Source of the DNA: Mustelus asterias
Lineage: Eukaryota
Length of the DNA stretch: 64,000 bases
Assembly: GCF_964213995.1 (NCBI RefSeq)
Contig: NC_135823.1
Coordinates: 1,054,001-1,118,000 of the forward strand
Direction of reading: 5' to 3'
How positions within the stretch are numbered: position 1 is the first letter of the stretch; each line of letters begins with the position of its first letter. Positions 1-64,000 of this stretch are shown piece after piece. Both the position numbers and the translations under genes were made by a program. The notes under the pieces were generated by a model that was given only the letters and a program-made list of their open reading frames with translations, made no database searches and had not been told where the DNA came from.

Positions 1-790
1 AGATAGGGACGGAGAGGAAGAGAGGAATGGAGAGCCAGGCAAAGCCAGGCGAGAGAGAGAGAACGAGAGAGAAGGAGATCTTACAGGGAACGTTTAAATA
101 AGAAGAGAATTAAACAGACAGATCGACAGAAGGAGATATTCATTAATAGAACGGAAATTTGACATAACTCAGTTTAACAGGGACACAAATACATCTATAG
201 ACAGAGAAGGTCTAAAAGAAAATGGTAGAACTCGGAGAGAAACAGATCAGTACAGCATGATCGCGTGAAAGAGATATGAAAAAGAGAGAAACAACACAGA
301 GGAATAGATGTACATGAAGAGAAATTGGTCGCTGTTTAGATGGAGAACCATGTAACTATGAGAGAGAAGGGAGAGGCAGAGATACAAGGATTACAAGAGG
401 GGTCAATAGAGAGACAGAAAGAAGACATAGAGATAGAAACAGAAAGACAGGTAGCGACAGAGAGAGACAGCCGGCAAGAGCAAGACGGAGAGCGACAGAG
501 AGGCAGAGAGACAGAGAGGGAGAGATCGAGAGAGATAAAGAGGCAGNNNNNNNNNNNNNNNNNNNNNNNNNNNNNNNNNNNNNNNNNNNNNNNNNNNNNN
601 NNNNNNNNNNNNNNNNNNNNNNNNNNNNNNNNNNNNNNNNNNNNNNNNNNNNNNNNNNNNNNNNNNNNNNNNNNNNNNNNNCACAGAGAGAAACACTCAC
701 ACACACACACACAGATACAGAGTGAGAGAAATAGAGAGAGGGAGAGGGAGGGAGAAAAAGAGACGCAGAAATGGGAGAAGAAGACATACT
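1..790. repeat. Purine (GA)-rich low-complexity tract containing an assembly gap (N 547-681)
   Basis: (GA)n/(GACA)n-like runs; ORFs here are low-complexity artefacts. A similar tract lies at the equivalent intron position of gene 3 (~48620-49320). Confidence 0.85.
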
Positions 791-828
791 GACCAAGGAA
801 AATAGCTTTAACTGACTCTGGGAATGTC

Positions 829-945
829 ATGATGTGGAGATGCCGGCGTTGGACTGGGGTAAACACAGTAAGAAGTTTAACAACACCAGGTTAAAGTCCA
901 ACAGGTTTATTTGGTAGCAAAAGCCACACAAGCTTTCGAGGCTAT
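829..945 (-). mobile_element. Penelope-like element terminal fragment
   Basis: TGATGTGGAGATGCCGGCGTTGGACTGGGG...AACACCAGGTTAAAGTCCAACAGG; its distal part is the reverse complement of the 3' end of the Penelope copy at 6811-7843. Confidence 0.75.
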
Positions 946-1287
946 GTAATCAGACGTTTCAATTTCACGCATCGCCAAATCAGCCACTGACCACTAACTA
1001 TGTCAATATGGCCGAGTCATTCAGAAGAACACAAGCAATAGAAGCAGCAGGAGGCCACCCAGACCTCCCAGGCCGCTCTGCTATGTAATAACATCATGGC
1101 TAATCTTCAGCAAATCCTCCAGTTTCCCGCCCGTCACCCAAATCCATCAATCCACTGGCGCTCACAATGCTATCTCACTGACTGAACCTCCACGACTCTC
1201 TGGGTTACAATAAAGAGGAAGTACGTCTTCAGAAAGCGAAACCCTGAACTTTTAAGAAGCCTGTGATAGATTAATGATTGATTGGAT

Positions 1288-1600
1288 TCATAGAATCATA
1301 GAATCCGGACAGTGCAGAAAGAAGCAATTCGGCCCATCGACCATGCACCAACAAAAATCCAACCCAAGGCCTATAATCCCATAACCCCACTTATTTACCC
1401 TGCCAATCCCTCTGACACTAAGGGGCAATTTAGGATGGCCAATCCACCTAACGTACATATCTTCGGACGTGGGAGGAAACCAGTGCACCCGGAGGAAACC
1501 TACACATGCATAGGGGAACGTGCAGACTCCACTCAGACAGTGTGGAATTGAACCTGGGTATCTGGCGCTGTGAATTAGCAGTGCTAGCCATTGGGTTAAC
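1288..1600 (-). mobile_element. tRNA-derived SINE (HE1/V-SINE-like) with CR1-type 3' tail
   Basis: Reverse complement of the SINE at 53082-53411; ends in a (GATTCTAT)n-type tail. Confidence 0.8.
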
Positions 1601-1693
1601 GTGCCTTCAATTTCCATGGAGGCAATCGGAAATAGAGGCACTAGTAATTTACAAGGATGGGCTACTCTTCGTAAAAGTTAGCACTGAGTAGTT

Positions 1694-4600
1694 TTAGAAA
1701 CATAGAAACATAGAAAACTACAGCAGAAAACAGGCCCTTCGGCCCCACAAGTTGTGCCGAACATATCCCTACCTTTTAGGCCTCCCAATAACCCTCCATC
1801 CTATTAAGTCCCATGTCCTCATCCAGGAGTCTCTTAAAATACCCTATTGAGTTCTAGGGAATAGAAATGACCCTGGTAATTATAGGTCGGTTAGTCTTAC
1901 TTCGGTGGTTGGTAAATTGATGGAAAAGGTCCTTAGGGATGGGATTTACGACCATTTAGGAAGATGCGGATTAATCCGGGATAGTCAGCACAGATTCGTG
2001 AAGGGCAAGTCATGCCTCACAAATTTGACTGAATTTTTTGAGGAGGTAACTAAGTGTGTTGATGAAGGGAGGGCAGTTGATGTCATATACATGGATTTTA
2101 GTAAGGCGTAAGATAAGGTCCCCCATGGTCGGCTTATGACGAAAGTAAGGAGGTGTGGGATAGAGGGAAAGTTGGCAGATTGGATAGGTAACTGGCTATC
2201 TGATCGAAGACAGAGGGTGGTGGTGGATGGAAAATTTTCGGACTGGAGGCAGTTTGCGAGCGGAGTGCCACAGGGATCAGTGCTTGGTCCTCTGCTCTTT
2301 GTGATTCTTATGAATGACTTAGAGGAGGGGGCTGAAGGGTGGATCAGTAAATTTGCTGATGACACCCAGATTGGTGGAGTAGTGGATGAGGTGGAGGGCT
2401 GTTGTAGGCTGCAAAGAGACATAGATAGGATGCAAAGCTGGGCTGCAAGATGGCAAATGCAGTTTAACACTGATAAATGTGAAGTGATTCATGTTGGTAG
2501 GACTAATTTTAATGTGGATTACAGGGTCAAATGTCGGGTTCTGAAGACTGTGGAGGAACAGAGAGATCTTGGGGTCCATATCTACAGATCTCTAAAGGTT
2601 GCCACTCAAGTGGATAGAGCTGTGAAGAAGGCCTATAGTGCGTTAGCTTTTATTAACAGGGGATGGAGTTTAAGAGCCGTGGGGTTATGGTGCAACTGTA
2701 CAGGACCTTGGTGAGACCACATTTGGAATATTGTGTGCAGTTCTGGTCACCTCACTATAAGAAGGATGTGAAAGTGGTGGAAAGAGTGCAGAGGAGATTT
2801 ACCAGAATGCTGCCTGGTTTGGAGGGTAGGTCTTATGAGGAAAGGTTGAGGGAGCTAGGGCTGTTCTCTCTGGAGCGGAGGAGGCTGAGGGGAGACTGAA
2901 TAGAGGTTTATAAAATGATGAAGGGGATAGATAGAGTGAACGTTGAAAGATCATTTCCTCGGGTGGATGGAGCTATTACAAGGCGGCATAACTATAGGGT
3001 TCATGGTGGAGATTTACGAAGGATATCAGAGGTAGGTTCTTTACGCAGAGTGGTTGGGGTGTGGAATGGACTGCCTGAGTGATAGTGGAGTCAGACACTT
3101 TAGGAACATTTAAGCGGTTATTGGATAGGCACATGGAGCACACCAGGATGATAGGGAGTGGTATAGCTTGATCTTGGTTTCAGATAAAGCTCGGCACAAC
3201 ATCGTGGGCCGAAGGGCCTGTTCTGTGCTGTACTGTTCTATGTTCTATGTTCTATGAGTTTGCCTCCAGCACCATTGACGGCAGCCGATTGCACTCGCCC
3301 ATCACCCTCTGTGTGAAAAACTTCCCCCTAACATTTCCCCTGTACCTGAACCCCAGCACCTTAAACCTGTGTCCTCGAGTAGCAACCATTTCCACCCTGG
3401 GAATAAGCCTCTGAGAGTCCACCCGATCTATGCCTCTCAACATCTTATGTACCTCTATTAGGTCTCCTCTCATCCTCCGTCTCTCCAAGGAGAACAGACC
3501 GAGCTCCCTCAGCCTGTCCTCATAAGGCATGGCAATCAATCTAGGCAACATCCTTGTAAATCGCGTCGGCACCCTTTCAATCTTTTTCACATCCTTCCTG
3601 CAATGAGGCGACCAGAACTGATCACAGTACTCCAAGTGGGGTCTGACGAGGGTCTTATATAGCTGCATCATTATCCCCGGACTCCCAAACTCACTCCCTC
3701 GATTGATAAAGGCAAGCACACCATACGCCTTCTTAACCACCTCCTCCACCTGTGGTGCCGATTTTAGAGTCCTCTGGACCCGGACCCTAAGGTCCTTCTG
3801 ATCCTCCACAGTACTAAGAGTCTTTCCCTTTATATTGTACTCCTTCATCCAATTTGACCTGCCAAAATCGATCACGACGCATTTATCTGGGTTGAAATCT
3901 ATCTGCCACTTCTCCACCCAGTCTTGCATCCTATCTATGTCCCTCTGTAACTTTTGACATCCCTCCAGACTATCCACAACCCCAACAACCTTCGTCTCGT
4001 CGGCAAACTTACCAACCCATCCCTCCACTTCCTCATCCAGGTCATTTATGAAAATGACAAACAGCAAGGGTCCCAGAACAGATCCCTTCGGCACACCACT
4101 GGTGACTGACCTTCATTTAGAAAAAGACCCATCTATGCACACTCTCTGCCTCCTTTGGGCAAGCCAGGTCTGCATCCACATGGCAGCAGCCCGTTGGATC
4201 CCATGCCCTCTTACTTTTTCTAGAAGCCTTGCATGGGGGACCTTATCGAACGCCTTGCTAAAATCCATATAAACCACATCTACCGCTTTCCCTTCATCAA
4301 TGTGTTTAGTCACATTTTCGAAGAACTCCACCAGGCTCGTCAGGCACGATCTGCCTTTGACAAACCCTGTTGAGTATTCTTGAGCATACTAAACCTCTCC
4401 AAATGCTCATAAATCTTGTCCCTCATGATCTTCTGCATCAGCTTATCAACCACTGAGGTTAGACTCACCAGTTGGTAATTTCCTGGGTTATCCCTATTCC
4501 CCTTCTTGAAGATAGGAACCACATCCGCAATCCTCCAATCCTCCAGCACCTCTCCCGTCTCCATCGACGACGCAAAGATAATCGCCAGAGGCTGTGCAAT

Positions 4601-4880
4601 CTCTTTCCTCGTCTCCCACACTAACCTGGGGTACATCCCATCCGGACCCGGCGACTTATCTATCTTGATGCCATTCAAAGATTCCAGCACAACCTCTTTC
4701 TTAAAGTCCACATACTCAATCTTTTCAGTCCACCGCAAGCCCACAGTACATCCACCCATGTCCTTCCCCTCTGTGAGAACCGAGGCAAAATAATCATTAA
4801 GCACCTCTGCCATTTCTACTTGTTCCGGACTGATTTTCCCGCCTTCACCTTTTATAGGCCCTGTTCCTTCACGTCTCATC
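1694..4880 (-). mobile_element. CR1 LINE (5'-truncated, RT domain), interrupted by a nested + strand CR1
   Basis: ORFs 3252-4094, 4113-4331 and 4340-4888 carry RT motifs (KSPGPDG, YMDFSKAFDKVPH, PxGSVLGP, FADE); the 3' UTR and (CTATGTTT)n tail resume at 1694-1853. Confidence 0.9.
1854..3254 (+). mobile_element. CR1 LINE nested in the previous CR1
   Basis: RT motifs [10 protein letters not shown] and FADD; (TTCTATG)n tail; flanked by direct repeat TGAGTT (1848-1853 / 3255-3260). Confidence 0.9.
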
Positions 4881-4901
4881 GTGGACATTTTGAATATCTA
4901 C

Positions 4902-5205
4902 CTCTCTGAGCAGCGACACTGTCACTGAGAACATGATCAGCAGAGTTGATCTGAACGGCGCAAGTACAGCGAGCGCCGCTGCTCCAAGTTTCCGCCGAGA
5001 GGCTGATGTAAGTCCTCACAGTGTGGGTCCCGTCCTGTTCCAGCGTCCGTGTATCGGTCTGTCCCTCGATATCCCGCCCCGAAACACTCCAGCCGACGGG
5101 AAAGTTTCGGGAGACAAACCGCTGACCAAACACAACAACGGGACTCTTTCCATGGCGGGAATTTCTTCCAATTGCGGAGTGAGGAGGAACATGATGGGAG
5201 AACCC
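4902..5205 (-). pseudogene. Gene 1 C1-set Ig constant exon (1-nt frameshift; first nucleotide and acceptor displaced to 8889-8891)
   Basis: GSPIMFLLTPQLEEIPAMERVPLLCLVSGLSPE/fs/FPVGWSVSGRDIEGQTDTRTLEQDGTHTVRTYISLSAETWSSGARCTCAVQINSADHVLSDSVAAQR has C1-set hallmarks (LxCLV, W, DGT, W, C); phase-1 donor G|GTAGAT at 4902/4901. Confidence 0.9.
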
Positions 5206-6810
5206 ATCATCTTCCCATGAAAGTATTGTCTACAGAGGCTCTGTGGGTGGAAGTTCGGAGTGGGAAGGGGTCGATCACTTTGCTGGGAGTTTTCTAAAGG
5301 CCGCCCAATAGTCACAGGGAGGTGGAGGAGCAGACAGTGAAACTGATCCTGGAGAGATGAAATAATAGCAGAGTTGTTGTGATGGGAGACTTTAATTTCC
5401 CAAACATAGATTGGACTATTCCGAGGGTAAGGGGATTGGACAGGGAGGAGTTCGTTAGGTGTGTTCAGGAGGGTTTCCTGACACAGCATGTGGACAAGCC
5501 TCCAAGTGGAGAGGCTGTACTTGATCTGATACTGACCAATGAATCTGGACAGGTGTCAGATCTCTCAGTGGAGAGCATCTTGGGGATAGCGATCATAACT
5601 CTATCTCCGTTAATGCTTGCATTGGAAAAAGAGAGGATCAGGCAAGCTCGGAAAGCGATTATATGAGTAAGGGGAAATATGAAGACATAAGGCAGCAAAT
5701 TAGAGGAGTAAATTGGAAGGAGGTATTCTCGGGGAAATGTACTGAAGAGAGGCGGCAGTTTTTCAAGGAATGCCTGTTTCGAATTCTACAGGACAACTTT
5801 CCGAGCAGACAGGGAGGAGTTGGTAGGTTAAAGGAACCGTGGTGCACAAAAGCTGTGCGGGACCGAGTCGAGTACAAAAGGTTCAGAGAGCTTGGCGAGG
5901 ATAGGGATCTAGATGAGTATACGACTTGTAGGAAGGGAAAAAAGAAGGAAATTAGGAGAGCCAGAAGGGGTCACGAGAAGGCATTGGCAGGTGGGATTAA
6001 GGAAAACCCTAAGGCGTTCCATCAATATGCTCAATTTGTGAAGGAATAGGGCCTATAAAAGGGCCTATAAAAGGTGAAGGAATAGGTCCTATAATCGGGC
6101 CTATAAAAGGTGAAGGCGGGAACGTCTGTACGGGGAACCAGTAGAAATGGCAGAGGTGCTTAATGAGTATTTTGCCTCTGTTTACACGGAGGAGAAGGAC
6201 CTGGGTGGATGTACTGCGGGCTTGCGGTGGACTGAAATGATTGAGTATGTGGACTTTAACAAAGAGGTTGTGCCGGAATCTTTGAATGACATCAAGATAG
6301 ATAAGACGCCGGGTCTGGATGGCATGTACCCCAGGTTACAGTGGGAGGCGAGGGAAGAGATTGCAGAGCCTCTGGCGATGATGTTTGAGTCGTCGATGGA
6401 GATGGGAGAGGTGCCCGAGGATTGGAGGATTGTGGATGTAGTTCCTATTTTCAAGAAGGGGAATAGAGATAGCCCAGGAAATTACCGACCGGTGAGTCTA
6501 ACCTCAGTGGTTGGTAAGCTGATGCAGAAGATCCTGAGGGATAAGATTTATGAGCATTTGGAGCGATTTAGTATGCTCAAGATTACTCAACATGGCTTTC
6601 TCAAAGGCAGATCGTGCCTTACGAGCCTGGTGGAGTTCTTCAAAAATGTGACTTATCACATTGACGAAGGGAAAGTGGTAGATGTAGTCTATATGGATTT
6701 TAGCAAAGCGTTCGATAAGGTCCCCAATGCAAGGCTTCTAGAAAAAGTGAGAGGGCATAGGATTCAAGGGGCTGCTGCCCTCTGGATCCAGAACTGGCTT
6801 GCCCAAAGGA

Positions 6811-7843
6811 TATCGCGCTCGACTCATCGATCAACAGTTCCGACGCACCACAGCGAAAAAGCGCACCGACCTCCTCAGAAGACAAACACGGGACACGATG
6901 GACAGAGTACCCTTCGTCGTCCAGTACTTCCCCGGAGCGGAGAAGCCATGGCATCTCCTCCGGAGCCTTCAACATGTCATTGATGAAGACAAACATCTCG
7001 CCAATGCCATCCCCACACCCTCACATCTTACCTTCAAACAACCGCGCAACCTCAAACAGACAAATTGTCCGCAGCAAACTACCTATCCTTCAGGAGAACA
7101 GTGACCACGACACCACACAACCCTGCCACAGCAACCTCTGCAAGACGTACCGGATCATCGACATGGATGCCATCATCTCACATGAGAACACCATCTACCA
7201 GGTACACGGTACTTACTCTTGCAACTCGGCCAACGTTGTCTACCTGATACGTTGCAAGGAAGGATGTCCCGAGGCATGGTACATTGGGGAAACCATGCAG
7301 ACGCTACGACAACGGATGAATGAACACCGCTCGACAATCACCACGCAAGACTGTTCTCTTCCTGTGGGGGAGCACTTCAGCAATCACGGGCATTTAGCCT
7401 CTGATCTTCAGGTAAGCGTTCTCCAAGGCAGCCTTCACGACACACGACAGCGCAGAGTCGCTGAGCAGAAACTGATAGCCCAGTTCCGCACACATGAGGA
7501 CGGCCTAAACCGGGATGTTGGATTTATGTCACATTATCAGTAACCCCCACAGCTTGCCTCCTGGACTTGCGGGCTATCCTGTCAGGAGACAATACACATT
7601 TCTTTAACCTGTGCTTAATGCTCCCTCCACCCACATTGTCAGTATCTTTAAGATCTGGTTGGCTGTGGGGATTCGCATTCTAATCAGTATTCTGTAACTT
7701 GATTTTGTGTCTCTGTGCCCTGTTTGAGAGCACATTTCCACTCCATCTGACGAAGGAGCAGCGCTCCGAAAGCTAATGGTATTTGCTACCAAATATTCCT
7801 GTTGGACTTTAACCTGGTGTTGTTAAAACTCTTACTGTGTTGA
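6811..7843 (+). mobile_element. Penelope-like retroelement 3' part (RT C-terminus + GIY-YIG endonuclease) nested in CR1
   Basis: ORF 6974-7543 has NVVYLIRC...WYIGETMQTLRQRMNEHR (GIY-YIG); TSD CCCAAAGGA at 6802-6810 / 7844-7852, where the CR1 RT resumes. Confidence 0.9.
7743..7779 (+). ncRNA. Minimal type I hammerhead ribozyme motif in the Penelope terminal repeat
   Basis: CCAT-CTGACGA-A-GGAGC(AGC)GCTCC-GAAA-GCTA-ATGG: conserved core, helix II, helix I CCAT/ATGG and palindromic AGCT helix III. Confidence 0.7.
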
Positions 7844-9074
7844 CCCAAAGGAGGCAGAGAGTGAGTATAGATGGATATTTTTCTAAATGGAGGTCGGTCG
7901 CCAGTCGTGTGCCACAGGGATCTGTTCTAGGACACTTGTGGTTTGTCATTTTCATAAATGACCTGGATGAGGAAGTGGAGGGATGGGTTTGTACGTTTGC
8001 CGACGACACGAAGGTTGATGGAGATGTGGATAGTCTGGAGGGATGTCAGAGCGACATAGTTCGGATGCAAGACTGGGCGGAGAAGTGGCAGATGGACTTC
8101 AACCCAGATAAATGCGTCGTGATCGATTTTGGCAGGTCAAGTGGGATGAAGGAGTACAATATAAAGGGAAATCCTCTTAGTACTGTAGTGGATCAGAAGG
8201 ACCTTGTGGTCCGGGTCCATAGCACTCTAAATGCGGCCCCGCAGGTGGAGGAGGTGGTTAAGAAGGCGTATGGTGTGCTGGCCTTTATCAATCGAGGGAT
8301 TCAGTTTAGGAGTCCGGGGATGATGATGCAGCTATATAAGACCCTCGTCAGACCCCACTTGGAGTACTGTGCTCAGTTCTGGTCGCCTCATTACAGGAAA
8401 GATGTGGAAATGATTGAAAGGGTGCAGAGGAGATTTACAAGGATGTTGCGTGGATTGATTGGCATGTCTTATGAGGATAAACTGAGGGAGCTCGGTCTTT
8501 TCTCCTTGGAGAGGCGGAGGATGAGAGGAGACCTAATAGAGGTATATAAGATGTTGAGAGGCATAGATCGGGTGGCCTCTCAGAGGGTTTTTCTCAGGGG
8601 GGAAATGGCTGCTCCGAGAGGACACAGGTTTAAGGTGCTGTGGGGTAAGTACAGGCGAAATGCTGGGGGACGTTTTTCACACAGAGGGTAGTGGGCGAGT
8701 GGAATCGGCTGCCGTCAGTGGTGGTGGAGGCAAACTCAATAGGGTCTTTTGAGAGACTCCTGGATGAGTACATGGGACTTAATAGGATGGAGGGTTATAG
8801 GTAGGCCTACAAGGTAGGGATATGTTCGGCACAACTTCTGGGACCGAAGGGCCTGTTTTGTGCTGTAGTTTTCCTGTGTTTCTAACCCGCTACATCCGGC
8901 AAATAAAACAGAGAATCCATTAACAAGGGGATTTTTCACAGTGGCTGCATTACATTATTAATGCATGCAACTTGTGACACCAATGAATAAACTTTAAACT
9001 TTTACAGTTGGAACAGGACAAATTTTAGTGGCTCTTCAAATGCTCAATTCAATTGAAAAAATGAAAATGTTTAA

Positions 9075-9413
9075 CTTTGATCACCAGCGTGGAGACGTTT
9101 CCGTATATTAATCATCTGACCGTGTCATGGCGCATTGCACAGTCATACATTCCAGAATCGTTTCTCCGGGTATCTGCAATGATCAGAGAATAATTATCCT
9201 CTTCGTCAGAAATCTCACTTGAAAACTTCCCCGCCGCTGGAAGATGCTTGCTCGTGGTGTAAACGAGCTTCATGTCACTGATCTCCCTCTGCCTGTACCA
9301 GTAGACGAAATGAGGACCTGAGACCTGGATGTGACAGTTGAGTTGAACACGATCCCCCACCCGGAGTGTCTGAACCGGCGGAGACTGGGACAAGATGGAT
9401 TGAGATACTAAAA
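9075..9413 (-). pseudogene. Gene 1 germline-joined VJ exon (in-frame stop in CDR3, donor GT mutated to TT)
   Basis: ttctcag|..SQSPPVQTLRVGDRVQLNCHIQ..VYWYRQ..YSLII..NDSGMYDCAMRHDTVR*LIYGNVSTLVIK; 339 nt, same length and colinear with the gene 3 VJ exon. Confidence 0.92.
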
Positions 9414-9529
9414 CTGAGAAACAGAGAGAAAACGAGTGTCACCTCAGGTTATTGAGCATTCGTCCAACCGACGAAGATACGCAGATACGAATGTTTCTTG
9501 TCCAAAAACTGGGTTCACAATTAGTATCA

Positions 9530-10995
9530 TGCTGATTAAGAAGGGAGGGAGGCAGCTGACGAGAAATTATAGGCCGGTTAGCCTGACTTCGGTCATTGGC
9601 AAGATTTTAGAATCCATTATTAAACATGAATTGTGGACTACTTGGAAGTTCCTGATAAAATAGGACTGAGTTTGCACGGCTTCGTCAAGCGGATGTCATG
9701 TTTGACAATTCTGTTCGAGTTCTTTGAGTGGATAACAAGGAAGGTAGATAAAGGAAAACCAGAGGATGTGATTTATTTAGATTTGCAAAAGGCCTTTGAC
9801 AAGGTGCCGCATCGGAGAGTGTTAAGTAATTTGAGAGCCCATGAAGTTAAGGGTATGATCCTGGCATAGATAGAGGATTGGCTGACATGGCAGAAGTCAG
9901 ATAGTGGGGATAAAGGTGTCTTTTTCAGGATGGCAGGTGGAGACTAGTGATGTGCCTCAGGGGTCGGTGCTGGGACCAAAACAATTTCACAATATACATT
10001 AACGATTTGGAAGAAGGAACTGCAGCCACTGTTGCTCGGTTTGCAGATGATACAAAGTAATGTAGAGGGACAGGTAGTATTGAGAAAGCAGCGGCGGGGG
10101 GGGGGGGGGTGGGGGGGGGGGGGGCTGCAGAAGGACTTGGACAGGTTAGGAGAGTTTGCAAAGATGTGGCAGATGGAGTACAATGTGGAAAAGTGTGAGG
10201 TTATGCACTTTGGAAAGAGGAATGAAGGTATAAACTATTTTCTAAATGGGGAAATGTTCAGGAAATCAGAAAAAAAACAAAGTGAATTGAGAGTCATTGT
10301 CATGATTCTCTTCATGTTAACGTGCAGATTCAGTCAGCAGTTAGGAAGGCAAATGCAATGTTAACAGTGATGTCAAGAGGGCTCGAATACAAGGGCAGGG
10401 ATGTATTTCTGAAGCTGTTTTAGGCTCTGGTCAGACAAATTTGGAGTATTGTGAGCAGTTTTGGGCCCCCATATCTGAAGGATGTGCTGGCCTTGGAAAG
10501 GGTCCAGAGGGGGTTCACAAGAATGGTCCCTGGAATGAAGAGCTTGTCATATGAGGAACGGCAGAGGACTCTGGGTCTGTCCTCCTTTGAGTTTAGAAGG
10601 ATGAGGGGGGATTTTATTGAAACTTACATGATACTGCGAGGCCAGGATAGAATGAACATGGAGAGGATGTTTCCACCGGGAGGAAAAACTAGAACAAGAG
10701 GGAAAAACATCAGTCGAAAGGGACAATCCTTTAAAACAGAGATGAGGAGGAATTTCTTCAGCCAGAAAATGTTGAAACTGTGGAACCCTTTGCCGCAGAA
10801 GGCTGTGGAGGCCAGGTCATTGAGTGTCTTTAAGACAGAGACAGATAAGTTCTTGATTAACATGAGGGATCAGGGGTGAAGTGGAAAAGGCAGGAGAAGG
10901 AGGATGAGAAAAATATCAGCTGTGATTGAATGGTGGAGCAGACTCAATGGGTCGAGTGGCCTAATTCTGCTCTGATGTCTTATGGTCTTACGGTC
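9530..10995 (+). mobile_element. Degenerate CR1 LINE (RT + 3' tail) in the gene 1 leader-V intron
   Basis: NYRPVSLTSV, YLDLQKAFDKVPH and ERVQRGFTRM motifs with many stops. Confidence 0.85.
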
Positions 10996-11799
10996 TTCTG
11001 ATTGCGCCATTTTCTTACTCGCATTCTAATGGCAGAATTCAACACAATTCCCCGGAAATCTGGTTGAAACACCGGAGTGGACACATGGGAACTATTTCTT
11101 TAAATTATTCGTTCATGGGTACACGGGCATCGCTGGCTGGTTAGCTTTCATTGCCCATCCCTAGTTTCCCTTGGAGAGCAGTTGAGAGTCAATCACAATG
11201 CAGTGGCTCTGGAATCACATACAATCCAGACGAGATAATGACGGCAGATTTCCTTGCCTGAAGGACATCAGTGAACCACATGGGGTTTTCCGGCAATTGG
11301 GAATGATTTCATGGTCATCGGAAGATTCTTAATTCCAGATATTCGTGAATTTAATAAATTAAAGAAGTTCGACAAAGCAACATTTTTCAGAGAATGTATT
11401 CCGTCATTTGTACTTTGTTCTGCTTTTCCACTATCTTTGAGCACTTAACTTGCGTCCAGAGTTGATAATTTAGTCTAACGTTTGAATTGAAAAGCCCTCT
11501 TCTCCACAGGTGCCCATATTGTCAATGGAGAATGCTCACATTTTTTGTCACGGATAGGTGACATTGAACCCCAGCCCGAGATACAATTCTGACCTTGAGC
11601 GAGTGCCTGTGTGGAGTTTGAACGCTCTCACCGTGTCTGCGTGGGTTTCCTCCAGGTGTTCCTGTTCCCATTCCGCTCCAAAGATGTGCAGGTGAGGTGG
11701 ATTGGCCATGCCAAATTGCCCCCTAGTGTCCCAGAACGTGGAGGCCATGTGGATTGGCCATGCTAAATTGCCCTTAAGGGCCAAAGAATAGGAGCAGTG

Positions 11800-13325
11800 G
11801 ACATGAAAAATTGCCCCACAGTATCATTATTGCAATGGAGACGGATAGGGACTTACTGCAGGGCAAGGTTTATGATTGGGGGAGGGGTAATTATGACGCG
11901 ATTGGCAGGAATTAGGGAGAGTAAGATGGGAACAGAAACTGTCAGGGAAAGGCACAAATGAAAAGTGGAGCTTGTTCAAGGAACGAATACTGAGTGTCCT
12001 TCAAAGGTATGTCCCTGTCAGGCAGGGTGGAAATGACTGAATGAGGGAACCATGGTTCTCAAAAGAGGTTGAATGTCTTGTCAGGAGGAAAAAGGAAGCG
12101 TATGTCAGGATGAGGAAACGAGGTTCAGTTGGGTCGCTTGAGGGGTACAAGGTAGCAAGGAATGAGGTAAAAAAAAGGGCTCAGGAGAGCTAAGAGGGGG
12201 CATGAGAAGTCCTTGGCGGGTCGGATCAAGGAAAACCCCAAGGCTTTTTACTCTTGTGTGAGAAATAAAAGAATGACCAGGGTGAGGTTAGGGCCGGTCA
12301 AAGACAGTAGTGGGAGCTTGTGCATGGAGTCAGAAGAGATAGGAGAGGCGATGAATGAATACTTTTCTTCAGTATTCACCAAGGAGAGAGGCCATATTTG
12401 TGAGGATGAGTGTGAGATACAGGCTGATAGGCTGGAGGGGATACAGGCTGATAGGCTGGATGTTCTGAGGGAAGATGTATTAGCAATTTTGAAAAACCTG
12501 TGGGTCGATAAGTCCCCTGGGCCAGATGGGATATATCCTAGGTTTCTTTGGGAGGCAAGGGATGAGATTGAAGAGCCTTTGGCTTTGATGTTTGGGTCCT
12601 CACTGTCCACGGGGATAGTGCCAGAGGACTGGAGAGTGGCGAATGTTGTTCCTCTGTTCAAGAAAGGGAATAGGAATGACCCTGGTAATTATAGGCCGGT
12701 TAGTCTTACTTCGGTGGTCTTTAAGTTAATGGAAAACGTCCTAAGGGATAGGATTTATGACCATTTGGAAAGATGCAGCTCCATCCGTGATGGTCAGCAC
12801 GGATTCGTGAAGGGTAAGTCTAGCCTCACAAATTTGATTGAATTTTTTGAGGAGTTAACTAAGTGTTTAGATGAAGGTAGAGAAGTTGATGTCGTATACA
12901 TGGATTTTAGTAAGGCGTTTGATAAGTTTCCCCATGGTAGGCTCATGACGAAAGTAAGGAGGTATGGGATAGAGGGAACTTTGGCCGATTGGATAAGTCA
13001 CTGGCTATCTCAGAGAAGACAGAGGGTGGTGGTGCATGCAAAATATTCAGGCTCACACCAGTTATCAGCGGTGTACCACAGGGATCATTGCTGGGTCCTC
13101 TGTTATTTGTGAGTTGTATCAATGACTTGGTGGAGGTGGCTGAAGGGTGGGTCAGTAAATTTGCTGATGACACCAAGATTCGTGGACTAGTGAATGAGGT
13201 GTAGGGCTGTTGTCGGCTGCAAAGAGACATTGATAGGATGCAGAGCTGGGCCGAAAAATGGCAGATGGAGTTTAACACTGATAAGTGCGAGGTGATTCAA
13301 TTTGGTAGGACAAATTTGAATGCGA
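11800..13325 (+). mobile_element. CR1 LINE fragment
   Basis: ORF 12213-13112 with KENPKAFY, KSPGPDG, NYRPVSLTSV and YMDFSKAFDK. Confidence 0.88.
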
Positions 13326-13489
13326 ATTCAAAAATGCATATCTCACAGATATTGCAAATTGGCTCTGCAGAAATGTGTTAAGATGGATAAGTTAATCCTC
13401 CTGGAGGGTTCAGGACAGGATAAGTTAATCCTCCTAACCTCAATTCATTCATTCAGAAATTTACTTCAACAGTGGGCAGTATATGATTT

Positions 13490-14345
13490 AATATGGTCCG
13501 ATTTATTATTGGCATATCTATCGGGATACATTGAAAAGTATTGTTTCTTGTGCGCTACACAGACAAAACATACCGTTCATAAAGTTCATAGATTTGATTT
13601 ATCATTGTGACATCTAATGGGGCACAATGAAAAGTACTACGTCCTACGTACTATCCAGACAAAACATGCCGTTCAGAGAGTACATAGAATTGATATATTT
13701 TGACTCTTATTGCCACATATGATGGGACACAATGAAAGGTATTGTTTCTAATGCGCTATGTAGCAAAGCTTAGCGTTCACAGACTGTGTGCAGAATGTAG
13801 TGATACAGTCAGAGCTAGGGTGGAGAGAAAGATCAGCTTCAAATAAGATAGGTCCGTTCAAACATCTCATGGCAGCAGGGAAGAAGCTGTTCTTGAGTCG
13901 GTTGATGATCTCATACTTTTTTACTTTTTTCGATGGATAAAGATGGAAGAGAGTATGCCCATCTTCCGCGGTGTACTTGATTATGCTGGCTGCTTTTGCC
14001 GAGGCAACAGGAGGTGCAGGCAAACACAATAGATGTGGGGCTAATTTGTGTGATGGACTGGGCTTTGATCACAATACTTTGTATTTTCGTGCTGTTTTGC
14101 TCAGAGCAGGAGCCATACCAAGCTTTAAAACATCCGGAAAGGACGCTTTCAATGTGCATTTGCAAAACTTTTTGGGAGCCGTAGTGGACATGCCAAATTT
14201 GCTAAGCCTCCTGAGAAATTAGAAGAAAGTAGAAGAGTTAGTGGGCTTTCCGAACTCTAGTGTTGGCGTGGCGGGTCCAGGACAGGTTGTTGGTATTCTG
14301 AACACCTAGAAATTTGAAGCTTGCGACCATTTCCTCTTCACCAGC
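13490..14345 (-). mobile_element. Rex/Babar-like LINE 3' fragment with a reiterated tail
   Basis: Translated fragments FKFLGV..NNLSW, HIESVLSGC..WYG and RLKNSFFP; the tail unit (..AATACTTTTCA..GTATCCC..) is repeated about 3 times. Confidence 0.65.
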
Positions 14346-15859
14346 ATGTCCTCCCTGGCGCTTCCTGAATTTGATGACATTCAGCCATTGCTCACGGCAA
14401 ATTAATAAACCCTCAGGTCGGAAAGTTAACCACACTCTGAATAAATCTGAAAGTAAAGTGAAAATTGTTGAACGTTCACTGTCGTGGAACTGCTTTTGGG
14501 AACGAATTGGTTTTCAGATGGTCTTAAAAATAATGAGACAGTCAATTAGCTGTACAAAACGTTTCACTTCCGCGCTTGCCACAGTTCCATTTGTTCACAC
14601 GCTTATTTGAAGCAAGAAACTACAATTCGTATTTTTAAGTGATGGCGATAAATCGTAGGTGCATGGTGGCAGAGTGGGTTAGCACTGCTGCCTGAGGGCG
14701 CCAGGGGCTGACGTTTAATTCCCGCCTTGGGTGACTATCTATGCGGAGTCTGCATGCTCTCGTTTTCTCGACTTGGATTTCCTCTGGGTGCTTCGCTTTC
14801 CTCCCACAGTCTGAAAAACGTGCTCATTAGGTGCATTGGCCATGCTAAAGTTTCCTTCAGTGAACCCAAACAGGCACCGTCGTGTGGAGGATGGTTAGGA
14901 ATGAAAGCATCGAAGCAAGAGCGAGTTATTTTCCCATTATTGAATAGTGTCACAAGTAGGCTTACATCAATAGTGCAATGACATTTCTGTGAAAACCCCT
15001 CGTCTGTACGCTCTGGTGCCTGTTCTGGTACAATCGGCCAGTGTACCTATCCAGCACGTCTATCGGACGGTGGGAGGAAACTGGAGCACCTGGAGGAAAC
15101 CGTCGCGGACACGGGGAGACAGTGCAAACTCCACACAGCCAGTGAGCTGAGCCGGGAATCGAACCCAGGTTCCTGAAACTGTGAGGCAGAAGTGCTAACC
15201 ACAGCAATACAGTCAGCGTGGGGTGTGGCCGGGACGGCAATTGGAGGTTGTCATACTTTAAAATCCCCTCTGCTGCTTCCACTTATTTCAAGAAAATAGC
15301 AATCTTCCTGATTTGTTACCGTGCGTTCGTGTAGACATTACACAGTGCGATCCCAGTGAGCCGCTGGTGAAGGCATTATTCCCAACATTAATGAGCTACA
15401 TCAATCTGAATGTGAAGAGCCTGGTGGGAACCATGACTGACAAAATGGGTTCTGACATGAGCAGCGAGTGTTAAGCCTCACTGAGTGCCTGAACTATTTT
15501 GCAGAAATGCTTGAGTCAGTCGAGGCAGCTGGAGAGAGCGGGGCTCAGTAGCAAAGAGGTACATTGCCTGTGGCCGCAGCTGTTCGTTGTGAATTTCAGA
15601 ACACCCTTACTCACAGCCCATTCGGTGCTTTGCAAAACTCACTGAAGGGAGGAGATCGCTTGCCAAGATTGCGACCGCTTCACCACCTGATGCTTGAGAT
15701 GGAAAATGATGTTCAAGCAAAAGCTGTCAATGCATTTCCTGTTTTAATAGTTGTGGTGCTTTATGCACAGAACACCCTCCAGTGGTCAAACGCTGGGACT
15801 AAGTGTTCAAATGCAGATTAATGAGTGTGTCCAGCCTGGGGTGGATTATAAGAACATAA

Positions 15860-16810
15860 GGCATTTGGCAAGGTGCCGCACCAGAGACTGACAAGGTGCC
15901 GCACCAAAGACTGCTACATAAGATAAAAGTGCACGGTGTTACGGGTAATGTATTAGTATGGCTAGAGGATTGGTTGACGAACAGAAAGCAAAGAGTGCGG
16001 TAAATTGGTGTTTTTCTGGTTGGCGATCAGTGACTAGTGGTGATCCTCAGGGATCAGTGTTGGGACTGCAATTGTTTACGATTTACACAGATGATTTGGA
16101 GTTGGGGAACAAGTGTCGTGTGTCAAAATTCGCAGATGACATTAAGATGGGTGGAAGAGCAAAGTGTGCAGAGGACACTGAAAGTCTGCAAAGGGATATA
16201 GATAATCTAAGTGAGTGGGCGAGGGTCTGGCAGATGGAGTACAATGTTGGTAAATGTGAGGTCATCCATTTTGTTCGGAATAACAGCAAAATGAACGATT
16301 ATTTAAATGGTAAAAAATTGCAACATGCTGCTGTGCAGAGGTCCCTGGGTGTCCTTGTGCAGGGATCTCAAGGAGTTGGTTTGCAGGTGCAGCAGGTAAT
16401 TCAGAAGGCAAATGGAATTTTGTCCTTCATTACTAGAGAGGTGGAGTTTAAAAACAGCGAGGTCATGTTGCAGCTGTATAAGGTGCTGGTAAGGTCACAT
16501 TTGGAGTACTGTGTACAGTTTCGGTCTCCTTACTTGAGAAAGGATATACTGGCACTGGAGGGGGTGCAGAGGAGATTCGCGAGGTTGATTCCGGAGTTGA
16601 GAGTTTTGGCTTATCAGGAAAGACTGAGTAGACTGGGGCTATACTCATTGGAATTCAGAAGAATGAGGGGAGATCATATAGAAACATATAAGATTATGAA
16701 GGTAATAGATAAGATACAATTAGGGAACTTGTTTCCACTGGCGGGTGAAACTCGAACTAGGGGCATAGCCTCAAAATAAGGGGAAGCAGATTTTGGACTG
16801 AGTTGTGGTG
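15860..16810 (+). mobile_element. CR1 LINE RT fragment
   Basis: ORF 15958-16779 with PQGSVLG, FADD and HLEYCVQF. Confidence 0.88.
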
Positions 16811-18136
16811 GACACATGTTCGATTCCCGGTTTGGATCACTGTCTGCATTGAGATTGCACATTCTCCCCGAGTCTGCGTTGGTTTCCTCCGTGTGCTAAG
16901 GTTTCTTCCCAGAGTCCAAGAAACTGCAGGTTAGGTAGATTGACCATGCTAAAATTATCCCTTTGTACCAGGGGGCTAGCTCGGGTAAATGCATGTGGTT
17001 GTAGGGATGGGGCCTGGCTGAGATTCAGGTCGGTGCAGACTCGATGGGCGGAATGCCTCCTTTTGCTCTTTAGGATCCTATGATTCAGATAATCAGGACA
17101 GTAAGAAGTCTCACAACACCAGGTTAAAGTGCAACAGATGTATTTGGTAGCAAGGGCTGTCGCAGCGCTGCCCCTTCATCACGAAGCCCCTCCCCGCTCC
17201 CAGGAATCGCTCTGCGAGGGGGGCGGAGGGGGGGGGGTCACTGTTGACGGGACAGGAAGATCCCGCTGGCTGTAAAATTCTGATCACTGTACGTTCCGGA
17301 ACGCACCTCAAAACAGTCCAGAATCCAGGTCGACAGGGGGAAGGAACGCCCTATTCCACACGGGGATGGGAGGGATGGGGGTTCTGGATCGCTCCCCACC
17401 CTCCGCACTCTATACCACCTCAGCGAGCACGGTGGATAACTGTGGCCAATTGGAAGCGCCGACTGTAAATTAAACACTGGCTTTATTGACATAGAAACAG
17501 ATGATAAATGGGTAAAACAGCTCAGTCCAGTGAGGGACATTCTCCCACACGGACCCTCAGACGCAAGGTCACTTGGGGTAAAGGTAAAACCTCATGGAGT
17601 GTGGGAGGAAACTGGAGAACCTGGACGAAACCCACGCAGACGCGGGGAGAAAGTGCAAACTCCACACAGACAGTGACCCAAGCCCGGAATTGAACTCAGG
17701 TCACCGGCGCTGTGCGGCAGCAGTACAAACCACTTTGCCACCGTGCCTCCCTGTTGATGTATTCGCTGTGAATTATTTTGTTTCGCGACTCATTTTGTTG
17801 AAGTTGCTTGCGCAATGCACTGGGAAAATACTAAACCAACTGCAGGGGCAAATATCTGTAACACCTATAAGTTGTCGTTTGTACAAGAGACTTCAGTTCA
17901 AATTTGTACTAACTGTGCACAAATGCGCCCTGCATCGTACAAAAAGGAAATTCCGACACTGGAATCAGCGCAAACAGTTTCTCAGAAGGATAGCAGGGCG
18001 GAGCTGTCATTAATACAAGGAAAGGAAAAACAGACAGGGTCTCTTTTTATTCAAGAACACACGGCTGAGATGTAACAGAATAGATGTCCTAAAAATTGGA
18101 TCAGCAGCACCTACTCAGTGACAATTTTCAGTTTAT

Positions 18137-18510
18137 GGGGAGGCAATGGCCTCGTGGTATTATCGCTAGACTATTAATCCAGAAACACAGTTCGTGCTCT
18201 GAGGAAACGATTAGAATCCTGCCACGGGAGCTGATTTAAATTTGAGTTCAATATAAAAATCTGGAACTAAGGATCCACTGATGAGCATGAAACCATTTTT
18301 CACTTTTGGGAAAGAACGGATCTGGTTCACTCATGTCTTTTCGGGACGGAAATCTGCCATCCTTACCCGGTCTGGCCGACATGAGAATTTACAGCCACAG
18401 CAATGTGGCGCTAAAGTCTCAATGAATCTGAAATGCCCTCCACGTACAACCAGTGATGGGCAATAAATGTTGGCCAGTCAGCAGGCCCATGTCCCACGAA
18501 TGATTAAAAA
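18137..18510 (+). mobile_element. Second tRNA-derived SINE family (SacSINE1-like); other copies at ~11095-11345 (-), 31160-31503 (+), 53940-54178 (-), 59505-59660 (-)
   Basis: Head GGGAGGCAATGGCCTCGTGGTATTATCGCTAGACTATTAATCCAG and a shared core TCTGGTTCACT..GAAATCTGCC..CCTTACC.GGTCTGGCC in several copies. Confidence 0.65.
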
Positions 18511-18802
18511 CGTAGATATTTAAACTTTAAAATCGTTTATCCCGAACATTCAGCCTGCATGTATCCAACAGTACACTCTGAACGACAATGGAGAAAAGTG
18601 AATTATTCTGCTGTACCAGTTGGGTGCTGTGGCGCACAAACGGTGAGGATTGTCAAACGAATATTGTGTTCACCCCAACACTGCCCGACAATGTTGACAT
18701 ACTCTTCAGAGCAGAGTTCGTCACAGTTTCCATTGAATCTGTAAAGGCCCAACTGAATGGGACGCAGACAACGTTCGTGTGTCCACTGTGTCTGTGGAGG
18801 CT

Positions 18803-19051
18803 ATGATGTGGAGATGACGGCGTTGGACTGGGGTGAACACAGTAAGAGTTTTAACAACACCAGGTTAAAGTCCAACAGGTTGTTTTGGTAGCAAATACCA
18901 TAAGCTTTCGGAGCGCTTCTCCTTCGTCAGATGGAGTAGAAATGTGCACATTTCCACTCCGTCTGACGAAGGAGCAGCCCTCCGAAAGCTTATGGCATTT
19001 GCGACCAAATAAACCTGTTGGACTTTAACATGGTGTTGTTAAAACTCTAAC
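18803..19051. mobile_element. Fold-back (palindromic) Penelope terminal-repeat insertion with two opposed hammerhead motifs
   Basis: Arms ~18841-18946 and 18947-19052 are near reverse complements centred on GTGCAC; TSD TCTGTGGAGGCT at 18791-18802 / 19052-19063. Confidence 0.85.
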
Positions 19052-19100
19052 TCTGTGGAGGCTTGCCAGTGAGACACAATATGAGGAAATTTCTATCAAG

Positions 19101-19155
19101 ATGGCCGAAGAATCTCTATCTCTGATACTCATTTTCCAAATACTGAGGTTTCACT
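19101..19155 (+). pseudogene. Gene 2 leader exon
   Basis: ATG...MAEESLSLILIFQILRFH + 1 nt, then consensus donor T|GTGAGT; phase 1, in frame with the V exon 566 nt downstream. Confidence 0.75.
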
Positions 19156-19349
19156 GTGAGTCAGAGACGGGTGGGAATTTTAAGCGGAATCAATTTTATA
19201 AACCAGAATGAGCGCTTTCGAAGCTGAAAGCGTGAGCCAGTGTTCAGGTGAAGGAATTTGAACTGGTCATGTCAGCTCATTTATTGGTTTCACCCATAAA
19301 GCGAAAAAAATAAGTACAGCAAGCAATGATGACAAAGAAGAATGAGATT

Positions 19350-19645
19350 GTGCAGTGGAGAGCACTGCTGCCTCACAGCGCTAGAGAACTGGGTTCGATA
19401 TCTGGTTTGGGTCAGTATCTGTGTGGAGTCTGCATATACTCTCCCCGTTTCCGTGGGTTTCCTCCGGTCGCTCCGGATTGCTCCCACAGTCCAAAAGACG
19501 TGCTAGTTGGTGCATTGGCGTGCAGAAAATTCTCCGTCAGTGTATCCGAACAAGCGCCGGAGTGTGGAGACAAGGGGAGTTTTGCCGTAACTTCATTGCA
19601 GTGTTAATGTAAACCTACTTTTGACATTAATACAATGAACTTTAA
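19350..19645 (+). mobile_element. HE1/V-SINE-like SINE with an alternative (L2-like) tail; similar copies at 27250-27527, 59760-60070 and 14930-15215 (-)
   Basis: Same tRNA head and core as 53082, but the tail reads ..GTAACTTCATTGCAGTGTTAATGTAA.CCTACTT.TGACA..AATA. Confidence 0.7.
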
Positions 19646-19721
19646 GTTGAGGCGATTTGATTCTTAGAGTCGGCTTCAGGCATTTCAATAATCAGTGCTT
19701 ATGTCGCAATAATCTCTCTAG

Positions 19722-20039
19722 TTACAGATTCCGAGTCCTCTCTGTCTCAGATCTTCTTCACAATGACAGCTGCAATGGGCCAAACGGTGGAATTATCCTG
19801 TGATCATACTCATGAAGTGGATTTGGTGTCCAACTGTGCCTGGTACAAACAACGTATGGGTGAAGCCCCGATACTAAGAAGCCCTACAACCTGTATTGGG
19901 GCCAACTGTATGTTTATTTCTGAAAAAGCCAATCCGGGGAATTTGTTGATTCTGAAAATTCGCAATGTCCAGACGAATGACTCTGGTTCCTACAACTGTA
20001 TATAACTGTCCCGGAATGGAACCACACTCCTGGTTGGAG
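19722..20039 (+). pseudogene. Gene 2 germline-joined VJ exon (stop after the second Cys, shortened CDR3)
   Basis: ctag|..LSQIFFTMTAAMGQTVELSCDH..NCAWYKQRMGEAP..LILKIRNVQTNDSGSYNCI*LSRNGTTLLVG; phase-1 donor G|GTAAGA; TAA at 20003-20005. Confidence 0.9.
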
Positions 20040-20129
20040 GTAAGAGAGCAACTGAAATTCATTCAGATTATGCAAAGCATTATCTTTTGGAGTAAACTAA
20101 TCGTTAACTGTGTCCCAATCTCTCTCCAG

Positions 20130-20459
20130 ATACTTCCACCAACAAGACGGCTATCCAGGTATTTGCCCCGCTGGGTGAGCTGGATTTGAATGATAATGTG
20201 CCCTTAGTGTGTTTGGTTAATGGAGTTTATTTCAAACGGATTGCTATTTTCTGGAATATTGCTGGCCTGGTCACTGAGGGATCAAGTGATCCCGGGACAA
20301 TGGAGGAGGACGGAACCTACAACACCAGAAGTCATGTCATGGTACCGGGGCAAGTCTGGAGAAGTGACGGTGTTAGTACTTGCATTGTTCAACTGGGGAC
20401 TCCAGGCAAATATTGGACGAAGAGTGTGTCCTTCCTCAAAGCAGCAGCAAGTGGGACAG
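20130..20459 (+). pseudogene. Gene 2 C1-set exon (reading frame and both cysteines intact)
   Basis: ctccag|DTSTNKTAIQVFAPLGELDLNDNVPLVCLVNGVYFKRIAIFWNIAG...EEDGTYNTRSHVMVPGQVWRSDGVSTCIVQLGTPGKYWTKSVSF...GT; donor G|GTGGGT; V-C intron only 90 nt. Confidence 0.92.
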
Positions 20460-20529
20460 GTGGGTTGTTAATCTCCGAAATGATTATTTGAATTCAACTC
20501 ATAATCAGTTGGCGTAATGTTCCAAATAT

Positions 20530-21335
20530 TAGAACATAGAACATAGAAAAACTACAGCACAAACAGGCCCTTCGGCCCACAAGTTGTGCCGAATACATCC
20601 CTTCCTTCTAGACCTACCTATAACACTCCATTCTATTACGCTCCATGTACTCATCCAGGAGTCACTTAAAAGACCCTATTGAGTTCGCCTCCACCACCAC
20701 TGACGGCAGCCGATTCCACTCGCCCACCACCCTCTGTGTGAAAAACTTAACCCTAACATCTCCCCTGTACCTACCCCTCAGCACCTTAAACCTGTGTCCT
20801 CTCGTAGCAGACATTTCCACTCTGGGAGAAAGCCTCTGAGAGTCCACCCGATCTATGCCTCTCAACATCTTATACACCTCTATTAGGTCTCCTCTCATCT
20901 TGCGTCTCTCCAAGGAGAAAAGACCGAGCTCCCTCAGTTTATCCTCATAAGGCATGCCACTCAATCCAGGCAACATCCTTGTAAATCTCCTCTGCACCCT
21001 TTCAATCTTTTTCACATCCTCCCTATAGTGAGGCGAGCAGAACTGAGCACAGTACTCCAAGTGGGGTCTGACGAGGGTCTTATATAGCTGCATCATTATC
21101 CCCGGACTCCTAAACTGAATCCCTCGATTGATAAAGGCCAGCACACCATACGCCTTCTTAACCACCTCCTCCAAATGGGGGCCGATTTCAGAGTCCTATG
21201 GACCCGGACCCCAAGGTCCTTCTGATCCTTTTCAGTACTAAGAGTCTTTCCCTTTATATTGTACTCCTTCATCCCATTTGACCTACCGAAATGGACCACG
21301 ACGCATTTATCTGGGTTGAAGTCCATCTGCCACTT
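20530..21335 (-). mobile_element. CR1 LINE 3' fragment
   Basis: ORFs 20662-21174 and 21096-21326 are nearly identical to the CR1 copies at 3252 and 7837. Confidence 0.9.
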
Positions 21336-21924
21336 GACAACAATCCCACCCAGGCTCTATCCCCGTAATCTCACACAGTTACACAACGAATGCCCCTGAC
21401 GGTAAGCACAAATGAGTATGGCCCATCCACCTAACCTAGACATCTTTGGACACGAAGGGACAATTCAGAACCTGCATATGTTTGGGCACTAACGGGGAAT
21501 TTAGCATGACCAATCCACCTTAACGCAAATCTTTGGACAGTAAGAGCCAATTCAGCATGGTGAATCCACCTAACCTCCACTCTTTGGACCATGGGAGGAA
21601 GCTGGGGCACTCAGAAGAAATCCACGCAAATATCAAGAGGGCGTGCAAACTCCACACGGAGAGTCACCCAAGCCTGTAATTGAACCCAGGTCTCTGGCGC
21701 GTTGTGGAAGCACTGCAAAGCAATGCCAAAATGGAAGAAATTAAACGTTTGATACGTCTACCTCGCGCAATCAAAATGTTCTTCAATTAATCCACTATCT
21801 GTTGGCCCCCCAAAAAATGCATAATTCTTGGTTGTCAATTCTGACAGTGGAATATTAGGTGGACAATCGACGCCAGGTTTGGTAGATATTCCTTGCCCCT
21901 CCATTGGTGAATTGGGATCGATTA

Positions 21925-24610
21925 GAGTTATAGAGGCATAGAGGTAATCGAATCATTGAAGTTTACAGCATGGAAACAGGCCTTCGGCCCAACTTGTCCA
22001 TGCCGCCCGTTTATTTAAACCCCTAAGCTCATCCCAATTGCCCGCATTTGGCCCATATCCCTCTATACCCATCGTACCCATGTAACGATGGAAATGCTTT
22101 TTAAAAGACAAAATTGTACCCGCCTCTACTACTCCTTCTGGTAGCTTGTTCCAAATATTCACCACCCTCTGTGTGACAAACAAATTCCCTCTGGACACTT
22201 TTGTATCTCTCCCCTCTCACCTTAAACCAATGCCCTCTAATTTTAGACTCCCCTCCCTTTGGGAAAAGATATTGACTATCTAGCTGATCTGTCCCCCTCA
22301 TCATTTTATAGATCTCTGTAAGATCGCCCCTCAGCCTTCCAATGCCTCAGAGAAAAAAGGCCCAGTTTATCCAGCCTCTCATAACTCAATCCGTCAAGTA
22401 CCGGTAGCATCCTAGTAAATATTTTCTGTACTCTTTCGAGTGTAATAATACCCTTTCTATAATAGGGTGACCAGAATGGCACACATTATTCCAAGTGTGG
22501 CCTTCCCAATGTCATGTACAACTTCAAAAAGACATTCCAACTCCTGTATTCAATGTTCTGACCGAAGAATGCCGAATGCCTTCTTCACCACTTTGTCCAC
22601 ATGTGACTCCACTTTCAAGGAGCTGTGAACACGTACCCCTCGATCTCTTTGTTCAGTAACTCTCCCCAACGCCCTACCATTAACTGAGTAAGTTCTGCCC
22701 TGGTTCAATCTACCAAAATGCAGCACCTCACATTTGTCTAAATTAAACTCCATCTGCCATTCCTCAGCCCACTGGCCACATTGACCAAGATCCTGTTGCA
22801 TTTGGAGATAACTTTCTTCACTGTCCATTATGCCACCAATCTAAGTGTCATCTGCAAAGTTACTAACCATGCCTCCTATACTCTCATCCAAATCATGAAT
22901 ATAAATGACAAATAACAGTGGACCCAGCACTGATCCCTGAGGCACACCGCTGGTCACCGGCCTCCAGTTTGAAAAAGCAACTCTCTGCAATCACCCTCTG
23001 GCTTCTGTCAAGGAGCCAATTTTGTAACCATTTCGATAACTCACCCTGGACACCCTGAGATTTAACCTTATGCAACAACCTACGAAATGCTACCTGGCCA
23101 AAGGCCTTACTAAAATCCATGGAGTCAACATCAATTGCAGTGCCCTCATGTACCTTCTTGGTTCCCTCTTCAAAAAACTCAATCAAATTTGTGAGACGTG
23201 ATTTTCCACTCACAACACCATGCTGACTGTCGCTAATCAGTCCTTGCGTCTCTAACTGACTGTAGATCCTGTCTTTCAAAATACCTTCCAACAGTTTACC
23301 CACCACAGATGTGAGGCTCACTGGCCTGTAGTTCCCAGGCTTTTCCCTTCAGCCCTTTTTAAACAAAGGCACAACATTTGCCACTCTCCAATCTTCAGGC
23401 ACTTCACCCGTGACTACCGATGATTCAAATATCTTGGCTAGGGAGCACGCAATTTCCTCCCTCGCCTGGCACAATGTCCTGGGATGCACTTCATCAGGTC
23501 CCGGGGCTTTATCTTCCTTGCAGAGCTTTAAGACTTCCAGCACCTCCTTCTCTGGAGTGTAACATGTACACTCCTCAACATCACTATTTATTTCTCCAAT
23601 TTCCCTTGCATATATGCTTTTCGCAACAGTAAATACTGATCAGAAATATTCATTTTGGATCTCACCAATCTCTTGTGGATCCGCACACAGATGACCTTGT
23701 TGATCCTTAAGAGGCCTACTCTCTCCCTTGTTACTCGTTTGTCCAGTATGCATTTGTCGAAGCTCTTTGGATTCTCCTTTGCCTTATCTGCCAAAACAAT
23801 CTCGTGTCCCCCTTTTTGCCCTCCTGATTTCTCTCTTAACTCTACTCCTGCACCCCCTATACTTACAGGGGATTCACGTGACCCCAGCTGCATTTGCATG
23901 TCATCTGCCTCTTTCTTCTTCTTGACCAGGGCCTCACATAGCCCGAATCATGCTGGGTTCCCTCCAGCTGCCAGCCTTGCCCTTCGTTTGAAAAGGAATG
24001 TGTTTACCCTGATCTGTAGTTAACACACGTTTGAAAGCGTGCCACTTACCAGACGCCCCATTCCCTTCCCAGAGTCTCCCCCAATTAACCTTTGAAAGTT
24101 CCTGACTGATACCATCAAAATTGGCCTGGCCCCAACATAGAATTTTTACTTTTGGGCCAGACCTATGATTCTCCATAGCGATCTTAAAACCAATAGAATT
24201 ATGGCCAATGGTCCCAAATTGATCCGTCATGAACACTTCTGTCACGTGCCCTTCCTTATTTCCCTCGAGGAGGTCAAGTTTTGCCCCGTCTCTAGTCGGG
24301 AATTCACATACTGAATGAGAAATTTCTCCTGAATCCACTCAACAAATTTCTCTCCATCCAACACTCTAATACAATGGCTGGCTCAGTCAATGTTGGGGAA
24401 GTTAAAATCTCCGAACTATTACCACCCTATTTTTCTTGGAGGTATCTGCAATCTCCTTACATATTTGCTTCTCAATTTCCCGCCGACTATTTGGGGGCCT
24501 ATAGTACAACTCTATCAAAGTGACTTCTCCCTTCTTATTTCTCAGTTCTACCCACATAGATTCAGTGGTTGAACCCTCGTATATATCCTCTCTCAGTACG
24601 GCCGTCATGC
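21925..24610 (-). mobile_element. Older CR1 LINE (endonuclease remnant to 3' tail)
   Basis: TESMWVELRNKKG, KENPKSF, KAPGPDE and MDFSKAF motifs, heavily disrupted. Confidence 0.85.
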
Positions 24611-24819
24611 TTTGACAGTTGAAATGTCGTTTGACAGTTAATGGATTGAAGGACCGTTTATATATCAGAAAAACGTGGTATATGTTGGAGCATTTTTTGG
24701 ATTGACACCCAGTGCGACAGTTTGAGGTATTGGGCCCATTAATGCAACAGGGCATCATTGGTGCACTGTGTCTCAAATTATTCATAGTTTAGCCGGAACA
24801 GGATTAGATTTAATTTCTG

Positions 24820-26800
24820 GAATTATAGATTTATACAGCGCAGAAGAGGCCATTCGGTCCTTCGAGTCCACACCGACACATGAGGTACACGCGAACTCAC
24901 GCCTAATCCCATCTGCCAGCACTTGGCCCACAGCCCTGAAGATAATAATCTGCCAAATGCTCATCCAGATACTTTTGAAATGATGTGTGGCAACCCGCAA
25001 CCACGACCCTCCCAGGCAGCACATTCCAGACCCTCACAACCCTCTGGGTAAAAAAGCTTTTCCTCACATTCCCCCCTAAATTTCCTGCCCCTTACCTGAC
25101 ACCTATGCCCCCTCGTGACTGACCTTTCAACTGAGGGGAATAGCTTCATCCTGTCCATGTACCTTATAATCTTGTTGATGCGCATCAATTGGACACGAGG
25201 CACAAAGCTTCGGTAAAAGAAGGCTTTTATTAACTAACAATGGAACTATCAGAACTTTAACGCACTATCCCAGACTGAAGAGGTCCCGCCCGAGCAGGGG
25301 GTCTTATACCTCTCCCAGGAGGCGCAGCCCGACTGGATGTGCCACAACAGTAACAACCACAGGTGTATCAATCCCACCCTAGCCCAACAACAACTTCTGA
25401 TGATGCGGGGACCATAACTGCACAAAGTTCTCTTGCTGTGGCCTCACGAAAGTCCTGTACAATTCCAACATGACCTCCCTGTTTTTGCAATCAATGCCTC
25501 GATTGATAAATGAAAATGTCCCATTTGCCCTTTTCACCTCCCTACTATCATGCCCCTCCACTTTCAGAGATCTGTGGATAAAGACGCCAAGGTCCCTTTA
25601 TTCCAAAGAACTTCCGAATGTCCTACCATTCATTGAATACACTGTTGTCAAATTATCCCTTACAAAGTGCATCACTTCATACTTTTCAGTGTTAAATTTC
25701 ATCTGCCACTTACTTGCCCATTTGACCATTCCGTCTATATGTCCTTGAAGGCCAAGGCACTGCACATCACTGTTAGCCGTACATCCAATCCTTGTGTCTT
25801 CTGCAAACTAACTAATCCTACCCACCACGTACACATCAGTGTCATTTATATAAATGACGAAAAATAGGGGGCCCAACACAGAAGGTTGTGGTATGCCACT
25901 GGACACTGGCATCCAGTCACGAAAGCATTCTTCTGTCATCACCCGCTATCCCCTACAACTGATCCAATTTTGAATGCACTTTTTCAAATTACCCTGAATC
26001 TCACGTGAGTTCATCTTCTTTGCAAGCCTCCCATGTGGAACCATGTCAAAGTTTTTGCTGAAATCCACATAAGTTACTTCGACTGCACAACCTTCGTCTA
26101 CACACCTGGTCAGCCTCAAAAAAATCAATCAAATTTGTTAGGCATGACGAAGCCATGTTCACTATCTCTGCACAAGCTTTACCTCTCCAACTGTCGATGG
26201 ATGCCCTCCCTCAGAAGTTTCTCTCATTGCTTCCCTACCACTGAAGTGAGATTCACTTGTCTGCAGTTCCCTGGTTCATCTCTACAACTCTTCCTAAATA
26301 GCCGAATCATGTTTGCTTTTCCCCAGTCTTCTGGGACCTCCCGTGGCCAGAGTGGAATTGAAAAATACGATCCAGCGCCCCTGAAATCTTCCCTCTTGCC
26401 TCGCACAGGAGCTGATGGCGTAATTCAGCTGGACGTGGAGATGTATCCACTGTTAAGGCTGCCAACACCTCAAATATGTTGTCCTATCCAAAGTCAACTT
26501 GCTCAAAAACCACACAGTCCTTCTCCCTGAATTTTGGACCATTGTCCTCATTCCCTTTGGTGTGGAAGGATGTGATGTATTCAGTTAGCACCCCAACAAT
26601 GTCCTGTGGCTCCACCCACAGTTTGCCCCTTTCGTGCCTAATGGGGTCTATTTTTTTCCTGGCTATCCTCTTCCTATTGACATACATGTCGATTATGCTG
26701 GGATTTTCCCTACTTTTACCAGCCGGAACTTTCTGATATCCACTCTTTGTATTCCTCACTGCTTTACTAACTTGATATCTTCCACTTTGTTACACAGCCG
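24820..26800 (-). mobile_element. Degenerate CR1 LINE
   Basis: YVDFSKNFDMVPHGRL and LELYRTFVRP motifs. Confidence 0.75.
25173..25392 (-). mobile_element. Putative short solo LTR inserted in CR1
   Basis: On the minus strand: TGTTG...TCAACA termini, a TATAAG box and an AATAAA signal; sequence unrelated to the flanking CR1. Confidence 0.45.
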
Positions 26801-27639
26801 ACTATCGCCAAACATATGGAAAGAGAACAGAAGAGTGTTGAGTTCAGGGAAGTGCTTTGCAAATATTTTAATATCATGCAGGAAATTGCTGGATTTTGGA
26901 ATAAGTTGCAAGATGTCCCATCCGGGATAGTTCATGCGGCTATCAGCGAGCAGCTCATTGTCTGAAGCATCTAATTGCGAATCAAATCACATTCGTCCAC
27001 ACTTCAGAATCAAAACATATATCTCTGCGGCTCTTCCAAATGATACACAACGATTGAGTTAATGTTCTGGTTACAATACCTCAGTCAGACGTTTCTGCGG
27101 ATTTCCAGCAGTTTTCATTGCTGATTGCCAGATTTCTGCTACTTTTCACTTTCTTTCTTTTCGCAGTGGGTCTTCTTCTCCCTCAGTCAGTGCACAGTTT
27201 CCTCTGACCCGCGCACAGTTGGAAATGAATTAATTGCTGGGATTGTCGTCACAGTGGGATAGTGGTTAGCAATGCTGCTTCACAGTGTCAGAGACACAGG
27301 TTCAATCCTCGGCTTCGGTCGCTGTCTGTGTGGAGTTTGCACGTTCTCCCCGTGTCTGCGTGGGTTTCCTCCGGGTGCTCCAATTTGCTCCTCCAGTGTA
27401 AAAGTCATTCTGGCTATGTGCATTGACCCGAGCAGGTGTTGGACTGTGGCGACAAGGGGAATTTCACAGTAACGTAATTGCACTGTTAATTTAAGCCTTA
27501 ATTGTGACTAATAAATAAACTGTAAACGTTTATGATGTTGAACCCATGGTAGTTTATCGATAATTCAAAAGATGGTTTGTGCTGTGATTACACAGCGAAG
27601 GTGTGCACCTGTGTGAGATTCTCTATCTGTCTCTTGGTG

Positions 27640-28490
27640 TGAGATTGTGTATGTGTGTTCGTGTGTGTGTGAGAGATTATCTGTCTGTATATCTCTCTAT
27701 ATGTGCCTGTGTGGGTTTGTGTGGGTGAGAGATTCTCTGCGTATTTTGGGGCAGCACGGTGGCACAGTGGTTAGGGCTGCTGCCTAATAGCGCCAGGAAC
27801 TCGATTCCCAGCTTGGGTTACTGTCTGCGTACAGTTTTCATGTTCTCCCCGTGCCTGCATGAGTTTCCTCCAGGTGTTCCGGTTTCCTTCCACCGTCCAG
27901 AGATGTGCGGGTTAAGTGGTTTGGCTCTGCTGAATTGCCCCTGAATGTCAGGCGGACTAGCTAGAGTAAATGCATGGGGTTATGGGGATAGGGCTTGGGT
28001 GGGATCGTGTTCGGCGCAGACTTGATGGACCGAATGACCTCCTGCTGCACGGTAGGAATCTATATGTGCGTCGGTTTGAGCCTCTGCTTGTGAGAGATTC
28101 CATGTGCATCTCTCTGTTTATGTTGTTGAAAGATTGTGTGTGTGAGATTATGAGATTTTTTTAATGTATCTTTCTCGAAGTTTCGGTGAGAGATTGTGTG
28201 TGCGTTGAGCTGGACTGGTGAATGCGTGTACGCCTGAGGGGGAGACTCAGAGAGACACTATGTGTTTGTGGGAGACGGTACATGAGTGAACACTTCCGTG
28301 ACTGTGTGTGTTTGTGTGTACATCTGTGTTTCTATGTGTAAGTGTGTCTGAGTCTGTGTGGGAGGGAGCGAGAATGTTTCAGTGCGGCTGTGTCTGTGCC
28401 TCTGTGTTTCTTTGTGTAAGTGTGTCTGTGTGTGAACGAGAACGTTTCTGTGTGTTTGTATCTGTATGTGTGTTTGTGTGTGTGTGTGTG
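27640..28490. repeat. Degenerate (GT)n-rich low-complexity region with an embedded SINE (27748-28065)
   Basis: TGTG runs; ORFs here are HT/VC repeats. Confidence 0.8.
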
Positions 28491-29937
28491 GTTCCATATC
28501 ATGAGGTGGAATTGTCGGCTTTGGGCTGGGGTGGGCACCAGATTAAAGTCCAACAGGCTTATTAGGAATCATGAGCTTTCGGAGCGTTGCTCCTTCACCA
28601 GGTGAGTCCTGGCGCATGTACTTGTTAGCTTGCCTGAGTCTATGGGAGCGAGAGTGTTTCTGTGCGTGTCGTGCAGTTTTCGCTCTCGTGTTCTCATCGG
28701 TATTTAATCCCTCAACAAACATCTAAAAATATGACAATTCACCTGTCTCATTGTTGCATTGTTCCTTATTGGATCACACTGTTCGCAAAGGCGCTGGGGA
28801 ATTTACTACGTTGGATCGGTGAATATAATTCCAACAGGTGGCGTTCAACAATTTGGGGTTGAAGCAGCTCAGGAATGACGCACACTAATTGCACAGTGGC
28901 TGCTGTTGGGAATTCACTGTCTGATTTGATGGTGAAAGTTTTAGTTATTTAAAGGGGACCTGAATATGTATGTAAACTGTTGTAACCTAAAAATTGGTTG
29001 CTGGATAGTGGGATTAGAACAGACTGCGAGTTTTCTGGCCAGCAGAGACTTGGTGGGGGAATGGCCTCTTTCCTTGCGGCATCTGTTCCGTTGTTCAATG
29101 GTGCCAATACACTTCATTGTGTGTGGCTGGTTGTGATTAATTCTGAGAGATTTCCCGAAATTCAAAGATTCACGACGGCACTGTGGCACATTGGTTAGCG
29201 CTGCTGCCTCACAGCACCAGGGGCCGAAGCTCGATTCCTTGGGTGGCTGCCTGTGTGGAGGTTGCACGTTTTCACCGTGTCTGCGTGCGTCTCTTCTGGG
29301 TGCTCCGGTTTCCTCCCACAGGCCAAAGATGTGCAGCTTAGTTGGATTAGCCATGGGAAATGTACGGAGATACAGACAATGGGTGTGGTGAGGGCCTGGT
29401 TCAGATACACTGTGCGAGAGTCGGTGCAGACTTGATGGGCCAAAAGGTGTATAATTCTGAAGGGGCTTGACACAATAGATGCTGAGACGCTGGCCAGAGA
29501 AACTTGAACATAACACTTGTTGAAACATGGTAATCGGATTGGCTGGTGAACAGTAATCAAACTGATATACATAAGTGTTTGCGTTTTCTGTGCAAGTCGC
29601 ACTCCAAATTCTGCTTCTCTGTGACTACGTTATTTCAGTCAATTGCAGCCACTAGGGGCTGGGTCGTTAAGAATGTTCAAGGCTGAGATAGACAGATTCT
29701 GATTCAGTAAGAACATCAAGGGTTATGGGAATAAGGTCGGGAAGTGAAGTTGACAACTGTCATATCAGAACAGTCATGAGCTCATTGAATGATGGAGTAG
29801 ACTTGATGGCAGAATGGCCAACTTCTGCTTCTGTGTCTTATGGTCTGGGGATGTTACGGTCTAATACTTCAACAGATGCATTAAGCCATTAATTTTGCAA
29901 TTGAGTTGAAGGCCAACGGAAGCGGGTTGAACAATTT

Positions 29938-31075
29938 TAGGATTTTAGCAAGGCGTTCGATAAGGTCCCCCATGCAAGGCTTCCAGAAAAAGTGAGAGGG
30001 CATGGAATCCAAGGGGCTGCAGCACTATGTATCCAAAACTGGCTCGCGCAAAGGAGGCAGAGAGTGTGCACAATTTTCGAATTGGAGGTCGGTCACCAGT
30101 GGTGTGCCCCAGGGATCTGTTCTGGGACCCTTACTGTTTGTCATTTCCATAAATGACCTGGATGAGGAAGTGGTGGGATGGGTTGGTAAGTTTGCCGACG
30201 ACACGAAGGTTGGTGGCGTTGTGGATAGTCTGGAGAGATGTCAGAATTACAGAGGGACATAGATAGGATGCAACTGTGCGGAGAAGTGGCAGTTGGACTT
30301 CAACCCAGATAAATGCGTCGTGGTCCATTTTGGCAGGTCGAATGGGCTGAAGGAGTACAATATAAAGGGAAAGACTCTTAGTACGGTAGAGGATCAGACG
30401 GACCTTGCGGTCCGAGTCCATAGGACTCTGAAATCGGCCCCGCAGATGGAGGAGGTGGTTAAGAAGGCGTATGGTGTGCTGGCCTTTATAAATCGAAGGA
30501 TTCAGTTTAGGAGTCCGGGGATAATGATGCTGCTATATAAGACACTCGTCAGACCCCACTTGGAGTACTGTGCTCAGTTCTGGTCGCCTCATTACAGGAA
30601 GGATGTGGAAAGATTGAAAGGGTGCAGAGGAGACTGACAAGGATGTTGCCTGGATTGAGTTGCATGCTTTATGAGGATAGGCTGAGGGAGCTCGGTCTTT
30701 TCTCCTTGGAGTGACGTAGGATGAGAGGAGACCTAACAGAGGTACATAAGGTGTTAACAGGCATAGATCGGGTGGATTCTCAGAGGCTTTTTCCCAGGGT
30801 GGACGAGAGGACACAGGTTTAAGGTGCTGGGGGGTAGGTACAGGGGAAATGTTCGGGGGAGGTTTTTCACACAGAGGGTGGTGGGCGAGTGGAATCAGCT
30901 GCCGTCAGTGGTGGGGGAGGCAAACTCAATAGGGTATTTTAAGAGGCTCCTGGATGTGTACATCGGACTTAATAGGATGGAGGGTTATAGGTCGGCCTAC
31001 AAGGTAGGGATATGTTCTGCACAACTTGTGGAGCCGAAGGGCCTGTTTTGTGCTGTAGTTTTCTATGTTTCTAAA
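29938..31075 (+). mobile_element. CR1 LINE 3' part
   Basis: [12 protein letters not shown] and HLEYCAQFWSP motifs plus the CTATGTTTCT tail. Confidence 0.9.
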
Positions 31076-31701
31076 CACTTGCATAGGGAATTGGATAACT
31101 ACTTGTTGGCAAGAACATTTCTGAGCATCATGAATAAAGTGAGTGAAGGTTGGACTAACTGGGATGCGATGGCCTCGCGGTCTTATCGCAAGACGATTAA
31201 TCCACAAAATCAGCTAATATTCTGGGGATTCTGTTTGAATCCAGCAACGCCAGATGGCAGAATTTATATTCAATGAAAAAAATCTGGAATTAAGAATCCA
31301 CTGATGACCATGAAACCATTGTCAGAAAAACCCGTCTAGTTCACTATTGTACTTTCAGGAAGTAAATCTGCCATTCTTATCTGGTCTGGCCTACATGCCA
31401 CTTCAGAGTCACAACGTTATTTTTGACTCTCAACTGCACTCTAAATAAAGACAACTACGAGTGTGCAAAGGCAGCGATGCCCATGTCCCACGGATGAATA
31501 AAACGTGGATTGCTTTTTCAAAGATCCAACACGGATTCATTGGGCTGAATAGTCTCCTTCTAAGCTGTAGGATTCTCTGATTTTATGTAACGCTTTTGAG
31601 TTTCGGTGTAATCTTAAATATTTATGGGCCGAAGTCTTCTTTCTGCACGTTGGGGAATATGTTGCTCTCTATGATCATTCTCTGATTTGTGAATGTTTCA
31701 G

Positions 31702-31752
31702 AATGGACCTATCTACGGCTCCCTGGATTTGGCCGCCTTGGAAAAGAGATAG
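31702..31752 (+). pseudogene. Probable terminal cytoplasmic exon of gene 2 with a YxxL tyrosine motif
   Basis: tgtttcag|NGPIYGSLDLAALEKR* (continuing KKKAGRK* to 31776); unique sequence followed by a 3'UTR-like region and AATAAA at ~32154. Confidence 0.55.
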
Positions 31753-32599
31753 AAAAAGAAGGCGGGTCGAAAATAAGAAGCGAAGCGATGAGTTATGGAG
31801 GAAGCAGAATTTCCTGAAAATCCCACAGCCTCGTGGAAGCAACCATGGAGCCAATGAGACTCCCTTCAAACAGCTATACTTTCCCCGCGCATCCGCCAAA
31901 CATTGGCTCCAGCGTTCACTGCAAATGATTGGACATTGAGATTAGGATACTACACTGGAAGCATGTTCTTCAGCTGTCGAAGAAACTTTGAGCAATGCTC
32001 AGAGACTTTCCTGAGTTTCTTTGGAAATGTTCTGCTGATCATATCGCTCACGATAATCATAGGAATTACACAAATTCTCTTTGCAAATGTCAACGCACGA
32101 ATATCATAATTATTCTATCTTTATATCGATGATTTGTCTTGATCTTGATCAACAATAAACTGATAATTAAATGTAATCTTTATGATGTTGCGATTTCTGT
32201 TGAACTGACACTATCAGTGCACGATTCAGATATTTGTCACTGCTTCAAGTGTGAGAAGTTTGATGGTTCGTCGAATTGGAATGCAATGAGAGATGGGCCC
32301 AGACAGAAGTGCATGGAATTTCCAATGTTTTCGTCATTATTTTACACAGTGAGCTTATGTTTGTACTTAACATAAACCGTACATTTCAAAGCAATAGGAT
32401 GAGTGCAGTGCTACGGAAGAAGTCATGAATTTCGATTTGTGTTCAGCGGCATCTGGATTTTCTTGTCAATCCTTGCTAATTCCTCGCCAGCTCTGTCCTG
32501 ATTCATAGGAATTTAATTACTAAAGGAGCGGATGACCAAGTGGTATTATCGTGGCTAGTCCTCCAGAAACTCAGGTGCCAAAAACTCAGTAGCCTTGTA

Positions 32600-33880
32600 T
32601 GATCAGGCGTTTAATGTGTTCATCGAATAGCTTCTTAAATGTCGTGAGGTTTCTCACCTTTACCACCCTTTCAGGCAATGAGTTCTACATTCACACCACC
32701 CTTTGAGTGAAAATGTTGTTCATCACCTCTCCTGCCCCTTAGCTTAAATCAATATCCCAGGGTGGTTACTGACCCCTTTTCTCGATAGGATAGATATCGA
32801 TCCTATCAGTGCTGCTCATAACTTTCGAATCCTCAATCAAGTCCTCCCACAGCTTTCTGTGCTCCAAGGTAAACAACCCTAGCCAATCCAGCCCACTTCA
32901 TAGCTGAAACGGTCCAAGCCAGGCAACATCCTGCGAATCTCCTCTGAGCTTTCCCGAGTGCAATCACTTCTATCCTGCAGTGTGGTGACCAGAACTGCAG
33001 CTATACCCTGAGCTGTGTTTGATCCAACTCCATAACAACCTCCCTGCTATTATACTCAATGCCTCGGTTAATAAAGTCAAGAATTCCACATAACCCTTCT
33101 GAACGACCTTATCTCCCTGTCCTGTTGTCTTCACAGATCTTTGGCCATGCACATTAATGTCCCTCTGATCCTTTGTACTTCCTCCGTGTCCAACCATTCA
33201 TTGTGTATTCCCTTTCCTTGTTGGTCCTTCTAAAATGCGTCATCTCACACTTATTAGATTAAATTCCATTTGTCAGTGTTCTCGCCATTTGAGCAGCCCT
33301 TCTACATCACCCTGCAATCTACGGCTTTACTCGGTACTATTTACATACCACCAATGACTGTGTCATTAGTGAACGGACTTATCATACCCTCCACATTCAC
33401 GTCGAGATCATTAGTGTACACTACAAACAAAAACGGACCCAGCACCTATCTCTGTGGAACACCACTGGACACGGACTTCCAGTCACTCAAACAACTTTCC
33501 ACCATTACGCACTGCCTCCTGCCGCTCGATTAATTTTGGATCCAGTTTGCAAAATTGACTGGGACCCATGGGCTCTCACCTTCTTCATCAGCCTCCCATG
33601 TGGGACCTGCTCAAAATCCTTCCTGAAGTCCATGCCGACCACCTCAACTACACTGCCCGCATCTAGACAACTCGTCACTCCTCGAAAAATTCAATTGAAT
33701 TTGTGTGGCATGATTTCCCTTTGACAAAATCATGCTGACCATCCTTGATTAATACTTGTCTCCCCAACTGGAGATTAATTCTGTCCTTCAGAATTTGTTC
33801 CTCCGGTTTCCCTGCCAATGGAGATAAACTCAGTTGCCTGTAATTTTCAGATATTTTTCTCCCGACAATGACAACTGTTA
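32600..33880 (-). mobile_element. Old CR1 LINE fragment
   Basis: NYRQLSL and HDFVKGKSCHTNSIEFFEE motifs. Confidence 0.75.
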
Positions 33881-34067
33881 CGTCCGCAAGCACTGAGGAA
33901 AATTGTGATTGATGCTGATTCTAAAATCCCCTTTTCAATTTACATGTTCAAGGTTGGAAAGCATCTTGCATTACAGTCTTACTGAGGGACTTTTAACCAC
34001 GTCAGGAAGAATGAATCTTCATTATATACTGTTAAATTAAATTACATTGTCATTTTATTATTATTAT

Positions 34068-34953
34068 TGTCAGGGACTGAGGAAAATTTGTGGGGAAGAC
34101 GTTTACCAGTGTTCTTTGTCCCTTGTCGGTTTCAGTGTCCTGTTTGCCAGGCGGGTGCTGTGAACAAGATGCTGTTGGTTGAGTGATGTGGGCTGGGCCA
34201 ATGGGATTGCCCTGGGGGTGGGAAGAAAAAAAAGGCGCCAGGAAGTGAAGCAGCTGAAGAGCTGAGGAGGGAGTGTGCAGAAGAGGGACAGCCACGCTTT
34301 TTGAAGAGAAGCTTTTCAGAGGCAGTAAAAAGTCAGTTCGAAGTGAATCTTTCTCAGGTAGAACTGCTTGGTTTTTCATGACTGCCGAGGAGGACAGCCT
34401 TCAGCGCACGGGATCTGCGTTACTACACAGATAGCTCGCGGCACCTCTGCCTCGTGTGCTTGCTTAATCATCTTCCCTCTCGTAGACCCGTCTGGACTGT
34501 GTGTGTGTCGGGGTGAAGTGAGTACTATCAGACAGGAACGGTAACAGAATGTGGTTTTCTTCAGATGTGCACCAACGGATGGGCCCCAACGTTTAAAATT
34601 CAAAGTGCTTGGTGATATTCTGAACATTTCTCAGGTTGAAACTGTTAATTGGAAAATCTTCAGTTGGGATTCTTTACTTGTTTATATCTGCTAATTATGT
34701 TTGTTATTATTATTTTTTCGTTATTCCGTTTACCTTGTTGTTCCAAATCTTTTCTCATTATAAGGTTTATCTCAATAACATTTTTGAGAGGCACCGCGCT
34801 AAACATACTCAAATCCTTTCCATGCAAGCCTGTACTGGCATTTATGGGTTAACAGGAAATTTAGCCAGCTCACCATCAACTTCTAGGAATTCAGGATCCT
34901 GTAAATCGAACAGTTAAATAGTAGCCCCATATAGTGATCAGCAGGGGGTTACA
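34068..34953 (+). repeat. 5' LTR
   Basis: Direct repeat of 41012-41897; about 16 mismatches in the first ~260 bp by eye. Confidence 0.95.
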
Positions 34954-34957
34954 TTTT

Positions 34958-34975
34958 TGGAGGCACCGCTGGGAT
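34958..34975 (+). promoter_or_regulatory. Primer binding site complementary to the tRNA-Thr(AGU) 3' end
   Basis: TGGAGGCACCGCTGGGAT is the reverse complement of ATCCCAGCGGTGCCTCCA, recalled as the vertebrate tRNA-Thr-AGT 3' end. Confidence 0.8.
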
Positions 34976-35088
34976 CATTCCTGTTTACCAGACAGGTGAA
35001 ATTTTTTTTCTTCCCGTCAATCAGTAACAGTTAACCCAGTAATTATAACAGGAAAAGTTTTTACAGTGTTAGTAGCTCACTTAAGACA

Positions 35089-36509
35089 ATGGATTTTTCT
35101 CAGGCTGCTGACTGGAGCCGCCAAAAGAATATCAGTCTTTCTCGTGGCAGATTACTGAGCAATGTGCCAAGAGATACTAGTGAGGAGACGATTGCTAGGG
35201 TCTTAAACACAGTGAAAGTCTTTGGTCGCACCAAGATTTGTGGGCGCCGTCGGGAATCTACTGGCACACAGTTGTTCATACTAGTGGAGACGAGCATTGA
35301 TTTAACCCCTGACACTGTACCTCCATATGTAGGTAATGAAGGAGAAGCTGGGCCATGGGCTGTGCATACGCTAGAACATTTGGACACACAGGATGCTGTT
35401 CCTGAAGAGGATGCTTTACTTACAAAGCTGTTGTTACTACTACAACAGGAAGGCAAGTCAATGGAGGATTTTCAGGCCATAGTATCAGAACATCAAGCTC
35501 CCAAAGTGGATGTGAACATGGATTTAATGACTGCGAATGGAAAACTAGTGGACAAGTGCAACCAAGTGTCTACCGATGGGCCGAGCTACAGAAAGCTGAG
35601 ACTGTTTTCAGGACTGAAACCTGTACCCCAGGTGAGGAAGAATATGACGCCTGGATGGAGCAGGCTACCCAGATGATCAGCGAGTGGCAATGCACTGACG
35701 CCGCCAAGAGACAGCGTATAGTGGAAAGTTAAAAAGGGCCTGGTGCTGACATCGTTCGATTTTTGAAAGTTAGCACGCCCACTGCTACGGGCATCGATTA
35801 TGTATCTGCTCTGGACACAGCTTATGGCACCACAGAGAGTGGAGCCAACATCTTGGCCAAGTTCAGACACACATACCAGAATGAAGGAGAAAAACTCTCT
35901 GCTTTTCTTTTTCGCCTTGCCAAACTTCTCCATCGTGCTCTTCTTAAGGGAGGAATTACGGCTGCAGACATGAATCCAGCTCAGATGGAACAGCTAGTCA
36001 AGGGTGCACTCACTCGAGACATGGTTGCTCTGCGTGTAAGAATGAGCCACACCCTGGACAAATCCCCTTCCTTCTTCCAGCTGATGCGGGAAGTAAGAGA
36101 GGAAGAAAATTGGATTAGCGCCAGAGAAGGGGTGAAAGCAACTGCCACCGCAGCCACCGCCAGTGTACCGCAGTCTTCAGTTAGGTCTGAGTTCAACAGC
36201 CTACGAAATGAGGTAAGGGAACTGACTTCTCAGGTGGCCAGACTGTTCGGCGCCGTTCCAGTTACCCCGACATCTGAAAGTACGACAGCAAGGATTGGGT
36301 CTGTACAGCACGCACCAGAAGCTGCTGTTTGGGACGCGTCTCCCCGAGTTAAAATGTCCAAACCACTGCCGGCAGGAATCTTTTGCTACAGGTGTGGGCA
36401 AGATGGACATACAAGGAGAGTGTGCCAAGAACTCGAGGATCTGAGGAAAGTGAATCAGAAGCTGATCAAAGCAAGCAGACAGCAGGGAAACTTCTCAGGA
36501 GCCAGGTGA
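35089..36509 (+). pseudogene. gag: Gypsy gag (PNMA-like N-domain, capsid, CCHC knuckle), frameshifted
   Basis: ORFs 35089-35676 and 35763-36509. Confidence 0.85.
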
Positions 36510-39500
36510 AGGAACGGTGCTTGGTTCCGTGTGAAATACATTCCACCCACTGTCCACCCCCAGCGAAGCAAGGCTCAAAACAGTTACCTGCTGGATTAGT
36601 GGGGCCCATCTCTGGTGTACCTGTGCAAATAGAAGGAGGTTATGCAAGAGCTTTGCTTGACAGTGGCTCCCAAGTAACCATTGTGTATCGCAATTTCAAC
36701 GACACCTACCTGAAACACTCACCTCTCCAGCCACATGAAGACCTGGAAATATGGGGTTTAAGCTCTCACCAATACCCATATGATGGCTACCTGTCCATAC
36801 AACTCAAGTTCACTGCCGCTCTAACTGGAGTGCCGCAGACAGTTGACACTTTGGCCTTAGTATGTCCTGACCATGTGAAAGATGACAACATTGCCGTGTT
36901 GGTGGGGACAAATACCCGGCTGGTGAGAGAGTTGGTGGAGTCCTGTAAATAACAGGCAGGAGAACGCTTCTTGGGTACTTTGACCATACACCCCGTCCTC
37001 CGAGAAGCTTATGAGACACTCACCCAGTCTGAAACAACAGAAGGGGTAGACAAGCATGGTACTGTGTGGTTTACCCAGCACAAGCCAATCACCTTGCAAC
37101 CAGGAGAGCTGTTTAAAGTCACTGGCCTCCCAAAGTTTCCTGGTGATTTCACAGACCAGCTAGCACTGATAGATTAGCCGATTGACACTTTTTCCCCTGA
37201 AGAGTTGTGGGTGAGGCCTGAGGTTCATCCTGCATCAGTTGTTTACAGCAGACGCATTACTGTGACTGTCAAGAACCTCTCATCCAGAGAAATCTCCTTG
37301 AAACGTGGGACTCCAGTAGCCCATATTGTTCCAGTAGCCCCTGTTCCTCTGCCGAGGGCACAGTGTGCGGATAAAGGTGCAATCGAACTGACCCCTTCCT
37401 CTTTTGATTTTGGAGCCTCTCATATGCCAGAGGAGGCAAGGAGGCGTCTCTGTGAGAGAATGATGGAGAGGAAAGAGGTTTTTTCTCAGCACGAGTGGGA
37501 TGTAGGTTGTTCTAAAAGCACCAGACATGAATTAAGACTGAAGGATGCAAGGCCCTTCCGAGAGAGGTCACGTCCCTTGTCGCCTGCTGACTTTGAGGAT
37601 GTGCGCCAGCACCTACAGGAACTACAAAGCCATGGCATCATCTCTGAATCGTGTAGTCCCTACGCATCGCCAATAGTTGTCGTACGCAAGAAGTCAGGGA
37701 AGGTACGAATGTGCGTGGACTACCGAACCCTTAACATTCGAACAATACCGGACCAGTACACTGTCCCAAGGATAGAAGACGCTCTTCACTGCTTGTCTGG
37801 GAGTAAATGGTTCACAGTCCTCGATCTGAGGAGCAGGTACTATCAAATACCCATGAGTGAGGCTGACAAGGAGAAGACCGCTTTTATCTGCCCGTTGGGT
37901 TTTTATCAGTTCGAACGCATGCCTCAGGGAATTTCAGGAGCACCAACCACTTTTTGGAGTCATGGAACGTACTGTCGGCGACATGAACTTTCTAGAGGTG
38001 TTGGTGTACCTGGATGATCTCATTGTGTTTGGACGAACCCTCGAAGAACACGAGGAGCGGTTGCTCAAAGTGTTTGACCGGCTCCAAGAAGAAGGTCTGA
38101 AGCTGTCGCTTGACACGTGCCAGTTTGGCTGGACTTCTGTCACCTACGTTGGACATGTAGTGTCGCAGGATGGAATAGCGACAGACCCATCCAAGGTAGA
38201 GGCTGTTGTCCCCTGGCCAAGACCCCAAACGGTGACAGAGCTCAGATCCTTCCTTGGATTTTGTGGCTACTATCGCCGCTTTGTCAAGGACTTCTCCAGA
38301 CTCTGCCGTCCCCTCAACGGACTCCTTCAAGGATATCCTCCCCGTCCCCGCTCCAAGGGGAGTCAGACTGCAAACTCACCTGACAAGACTTACTTCAAGC
38401 CTTCTGAATCCTTTGGCTCTCAGTGGAGTGAGCAATGCGAACATGCTTTCCAAGGACTCAAGACCCGGCTCACCAAAGCACCTGTATTGGCGTTCGCAGA
38501 TCCACAGAAGCCTTACATTCTGCACGTGGATGCTAGCCTGGGTGGACTAGGTGGTATCTTATACCAAGAGCATGATGATGGTCTACGCCCAGTTGCATTC
38601 ATCAGCAGAAGTCTCTCGCCATCTGAGAAAAACTATCCAGCACACAAACTGGAGTTTTTAGCTCTCAAGTGGGGTATTGTGGATAAGCTACATGACTATC
38701 TTTATGGAGCTACTGTACAAGTCAGAACGGACGACAATCCCCTGACATACGTCACAAAGTCAGCTAAACTGGATGCCACTGGTGATCGCTGGCTCTCAGC
38801 ACTGTCCACCGACAACTTTAGACTTAAGTATAGACCAGGCCGGCATAACCTTGACGCAGACTCGTTGTCTCGACGTCCACATGACAGCATGACACCAGAT
38901 GACGAATGGCAAGAAATCCCAGTTCCAGCAGTGCGGGCTCTCTGTCAGACTGTGTCGAGTAGCACACGAGCAGGACACTCCTATCCATGTGTGATCGACC
39001 AAATAGGAGCTCATGTGTCGGCAGTTCCCAAGACTTTCTGTCATACCGTTGCAGGAGGAGCTGATCAGCTGCCCACTTTCAGTCCAGCAGAGCTTCAAGC
39101 TGCTCAGAAAAGTGACCCGTGTATAGGAGAAATATGGCTAGCTGTCAATCAGAAGGCACCGGCAAGTCAAATACAGACAAACCATCCTGATCTTACACTT
39201 CTGAAACGAGAGTGGGGGATGTGGTCAATCGACCAGGGACTGCTTTACAGGACAGTCAAACAGTCTGACCTACGCTTACGGCGACGGCTTGTGCTCCCCA
39301 AGCAGTTCCACCGTATGATTTTGAAGTCACTGCATGACAACAATGGACATCTGGGATTTAACAAGACCTATGCACTCGTCTGTGACAGATTCTTCTGGCC
39401 CCGCATGAAGCTAGACGTAGAGACATACTGCAAGACATGTGAACGCTGCATTAAGAGAAAGATTCTGCCACAGAGAGCAGCACCACATTCCCACATCCAA

Positions 39501-40950
39501 AGTTAAGGCCCTATGGATCTTGTATGCATTGACTTTCTCTCCATAGAACCTGATTCCCGCAATGTGTGCAATGTGTTGGTAGTCACTGATCACTTCACTC
39601 GGTATGCACAAGCATTCTCAACCAAGGATCAGAGAGCCATAACGGTTGCCAGAACTCTATGGGAGAAATACTTCATCCATGACGGCCTACCAACTCGTAT
39701 ACATTCAGATCAGGGTCGGGATTTTGAAAGCCAGTTCGTGAAAGAGATGCTGACCATGTTGGGTGTGAGGAAATCAAGAACTTCACCATACCACCCACAA
39801 GGTGACCCTCAACCAGAGAGGTTCAATAGAACCCTGTTGAACATGCTAGGAATTCTTGAGCCCAGTCAAAAGTCCAAATGGAGTCAGCACATTGCACATC
39901 TGGTCCACGCGTACAACTGTACGCCCAAATGAAGCTACCGGGTATTCACCCTACTTTTTAATGTTCGGGAGAGAAGCCAGACTTCCTGTGGACGTTTTCT
40001 TTGGCGTGTCAGCGGATGGGACCTCAACAACTTCTCACTTGCAGTATGTGTCTAAGATGAAGAAAGAGCTGCAAGCAGCCTATCAGTTGGCCAAAGCCAC
40101 TTCCGCTAGAATGAACCAAAGTAACAAAGAGAAGTATGACCAGAGAGTGCGCTACCATTGCTTGAAGCCTGGGGATAGAGTCCTCATTCGAAACCTTGGC
40201 CTGAAAGGGAAATAGAAGCTTGCTGATCGGTGGAGTGCAAATCCTTATGTGGTTGAGAGTCAAATGTCTGATCTTCCTGTTTATCGTCTAAAGCCTGCAG
40301 ATGGTTTGGGACCCATGAAGCTCATGCACCGCAATCATATTTTGCCCCTGGGACAAGAGGTCCAATTGAGCACTGACGTTGACTCAAAGCCTACTCCCTC
40401 TCCAAGATCCCTCAGGCACAGAAAAGCAAAAGAAAGAAATCAAACTCCTGAGGTTCACAAAGATGACTCCGCAGCTGATGTGCCCCTGGGAGATCAAAAC
40501 TCTTCAGACCCAGAGTCAGAGTATGGACATTACCCAGAGGACATGATCATTGACAATCCGGAGGGAATCCATGAACAACCGAAACAGGATGTCATGTCCA
40601 GAGAGTCCAATCCCCCCACAAATGCTACAGAAGTGACAGAAGTCGCAGCGAGCTCAGAATCTTCAGAAGGGCTACCTGTTGTGATAGAAGAGGTAGTAAC
40701 TGAGCAAAGGGATGTAGAATCAGACCGTTCTGTTGAGGGCACTTACACGACAGACACATCTAACATAGCCAATCCAGAACCAGAGATAAGGAGATCACAG
40801 AGAGAGAGAAAGCCAGCAGAACGATTCCATTATACAAAGCTGGGAGAGCCGTGTGCAAAGTCTGTAGTCGTAGGACATACAACTGTTCACTCTTTTCACC
40901 CACTCTTATACCAGTCATCACACTATAAGGTACATGGTGTAATTGCTTAA
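36485..40950 (+). pseudogene. pol: Gypsy pol (PR-RT-RNaseH-IN), multiple lesions
   Basis: ORFs starting at 36383, 36971, 37205, 37857, 39513, 39856 and 40249 carry successive domains. Confidence 0.9.
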
Positions 40951-41011
40951 CTGGGTCCTATGTCATGTACTTCAGCATGGGGGCATGCTGTCTTTTTGGT
41001 GGGGGGGAGAA

Positions 41012-41897
41012 TGTAAGGGACTGAGGAAAATATGTGGGGAAGACGTTTACCAGTGTTCTTTGTCCCTTGTGGCTTTCAGTGTCCCGTTTGCCGGGCGGGT
41101 GCTGTGAACAGGATGCTGTTGGTTGAGTGATGTGGGCTGGGCCAATGGGATTGCTCTGGGGGCGGGAAGAAAAAAAAGGCGCCAGGAAGTGATGGAGCCG
41201 CAGAGCTGAGGAGGGAGTGTGCAGAAGAGGGACAGCCAGGTTTTTTGAAGAGAAGCTTTTCGGAGGCAGTAAAAAGTCAGTTCGAAGTGAATCTTTCTCA
41301 GGTAGAACTGCTTGGTTTTTCATGACTGCCGAGGAGGACAGCCTTCAGCGCACGGGATCTGCGTTACTACACAGTTAGCTCGCGGCACCTCTGCCTCGTG
41401 TGCTTGCTCCATCACCTTACCTCTCGTAGACCCGTCTGGACTGTGTGTGTGTGTCGGGGTTAAGTGAGTACTATCAGACAGGAACAGTAACAAAATGTGG
41501 TTTTCTTCAGATGTGCACCAACGGATGGGCCGCAACCTTTAAAATTCAAAGTGCTTGGTGATATTCTGATCATTTCTCAGGATGAAACTGTTAATTGGAA
41601 AATCTTCAGTTGGGATTCTTTACTTGTTTATATCTGCTAATTATATTTGTTATTAATTTTTTTGTTATCCCGTTTATCTTGTTGTTCCAAACCTTTTCTC
41701 ATTCTAAGGTTTATCTCAATAACATTTTTGGGAGGCACCGCGCTATACATACTCAATTCCTTTCCATGCAAGCCTGTACTGGCATTTATGGGTCAACAGG
41801 AAATTTAGCGAGCTCACCATCAACTGCGAGGAATTCAGGATCCTGTAAATCGAACAGTTAAATAGTAGCCCTATATCGTGATCAGCAGGGGGTTACA
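41012..41897 (+). repeat. 3' LTR
   Basis: Preceded by PPT GGTGGGGGGGAGAA; ends GGGGTTACA. Confidence 0.95.
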
Positions 41898-44800
41898 TGA
41901 TTATTATCAAATTATTTGTGTTGACCATTTGTGAATGAAAAATACATTACGGTGTTCAGACATGGGTTGCCTGGAGACATTCGCGCTGAAAGGAAACAGC
42001 GTCAGCTGTGAGCAAAGTCATATTGCAAGCTTGACACCAGCGCCTGGAAAAAACAGGAAAGGAAATTTTCGAAACTATTGGCTGGAGAGTTATTCAATCC
42101 CCAGCCAGATGTGGTATCTCAATATTACCGTCCTCACAACTTTTGTTCGCTTGGATAAGATAGTTAGAAGTGCAGTAAAAGGAAAGCAGCACTCTTATTT
42201 TTCCCACAAAGCTGGAACTCCTTCTGCTGAAGCCTGTTGGTGACAGAAGTTGAACATTTGGAACTGTTTTTTGTTGGGGAGGTGGGTACAAGTTACTGAA
42301 CCAAGCCAGGTAGCTGAAGTCAAAATACAGATTAGCCTCTATGTTACTGTAAGACGGAACAGGGTCGAGGTGCTCAATATGCCCCTCCTCTCCAGTGTTT
42401 GTGACCACGCTGAAATTGCCTCTTCGGCACGCACTGAAATGTAGAACTATCTTTCTGACTCAGCTATGGTGGTCAGAAATCATAATGTTTAATTGATTAA
42501 TTTTCGGATGACCTGGCATAGATTACAATTCCAGGTTTTTCTGCCCACCCTGGAAAAGAGTGATTTGCTGGTACTTTTATGACGTCACATTTCGGCCAGA
42601 CCAGATATGGACGGTCGATTATCTCCCAGAAAAGAGATCAGTTATCGATTATATTGATCATGGTTGCCATGGATTAGACTAGATTTCAATCTAATTGCGT
42701 TAATTAATTTAATTTAAATTTCTCAATCTGCCCTGGTGCTATCTGCAAGTGTCCATCATCAAATAATCATTAACACTTTTCACTCAATGGAGTGCCTCTG
42801 ATTGACCGTGTTCCTCTGGTGTGCGGCCACCCCACAGTTCCTTGCACAGAGTTTACATTGGTAAGTTTATACACATAGGTTGGGCAATTCTCCTTTCTCC
42901 TCATGGCCGCCATTTAAGAGACGCAGTGCTTCCATCTTGCCGCTCTGAATGTGACTGACCTTTCCAAAACTGATTTTGTCTGCATGTAAATAGAAACAAG
43001 AAGAAAAAAAGAAAGACAAACGTCTTTTTTAGTGATGGCCGTGGAATCATTCTCAGCTCAGAGGAGCAGAACGTTCAAGTGGATATATTGGTGAATGGTT
43101 CCCGCGAGCGCTTCTGATCAGCTACAAATGATTCATTCTTTCACCATGAAATTAGTTTGATAGAAAGTAGGCATTGGCTTAATTTTCGAATTGACTTATA
43201 TCTCAGTGGTTCTAACCCTGCAAATGTGTTACTCTAAAGGAGGAGTGACGAAGACACACACCTGCAAAGAGATGCTACAACATTCAAGTTGTTACAAAGT
43301 TGATGGGCTGTGGTAACACAGGGAATCGGGAGCCAAGGTGAAAATACACGTTTTGCAGATACAACATGCTGCGGTGAAAATGTCGCACTGAAAACTTCAG
43401 AGCAGTGTGAATTGTGGTTCAGAGTTTCCTGTTGATAGCTTAAGAGGCCGCGCACAGCTCAGTCTGCAACGAGAAACATCTTCCAGCTAGTGCTAAACAC
43501 GCGTTAAGATTGAACTAAACTATGCTGAACAGGTAATGTTGCTGATTTCAGCAACATGGCTATTGGTGAAATTTGAATGGGCACAGGGGATAGCAGAATG
43601 CTGCGTTGAATTCATCCCAAACATCTTACTATATTCTGTTTCCTGCAAACAAGTTCCGAATGAAGAAAAATTCAAAAGGATGCAAATGTTTTAATGCCGG
43701 TTTCATCCAGTTCAGTTCTCCCTATCTCTTTGTATCATAATTGCACCTTATGATAAGCGGGCTATGGGCCATCCAGTCCAAACTAATCGTTATATTTCAC
43801 AGGAACTTCCTCCCACATTTATACAATCGCCACCATCCCCAACCCCACACCCCACATCCCACCCCCACCATGAACAAACTATTTAATTCCTTTCTCTTTC
43901 CTCAGTTTATTCAGTTTCCCAATCAAATGCATCTCTGTAGATCGGATGACTGTGGGGACTACTTCCACATTATCCCCATCCACTGAGTAAGGACCTTCCT
44001 CGTGAATTCACTGCCATCTTTATTAGTGACGATATTAGACTCCTGGTAGTTCATCCTGTTCACTCCGCACAAATGAACATAAACTGCCTCCCTCTACCCT
44101 GACGATTTATTTCTTAACTTTAACGTTTACCTTGCCTCCCCTTCCGCCACTTTTAGCCTTATCTTTCCCTGTGGACAGAAGGCGAGCTATTCAATGCTTG
44201 TTCTGATGGATATAACTGTCGAACTGGGCCCGTCGATGTTCTGACCCAAGCGTGGTGTTCATTAAACCGCGTCTTCAGACACCTGGGATCATACAGGTAT
44301 CTAAGCAAACGTGGAATGTCTTTAAATCAGGTTCATTCCCGAATAATCCTGTAAAAAATATTGAGGCAATATTGTCGACAAAATATCTATACGTTATCAA
44401 TACATTTTTTCCCCTGGGGAGTAAGATATAACCAGAGAATCGCGTAAGAGTGTTTTTATTGTCTGCAAAACGCGATGTCCAGCCACAAAACTATGAGAAT
44501 CTCACATTAACAATTAGGAGCAAGATTAAGTGTATCACTCCAGGTGACATTAAGTGCTTTCTGTTAACTAGTCTCTGTTAGGATCGATGATTCTGTTGCA
44601 CTGCAGAACACGTTGGAGGCTTTCCAACCCTAGGGAATGCGGCAGGTAATAGGAACAGTGGGTTAAGTGGAAAGATGCAACTGATGAATCGAAAAAGTTG
44701 GTCAAATGAGAGTAAATCACTGACTGTTGATCATGTGGATGTCTCTATTTTAAACAGTGCAGAATGAAATAAGCAAAACATACGATCGAGAATGGGGGAG

Positions 44801-45010
44801 GGTGATCCAGGTACAGAGAATATGTTTGTATTCCCGTGAGTTTCGAAGATTAAGGGACGATCTGACTTTCCTAAAATAGTGGAATAATATATTAGGATCG
44901 ACTGAAAGTAACTATTTCCTCTCGGAGTGGTGTGAAGACTCAGGCCAGAAACTTCAAGGGTTTTGTGTGGTTAGCCTTGACCTAAGTATTACAGTTGATT
45001 TTGGCATTAT

Positions 45011-45831
45011 CGTGATCATAACGTGTTTCACTCCGAGTATGATTCAAGTGACCCACTAGGATGCGTTCATCAAACAAAGTTTATTTAAGAAGAAAGCTAA
45101 AGTATAACAAAAAGAAGTAGCTTAACTTTTCCCAATTACAAGACTTAAACATCACACCGTATTATATTAACAGCTATCTTTCTCTGTTGTTCCAATTTAA
45201 AGCAATATCCCATCCGCATGCAACCTTCTTCAAAATTATTTAACACAAAAAACACGTTTCCTCCCGCGATACTAGGTTTCCAGTCTTTAACACCAATCGA
45301 CAGAAATCCAAACAGCCGTTTTCAGGAAAGTATCTATGCTGACGACAGCAAAAGAGTGAAATAAATCTAGTTTCTGGCAACTTCGAGACTTCAGACCTGA
45401 GGGACAAAATAGGATACCTATCTTTCTTTCTCTCTCTCTCTGCAGCTTCCAAAACAACATCATTCAGAAAGCAGAATCTACAAATGCAGAGAGGTGTGAA
45501 AACTGACACTGCTCTCTCTCAAGTCCAAGCAGCTTCTGACAACAGCAACTAAGTTGGAATTCGCTGTGAAAGATTAGCTGTCCACAGTCATATGACTTGA
45601 TCTGTCAATCATACCGATCAAGATCCACTCTGCAATCCCAAGGAACATCAAAAAACAGATCACTGCATTAGTTCAGATTCAAACAGACATAGTTGCAATT
45701 TTAATGTTTCAGTAGCAATGGAGGATACCGTTTGTGGATAAAACAGTTCCCAGAAGATGCCAGGGTCTGCTAGAGACATCCAGGAGATCAACATGATTAA
45801 AATACATTGGTATAAAGCACCGTATCTTCAC
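45011..45831 (-). mobile_element. Possible solo LTR
   Basis: Near-inverted termini (C/T)GTGA...TCACA and a minus-strand AATAAA near the end; no clear TSD. Confidence 0.35.
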
Positions 45832-46894
45832 AGTGGGCTATGTTAAGAACAATTCGGGTGGGTGTGGTGAGCGGTGGCGGCCGGAGGGTTTGATATGGCA
45901 TTGCTCGATAACGGAGTCTGTGCATTTGGATGTGACGTGTTCTACAAATCTTCAAATAAAGGAGAGGGGGAATCTGCGACTCCTAACTTCAAATAACTGC
46001 TGAGACCGGGGCTAAAATGAAACTGTCAAATCAGAAATTGAGAGATTGTGTTTTGGTAACTGGATAGAATTATGCATGCGAGCTGCATGGATAGAGTCAA
46101 GATATTGTTCCAGCTTGGCAGAAGTTAACTCACCGAAGGGCTGAATGGTCTCCTGCTGTTAGCATGTACAGGGGGAAAGAAAAGTAATTTTAAACGCTGA
46201 TAAAAGAGGAATAAGCCTGACGTTCATGCTGTGATAGGTAGGATGTGGAACAAAAGTACGGATTCAAACAGGCGACAGAGACGAGACATGCACTTCCTGT
46301 GCTGCACGTGGGTACGTTTCTCTGATCCGATTCTGTAAAATCCACTGAGCGGTGATATCCAAAGCGATCATGGATTTGAAATAATTTTGCCTCAGCAATA
46401 TATGCAGTTGTGTTCACTACCACTGCACAACAAGTTCAAGAATGCTCTCACACTGCATTTTTAATTAATCCAGCGAATGAATTCCAAAACTGCCTTGTCA
46501 GTCATTTACCCATAACCAAACGCACACACATGCCCTCCTAAAATGCCTTTGTTAATTAGCTGAAGAGCCACCGGAAACGCATTTGGGCTGAACCCATATA
46601 GAATCTGGAATCATGCAGTTTACATTGGTATTCAATACCTGTTTTGATAAATTGGAAGCTCGGATACAGATACATTTTGAATTGCTTTTTGCATATTTTC
46701 CGTAGGGAATGAATAGAGTTGTAAAAAACGACATAAGGAATTAGAAGCATGAAGAGGTGAAATTGCGCTGCAGGCGATATTCCGTTGTAGAATGGCGGCC
46801 ATTACAGGAGAGTGCATTTTCTGCTCTGGGCGCCATCAGAGTATTGAGCCGCATTTTCGACCGAATTCGCTCCAGTTGGACCTTCAAAATTTAC

Positions 46895-46915
46895 CATGGA
46901 ACAAGAGGAATATTT
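46895..46915 (-). other. Candidate 21-nt cytoplasmic mini-exon of gene 3 (KYSSCSM)
   Basis: ttgcag| acceptor and ATG|GTAAAT donor; no homology support. Confidence 0.3.
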
Positions 46916-47742
46916 CTGCAACACTAGATATAGAGGAAACACACAATTCTCTCTTTCTCTTTCTCTCTCTTTCCTCTCGAGTTAGAGTGTTGGACCCTCA
47001 TTAAAGACCAGACGAGTGCAAACAGACCGTGGATGAAAAGTGATCTGTCAATGTACTTCACACCATCATTATAGGGATTGGTGAAGCCATTGAGCCCCCC
47101 CACTCTATTCAACTAGACTAAGGTTGACAGGTATTTTAGCTCACATGCAACAATAATGAACATACATTAATATTCTCCCGAATATAAATGTATCCGTCTC
47201 AGTTTTGCGAAGTCCAACTGTTAACTGGCCTGAACAGTTTTTTTTTCCCCTCTGGGACAGAGTTCCAAAATTTGGCTCACAGTGGATACAGTGGCTCCAA
47301 AGTTAAGATTCTGCGTCCCTGGCGGAACATCCCCGGCGGTCCTCTGCATCCCACCCCTCCCCCTCGCCCCCACCCACGGCTGCATCTTCCAGTGCCACTG
47401 ACGTCCCCGGCGGCGGAGTGGTGCAAACGACGGGAAACCAGGTTGACACAAAGGTCAATAACGGGCCGCATCCCGTTGCTATGGAGGTAGGGGGGACGCG
47501 CAGGAGTGCGTTGCCTGCGGCGGGACCGGAAAATCACGCCAACAGGATGGGCTGGAGAATTCGGCCAATAATTTAAATTCGGTCTGAAGAAGTGTCCTAA
47601 GGGCTCAAAATATTCCTGTCTCCACAGATGCTGCCAGAGTTGCCGTTTTTTCTTTCTAGAATCATCTTTGTTCATTATGAATTTTGAATCTTGGGTGAAA
47701 AATTAGGGAAAAGTAAACACGCATAATGGAAAAAAAAGGTAC

Positions 47743-47800
47743 CTCTTCATTTTGTAGGTGTGGTCTGGAACCTATCAAGGCCTCATCACTACTTGCGTTG
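47743..47800 (-). other. Candidate 58-nt cytoplasmic exon of gene 3
   Basis: Polypyrimidine tract + aacag| acceptor and GAG|GTACCT donor, 130 nt after the TM exon. It reads ATQVVMRP* in phase 1, or NASSDEALIGSRPHLQNEE in another frame. Confidence 0.4.
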
Positions 47801-47903
47801 CTGTTTTGAAGAAAGAAGACAGGCTAAATGGCCACACTTCACACATTTCGTCCACAGTGTCAATAATTCAGTGATAAATGGGTGGACTGAGGATACAGCA
47901 GGG

Positions 47904-48049
47904 TTAGAGTATCTCCGAACAATCGCTACCCCTCTGCCGATTCCTGCGGCTGCATCTCCCAGCCACAAAGACCAATCCCAGACGGAGCAGTGCCACGGCC
48001 AACAAACCCCTGGACAGTGAGACAATGCATGACATGGTTACCGGAATAT
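47904..48049 (-). CDS. Gene 3 connecting-peptide/transmembrane exon
   Basis: tttttctttttcag|DIPVTMSCIVSLSRGLLAVALLRLGLVFVAGRCSRRNRQR: hydrophobic span then a basic stop-transfer run; phase-1 acceptor; donor G|GTAGCG at 47930, or read-through to TAA at 47904. Confidence 0.75.
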
Positions 48050-48212
48050 CTGAAAAAGAAAAATAACTTTCACCTCCAATTAGAATTGTGGAAAACATAA
48101 AAAAGTGAACAATTTGATCAAAACTGCCTGTCTATTTCCCCGAAAACAATAATTGGTTCTGTATATTCTGCCGTGATGTAATGGAGAAGAGAAGTTGCTG
48201 AACTATTTTTCA

Positions 48213-48604
48213 TGATGTGGAGCAGAAACTGATAGCCAAGTTCCGCACACACGAGGACGGCCTCAACCGGGATATTGGGTTCATGTCACACTATTGGTAA
48301 CTCCCACAGTTGTGTGGACCTGCAGAGTTTCACTGGCTGTCTTGTCTGGAGACAATACACATCTTTTTAGCCTGTCATGATGCTCTCTCCACTCCCATTG
48401 TTTTGTTTCTTAAAGACTTGATTAGTTGTAAGTATTCGCATTCCAACCATTATTCATGTAAATTGAGTCTGTGTCTTTATAAGCTCTGTTTGTGAACAGA
48501 ATTCCCACTCACCTGAAGAAGGGGCTGAGAGCTCCGAAAGCTTGAGTGGCTTTTGCTACCAAATAAACCTGTTGGACTTTAACCTGGTGCTGTTAAACTT
48601 CTTA
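48213..48604 (+). mobile_element. Penelope-like 3' fragment with hammerhead motif (48513-48550)
   Basis: Homologous to 7460-7840; TSD CTGAACTATTTTTCA at 48198-48212 / 48605-48619. Confidence 0.85.
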
Positions 48605-49659
48605 CTGAACTATTTTTCAACAGGACACAGGGGAGAGAGAACGAGAGAGAGTGAGTGAATGAGACTCAGAGAGCAAAAATCGAAAGATAATTGTTGAGTG
48701 AGAAAAATAAAGTGATAGGTAAGTTTGACAGGAGCAATCTCGAGATAATAGAGAGTGACAGAGCAGATAGATTATACAGAATTGTTTCACATGGGTATAC
48801 ATAAGGGAACAGATAGAGGGAGCAAGATAAGGACAAATCGATAAAAAGAGAGTCGAAGACGTAGGGATCCATTGAGACAGATAGGTTGGCTATTTAAATG
48901 GAGCACCGTTTAACTGGCAGGATCTGGCAAGGTAGAGAATATTAAAGATATCGATAGACAGAGAACGAGAGAGAACTCAATAGCTGGCGACAGAGAGATA
49001 AGAGAGAACGTGGTTGACACATAACTGCCCTATGGCAAGTAAGGATCGGCAATAAATGCTGGTTGGGGGTGGGTGGTGGGGTCGGGGGGGGGGGGAGAGG
49101 GGGAGGAGGGAGGGGGCGGGTGGATCGGGGAGAGACGGAGCGTTTAATACGTGGCGACACAGAGACAAAAGGGAAATGGAGAGGAAAGAGAAAAAGAGAG
49201 GGAATGATATGCAGAGAGTAGGCTAGCTGACTGAGATAGCACATTTTTATACAGAAACAAAATGAATCGATTAACAGAGGGAGAGAGAGGATGAATAAAG
49301 CTAAGTTAAGCAGCTGGATAGATACATCAGATAGCAGGCGCTGCTTTGCTTAACTGTGATCGTTCGAAGTCGAGAGACAAAAGGTCGAATGATTGATTAA
49401 AACTCATAATGTTTTATCGAATTAATCATTACATGTAGGCATGATGTGACAAAGTTATATGATGGAAATGCAATCACATATTTCATTTCAACCCACGGCA
49501 ACATGGGCCCCTGACTCCCAACCGTATTCAAGCTGGCGCCGGAGCATGGCTGTTTCCTGAGAGTTGTCCCCAGCATACCCACTAATTCTGTCATTCACTT
49601 CCGTACTATGCTTTTAAAACTCAAATCTAACTCGCTTATACTTTCTAGTAATCTTCCAA

Positions 49660-50205
49660 TTATGACTGTAGTATTACATGCTGCACCCATTCCTTTCCTT
49701 CTCCCATATGTACGACATAAATGGTATGTTTTGCCTGTTTAGCGTGCAAGAAACAATCCTTTTCATTCTATCCCAATACATGTGAGAGTAATGAATCAAA
49801 TCTAAGTACTCTGTGAACGGTATGTTTTTTTTCTGTTTAGCGCAAGAAAATATACTTCTCAATGTATCCCAATAAATATGACAATAATAACATCAAATTA
49901 AATCAAGTCTATCTCCCTATGATGGTATGCTTGTTCTGTATCACGCGCATGAAACAATGCTTTTCACAGTATCGGAAAACATATGACAATAATAGATCAA
50001 ATCTATGGACTCGATGAGCGTTATGTTTTGAATGTATAGCGCAAGAAAATGTGTTTTTCACTGCATCTCAGTACATGTGACAACACTAAATCAAATGAAA
50101 TCAAATCCATGTACTCTATCAATGGTATGTTTTGTCTTTGCAGCGTGCATGGATCAAAACTTTTCACTGTATCCCATTACATGTGAAAATAATAAATCAA
50201 ACCAT
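49660..50205 (+). repeat. Tandem array (~5 x ~105 bp) of Rex/Babar-like LINE 3' tails
   Basis: Repeated ATGTTTTG..TAGCGCGCAAGAAACAAT.CTTTTCA.TGTATCCCAATACATGTGACAATAAT.AATCAAATC. Confidence 0.75.
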
Positions 50206-50588
50206 ATCAACACGGCGGAGCCAGACACATGGAAACAGGAAATAGGAGTAGGGAGAACACAGTCCACTTTTCGAGGCTGCTCCGGCATTTTATGACATGA
50301 TGGCTAATTTTCAACATAAACGCTCCCTTCCGGCGATTTCCCTATATCTCGACATCCATCTGTGCCAGAAATAACTGTCTCAGTGGCTGAACATGGACAA
50401 CTCTCTGGGAGAGGGAAGATTACATTTTCAGCAAACTGAACTCTGACCGAACGAGAGATCTGTGACAGGTCAAAGTTGAATTGGATTTACATGGGAGAAC
50501 AGACATGTCATAAAATTAGACAGCTCTGCGTAAAGTCTGACATTGGCATTAAATAGTTGGATTTCAAGGTGTCATTGTGAATAGCTAC

Positions 50589-50877
50589 CTCTCTGAGATG
50601 AGACACTTTCACTGAAAATACTTTCACTGGAAATGACCTGAACGGCCCAAATGCAGCGAGTGCCGCTGCTCCAAGTTTCCGCCGGGAGGCTCATGTAACT
50701 CCTGACGGTGTCGGTGCCGCCCGGTTCCATTGCTCCCGAATCGGTCAGTCCCACGGTATCCTGCCCCGAAACATTCCAGCGGATGGAAATGGAATCGGGA
50801 GACAATCCTCTGACCAAAGACAACAACGGGACCCTGATGCAGCGGTGGAGTGAGGACGAATATGGTGAGGGAATCCG
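50589..50877 (-). pseudogene. Gene 3 C1-set exon, decayed (17-nt deletion; both canonical Cys lost)
   Basis: Colinear with the gene 1 C exon: ADSLTIFVLTPP/fs/RVPLLSLVRGLSPDSISIRWNVSG..ETWSSGTRCIWAVQ..SQR; acceptor tag|CG and donor G|GTAGCT; 289 nt versus 306 expected. Confidence 0.9.
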
Positions 50878-50975
50878 CTAAATTCGACAAAAAGAGAACC
50901 CATGAACAGGCAGAACAGGACGCTTTTTAATTGCTATTGAAATGTCCACTTCAACAGAAGAATTATAAAATTTAC

Positions 50976-51314
50976 CTGCAATTACTAACTTAGATCCATT
51001 TCCGAATATCAGTGACCTCTTTTTGAGATTGCGGATTGCACAGTCATACATCCCAGAATCGTTTCTCCGGGCATGCGTAATCAGCAGTGAATAAATACGC
51101 ACGTTTTCAGATTTCTTACTTGCAAAGCTCTCACCTTCCTGGAGGTATTTGCCATGTCTGCAAACCAATTTTATTTTGTTTCGCTCCGATTGCATGTACC
51201 AATAGACGACAGCAGCTCCTGAGCCCTCGATGTGGCAGTTCAGTTTAACACGGCTCCCCTCCGGAAGTGTCTGAACAGGTGGAGACTTGGACAAGATAGA
51301 ATGAGACACTATGT
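50976..51314 (-). CDS. Gene 3 germline-joined VJ exon, intact
   Basis: tctcag|DIVSHSILSKSPPVQTLPEGSRVKLNCHIEGSGAAVVYWYMQ..YSLLITHARRNDSGMYDCAIRNLKKRSLIFGNGSKLVIA; phase-1 donor G|GTAAAT; V-C intron 98 nt. Confidence 0.93.
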
Positions 51315-52316
51315 CTGAGAAGGAGAGACAGAAAGAACAAGAGTCACCACAAATTGTCCTGCACGACCTGAAAATAGCCCCCGTCAGACAAATGCCAATA
51401 TAGAGGCAAAACAAATCGAGAAACAACGACAAACAAACGAGGTGTCCAGCTCACGAACTCATAAAATCGCGCTGATTATTGTGTTGGTTGTGTTGCTTTC
51501 ATCAGTGCCCAATCTGAGCCGATTCACCAGGAAATCTAGTGTAAGCATTGGAGTGGACACCTGGGAACTCTGACGGGTAAATAAATTAATGTACTTCTTC
51601 AGAATGTAATGTTATTTTCTCGCATCCAAAGTTTGTTTAAACTTTTCTCTGCTGACATTGGGCGCTTGACTTTTCTTCAAGTCTTTATAATTTCAGTTGA
51701 AAGACGACAGTACCCATCCCGCTCCCCCAGTCGCCAAAGGTGTAAATGATGCTAACTTACATATTTTATGGCAATGATTTGACAATTCGCTTTAATTTCC
51801 ATTCAATTCACTGATAGATACATTACATTTTCCACTGCGTTGCGGAGTTAATGGCAGCGTACTTTTGACACGAATAAATAAGCGTTAAAACACTGGTTGT
51901 TAAGTCAAGCTTGCATGCTGTGTTTCATCTCACAGCTGTGCACAGCTGGGAAGGAGACCATTCGGGCCTTCGTGTCAGTATTGGAACTTTGAAAGACTTA
52001 TCCAACTGGCCACTCACCCTCCTTTTCCCCTCTAATATCACAGCTAATGCTGGCCCCTTGACGCATTTCACCAACTCCCCCCTATTGAAAGTTACTGTTG
52101 AACCTGCTTCCACCGCCCTTTCAGGCAGCACCTTCCAGATCACAACAACTCGCTGCATTAAAAAAACACGTTCGCTATCTCACTCCTGAGAATTACCGAT
52201 CATCTTCCACCTGTTTTTCTGTGGTTACCGACCAAACTGGTATTGGAAACTGTTCATTGCTACTTAACCAATGTCAATTCTTCTTCACTCTATCTGAATG
52301 TCTGTGGATCTCTCAC

Positions 52317-52359
52317 CTTGGAAGAGATGGAACGAAGCACAGACACCGAGCAAACTCAT
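52317..52359 (-). CDS. Gene 3 leader exon
   Basis: MSLLGVCASFHLFQ + G|GTGAGA, 43 nt, phase 1; closely similar to the gene 4 leader. Confidence 0.88.
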
Positions 52360-52545
52360 TGTCCTTGACGCAGGTGGCGGGGCTCTGAGCCCCCGATCCG
52401 AATCTCACTGAAAACTCGCTGCTGTTCTCTCTGTGTGAGGGAGTGTGAAATTTCCGCGCTGTTAATAAATACACGATTGTGGTTGAAAAATGGAACGAAG
52501 GCAGCCAACAGCTCTCTGCTGTTTTCCTGTTCTCTAAATGACAGA
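52360..52545 (-). promoter_or_regulatory. Gene 3 proximal promoter/5'UTR conserved with gene 4
   Basis: Aligns with 62620-62802; contains AACCACA (RUNX-like), CAGGAA (ETS-like), CACCTG (E-box) and an AT-rich TATTTATTAA. Confidence 0.6.
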
Positions 52546-53081
52546 GTGCTGGTACACACTCAGCATGTTTTGCAAAATACCACAGGTATCTACTCAGAGC
52601 AATTAGGCCAGACTTGGAGAACTAAACGGTTTACGGGGATAGGGCCTGGGTGGGATTGTGGTCGATGCAAACTCGATGTGCCAAATTGCCTCCTTCTGCA
52701 CTGCAGGGATTCTATGATCTATGTTCCATCATTTGATTTCATTCATTATTGACAAGTGTATTGGTATGAAGTGGAAAGCATTGTTTCTAGCACGTTATAC
52801 GGACAAAATAGTTCATAGAGTACATAGGGGAGAAGGACAGGAGGGTGTGCAGAATATAGTTTTACAGTCATAGCTCGGGAGCAGATAAAGATCAGCTTAA
52901 TATTTGTTAGGTGCATCGAAAACATTGCTGTCAGGCAAGCAGGGAAAATGCTGTTTTACCCGACGGAAGAAGGTGGAAGAATGTGGAGCATACGAGAAGA
53001 GGGAATGGCTGAGATGAACGTCACAAATGAATTTAATGGGAAAGTAGAAGAGAGGCATGAGGGAATAAAAAATAAAAGGAT

Positions 53082-53411
53082 GGGCGGCACGGTAGCACAG
53101 TGGTGAGCACTGCTGCCTCAGAGCTCCAGGGACCTGGGTTCCATTCCCGGCTTGGCTCACTGTCTGTGTAGAGTTTGCACATTCTCCTCGTGTCTGCATG
53201 CGTTTCCTCCGGGTGCTCCGGTTTCCTCCCACAGTCCAAAGATGTGCGGGTTAGGTTGATTGGCCATGCATAAACTGCCGCTTAGTGTCCTGAGATGTGT
53301 AGGTTAGAGGGATTAGTGGGTAAATATGTAGGGATATGGGGATAGGGCCTGGATGGGATTGTTTTCGGTGCAGACTCGATGGGCCAAATGGTCTCTTTCT
53401 GCACTGTATGG
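53082..53411 (+). mobile_element. Near full-length HE1/V-SINE-like SINE with CR1-type tail; other copies at 16815-17090, 29175-29450, 63488-63797, 56666-56812 (-)
   Basis: tRNA head GGCGGCACGGTAGCACAGTGG..GGTTC.ATTCCC and core GTTTCCTCCGGGTGCTCCGGTTTCCTCCCACAGTCCAAAG. Confidence 0.85.

Positions 53412-53498
<87 letters not shown>
53412..53498. repeat. (TATC)n microsatellite grown from the SINE tail
   Basis: About 21 perfect TATC units. Confidence 0.95.
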
Positions 53499-55179
53499 TT
53501 AGCGACCTATCTACCTATGATGTGTTGATGGGGTGATAGGAAGAGGCATTATGATGAGGCATGTATGGAATATTAACTACAGCACCCAACTGATGGGCCG
53601 AATGATCCCCTTCTGTGCTTTGCATCTTATGCAATTGGGATATATGAATATGAATTAAAAGTTGTGCAGATCCGTGATATTGAAGCTGTTAGTGCTGTCT
53701 CTTTATTTTGTGTGGTCTGCAACAGGACATGTTTGTCAATGTTTCGGTAAGATGATAGAAGTCCTGCTTAACATAGGAACAACCACGAGCACAGACGTTT
53801 CATGGTTCTTGACAGTACGTAAAGCACATTTGGGACTGCAGTGACGTTTCTCCTTTTGTACTCAGTAATAGACATGCCCAAAACTAAATCCTGAGAACAG
53901 AAATTTGACAATGACTCGAAGGCGAACTTTCTGTTATGATTCTTTTTGTTCATTCGTGGGCCATGACCGTCGGTGGCCGGCCGGCATTTATTGCTCATCC
54001 CTATTTGCTCTTGGAGGGCAGTTGAGAGGCAATGACATTGCTCTGGCTCTGAAGTCACACGTAGGCCAGGCCAGATTAGGACGGCAGAATACTTCCCCAA
54101 AGGGCAGTATTGAATCATGTGGGTTTCCAACAATCGAAAATAATCAGTAGATTCTTAAATTCAGATTTTTGAAAAATTAGAACATAGAACAGTGCAACAC
54201 TGCAACAGGCCCTTACCCCACGATGTTGTTCCGACCACAACGCCAAATGAAACGTATCCCTTCTGCCTGTCCTTAGTCCATATCCCTCTACTCCTTGCAA
54301 ATTCATGTGCCGATCTAAAAGCCACTGAAATGCCCCGATGAAATATCTCTCTGCACCACCAGCCCAGTCAGCGCTCTCTCGAGACGTGTGCACAGAGAGT
54401 GACACACTCTCTGCAAAAACTTGCTGCTCACAACCTCTTTGCAATTTCCCCTCTCACATTAGATGATCATCCCAATGAGTAGCCGTTTTAACTCTGGGGA
54501 AAGATTCTGACTGTCAACCCTATCGATGCCTCTCATAATTGTATCGGCTTCACTGAGGACTCCCCTCAGCCTCCGACACTCCAGAGCAAATATCTGCCGT
54601 GGCAGGAATTGAACCTGGGTCCCGAGAACATAAGTTATATTTCTGAATTAATAGTCTAGCAATACTAGCATGAGGCCATCGCCTCCTCCTTGACAACAAG
54701 TAAATATTAGTCCAGAATCCTGTCCTTGCTCTTTTTTGATACAGGGTCATTTTGCACTTTCACTTTCCACGAGAGTGGCATTAATCTGACTGCCTCATCC
54801 TAACGACATCATCTCACCGACAGAGCAATGCGCCTTCGGTATTGCACGGATGTAGCTGCGTGGATTATCTGCCGACGGCTCAGGAACGAACTGAGAAAAG
54901 TAATCCAGTGTGCCCTAACTACTCCGGAAATTAGATTGGAATCGATTCTAGTCTCTTTCATATCCATCAATTTCCATCACTCCAACATTGCCTGCTATGT
55001 AATCAGCTGACTCAGACCTCAGCTCTGGAAGTCTCCCCCTCAATCGCTCAGACACTCTCACTCTTGAACATGAACCTTAAACGTAATTCATTGGCAAAGC
55101 TTCTACCCAACTGCGACTTATATATTTTAAGCATTTTTGAGTCAAGTTGTGATGATTCACTTTATAGTGAAGCTTCTGG

Positions 55180-58100
55180 TAATGTGGGCACTTGCATGGC
55201 AGGTGCTGTATAATGTGGATGAATGTGAGATCATCCACTTTGGTACAAAAATAGGAAGGCAGATTATTATTTGACTGGGTGTAAATTGAGGGATGTGAAA
55301 ATTCAGCGCGACTTTGTTGCCTTCGGGCATCAGTCGCTGAAAGTAGGGACAAAGTTACTGCAGGCAGTAAATAAGGCAAATGGCATGCTGGCTTTCATAG
55401 CAAGAGGATTTGTGTTTCGGAATGGGATCTCTTATCTGAATTATACAGGGGATCTGTGAGGCCACTCCTGCAGTATTGTCTGCAGTTGTGCTGTATTTAT
55501 CTCAGGAAGGAAGTCCTTGCAACAGAGGGAGTACACCCAAAGTTTACCAGGCTGATTCCTGGGATGAAAGATGAGGAGCTGCTTTGTCGTTCATGGGTTT
55601 ATTCACTGGATTTTGGAAGAGTGAAAAGGGATATCTTATAAATTGCTATAAATTCTCACAGGGTAGATAGGGTCGATGCAGACAGAAAGTTCTCAATGGT
55701 AGGGGAGACCAGAACTACTGTTCATATTTTGAGGAAAAGGGCAAACCCATTTAGGACTGGGACGAGGAGAAATTTATTCACTCAGAGAGTTGTGAATGTG
55801 TGGAATTCACTACCACAGAAACTGGCTGAGACCAAAACATTGTGTGATTTCAAGAAGAAATTAGGTATAACCCTTGGGGCTCAAGGAATTAAGGGATATG
55901 TGTCTTGGCGGGATAGGGATATTGAATTTGATGATATCTCATGATCAAAATGAATGGCGGAGCAGGCATTAAATGCAGAATAGCTTCTATTTTCTTTGTT
56001 TCTTTGTAACCATGCTAACGTTCCGCTTCAGAGTCATTTCGTGAGCACGGAATAGCAAAATGCGCTGTCGGCCATTGGTCTGAATGCCAACTTTCACTTC
56101 GACAATAATAACAGAAAGGCAAATTGTTTCTTAATCTGCACCTTCGAAACCTGATAATTTACATCCAAGAGTACTTAAGGAGTGGCCTTGGAAATAGTGG
56201 ATGGATTCGTGGTCATCTTTCAGGATCTTATAGCTTCTGGAACACCCCGCGCAGATTGGAGGGCAGCTAATGTCACTCCAATATTCAAAAGAGTCGTAGA
56301 GAGAAAACAGGGAAATAAGACCTGTGAGCCTAATATCGGTAGTGGGGAAAATTTTTGAATCCATTATCAAGGATTTTATAGCGCAGCGTTTATAAAAGCA
56401 GTGGCTGCATCAGACAGAGTCAGCATGGATTTAAGAAGAGGAATTCATGGTTGTCAAATCTGTTGGAGTTCTTTGAAGACGTCACTACTGGAGTTGACAA
56501 GGGGAGGGGGAGGGCGGGGGGAGTCGATGTGGCAAACTTGGACTTTCAGAATGCGTTTGACCAAGTCCTGTATAAGAGGTTATCGTGCAAGATTAACGTG
56601 CATGGGATTGGGGGGAGTTTATTCAGATGGAGAGAAAACTAGTTGGCAAAGAGGAAACAAAGAAATCATAAAATCATAGAAACCCTACAGTGCAGAAGGA
56701 GGCCATTCGGCCCATCGAGTCTGCACCGACCACAATCCCACCCAGGCCCTACCCCCACATATTTACCCACTAATCCCTCTACCCTACGCATCCCAGGACT
56801 CTAAGGGGCAATTTTCTTTTTAATAAAGAGTAGGAATTCATGGGTCCTTTCCAAATTGGCACACAGTAATGAGCTCAGTGCCACAGGGATCGGTGTTGGG
56901 ACCCCAAATCTACATAATATTAATCAATGATCTGAATGAGAGAACAGAACGTAACATCCCAAAGTTTGCAGATTATATCAAGGTAGGTGTGTAGATGAAC
57001 TGTGAAGAGGGTGCAGAGATCTTTCAGCATCATCTGCACAGGTAGCTAAGTGGTCAAGGCAATGGCAGATGCCGTACAATTTGAGCAAATGTGAGGTCCT
57101 TCGCCTTGGAAGCAAAAACAAGAAAGCAGATTACAACCTGAATGGCTATAAATTGGGAGAAGAGAGTGTGCATTGCGATCTGGGTGTCCTTGCGCACTAG
57201 ACGCTGAAGGTAAGTAGGCCCGTGCAGCAGGCGGTAAAGAAGGGAAATGGTATGTTGGCCTTGATTGCGAGAGGTTTGGAGTACAGTAGCCGGGATGTGT
57301 TGTTGCAATTTTCCAGGGGCTTCGTGAGGCCACACCTTGGATAATGTGTGCAGTTTTGGTCTCCTTTTCTGAGGAAGGATGTCGTTGCTCTCGAGGAAGT
57401 GCAGCAAAGGTTTACCAGGCTGATTCGGGGGATGGCGGGACTGATGTATGAGGAAAGAGTTACTAGTTTGGGATTGTTTTCGCTGGAGTTCAGGCAAATG
57501 AGGGGGGGTGGGGGAAATCTCAAAGAGACTCTTAAAATTCTAACAGGACCAGGCAGGTTAGATGCAGGAACGATGTTGCCAATGGTGGAGGAATCCAGAG
57601 CCTGGGGATTCTGGGTGGACCATTCAAGGCGGAGATGAGGAAACATTCCATCAAGCAAAGATTGGTGAGCCTGTGGAACTAATTGCCACAGCAAGTAGTT
57701 CATGCCAAAACATTGAATGTATTCATGAAGCGGCTAGATGTAGCACTGGTGGGTGGGTGGGGGGGGGGGGGGGGGGGGGGCGGGGGATGGGATCAATAGT
57801 TCTTGGTCGAAAGCACGATTATGCTATTGAGTTGAACGATCAGCCATGACGTGATTAATGACGGAGCAGGCTCGAAAGGCAAAATGGGCTCCTCCTGCTC
57901 CTATTTTCTATGTTTATATGTCAAACGATAAATTGGCAATTGCGTCTGCAAAACGAGAACTCGGTGTCCTAGTTCATGAGTTACAGAATGTAGCTGCAGT
58001 AAACAAGTCGGAAACCTTCGACACTTTAGGGTACTTAATCGCGAGGAGATTATTTTTCACTTGTAAGAATGTATTTCTGCATTTGTATAAGGCCTTGCTG

Positions 58101-58690
58101 AGACCTCGCCAGGAGTTTGCGTCCAGTTCTGGTCCTCTTCCCTCAGCTCTGACGTAAGTTCCATAGAGGCCGTGCAATTGATGTTTAGCAGATAAATGAT
58201 TTGGACAGGGATTTGTTTGAGGAGAGGCAGCTGCGAAAGTACACATATTATCGAAAATTTTGAAGAATGAGGCGATCCCTCATTGTTGCAGATAAAACTC
58301 TGACAGTGTGCAATAGGATGGATGAGGATAAGGTTCCCCGTGGTTGGTGAGTCAAATGCCTGGCAGGGGGCGGGGGGGGGGGGGAGGGGGGGGGGGGTGA
58401 GGGGTGGGGGGGGGGGATGATCTCAGGATGTGGAATGGACATTTTGAACAGGGAAGAGGAGGAATATATCCACTCATTATAATGAATCTTAGGAATATTC
58501 CACACGAGAGAGTTTCCAAAATGGAGTCATCGGAAATGTTCAAGGCAGAAGCCCCGAAATTTCAAGCGATGAATAACATGAAAGGAAATTGAGATCCTGC
58601 TGGAAAGTGCGGATGCGGTCGGTAATCATTCCGGATCTAGTGGAACATCAGTGCCATCTCGACGGGCTAAAATTTCTCTTCTTGCTTCTC
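55180..58690 (+). mobile_element. Series of old CR1 fragments
   Basis: KANGMLAFIARG, NLLEFFEDVT, DFQNAFD and QFWSPFLRKDV motifs with many lesions. Confidence 0.75.
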
Positions 58691-60889
58691 TCTTCCAACG
58701 TCCTATTTTCCTTTGTGTTTTCTGGAACAGCAGCATCACTCGCTCCACAAAAATGACTTTTCCAAGAGCAATGCATTTACTTCGCATCAGAAAATGTTCC
58801 AATTCTGATTTGAAAGCCTCAACTCAAAAGGCCCCCATCACAGTCTCAGACAGCGCAATCCAGATCTTAAACTTTGGTTATGTGGAATAAAATGGATTGT
58901 CCTTAATTATGCTGTTGCTGCTTTAGTTAAGTAATCTTTAATCGATGTCCTGCAGTTTTCATAATTTTTTTTTTTAACAAAAACAAGTTGGAGAGCAAAC
59001 TGGAAGGTCTAGCAGGAGTTTTAGAAGTTGACCTTCCGAACTATCAAAGTAAAACCTGAGAGTACTTTGCGCAATATCACGAGAGCTTCTTGAAATATTA
59101 ACTTTCTACGCAACATTAGCGGGACTGTTAAATGCAAGGAACTGCAACTTTGATGGAGAATTTGTTGAAGGCATGCTTAGACAACTCAAGGAAACTTTGA
59201 AAACTAATGTGTGTACCAGAGGTGACACATGCTGATCGGACACCGATCTAAAAAAAATTCTCAGTTCGAAACTGGAAAAGCAACTGTGTTCAGAATAATC
59301 CAAACCCTTCCCGTTAATATGAACTGGTAGGCAAAATAAATAAGGATCGATAATTATCATTACCGTTCTGGAAATCAAGCACATCAATTTATTTCAGAGA
59401 CAATTCCATTTAAATAGCAGTTTCTGGATTACAGGGGTGTGCCCCCATGATTGCCGTTCACATAATTACCACTCATGATTAATCTCCAGATATGCAACTA
59501 CTTTCTTGTTAGTCATTCCTGGGACATGGGTGTACCTGGCTGGCCAGCATTTATTGCCCATCATTAGTTGCCCGAGGGCAGTTGAGACTCAACCATATTA
59601 CTGTGGCTCTGGGGTTACATCCAAGCGAGACCGGATAAGGACGACAGATTTCCATCTCGAAAGGGCATTGAATTTTATGATCAGCCATGATCATAGAGGA
59701 TGACAGAGCAGGCCCGAAGGCACTCCTGGTCTACTCCAAGAGGCCTCCCAAGGAAAATCGGGTGGTACGGTGGCATAGTGATTAATATTACTGCCTCACA
59801 TCGACAGGGACCTGGGTTCAATTCCCAAATTGGGTCACTGTCTGTATGAAGTCTGCACATTCTGTCCGTTGTCTGCGTGGGTTTCGTCCGCCGGCTCCAG
59901 CTTTCTCCCAAACTGCGAATGACATGCTGGTTAGGTGCATTGGCCATGCCAAAGTTTCCCTCAGTGTACCAGAACAGGCGGCAGACTGTGGCAATGAGGG
60001 GATTTTCACAGTCACTTTATTACAGTGTAATGTGAGCCTACTTGTGATACGAAGAAATACACTTAAAACGTTTCTTTCCATCTCCTCTATCTGTGCCCCA
60101 CATAATTATGTACACTCAATCAAGCCACCCCCATCCCCTGAGTCTCCATCGACTCCCCATTCCGATCTATTCCGACCCAATAGATAGATAGATTTGCATA
60201 TATCTAACTTGACGCACGGTATTAGTAAGGAACATGAATTTGGGGACAGCCAGAGCAATCAGTTCCAAACGAATCCACACAGGGGTTGTGAACGAACTGA
60301 TATGAGGAACAGAATGGGTACAATCCACTTTGCACCTACTCTTCTCCCTGGAGATGGAAGGCGGGATTCTGACCCTGGTTAATCATGAATGTCAAATGAC
60401 CATCATACAGTCGACAGCAAGTGCCACCACTGAACATGTGTAGAGGTGGTCTTGGATGATAGAGAAAAAGTAACCAGGAAACAGCTATTAAATAGGATTG
60501 TTTGTCACTATAAAGGAAGTGATTGCACACAGCAAATGGTGTGCTGACTTTCTAGAAGCACAATGATAAAGATTATTACTCTCCCATTCTCTTATGACCA
60601 GCTGCCTATATTGAGGTAGCGGACGTAGATTCGCTTAAGCACAACAAATCACGTTACTTTTTAAAAATTAATTTGGAGTTTCGAGCCTTGTCTGTTTCTG
60701 TGTTCTGTCGACATTTGTCATTTCTGCAAAAGAGGCCAATACATATTTGTAGAAAAGGGCAAAATATCGAGAGCTACATGGCAACGATTTGAGAGGATTT
60801 GTCAGAAGAAGCAACAAGAATCAATAAAAATGGCGATCGAGGTGTCTGGGTATCTGTAAATTAGAACGCTGTAAGTTTCAATGCCAATG

Positions 60890-61310
60890 TCCAACGATCT
60901 GCTGGTTAGGTGGATTGATCATGCTTAATTGCCCTTTAGTGTCGAAAGATGTGCAAGTAGTCTGGATTGGTCATGCAAAATTGTCCCTTAATGTCCAAAT
61001 ATGTGCTTGTTGTCTGATTGGCCATGCTCCGTTGCCCCTTAGTGTCCAAAGGTGTGCAGTTTAGGTGCATTGATCATGGTAAATTGTCCTCCAGTGTCCA
61101 AAGATGTGCAGGTTACGTGGAATGGCCACGCTAAATTGTCCCGAAGTGTCCAAAGATGTGCAGGATGGTGAATTGGCCATGCTAAATTGCGCCTCAGTGG
61201 ACAACAATGTGCAGGTTAAGTGGATTGGCTACGGTAAATTTTCCCTTCGCGTCCAAAAATGTTTAGGTTAGGTGGATTGGCCAAGCTAAATTGCCTCTTA
61301 GTGTCAGGGG
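60890..61310 (+). repeat. SINE-derived minisatellite, ~8 x ~52 bp
   Basis: Unit GTGTCCAAAGATGTGCAGGTTAGGTGGATTGGCCATGCTAAATTGCCCCTTA starting at ~60939, 60991, 61042, 61094, 61146, 61197, 61249 and 61301. Confidence 0.85.
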
Positions 61311-62802
61311 AATTAGCAGGTTACAGCGAGAGCGCCAGGGTGGGATTGCTGGCGGTGCAGGCTCAATTGGCTGAATGGCCCTCCTTCTGCACGATAGGAG
61401 TTTTATGATTATGTAAGTCAACTTATCGAGGCTTTATCAATTGTCAGTTTTCGGCATCCTGTTTTCCGTGAATCTGACTGAGTCTCGTATATTTCACGAG
61501 TACGTGCACTTGCAAAGACATACCACCGGCTACAAAGAGTCTTGAGACAGCTTATGTTCGGGCCAGGCTGGACATTCAGCAAGGCGACTGTAATCTTACT
61601 GAAATAATGTGGACCATGCCCTGTTGCAACCCATGAAAAGAAAAGAGGCAGCATTAACTGCTCACATATCAGGATATCAAAAGATGCTCTCCAATTGGCT
61701 TTGATTTCATGTTTTCCGAACACGATTACAGAAAAAGCACAGTACAGATTGGTACCATTCGGCCTATCAGCTGTTGTTACTGTTCCAGAGGTACCTCATT
61801 CCTTCTTTCTATTACCCCATCAACATATCCTTCTACTCCTTTCTCTCCTTCGTGCCCAATTAAAATACATCTTTGTCATTCGTCACAAGCGGAAGTGAGG
61901 AGGAAAATGGGGCAACTAACGCCATTATCAGAGCGATTTTAATAGTGCGATTTATTTTTGAATCGGCACAATTTAATTTGATTTGGTTTGATTTATTATT
62001 GTCACATGTATTACTATACAACTAAAAGTAGGCCTACCTTGCATTAAGTTGATCTTTCTCTGCACCCTGGCCATGACTGTGACACTACATTCTGCACTCT
62101 CTCCTTTCCTTCTCGATGAACGGTATGCTTTGTCTGCATAGTGCGCAAGAAACAATACTTTTCACTATATCCCAATACACGAGACAATAGTAAATCAAAT
62201 CAAATCAAACCAAAAGCATTCCCTGTGCAACCGAGTTCCAGATTCTGCCCATTCTTCCAAGATACATTTTTGTCCTGAATTCCTGCTTGGCGACAAACTC
62301 ATCCTGCAATATTTTGAAATCCTACTTCTGCCTTGTTGAACCATTTCATAATTGTAAATATTTCGGTCGATCAGCCCTCAAGTTTCAATTTGTTTCGAGA
62401 AAAAGAGCTCCAACCTCTTCAAGACTCACTGACAGTTATATGCTCTCATTTCTGGGATCATTCGTTCTGAAATGTTAATTGCACCTTTTCCACGACCTGG
62501 GAATACTTACCAGATGAGGAAGAACCGTGCTCTGCACTCCAAGTCTGGTGTAACTGATGTGATTAAGATATTTGAGGCATTTTGTAGAACATGTCCAATG
62601 CTCGCCAGCACTTGGACCTACAGTAAACAGGAGAACCGCAGGGAGCTCTCTACCTTGGTTCTATTTTCAAACCCCAGTCCTGTTTTCATTCATATACACA
62701 GTGCGCATATTGCACATCTCCCCCACACAGAGAGAACAAGAGCGAGTTCTCAGTGAGATTTGGTTTCGGGGGCTCAGACTCTCACGGTCTTGCTCAAGGA
62801 CA

Positions 62803-62845
62803 ATGAGTTTCCTCGGTATCTGTGCAGTGTTCCATCTCTTTCAGG
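62803..62845 (+). CDS. Gene 4 leader exon (rest of the gene is expected beyond the window end)
   Basis: MSFLGICAVFHLFQ + G|GTGAGA, 43 nt; 11/14 aa identical to the gene 3 leader, with homologous promoter and intron start. Confidence 0.85.
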
Positions 62846-64000
62846 GTGAGATATCCTCATTATATTCCGATAGAATGGAGAACGATTTGGATCGAGTGAA
62901 GAGCCAGAAACTGTTTCCATTGGCAGGAGTTTCTGGAACTAAGGGAACATGGATTGAAGAATTTGGTAAAAATAACAGAGAGGGAGATGAGGGTTTTTTT
63001 TTTACCCATCTGAGTTGCTGTGATCTGCAAGGCACTGCCTGAAGGGGCGGTGAAAGCGGATGCAGCAGGATCTTTCAAAATGGGGGAATTGGATACATGT
63101 TTAAAGGGGGAAAATTCAAAAATATTAGCGAAATCCTTCAAAGATTCAACTCATATTCGAAGGGCCGAACGGTCTCCTCCCCGCCTTCTGCGGTGCTATA
63201 AGGTGTGATTTAGCGTGCAGGTTTAACTTAACAACAAAACAGATGTTCCAGACAAAATGGAATGTCGATGAATAACAATGATTCGAATGGAATTAAACTG
63301 AATTGCCATTTCTCCTGAGATATGCTGTGTGAATGGGCTCCATGAACAATATTGGCGACTTTGGAGAGAAAGAATTTCCAGTAGAACTGCAGAGTCAGTT
63401 ATAAACTTTGAACAAACTTTACGGTCCAAAGTCAATGGAGCAGAAGAAGAAACGAAGCAAAATCAGAAAGTGCTGGAACATCTCAGCGACAGTGTTTAAC
63501 ACTGCTGAATCACAGCGCCAGGAATCCGGCTTGGATTCCCGGCTTGGGTCACTGTCTGCAAAGTTTGCACGTTCCCCCCGTGTCTGTCTGGGTTTCTTCC
63601 GGGTCCTCCGCTTTCCTCCCAAAGTTCAAAGATGCGCGGGTTAGGTTGAATGCCCATGCTAAATTGACTCTTCGTATCAGTGGATCAGCAGTGTAAATAT
63701 GTCGGTTGCGGGAATAGGACCTGGGAGGGATTGTGATCGGTGCCATCTCGATGGGCCAAATGGCCTCTTTCTGCACTGTAGGGATTCTATGATTCTGAGA
63801 GCATCGGTGGTGAGAGAATAGAGCTCTGACCGAGGGCCATCCAGATTCGAAACGTCGGGTCTGTGCTCTCTCCACTGATGCTCTCAGACCGAAAATCATA
63901 GAGTCAGATTGTTCAGTGCTCAAAAAAAACATTTGTCTCCTCTGCACTGATCACAATTCCCATAACCCCACTGAGGTTTTCCAGCATTTACTGTTTTATT

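Follow-up and report, generated by a model that had tools for sequence, protein, structure and literature searches.

Exon structure of gene 3

The window, a 64,000-nt stretch at positions 1054001-1118000 of contig C23 within a 3.68-Gb genome, carries gene 3 on its minus strand. All six exons of the gene (L-V-C1-TM-tail1-tail2) were found, and they are given below together with their changes, in positions of the window.

52317..52359, minus strand: leader exon, 43 nt, phase-1 donor, open
50976..51314, minus strand: unsplit VJ exon, 339 nt, open, with both Cys, Trp, FGNG and AG/GT
51288-51286 and 51045-51043, minus strand: V changes Q9K and Y90D in the VJ exon, at family-invariant sites
50878..50975, minus strand: V-C1 intron, 98 nt; the retained form reads to the TAG of the acceptor, which is the stop
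50589..50877, minus strand: C1 exon, dead, 289 nt versus 306, both splice sites intact
50834/50833, minus strand: junction of the 17-nt deletion in C1, relative to the intact sister L002/L031
50820-50818, minus strand: B-strand Cys>Ser in C1, relative to the same sister
50649-50647, minus strand: F-strand Cys>Trp in C1, relative to the same sister
50626-50624, minus strand: stop in the C1-included reading frame
47930..48049, minus strand: transmembrane (TM) exon, 120 nt, open, conserved GT donor at 47930 kept
48011-48009 and 47984-47982, minus strand: TM changes G13R and private L22R, relative to paralogs
47743..47800, minus strand: cytoplasmic exon 1 (tail exon 1), 58 nt versus 59 in paralogs, 1-nt loss at the acceptor
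46982..47026, minus strand: cytoplasmic exon 2 (tail exon 2, the ITIM exon), acceptor AG>GG at 47028-47027
47020-47018, minus strand: ITIM Tyr>Cys in tail exon 2, an exon that also has A4T and D11G

The leader, VJ and TM exons had been described as open in the earlier note, the VJ exon with its canonical residues and splice sites, and our re-reading of the frames and boundaries agrees. The protein encoded by the leader is identical to that of the sister gene g1244 (paralogs are labelled by their C23 position in kb). The VJ exon matches the Pfam V-set at 2e-13, and the V domain bears an extra Cys51. An AlphaFold model of the domain has a mean pLDDT of 75 and, together with Foldseek, indicates an ordinary V-set fold, a result that is blind to the effect of point mutations. 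The C-terminus printed earlier for this gene was obtained by read-through to 47904 and overlooks the TM donor at 47930.

The stop reported for C1 is confirmed in the frames, and comparison with the intact sister L002/L031 shows that the deletion and the two Cys replacements are real. The lesions had been thought to be confined to this exon; tail exon 1 and tail exon 2 are broken too. The frameshift in tail exon 1 leads to a TGA at 47777-47775, after 8 residues. At the tail-2 acceptor, gene 3 has CAG>CGG where AG is found in 15/15 paralogs, and the ITIM site, Tyr in 14 of these 15 and a stop in one, is Cys in gene 3; two further rows, one a spurious match and one overlapping the window, were excluded from this comparison. 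The disabling lesions are three, in three exons: the C1 frameshift, the tail-1 frameshift and the tail-2 acceptor.

The 17-nt deletion in C1 has indirect support only: X1 contains 79/79 sampled words of 50560-51340, and may be the assembly's own source. An assembly error at TM and tail exon 1 was ruled out, as an X1 contig over 47391-48064 agrees there (3 substitutions and 1 gap, none at the changed places of these exons). The tail-2 acceptor lies outside the listed X1 pieces.

The sister gene and the receptor family

Gene 3 and g1244 align collinearly, introns included, for some 11 kb with 83-87% identity, and their V exons are 88% identical. The receptor encoded by the six exons of the intact sister, L-VJ-C1-TM-tail in plan, is 303 aa long; its TM is uncharged, and its tail holds the motif SVYARL, which fits the ITIM consensus S/I/V/L-x-Y-x-x-L/V. 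The tail exons were located by way of a basking-shark homolog whose tail ends in a YARL motif. Within the first 3.3 Mb of C23, a search with the V exon brought up about 20 relatives, and searches with TM and C1 add more. Among the 25 family loci examined, gene 3 included, 8 are open from V to tail, 13 are damaged and 4 were assigned to neither group; for several paralogs no leader was located, as the stretches compared may end short of it. The 13 damaged loci comprise two with V open and C dead, four with V dead and C open, four with both dead, one with both deleted and two with only the tail damaged. The second V-open/C-dead locus, g839, retains the tail and carries a Leu>Glu replacement in its TM. 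A second V-C1 family is interleaved with that of gene 3 in the cluster.

Relatives were also found among elasmobranch RefSeq/UniRef models from sharks, a sawfish and a skate (P0013, P0001, P0041, P0063, P0066, P0068, P0087 and P0106), whose annotation goes no further than uncharacterized or Ig light chain-like. They share with the family of gene 3 the L-VJ-C1-TM-tail plan ending in Y-x-x-L. The RefSeq model P0013, labelled Mustelus asterias, corresponds to paralog g1401 in V, C1, TM and tail, which places gene 3 in a shark. In the aligned full-length models the TM core is uncharged and the tail Tyr is retained, whereas gene 3 has a TM Arg and no tail Tyr. One predicted zebra-shark gene model, P0087 (209 aa), is a family member without C1 that keeps the uncharged TM and the tail Tyr. 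No annotated short product of gene 3 was found among proteins of 61-196 aa (4 candidates). A search for longer proteins returned only two basking-shark proteins and missed g1244 as well, so its blank is uninformative. Gene 3 has the unsplit VJ exon with FGxG and the six-exon plan, and lacks an intact C1 and the ITIM Tyr; it is a broken member of an elasmobranch VJ-C1-TM-ITIM receptor family.

Splicing and transcript fate

The V, C and TM exons have phase 1 at both ends in every intact paralog. The in-frame V-to-TM junction (phase 1 to phase 1) pointed out in the earlier note is therefore true of gene 3 but generic to the family, and in-frame skipping of C1 is no signal. The C1 donor of gene 3, GAG/gtagct, is that of 6/8 paralogs compared, and the C1 acceptor is pyrimidine-rich with TTTAG. 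A stop located more than 50-55 nt upstream of the last junction triggers nonsense-mediated decay (NMD). The C1 stop lies 35 nt ahead of the C1 donor and about 155 nt ahead of the TM donor. Because the C1 splice sites are intact, C1 would be included by default and the mRNA would be an NMD target. In the C1-skipped form, the tail-1 frameshift stop falls 32 nt before the tail-1 donor, and such a transcript would therefore escape NMD. A cryptic acceptor AG at 50808 that restores the 3' frame of C1 was considered and rejected, with no pyrimidine tract directly before it and both Cys still missing.

The frame through the retained 98-nt intron is open to a stop at 50880-50878, as reported before, and encodes 159 aa. 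The frame of paralog g943 likewise stops at or just before the acceptor of its V-C1 intron. A secreted V-only protein made by retention of this intron is highly improbable, even with the frame open: the stop merely equals the TAG of the acceptor, and paralogs also read into the V-C1 intron. There is no AATAAA between V and tail, ATTAAA occurring only at 50931 (before the stop) and 49148, and splicing downstream would trigger NMD.

Arginines in the TM exon

The mid-TM Arg, L22R, is present in 0/15 paralogs and in 0/8 aligned full-length family proteins. G13R is shared with two of the 15 paralogs (g1451 and g591), by different codons; g81 has G14R, and gene 1 of the window also has R13. All 8 loci whose frames are open from V to tail lack both Arg. 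The TM Arg therefore appears not to be an inherited NKp30-like trait. It had been taken earlier as a mark of an NKp30-like design; this is a family of ITIM type whose TM is uncharged, and L22R is private to gene 3. The TM of gene 3 still scores as a membrane helix, the best 19-residue Kyte-Doolittle mean being 1.94 versus 2.3-2.7 in paralogs. Paralog g1451 combines a TM Arg and a lost tail with an intact V-C1; it is a better activating candidate than gene 3.

Constraint on the V exon and the lesion pattern

On the gene-3 branch, intron divergence is 5.4% over 3098 sites (0.054), and pN is 0.028-0.040 in V, 0.037-0.039 in C, 0.062-0.074 in TM and 0.083-0.090 in the tail. A comparison of dN/dS between V and C had been suggested earlier as a check. 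The V and C pN values are alike; the V dN/dS on this branch, from noisy pairwise three-point distances, comes out at 1.42 or at 0.35 according to the outgroup used. As it shifts with the outgroup, it is a weak test, and V may still be under constraint. Where all the other paralogs compared are invariant, gene 3 differs at 11 sites and g1244 at one (binomial p=0.003). The 11 are distributed as 2 in V, 5 in C, 1 in TM, 0 in tail 1 and 3 in tail 2. The two in V, Q9K and Y90D, fall on sites invariant in 9/9 in-genome paralogs and 10/10 other aligned family V domains. The proportion of invariant-site changes in V (2/112) versus C1 (5/95) gives a Fisher p of 0.25, or 0.15 when Cys>Trp is added, a comparison of weak power. 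On these counts no measurably stronger constraint on V than on C1 appears. When the reference set is loosened, gene 3 versus g1244 changes number 11 versus 9 in V and 14 versus 10 in C, many of them common to both. The shared changes indicate that the common lineage of the two genes had diverged before, and g1244 may itself be atypical.

Judged by target size, three disabling lesions would all fall outside L, V and TM with a probability of about 0.09. In simulations, the probability of L, V and TM staying open was 0.012, 0.037, 0.11 and 0.32 when the gene was neutral for the whole branch or for three quarters, half or a quarter of it, respectively; intron indel rates were used, by which the rates for exons are probably overstated. 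Among 13 damaged loci, about one such case sparing L, V and TM is expected.

Interpretation of gene 3

Gene 3 is probably a young unprocessed pseudogene of a six-exon L-VJ-C1-TM-ITIM receptor gene, with no working protein. The evidence for this is the disabling lesions in C1, tail 1 and tail 2 together with the changes of invariant residues in V, C1, TM and tail 2. The death of the gene would fall partway through a branch that is about 5% diverged. Its predominant transcript would contain C1, reach the stop at 50624 and be removed by NMD; the V and TM exons, still open, and the TM Arg would likely be leftovers of drift after gene death. Several observations count against a pseudogene. The lesions spare L, V and TM, and the leader protein is the same as that of the sister. 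The gain of a TM Arg with loss of the ITIM matches the inhibitory-to-activating signature described in the relevant passages of PMC2213150. The zebra-shark model P0087 has no C1, and the gene 3 TM is still helix-scoring.

The earlier note had offered a single-V receptor or a young pseudogene, and the pseudogene is the better supported of the two. Two premises carried the single-V reading, damage limited to C1 and an NKp30-like TM Arg, and it is weakened with C1 no longer the sole damaged exon. It keeps a small probability, since a V-TM(Arg)-short-tail product is in frame and would escape NMD. We consider it rather unlikely that gene 3 is alive as an activating receptor with a single V, in which C1 is skipped, V is joined to TM, the frameshifted tail exon ends the product at 175 aa without an ITIM, and a TM Arg recruits an ITAM adaptor. 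Equally doubtful is the conversion that this would imply, from an inhibitory V-C1-ITIM form to an NKp30-shaped single-V partner of the ITIM-bearing g1244, in three steps, with C1 skipped, the TM Arg gained and the tail truncated. Beyond the frame and the escape from NMD, the live receptor is consistent with two TM Arg, a missing ITIM, lesions that spare L, V and TM, a C1-less family model in zebra shark, and a switch mechanism known from KIR and Ly49 (in the part of PMC2213150 on this switch). However, both splice sites of C1 are intact, Q9K and Y90D are present in V, and the pN of V and C is equal. Locus g839 repeats the V-open/C-dead pattern yet keeps its tail, with TM Leu>Glu. The KIR switch, as treated in the same part of PMC2213150, consists of signalling changes only, whereas gene 3 is altered throughout.

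It is also unlikely that an activating V-C1 receptor arose first, by TM Arg gain and tail loss, with C1 breaking later to leave a pseudogene of an activating form. The higher pN in TM and tail than in V and C1, as if these had been released earlier, points in this direction, as do g1451, with its TM Arg, lost tail and intact V-C1, and the activating-type Ly49 pseudogenes described in passages of PMC2213150. However, the counts are small (5-6 nonsynonymous changes in TM, 6 in the tail), and the TM pS is also high (0.14). G13R, which likely lies at a CpG, is seen repeatedly in damaged genes, and one genome cannot give the order of events. The pseudogene of an ITIM-type receptor remains the preferred reading.

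Comparison with known systems

NKp30 (NCR3) binds B7-H6 and associates with CD3zeta/FcRgamma. The hypothetical C1-skipped product of gene 3 would have its architecture, a single V-set domain with a TM Arg, and NKp30, with its one IgV, lies in MHC class III (relevant passages of PMC6514059). NKp30 has no C exon, whereas gene 3 has a C1 exon with intact splice sites between V and TM, and, unlike NKp30, gene 3 descends from V-C1-TM-ITIM genes with an uncharged TM, its Arg being private. The gene 3 cluster is on C23, where 0/140 MHC class I matches fall, all being on C8, in a search that scored 150/156 candidates and was directed at class I genes. The best sequence and fold matches of the gene 3 V domain are TCR and antibody V domains, in which the databases are rich, and NKp30 is not among the best 60 of 1073 sequence matches nor the listed top 50 fold ranks. 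Gene 3 is not NKp30 by descent.

A second group for comparison is the non-rearranging VJ-C1 genes. PRARP has ITIM/ITSM tails, and its C1 is degenerate in birds. PRARP, tetrapod VJ-C1, UrIg and UrIg2 have an unsplit VJ exon and a C1 exon, as in the family of gene 3; UrIg is secreted, MHC-linked and has three C1 domains, whereas the gene 3 family has one C1, a TM, an ITIM-like tail and about 25 copies, with no MHC class I on the contig. Genes with VJ and C1 exons in this arrangement are described in passages of PMC10751288 and PMC12227049. PMC10751288 counts PRARP among the VJ genes in the MHC, whereas no MHC class I match was found on C23. In the passages on VJ-C1 genes of these two papers, the gene 3 family is not described. 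A literature search gave no description of the family, which may nevertheless be described in key immunology journals.

Activating KIR and Ly49 arose by gain of a basic TM residue and loss of the ITIM, in tandem birth-and-death families, and such changes are seen in gene 3. According to the passages of PMC2213150 on these receptors, however, the ligand-binding domains are intact there, whereas in gene 3 C1 is dead and V is damaged; the same passages note that the KIR switch involves signalling changes only and that such genes frequently finish as pseudogenes. If the C1-skipped form were true, it would give a one-gene view of an inhibitory VJ-C1 receptor, similar to antigen receptors, becoming an NKp30-shaped activating receptor. 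As a pseudogene, gene 3 matters little, being one among 13 damaged copies. The more useful result is the cluster itself, with two interleaved non-rearranging VJ-C1 families that have ITIM-like tails, lie off the MHC contig and have relatives in sharks and rays.

g1451 as a candidate activating partner

A TM arginine is also found outside the window, in g1451, a paralog of gene 3 (paralogs are named by their position in kb on contig C23):

G000:C23:1450100-1460099 (L034): g1451; leader, V, C1 and TM exons open, tail dead

The arginine results from a G13R change, and the tail has been inactivated by an AG>AT change in the tail-1 acceptor together with a stop. The ITIM is intact in g1401, the gene used for comparison. 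Over leader, V and C1 exons the two genes differ at 8 of 688 nt, whereas 10 of 120 nt differ in the TM exon (p = 6e-5) and most flanking windows differ by 4.5-8%. The combination of a TM arginine, a dead tail and a nearly identical ectodomain beside a more divergent TM and flanks suggests, at the level of sequence, that g1451 may be an activating partner whose ectodomain has been homogenised, for which it is a better candidate than gene 3, or else an early pseudogene.

Other first-family copies

A second copy with an open V and a dead C1, besides gene 3, is g839. C1 is absent altogether from g1172, where all of it and most of V have been deleted and replaced by an insertion, and from a zebra shark model of the same family. 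Two further paralogs carry other lesions:

g839 (L041): V open; two stops in C1; Leu>Glu in an open TM; intact tail
g1172 (L067/L069), a close sister: leader, TM and ITIM tail open
P0087, zebra shark model, 209 aa: predicted to run from V through a short stalk and the TM to a tail with Tyr, without C1
g943 (L032): ectodomain and TM open; tail-1 donor dead; ITIM degenerate
g702 (L036): F-strand Cys>Tyr; frame otherwise open

Other features of the window

9413-4902, minus strand: gene 1, a pseudogene with stops in V and TM and a frameshift in C1
19721-20480, plus strand: gene 2, second family, stop in V
about 35000-41600: LTR retroelement in which frames for gag, RT, RNase H and integrase can be read
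62803-62845, plus strand: leader of g1118, which runs on beyond the window end

Gene 1 shares with gene 3 a Y>D change ahead of the second V Cys. The exons of g1118 past the window are open, and its tail contains TLYACL. Gene 2 belongs to a second V-C1-TM family of about 20 copies, interleaved with the first across G000:C23:0.07-3.3 Mb. Homologs in catshark, horn shark and basking shark have uncharged TMs; several of them carry YASL tails, and some isoforms are TM-less. Members of the two families could form heterodimers.

The LTR retroelement is presumably Gypsy-like, and the many LINE fragments elsewhere in the window we take to be CR1-like, both judging by their motifs.
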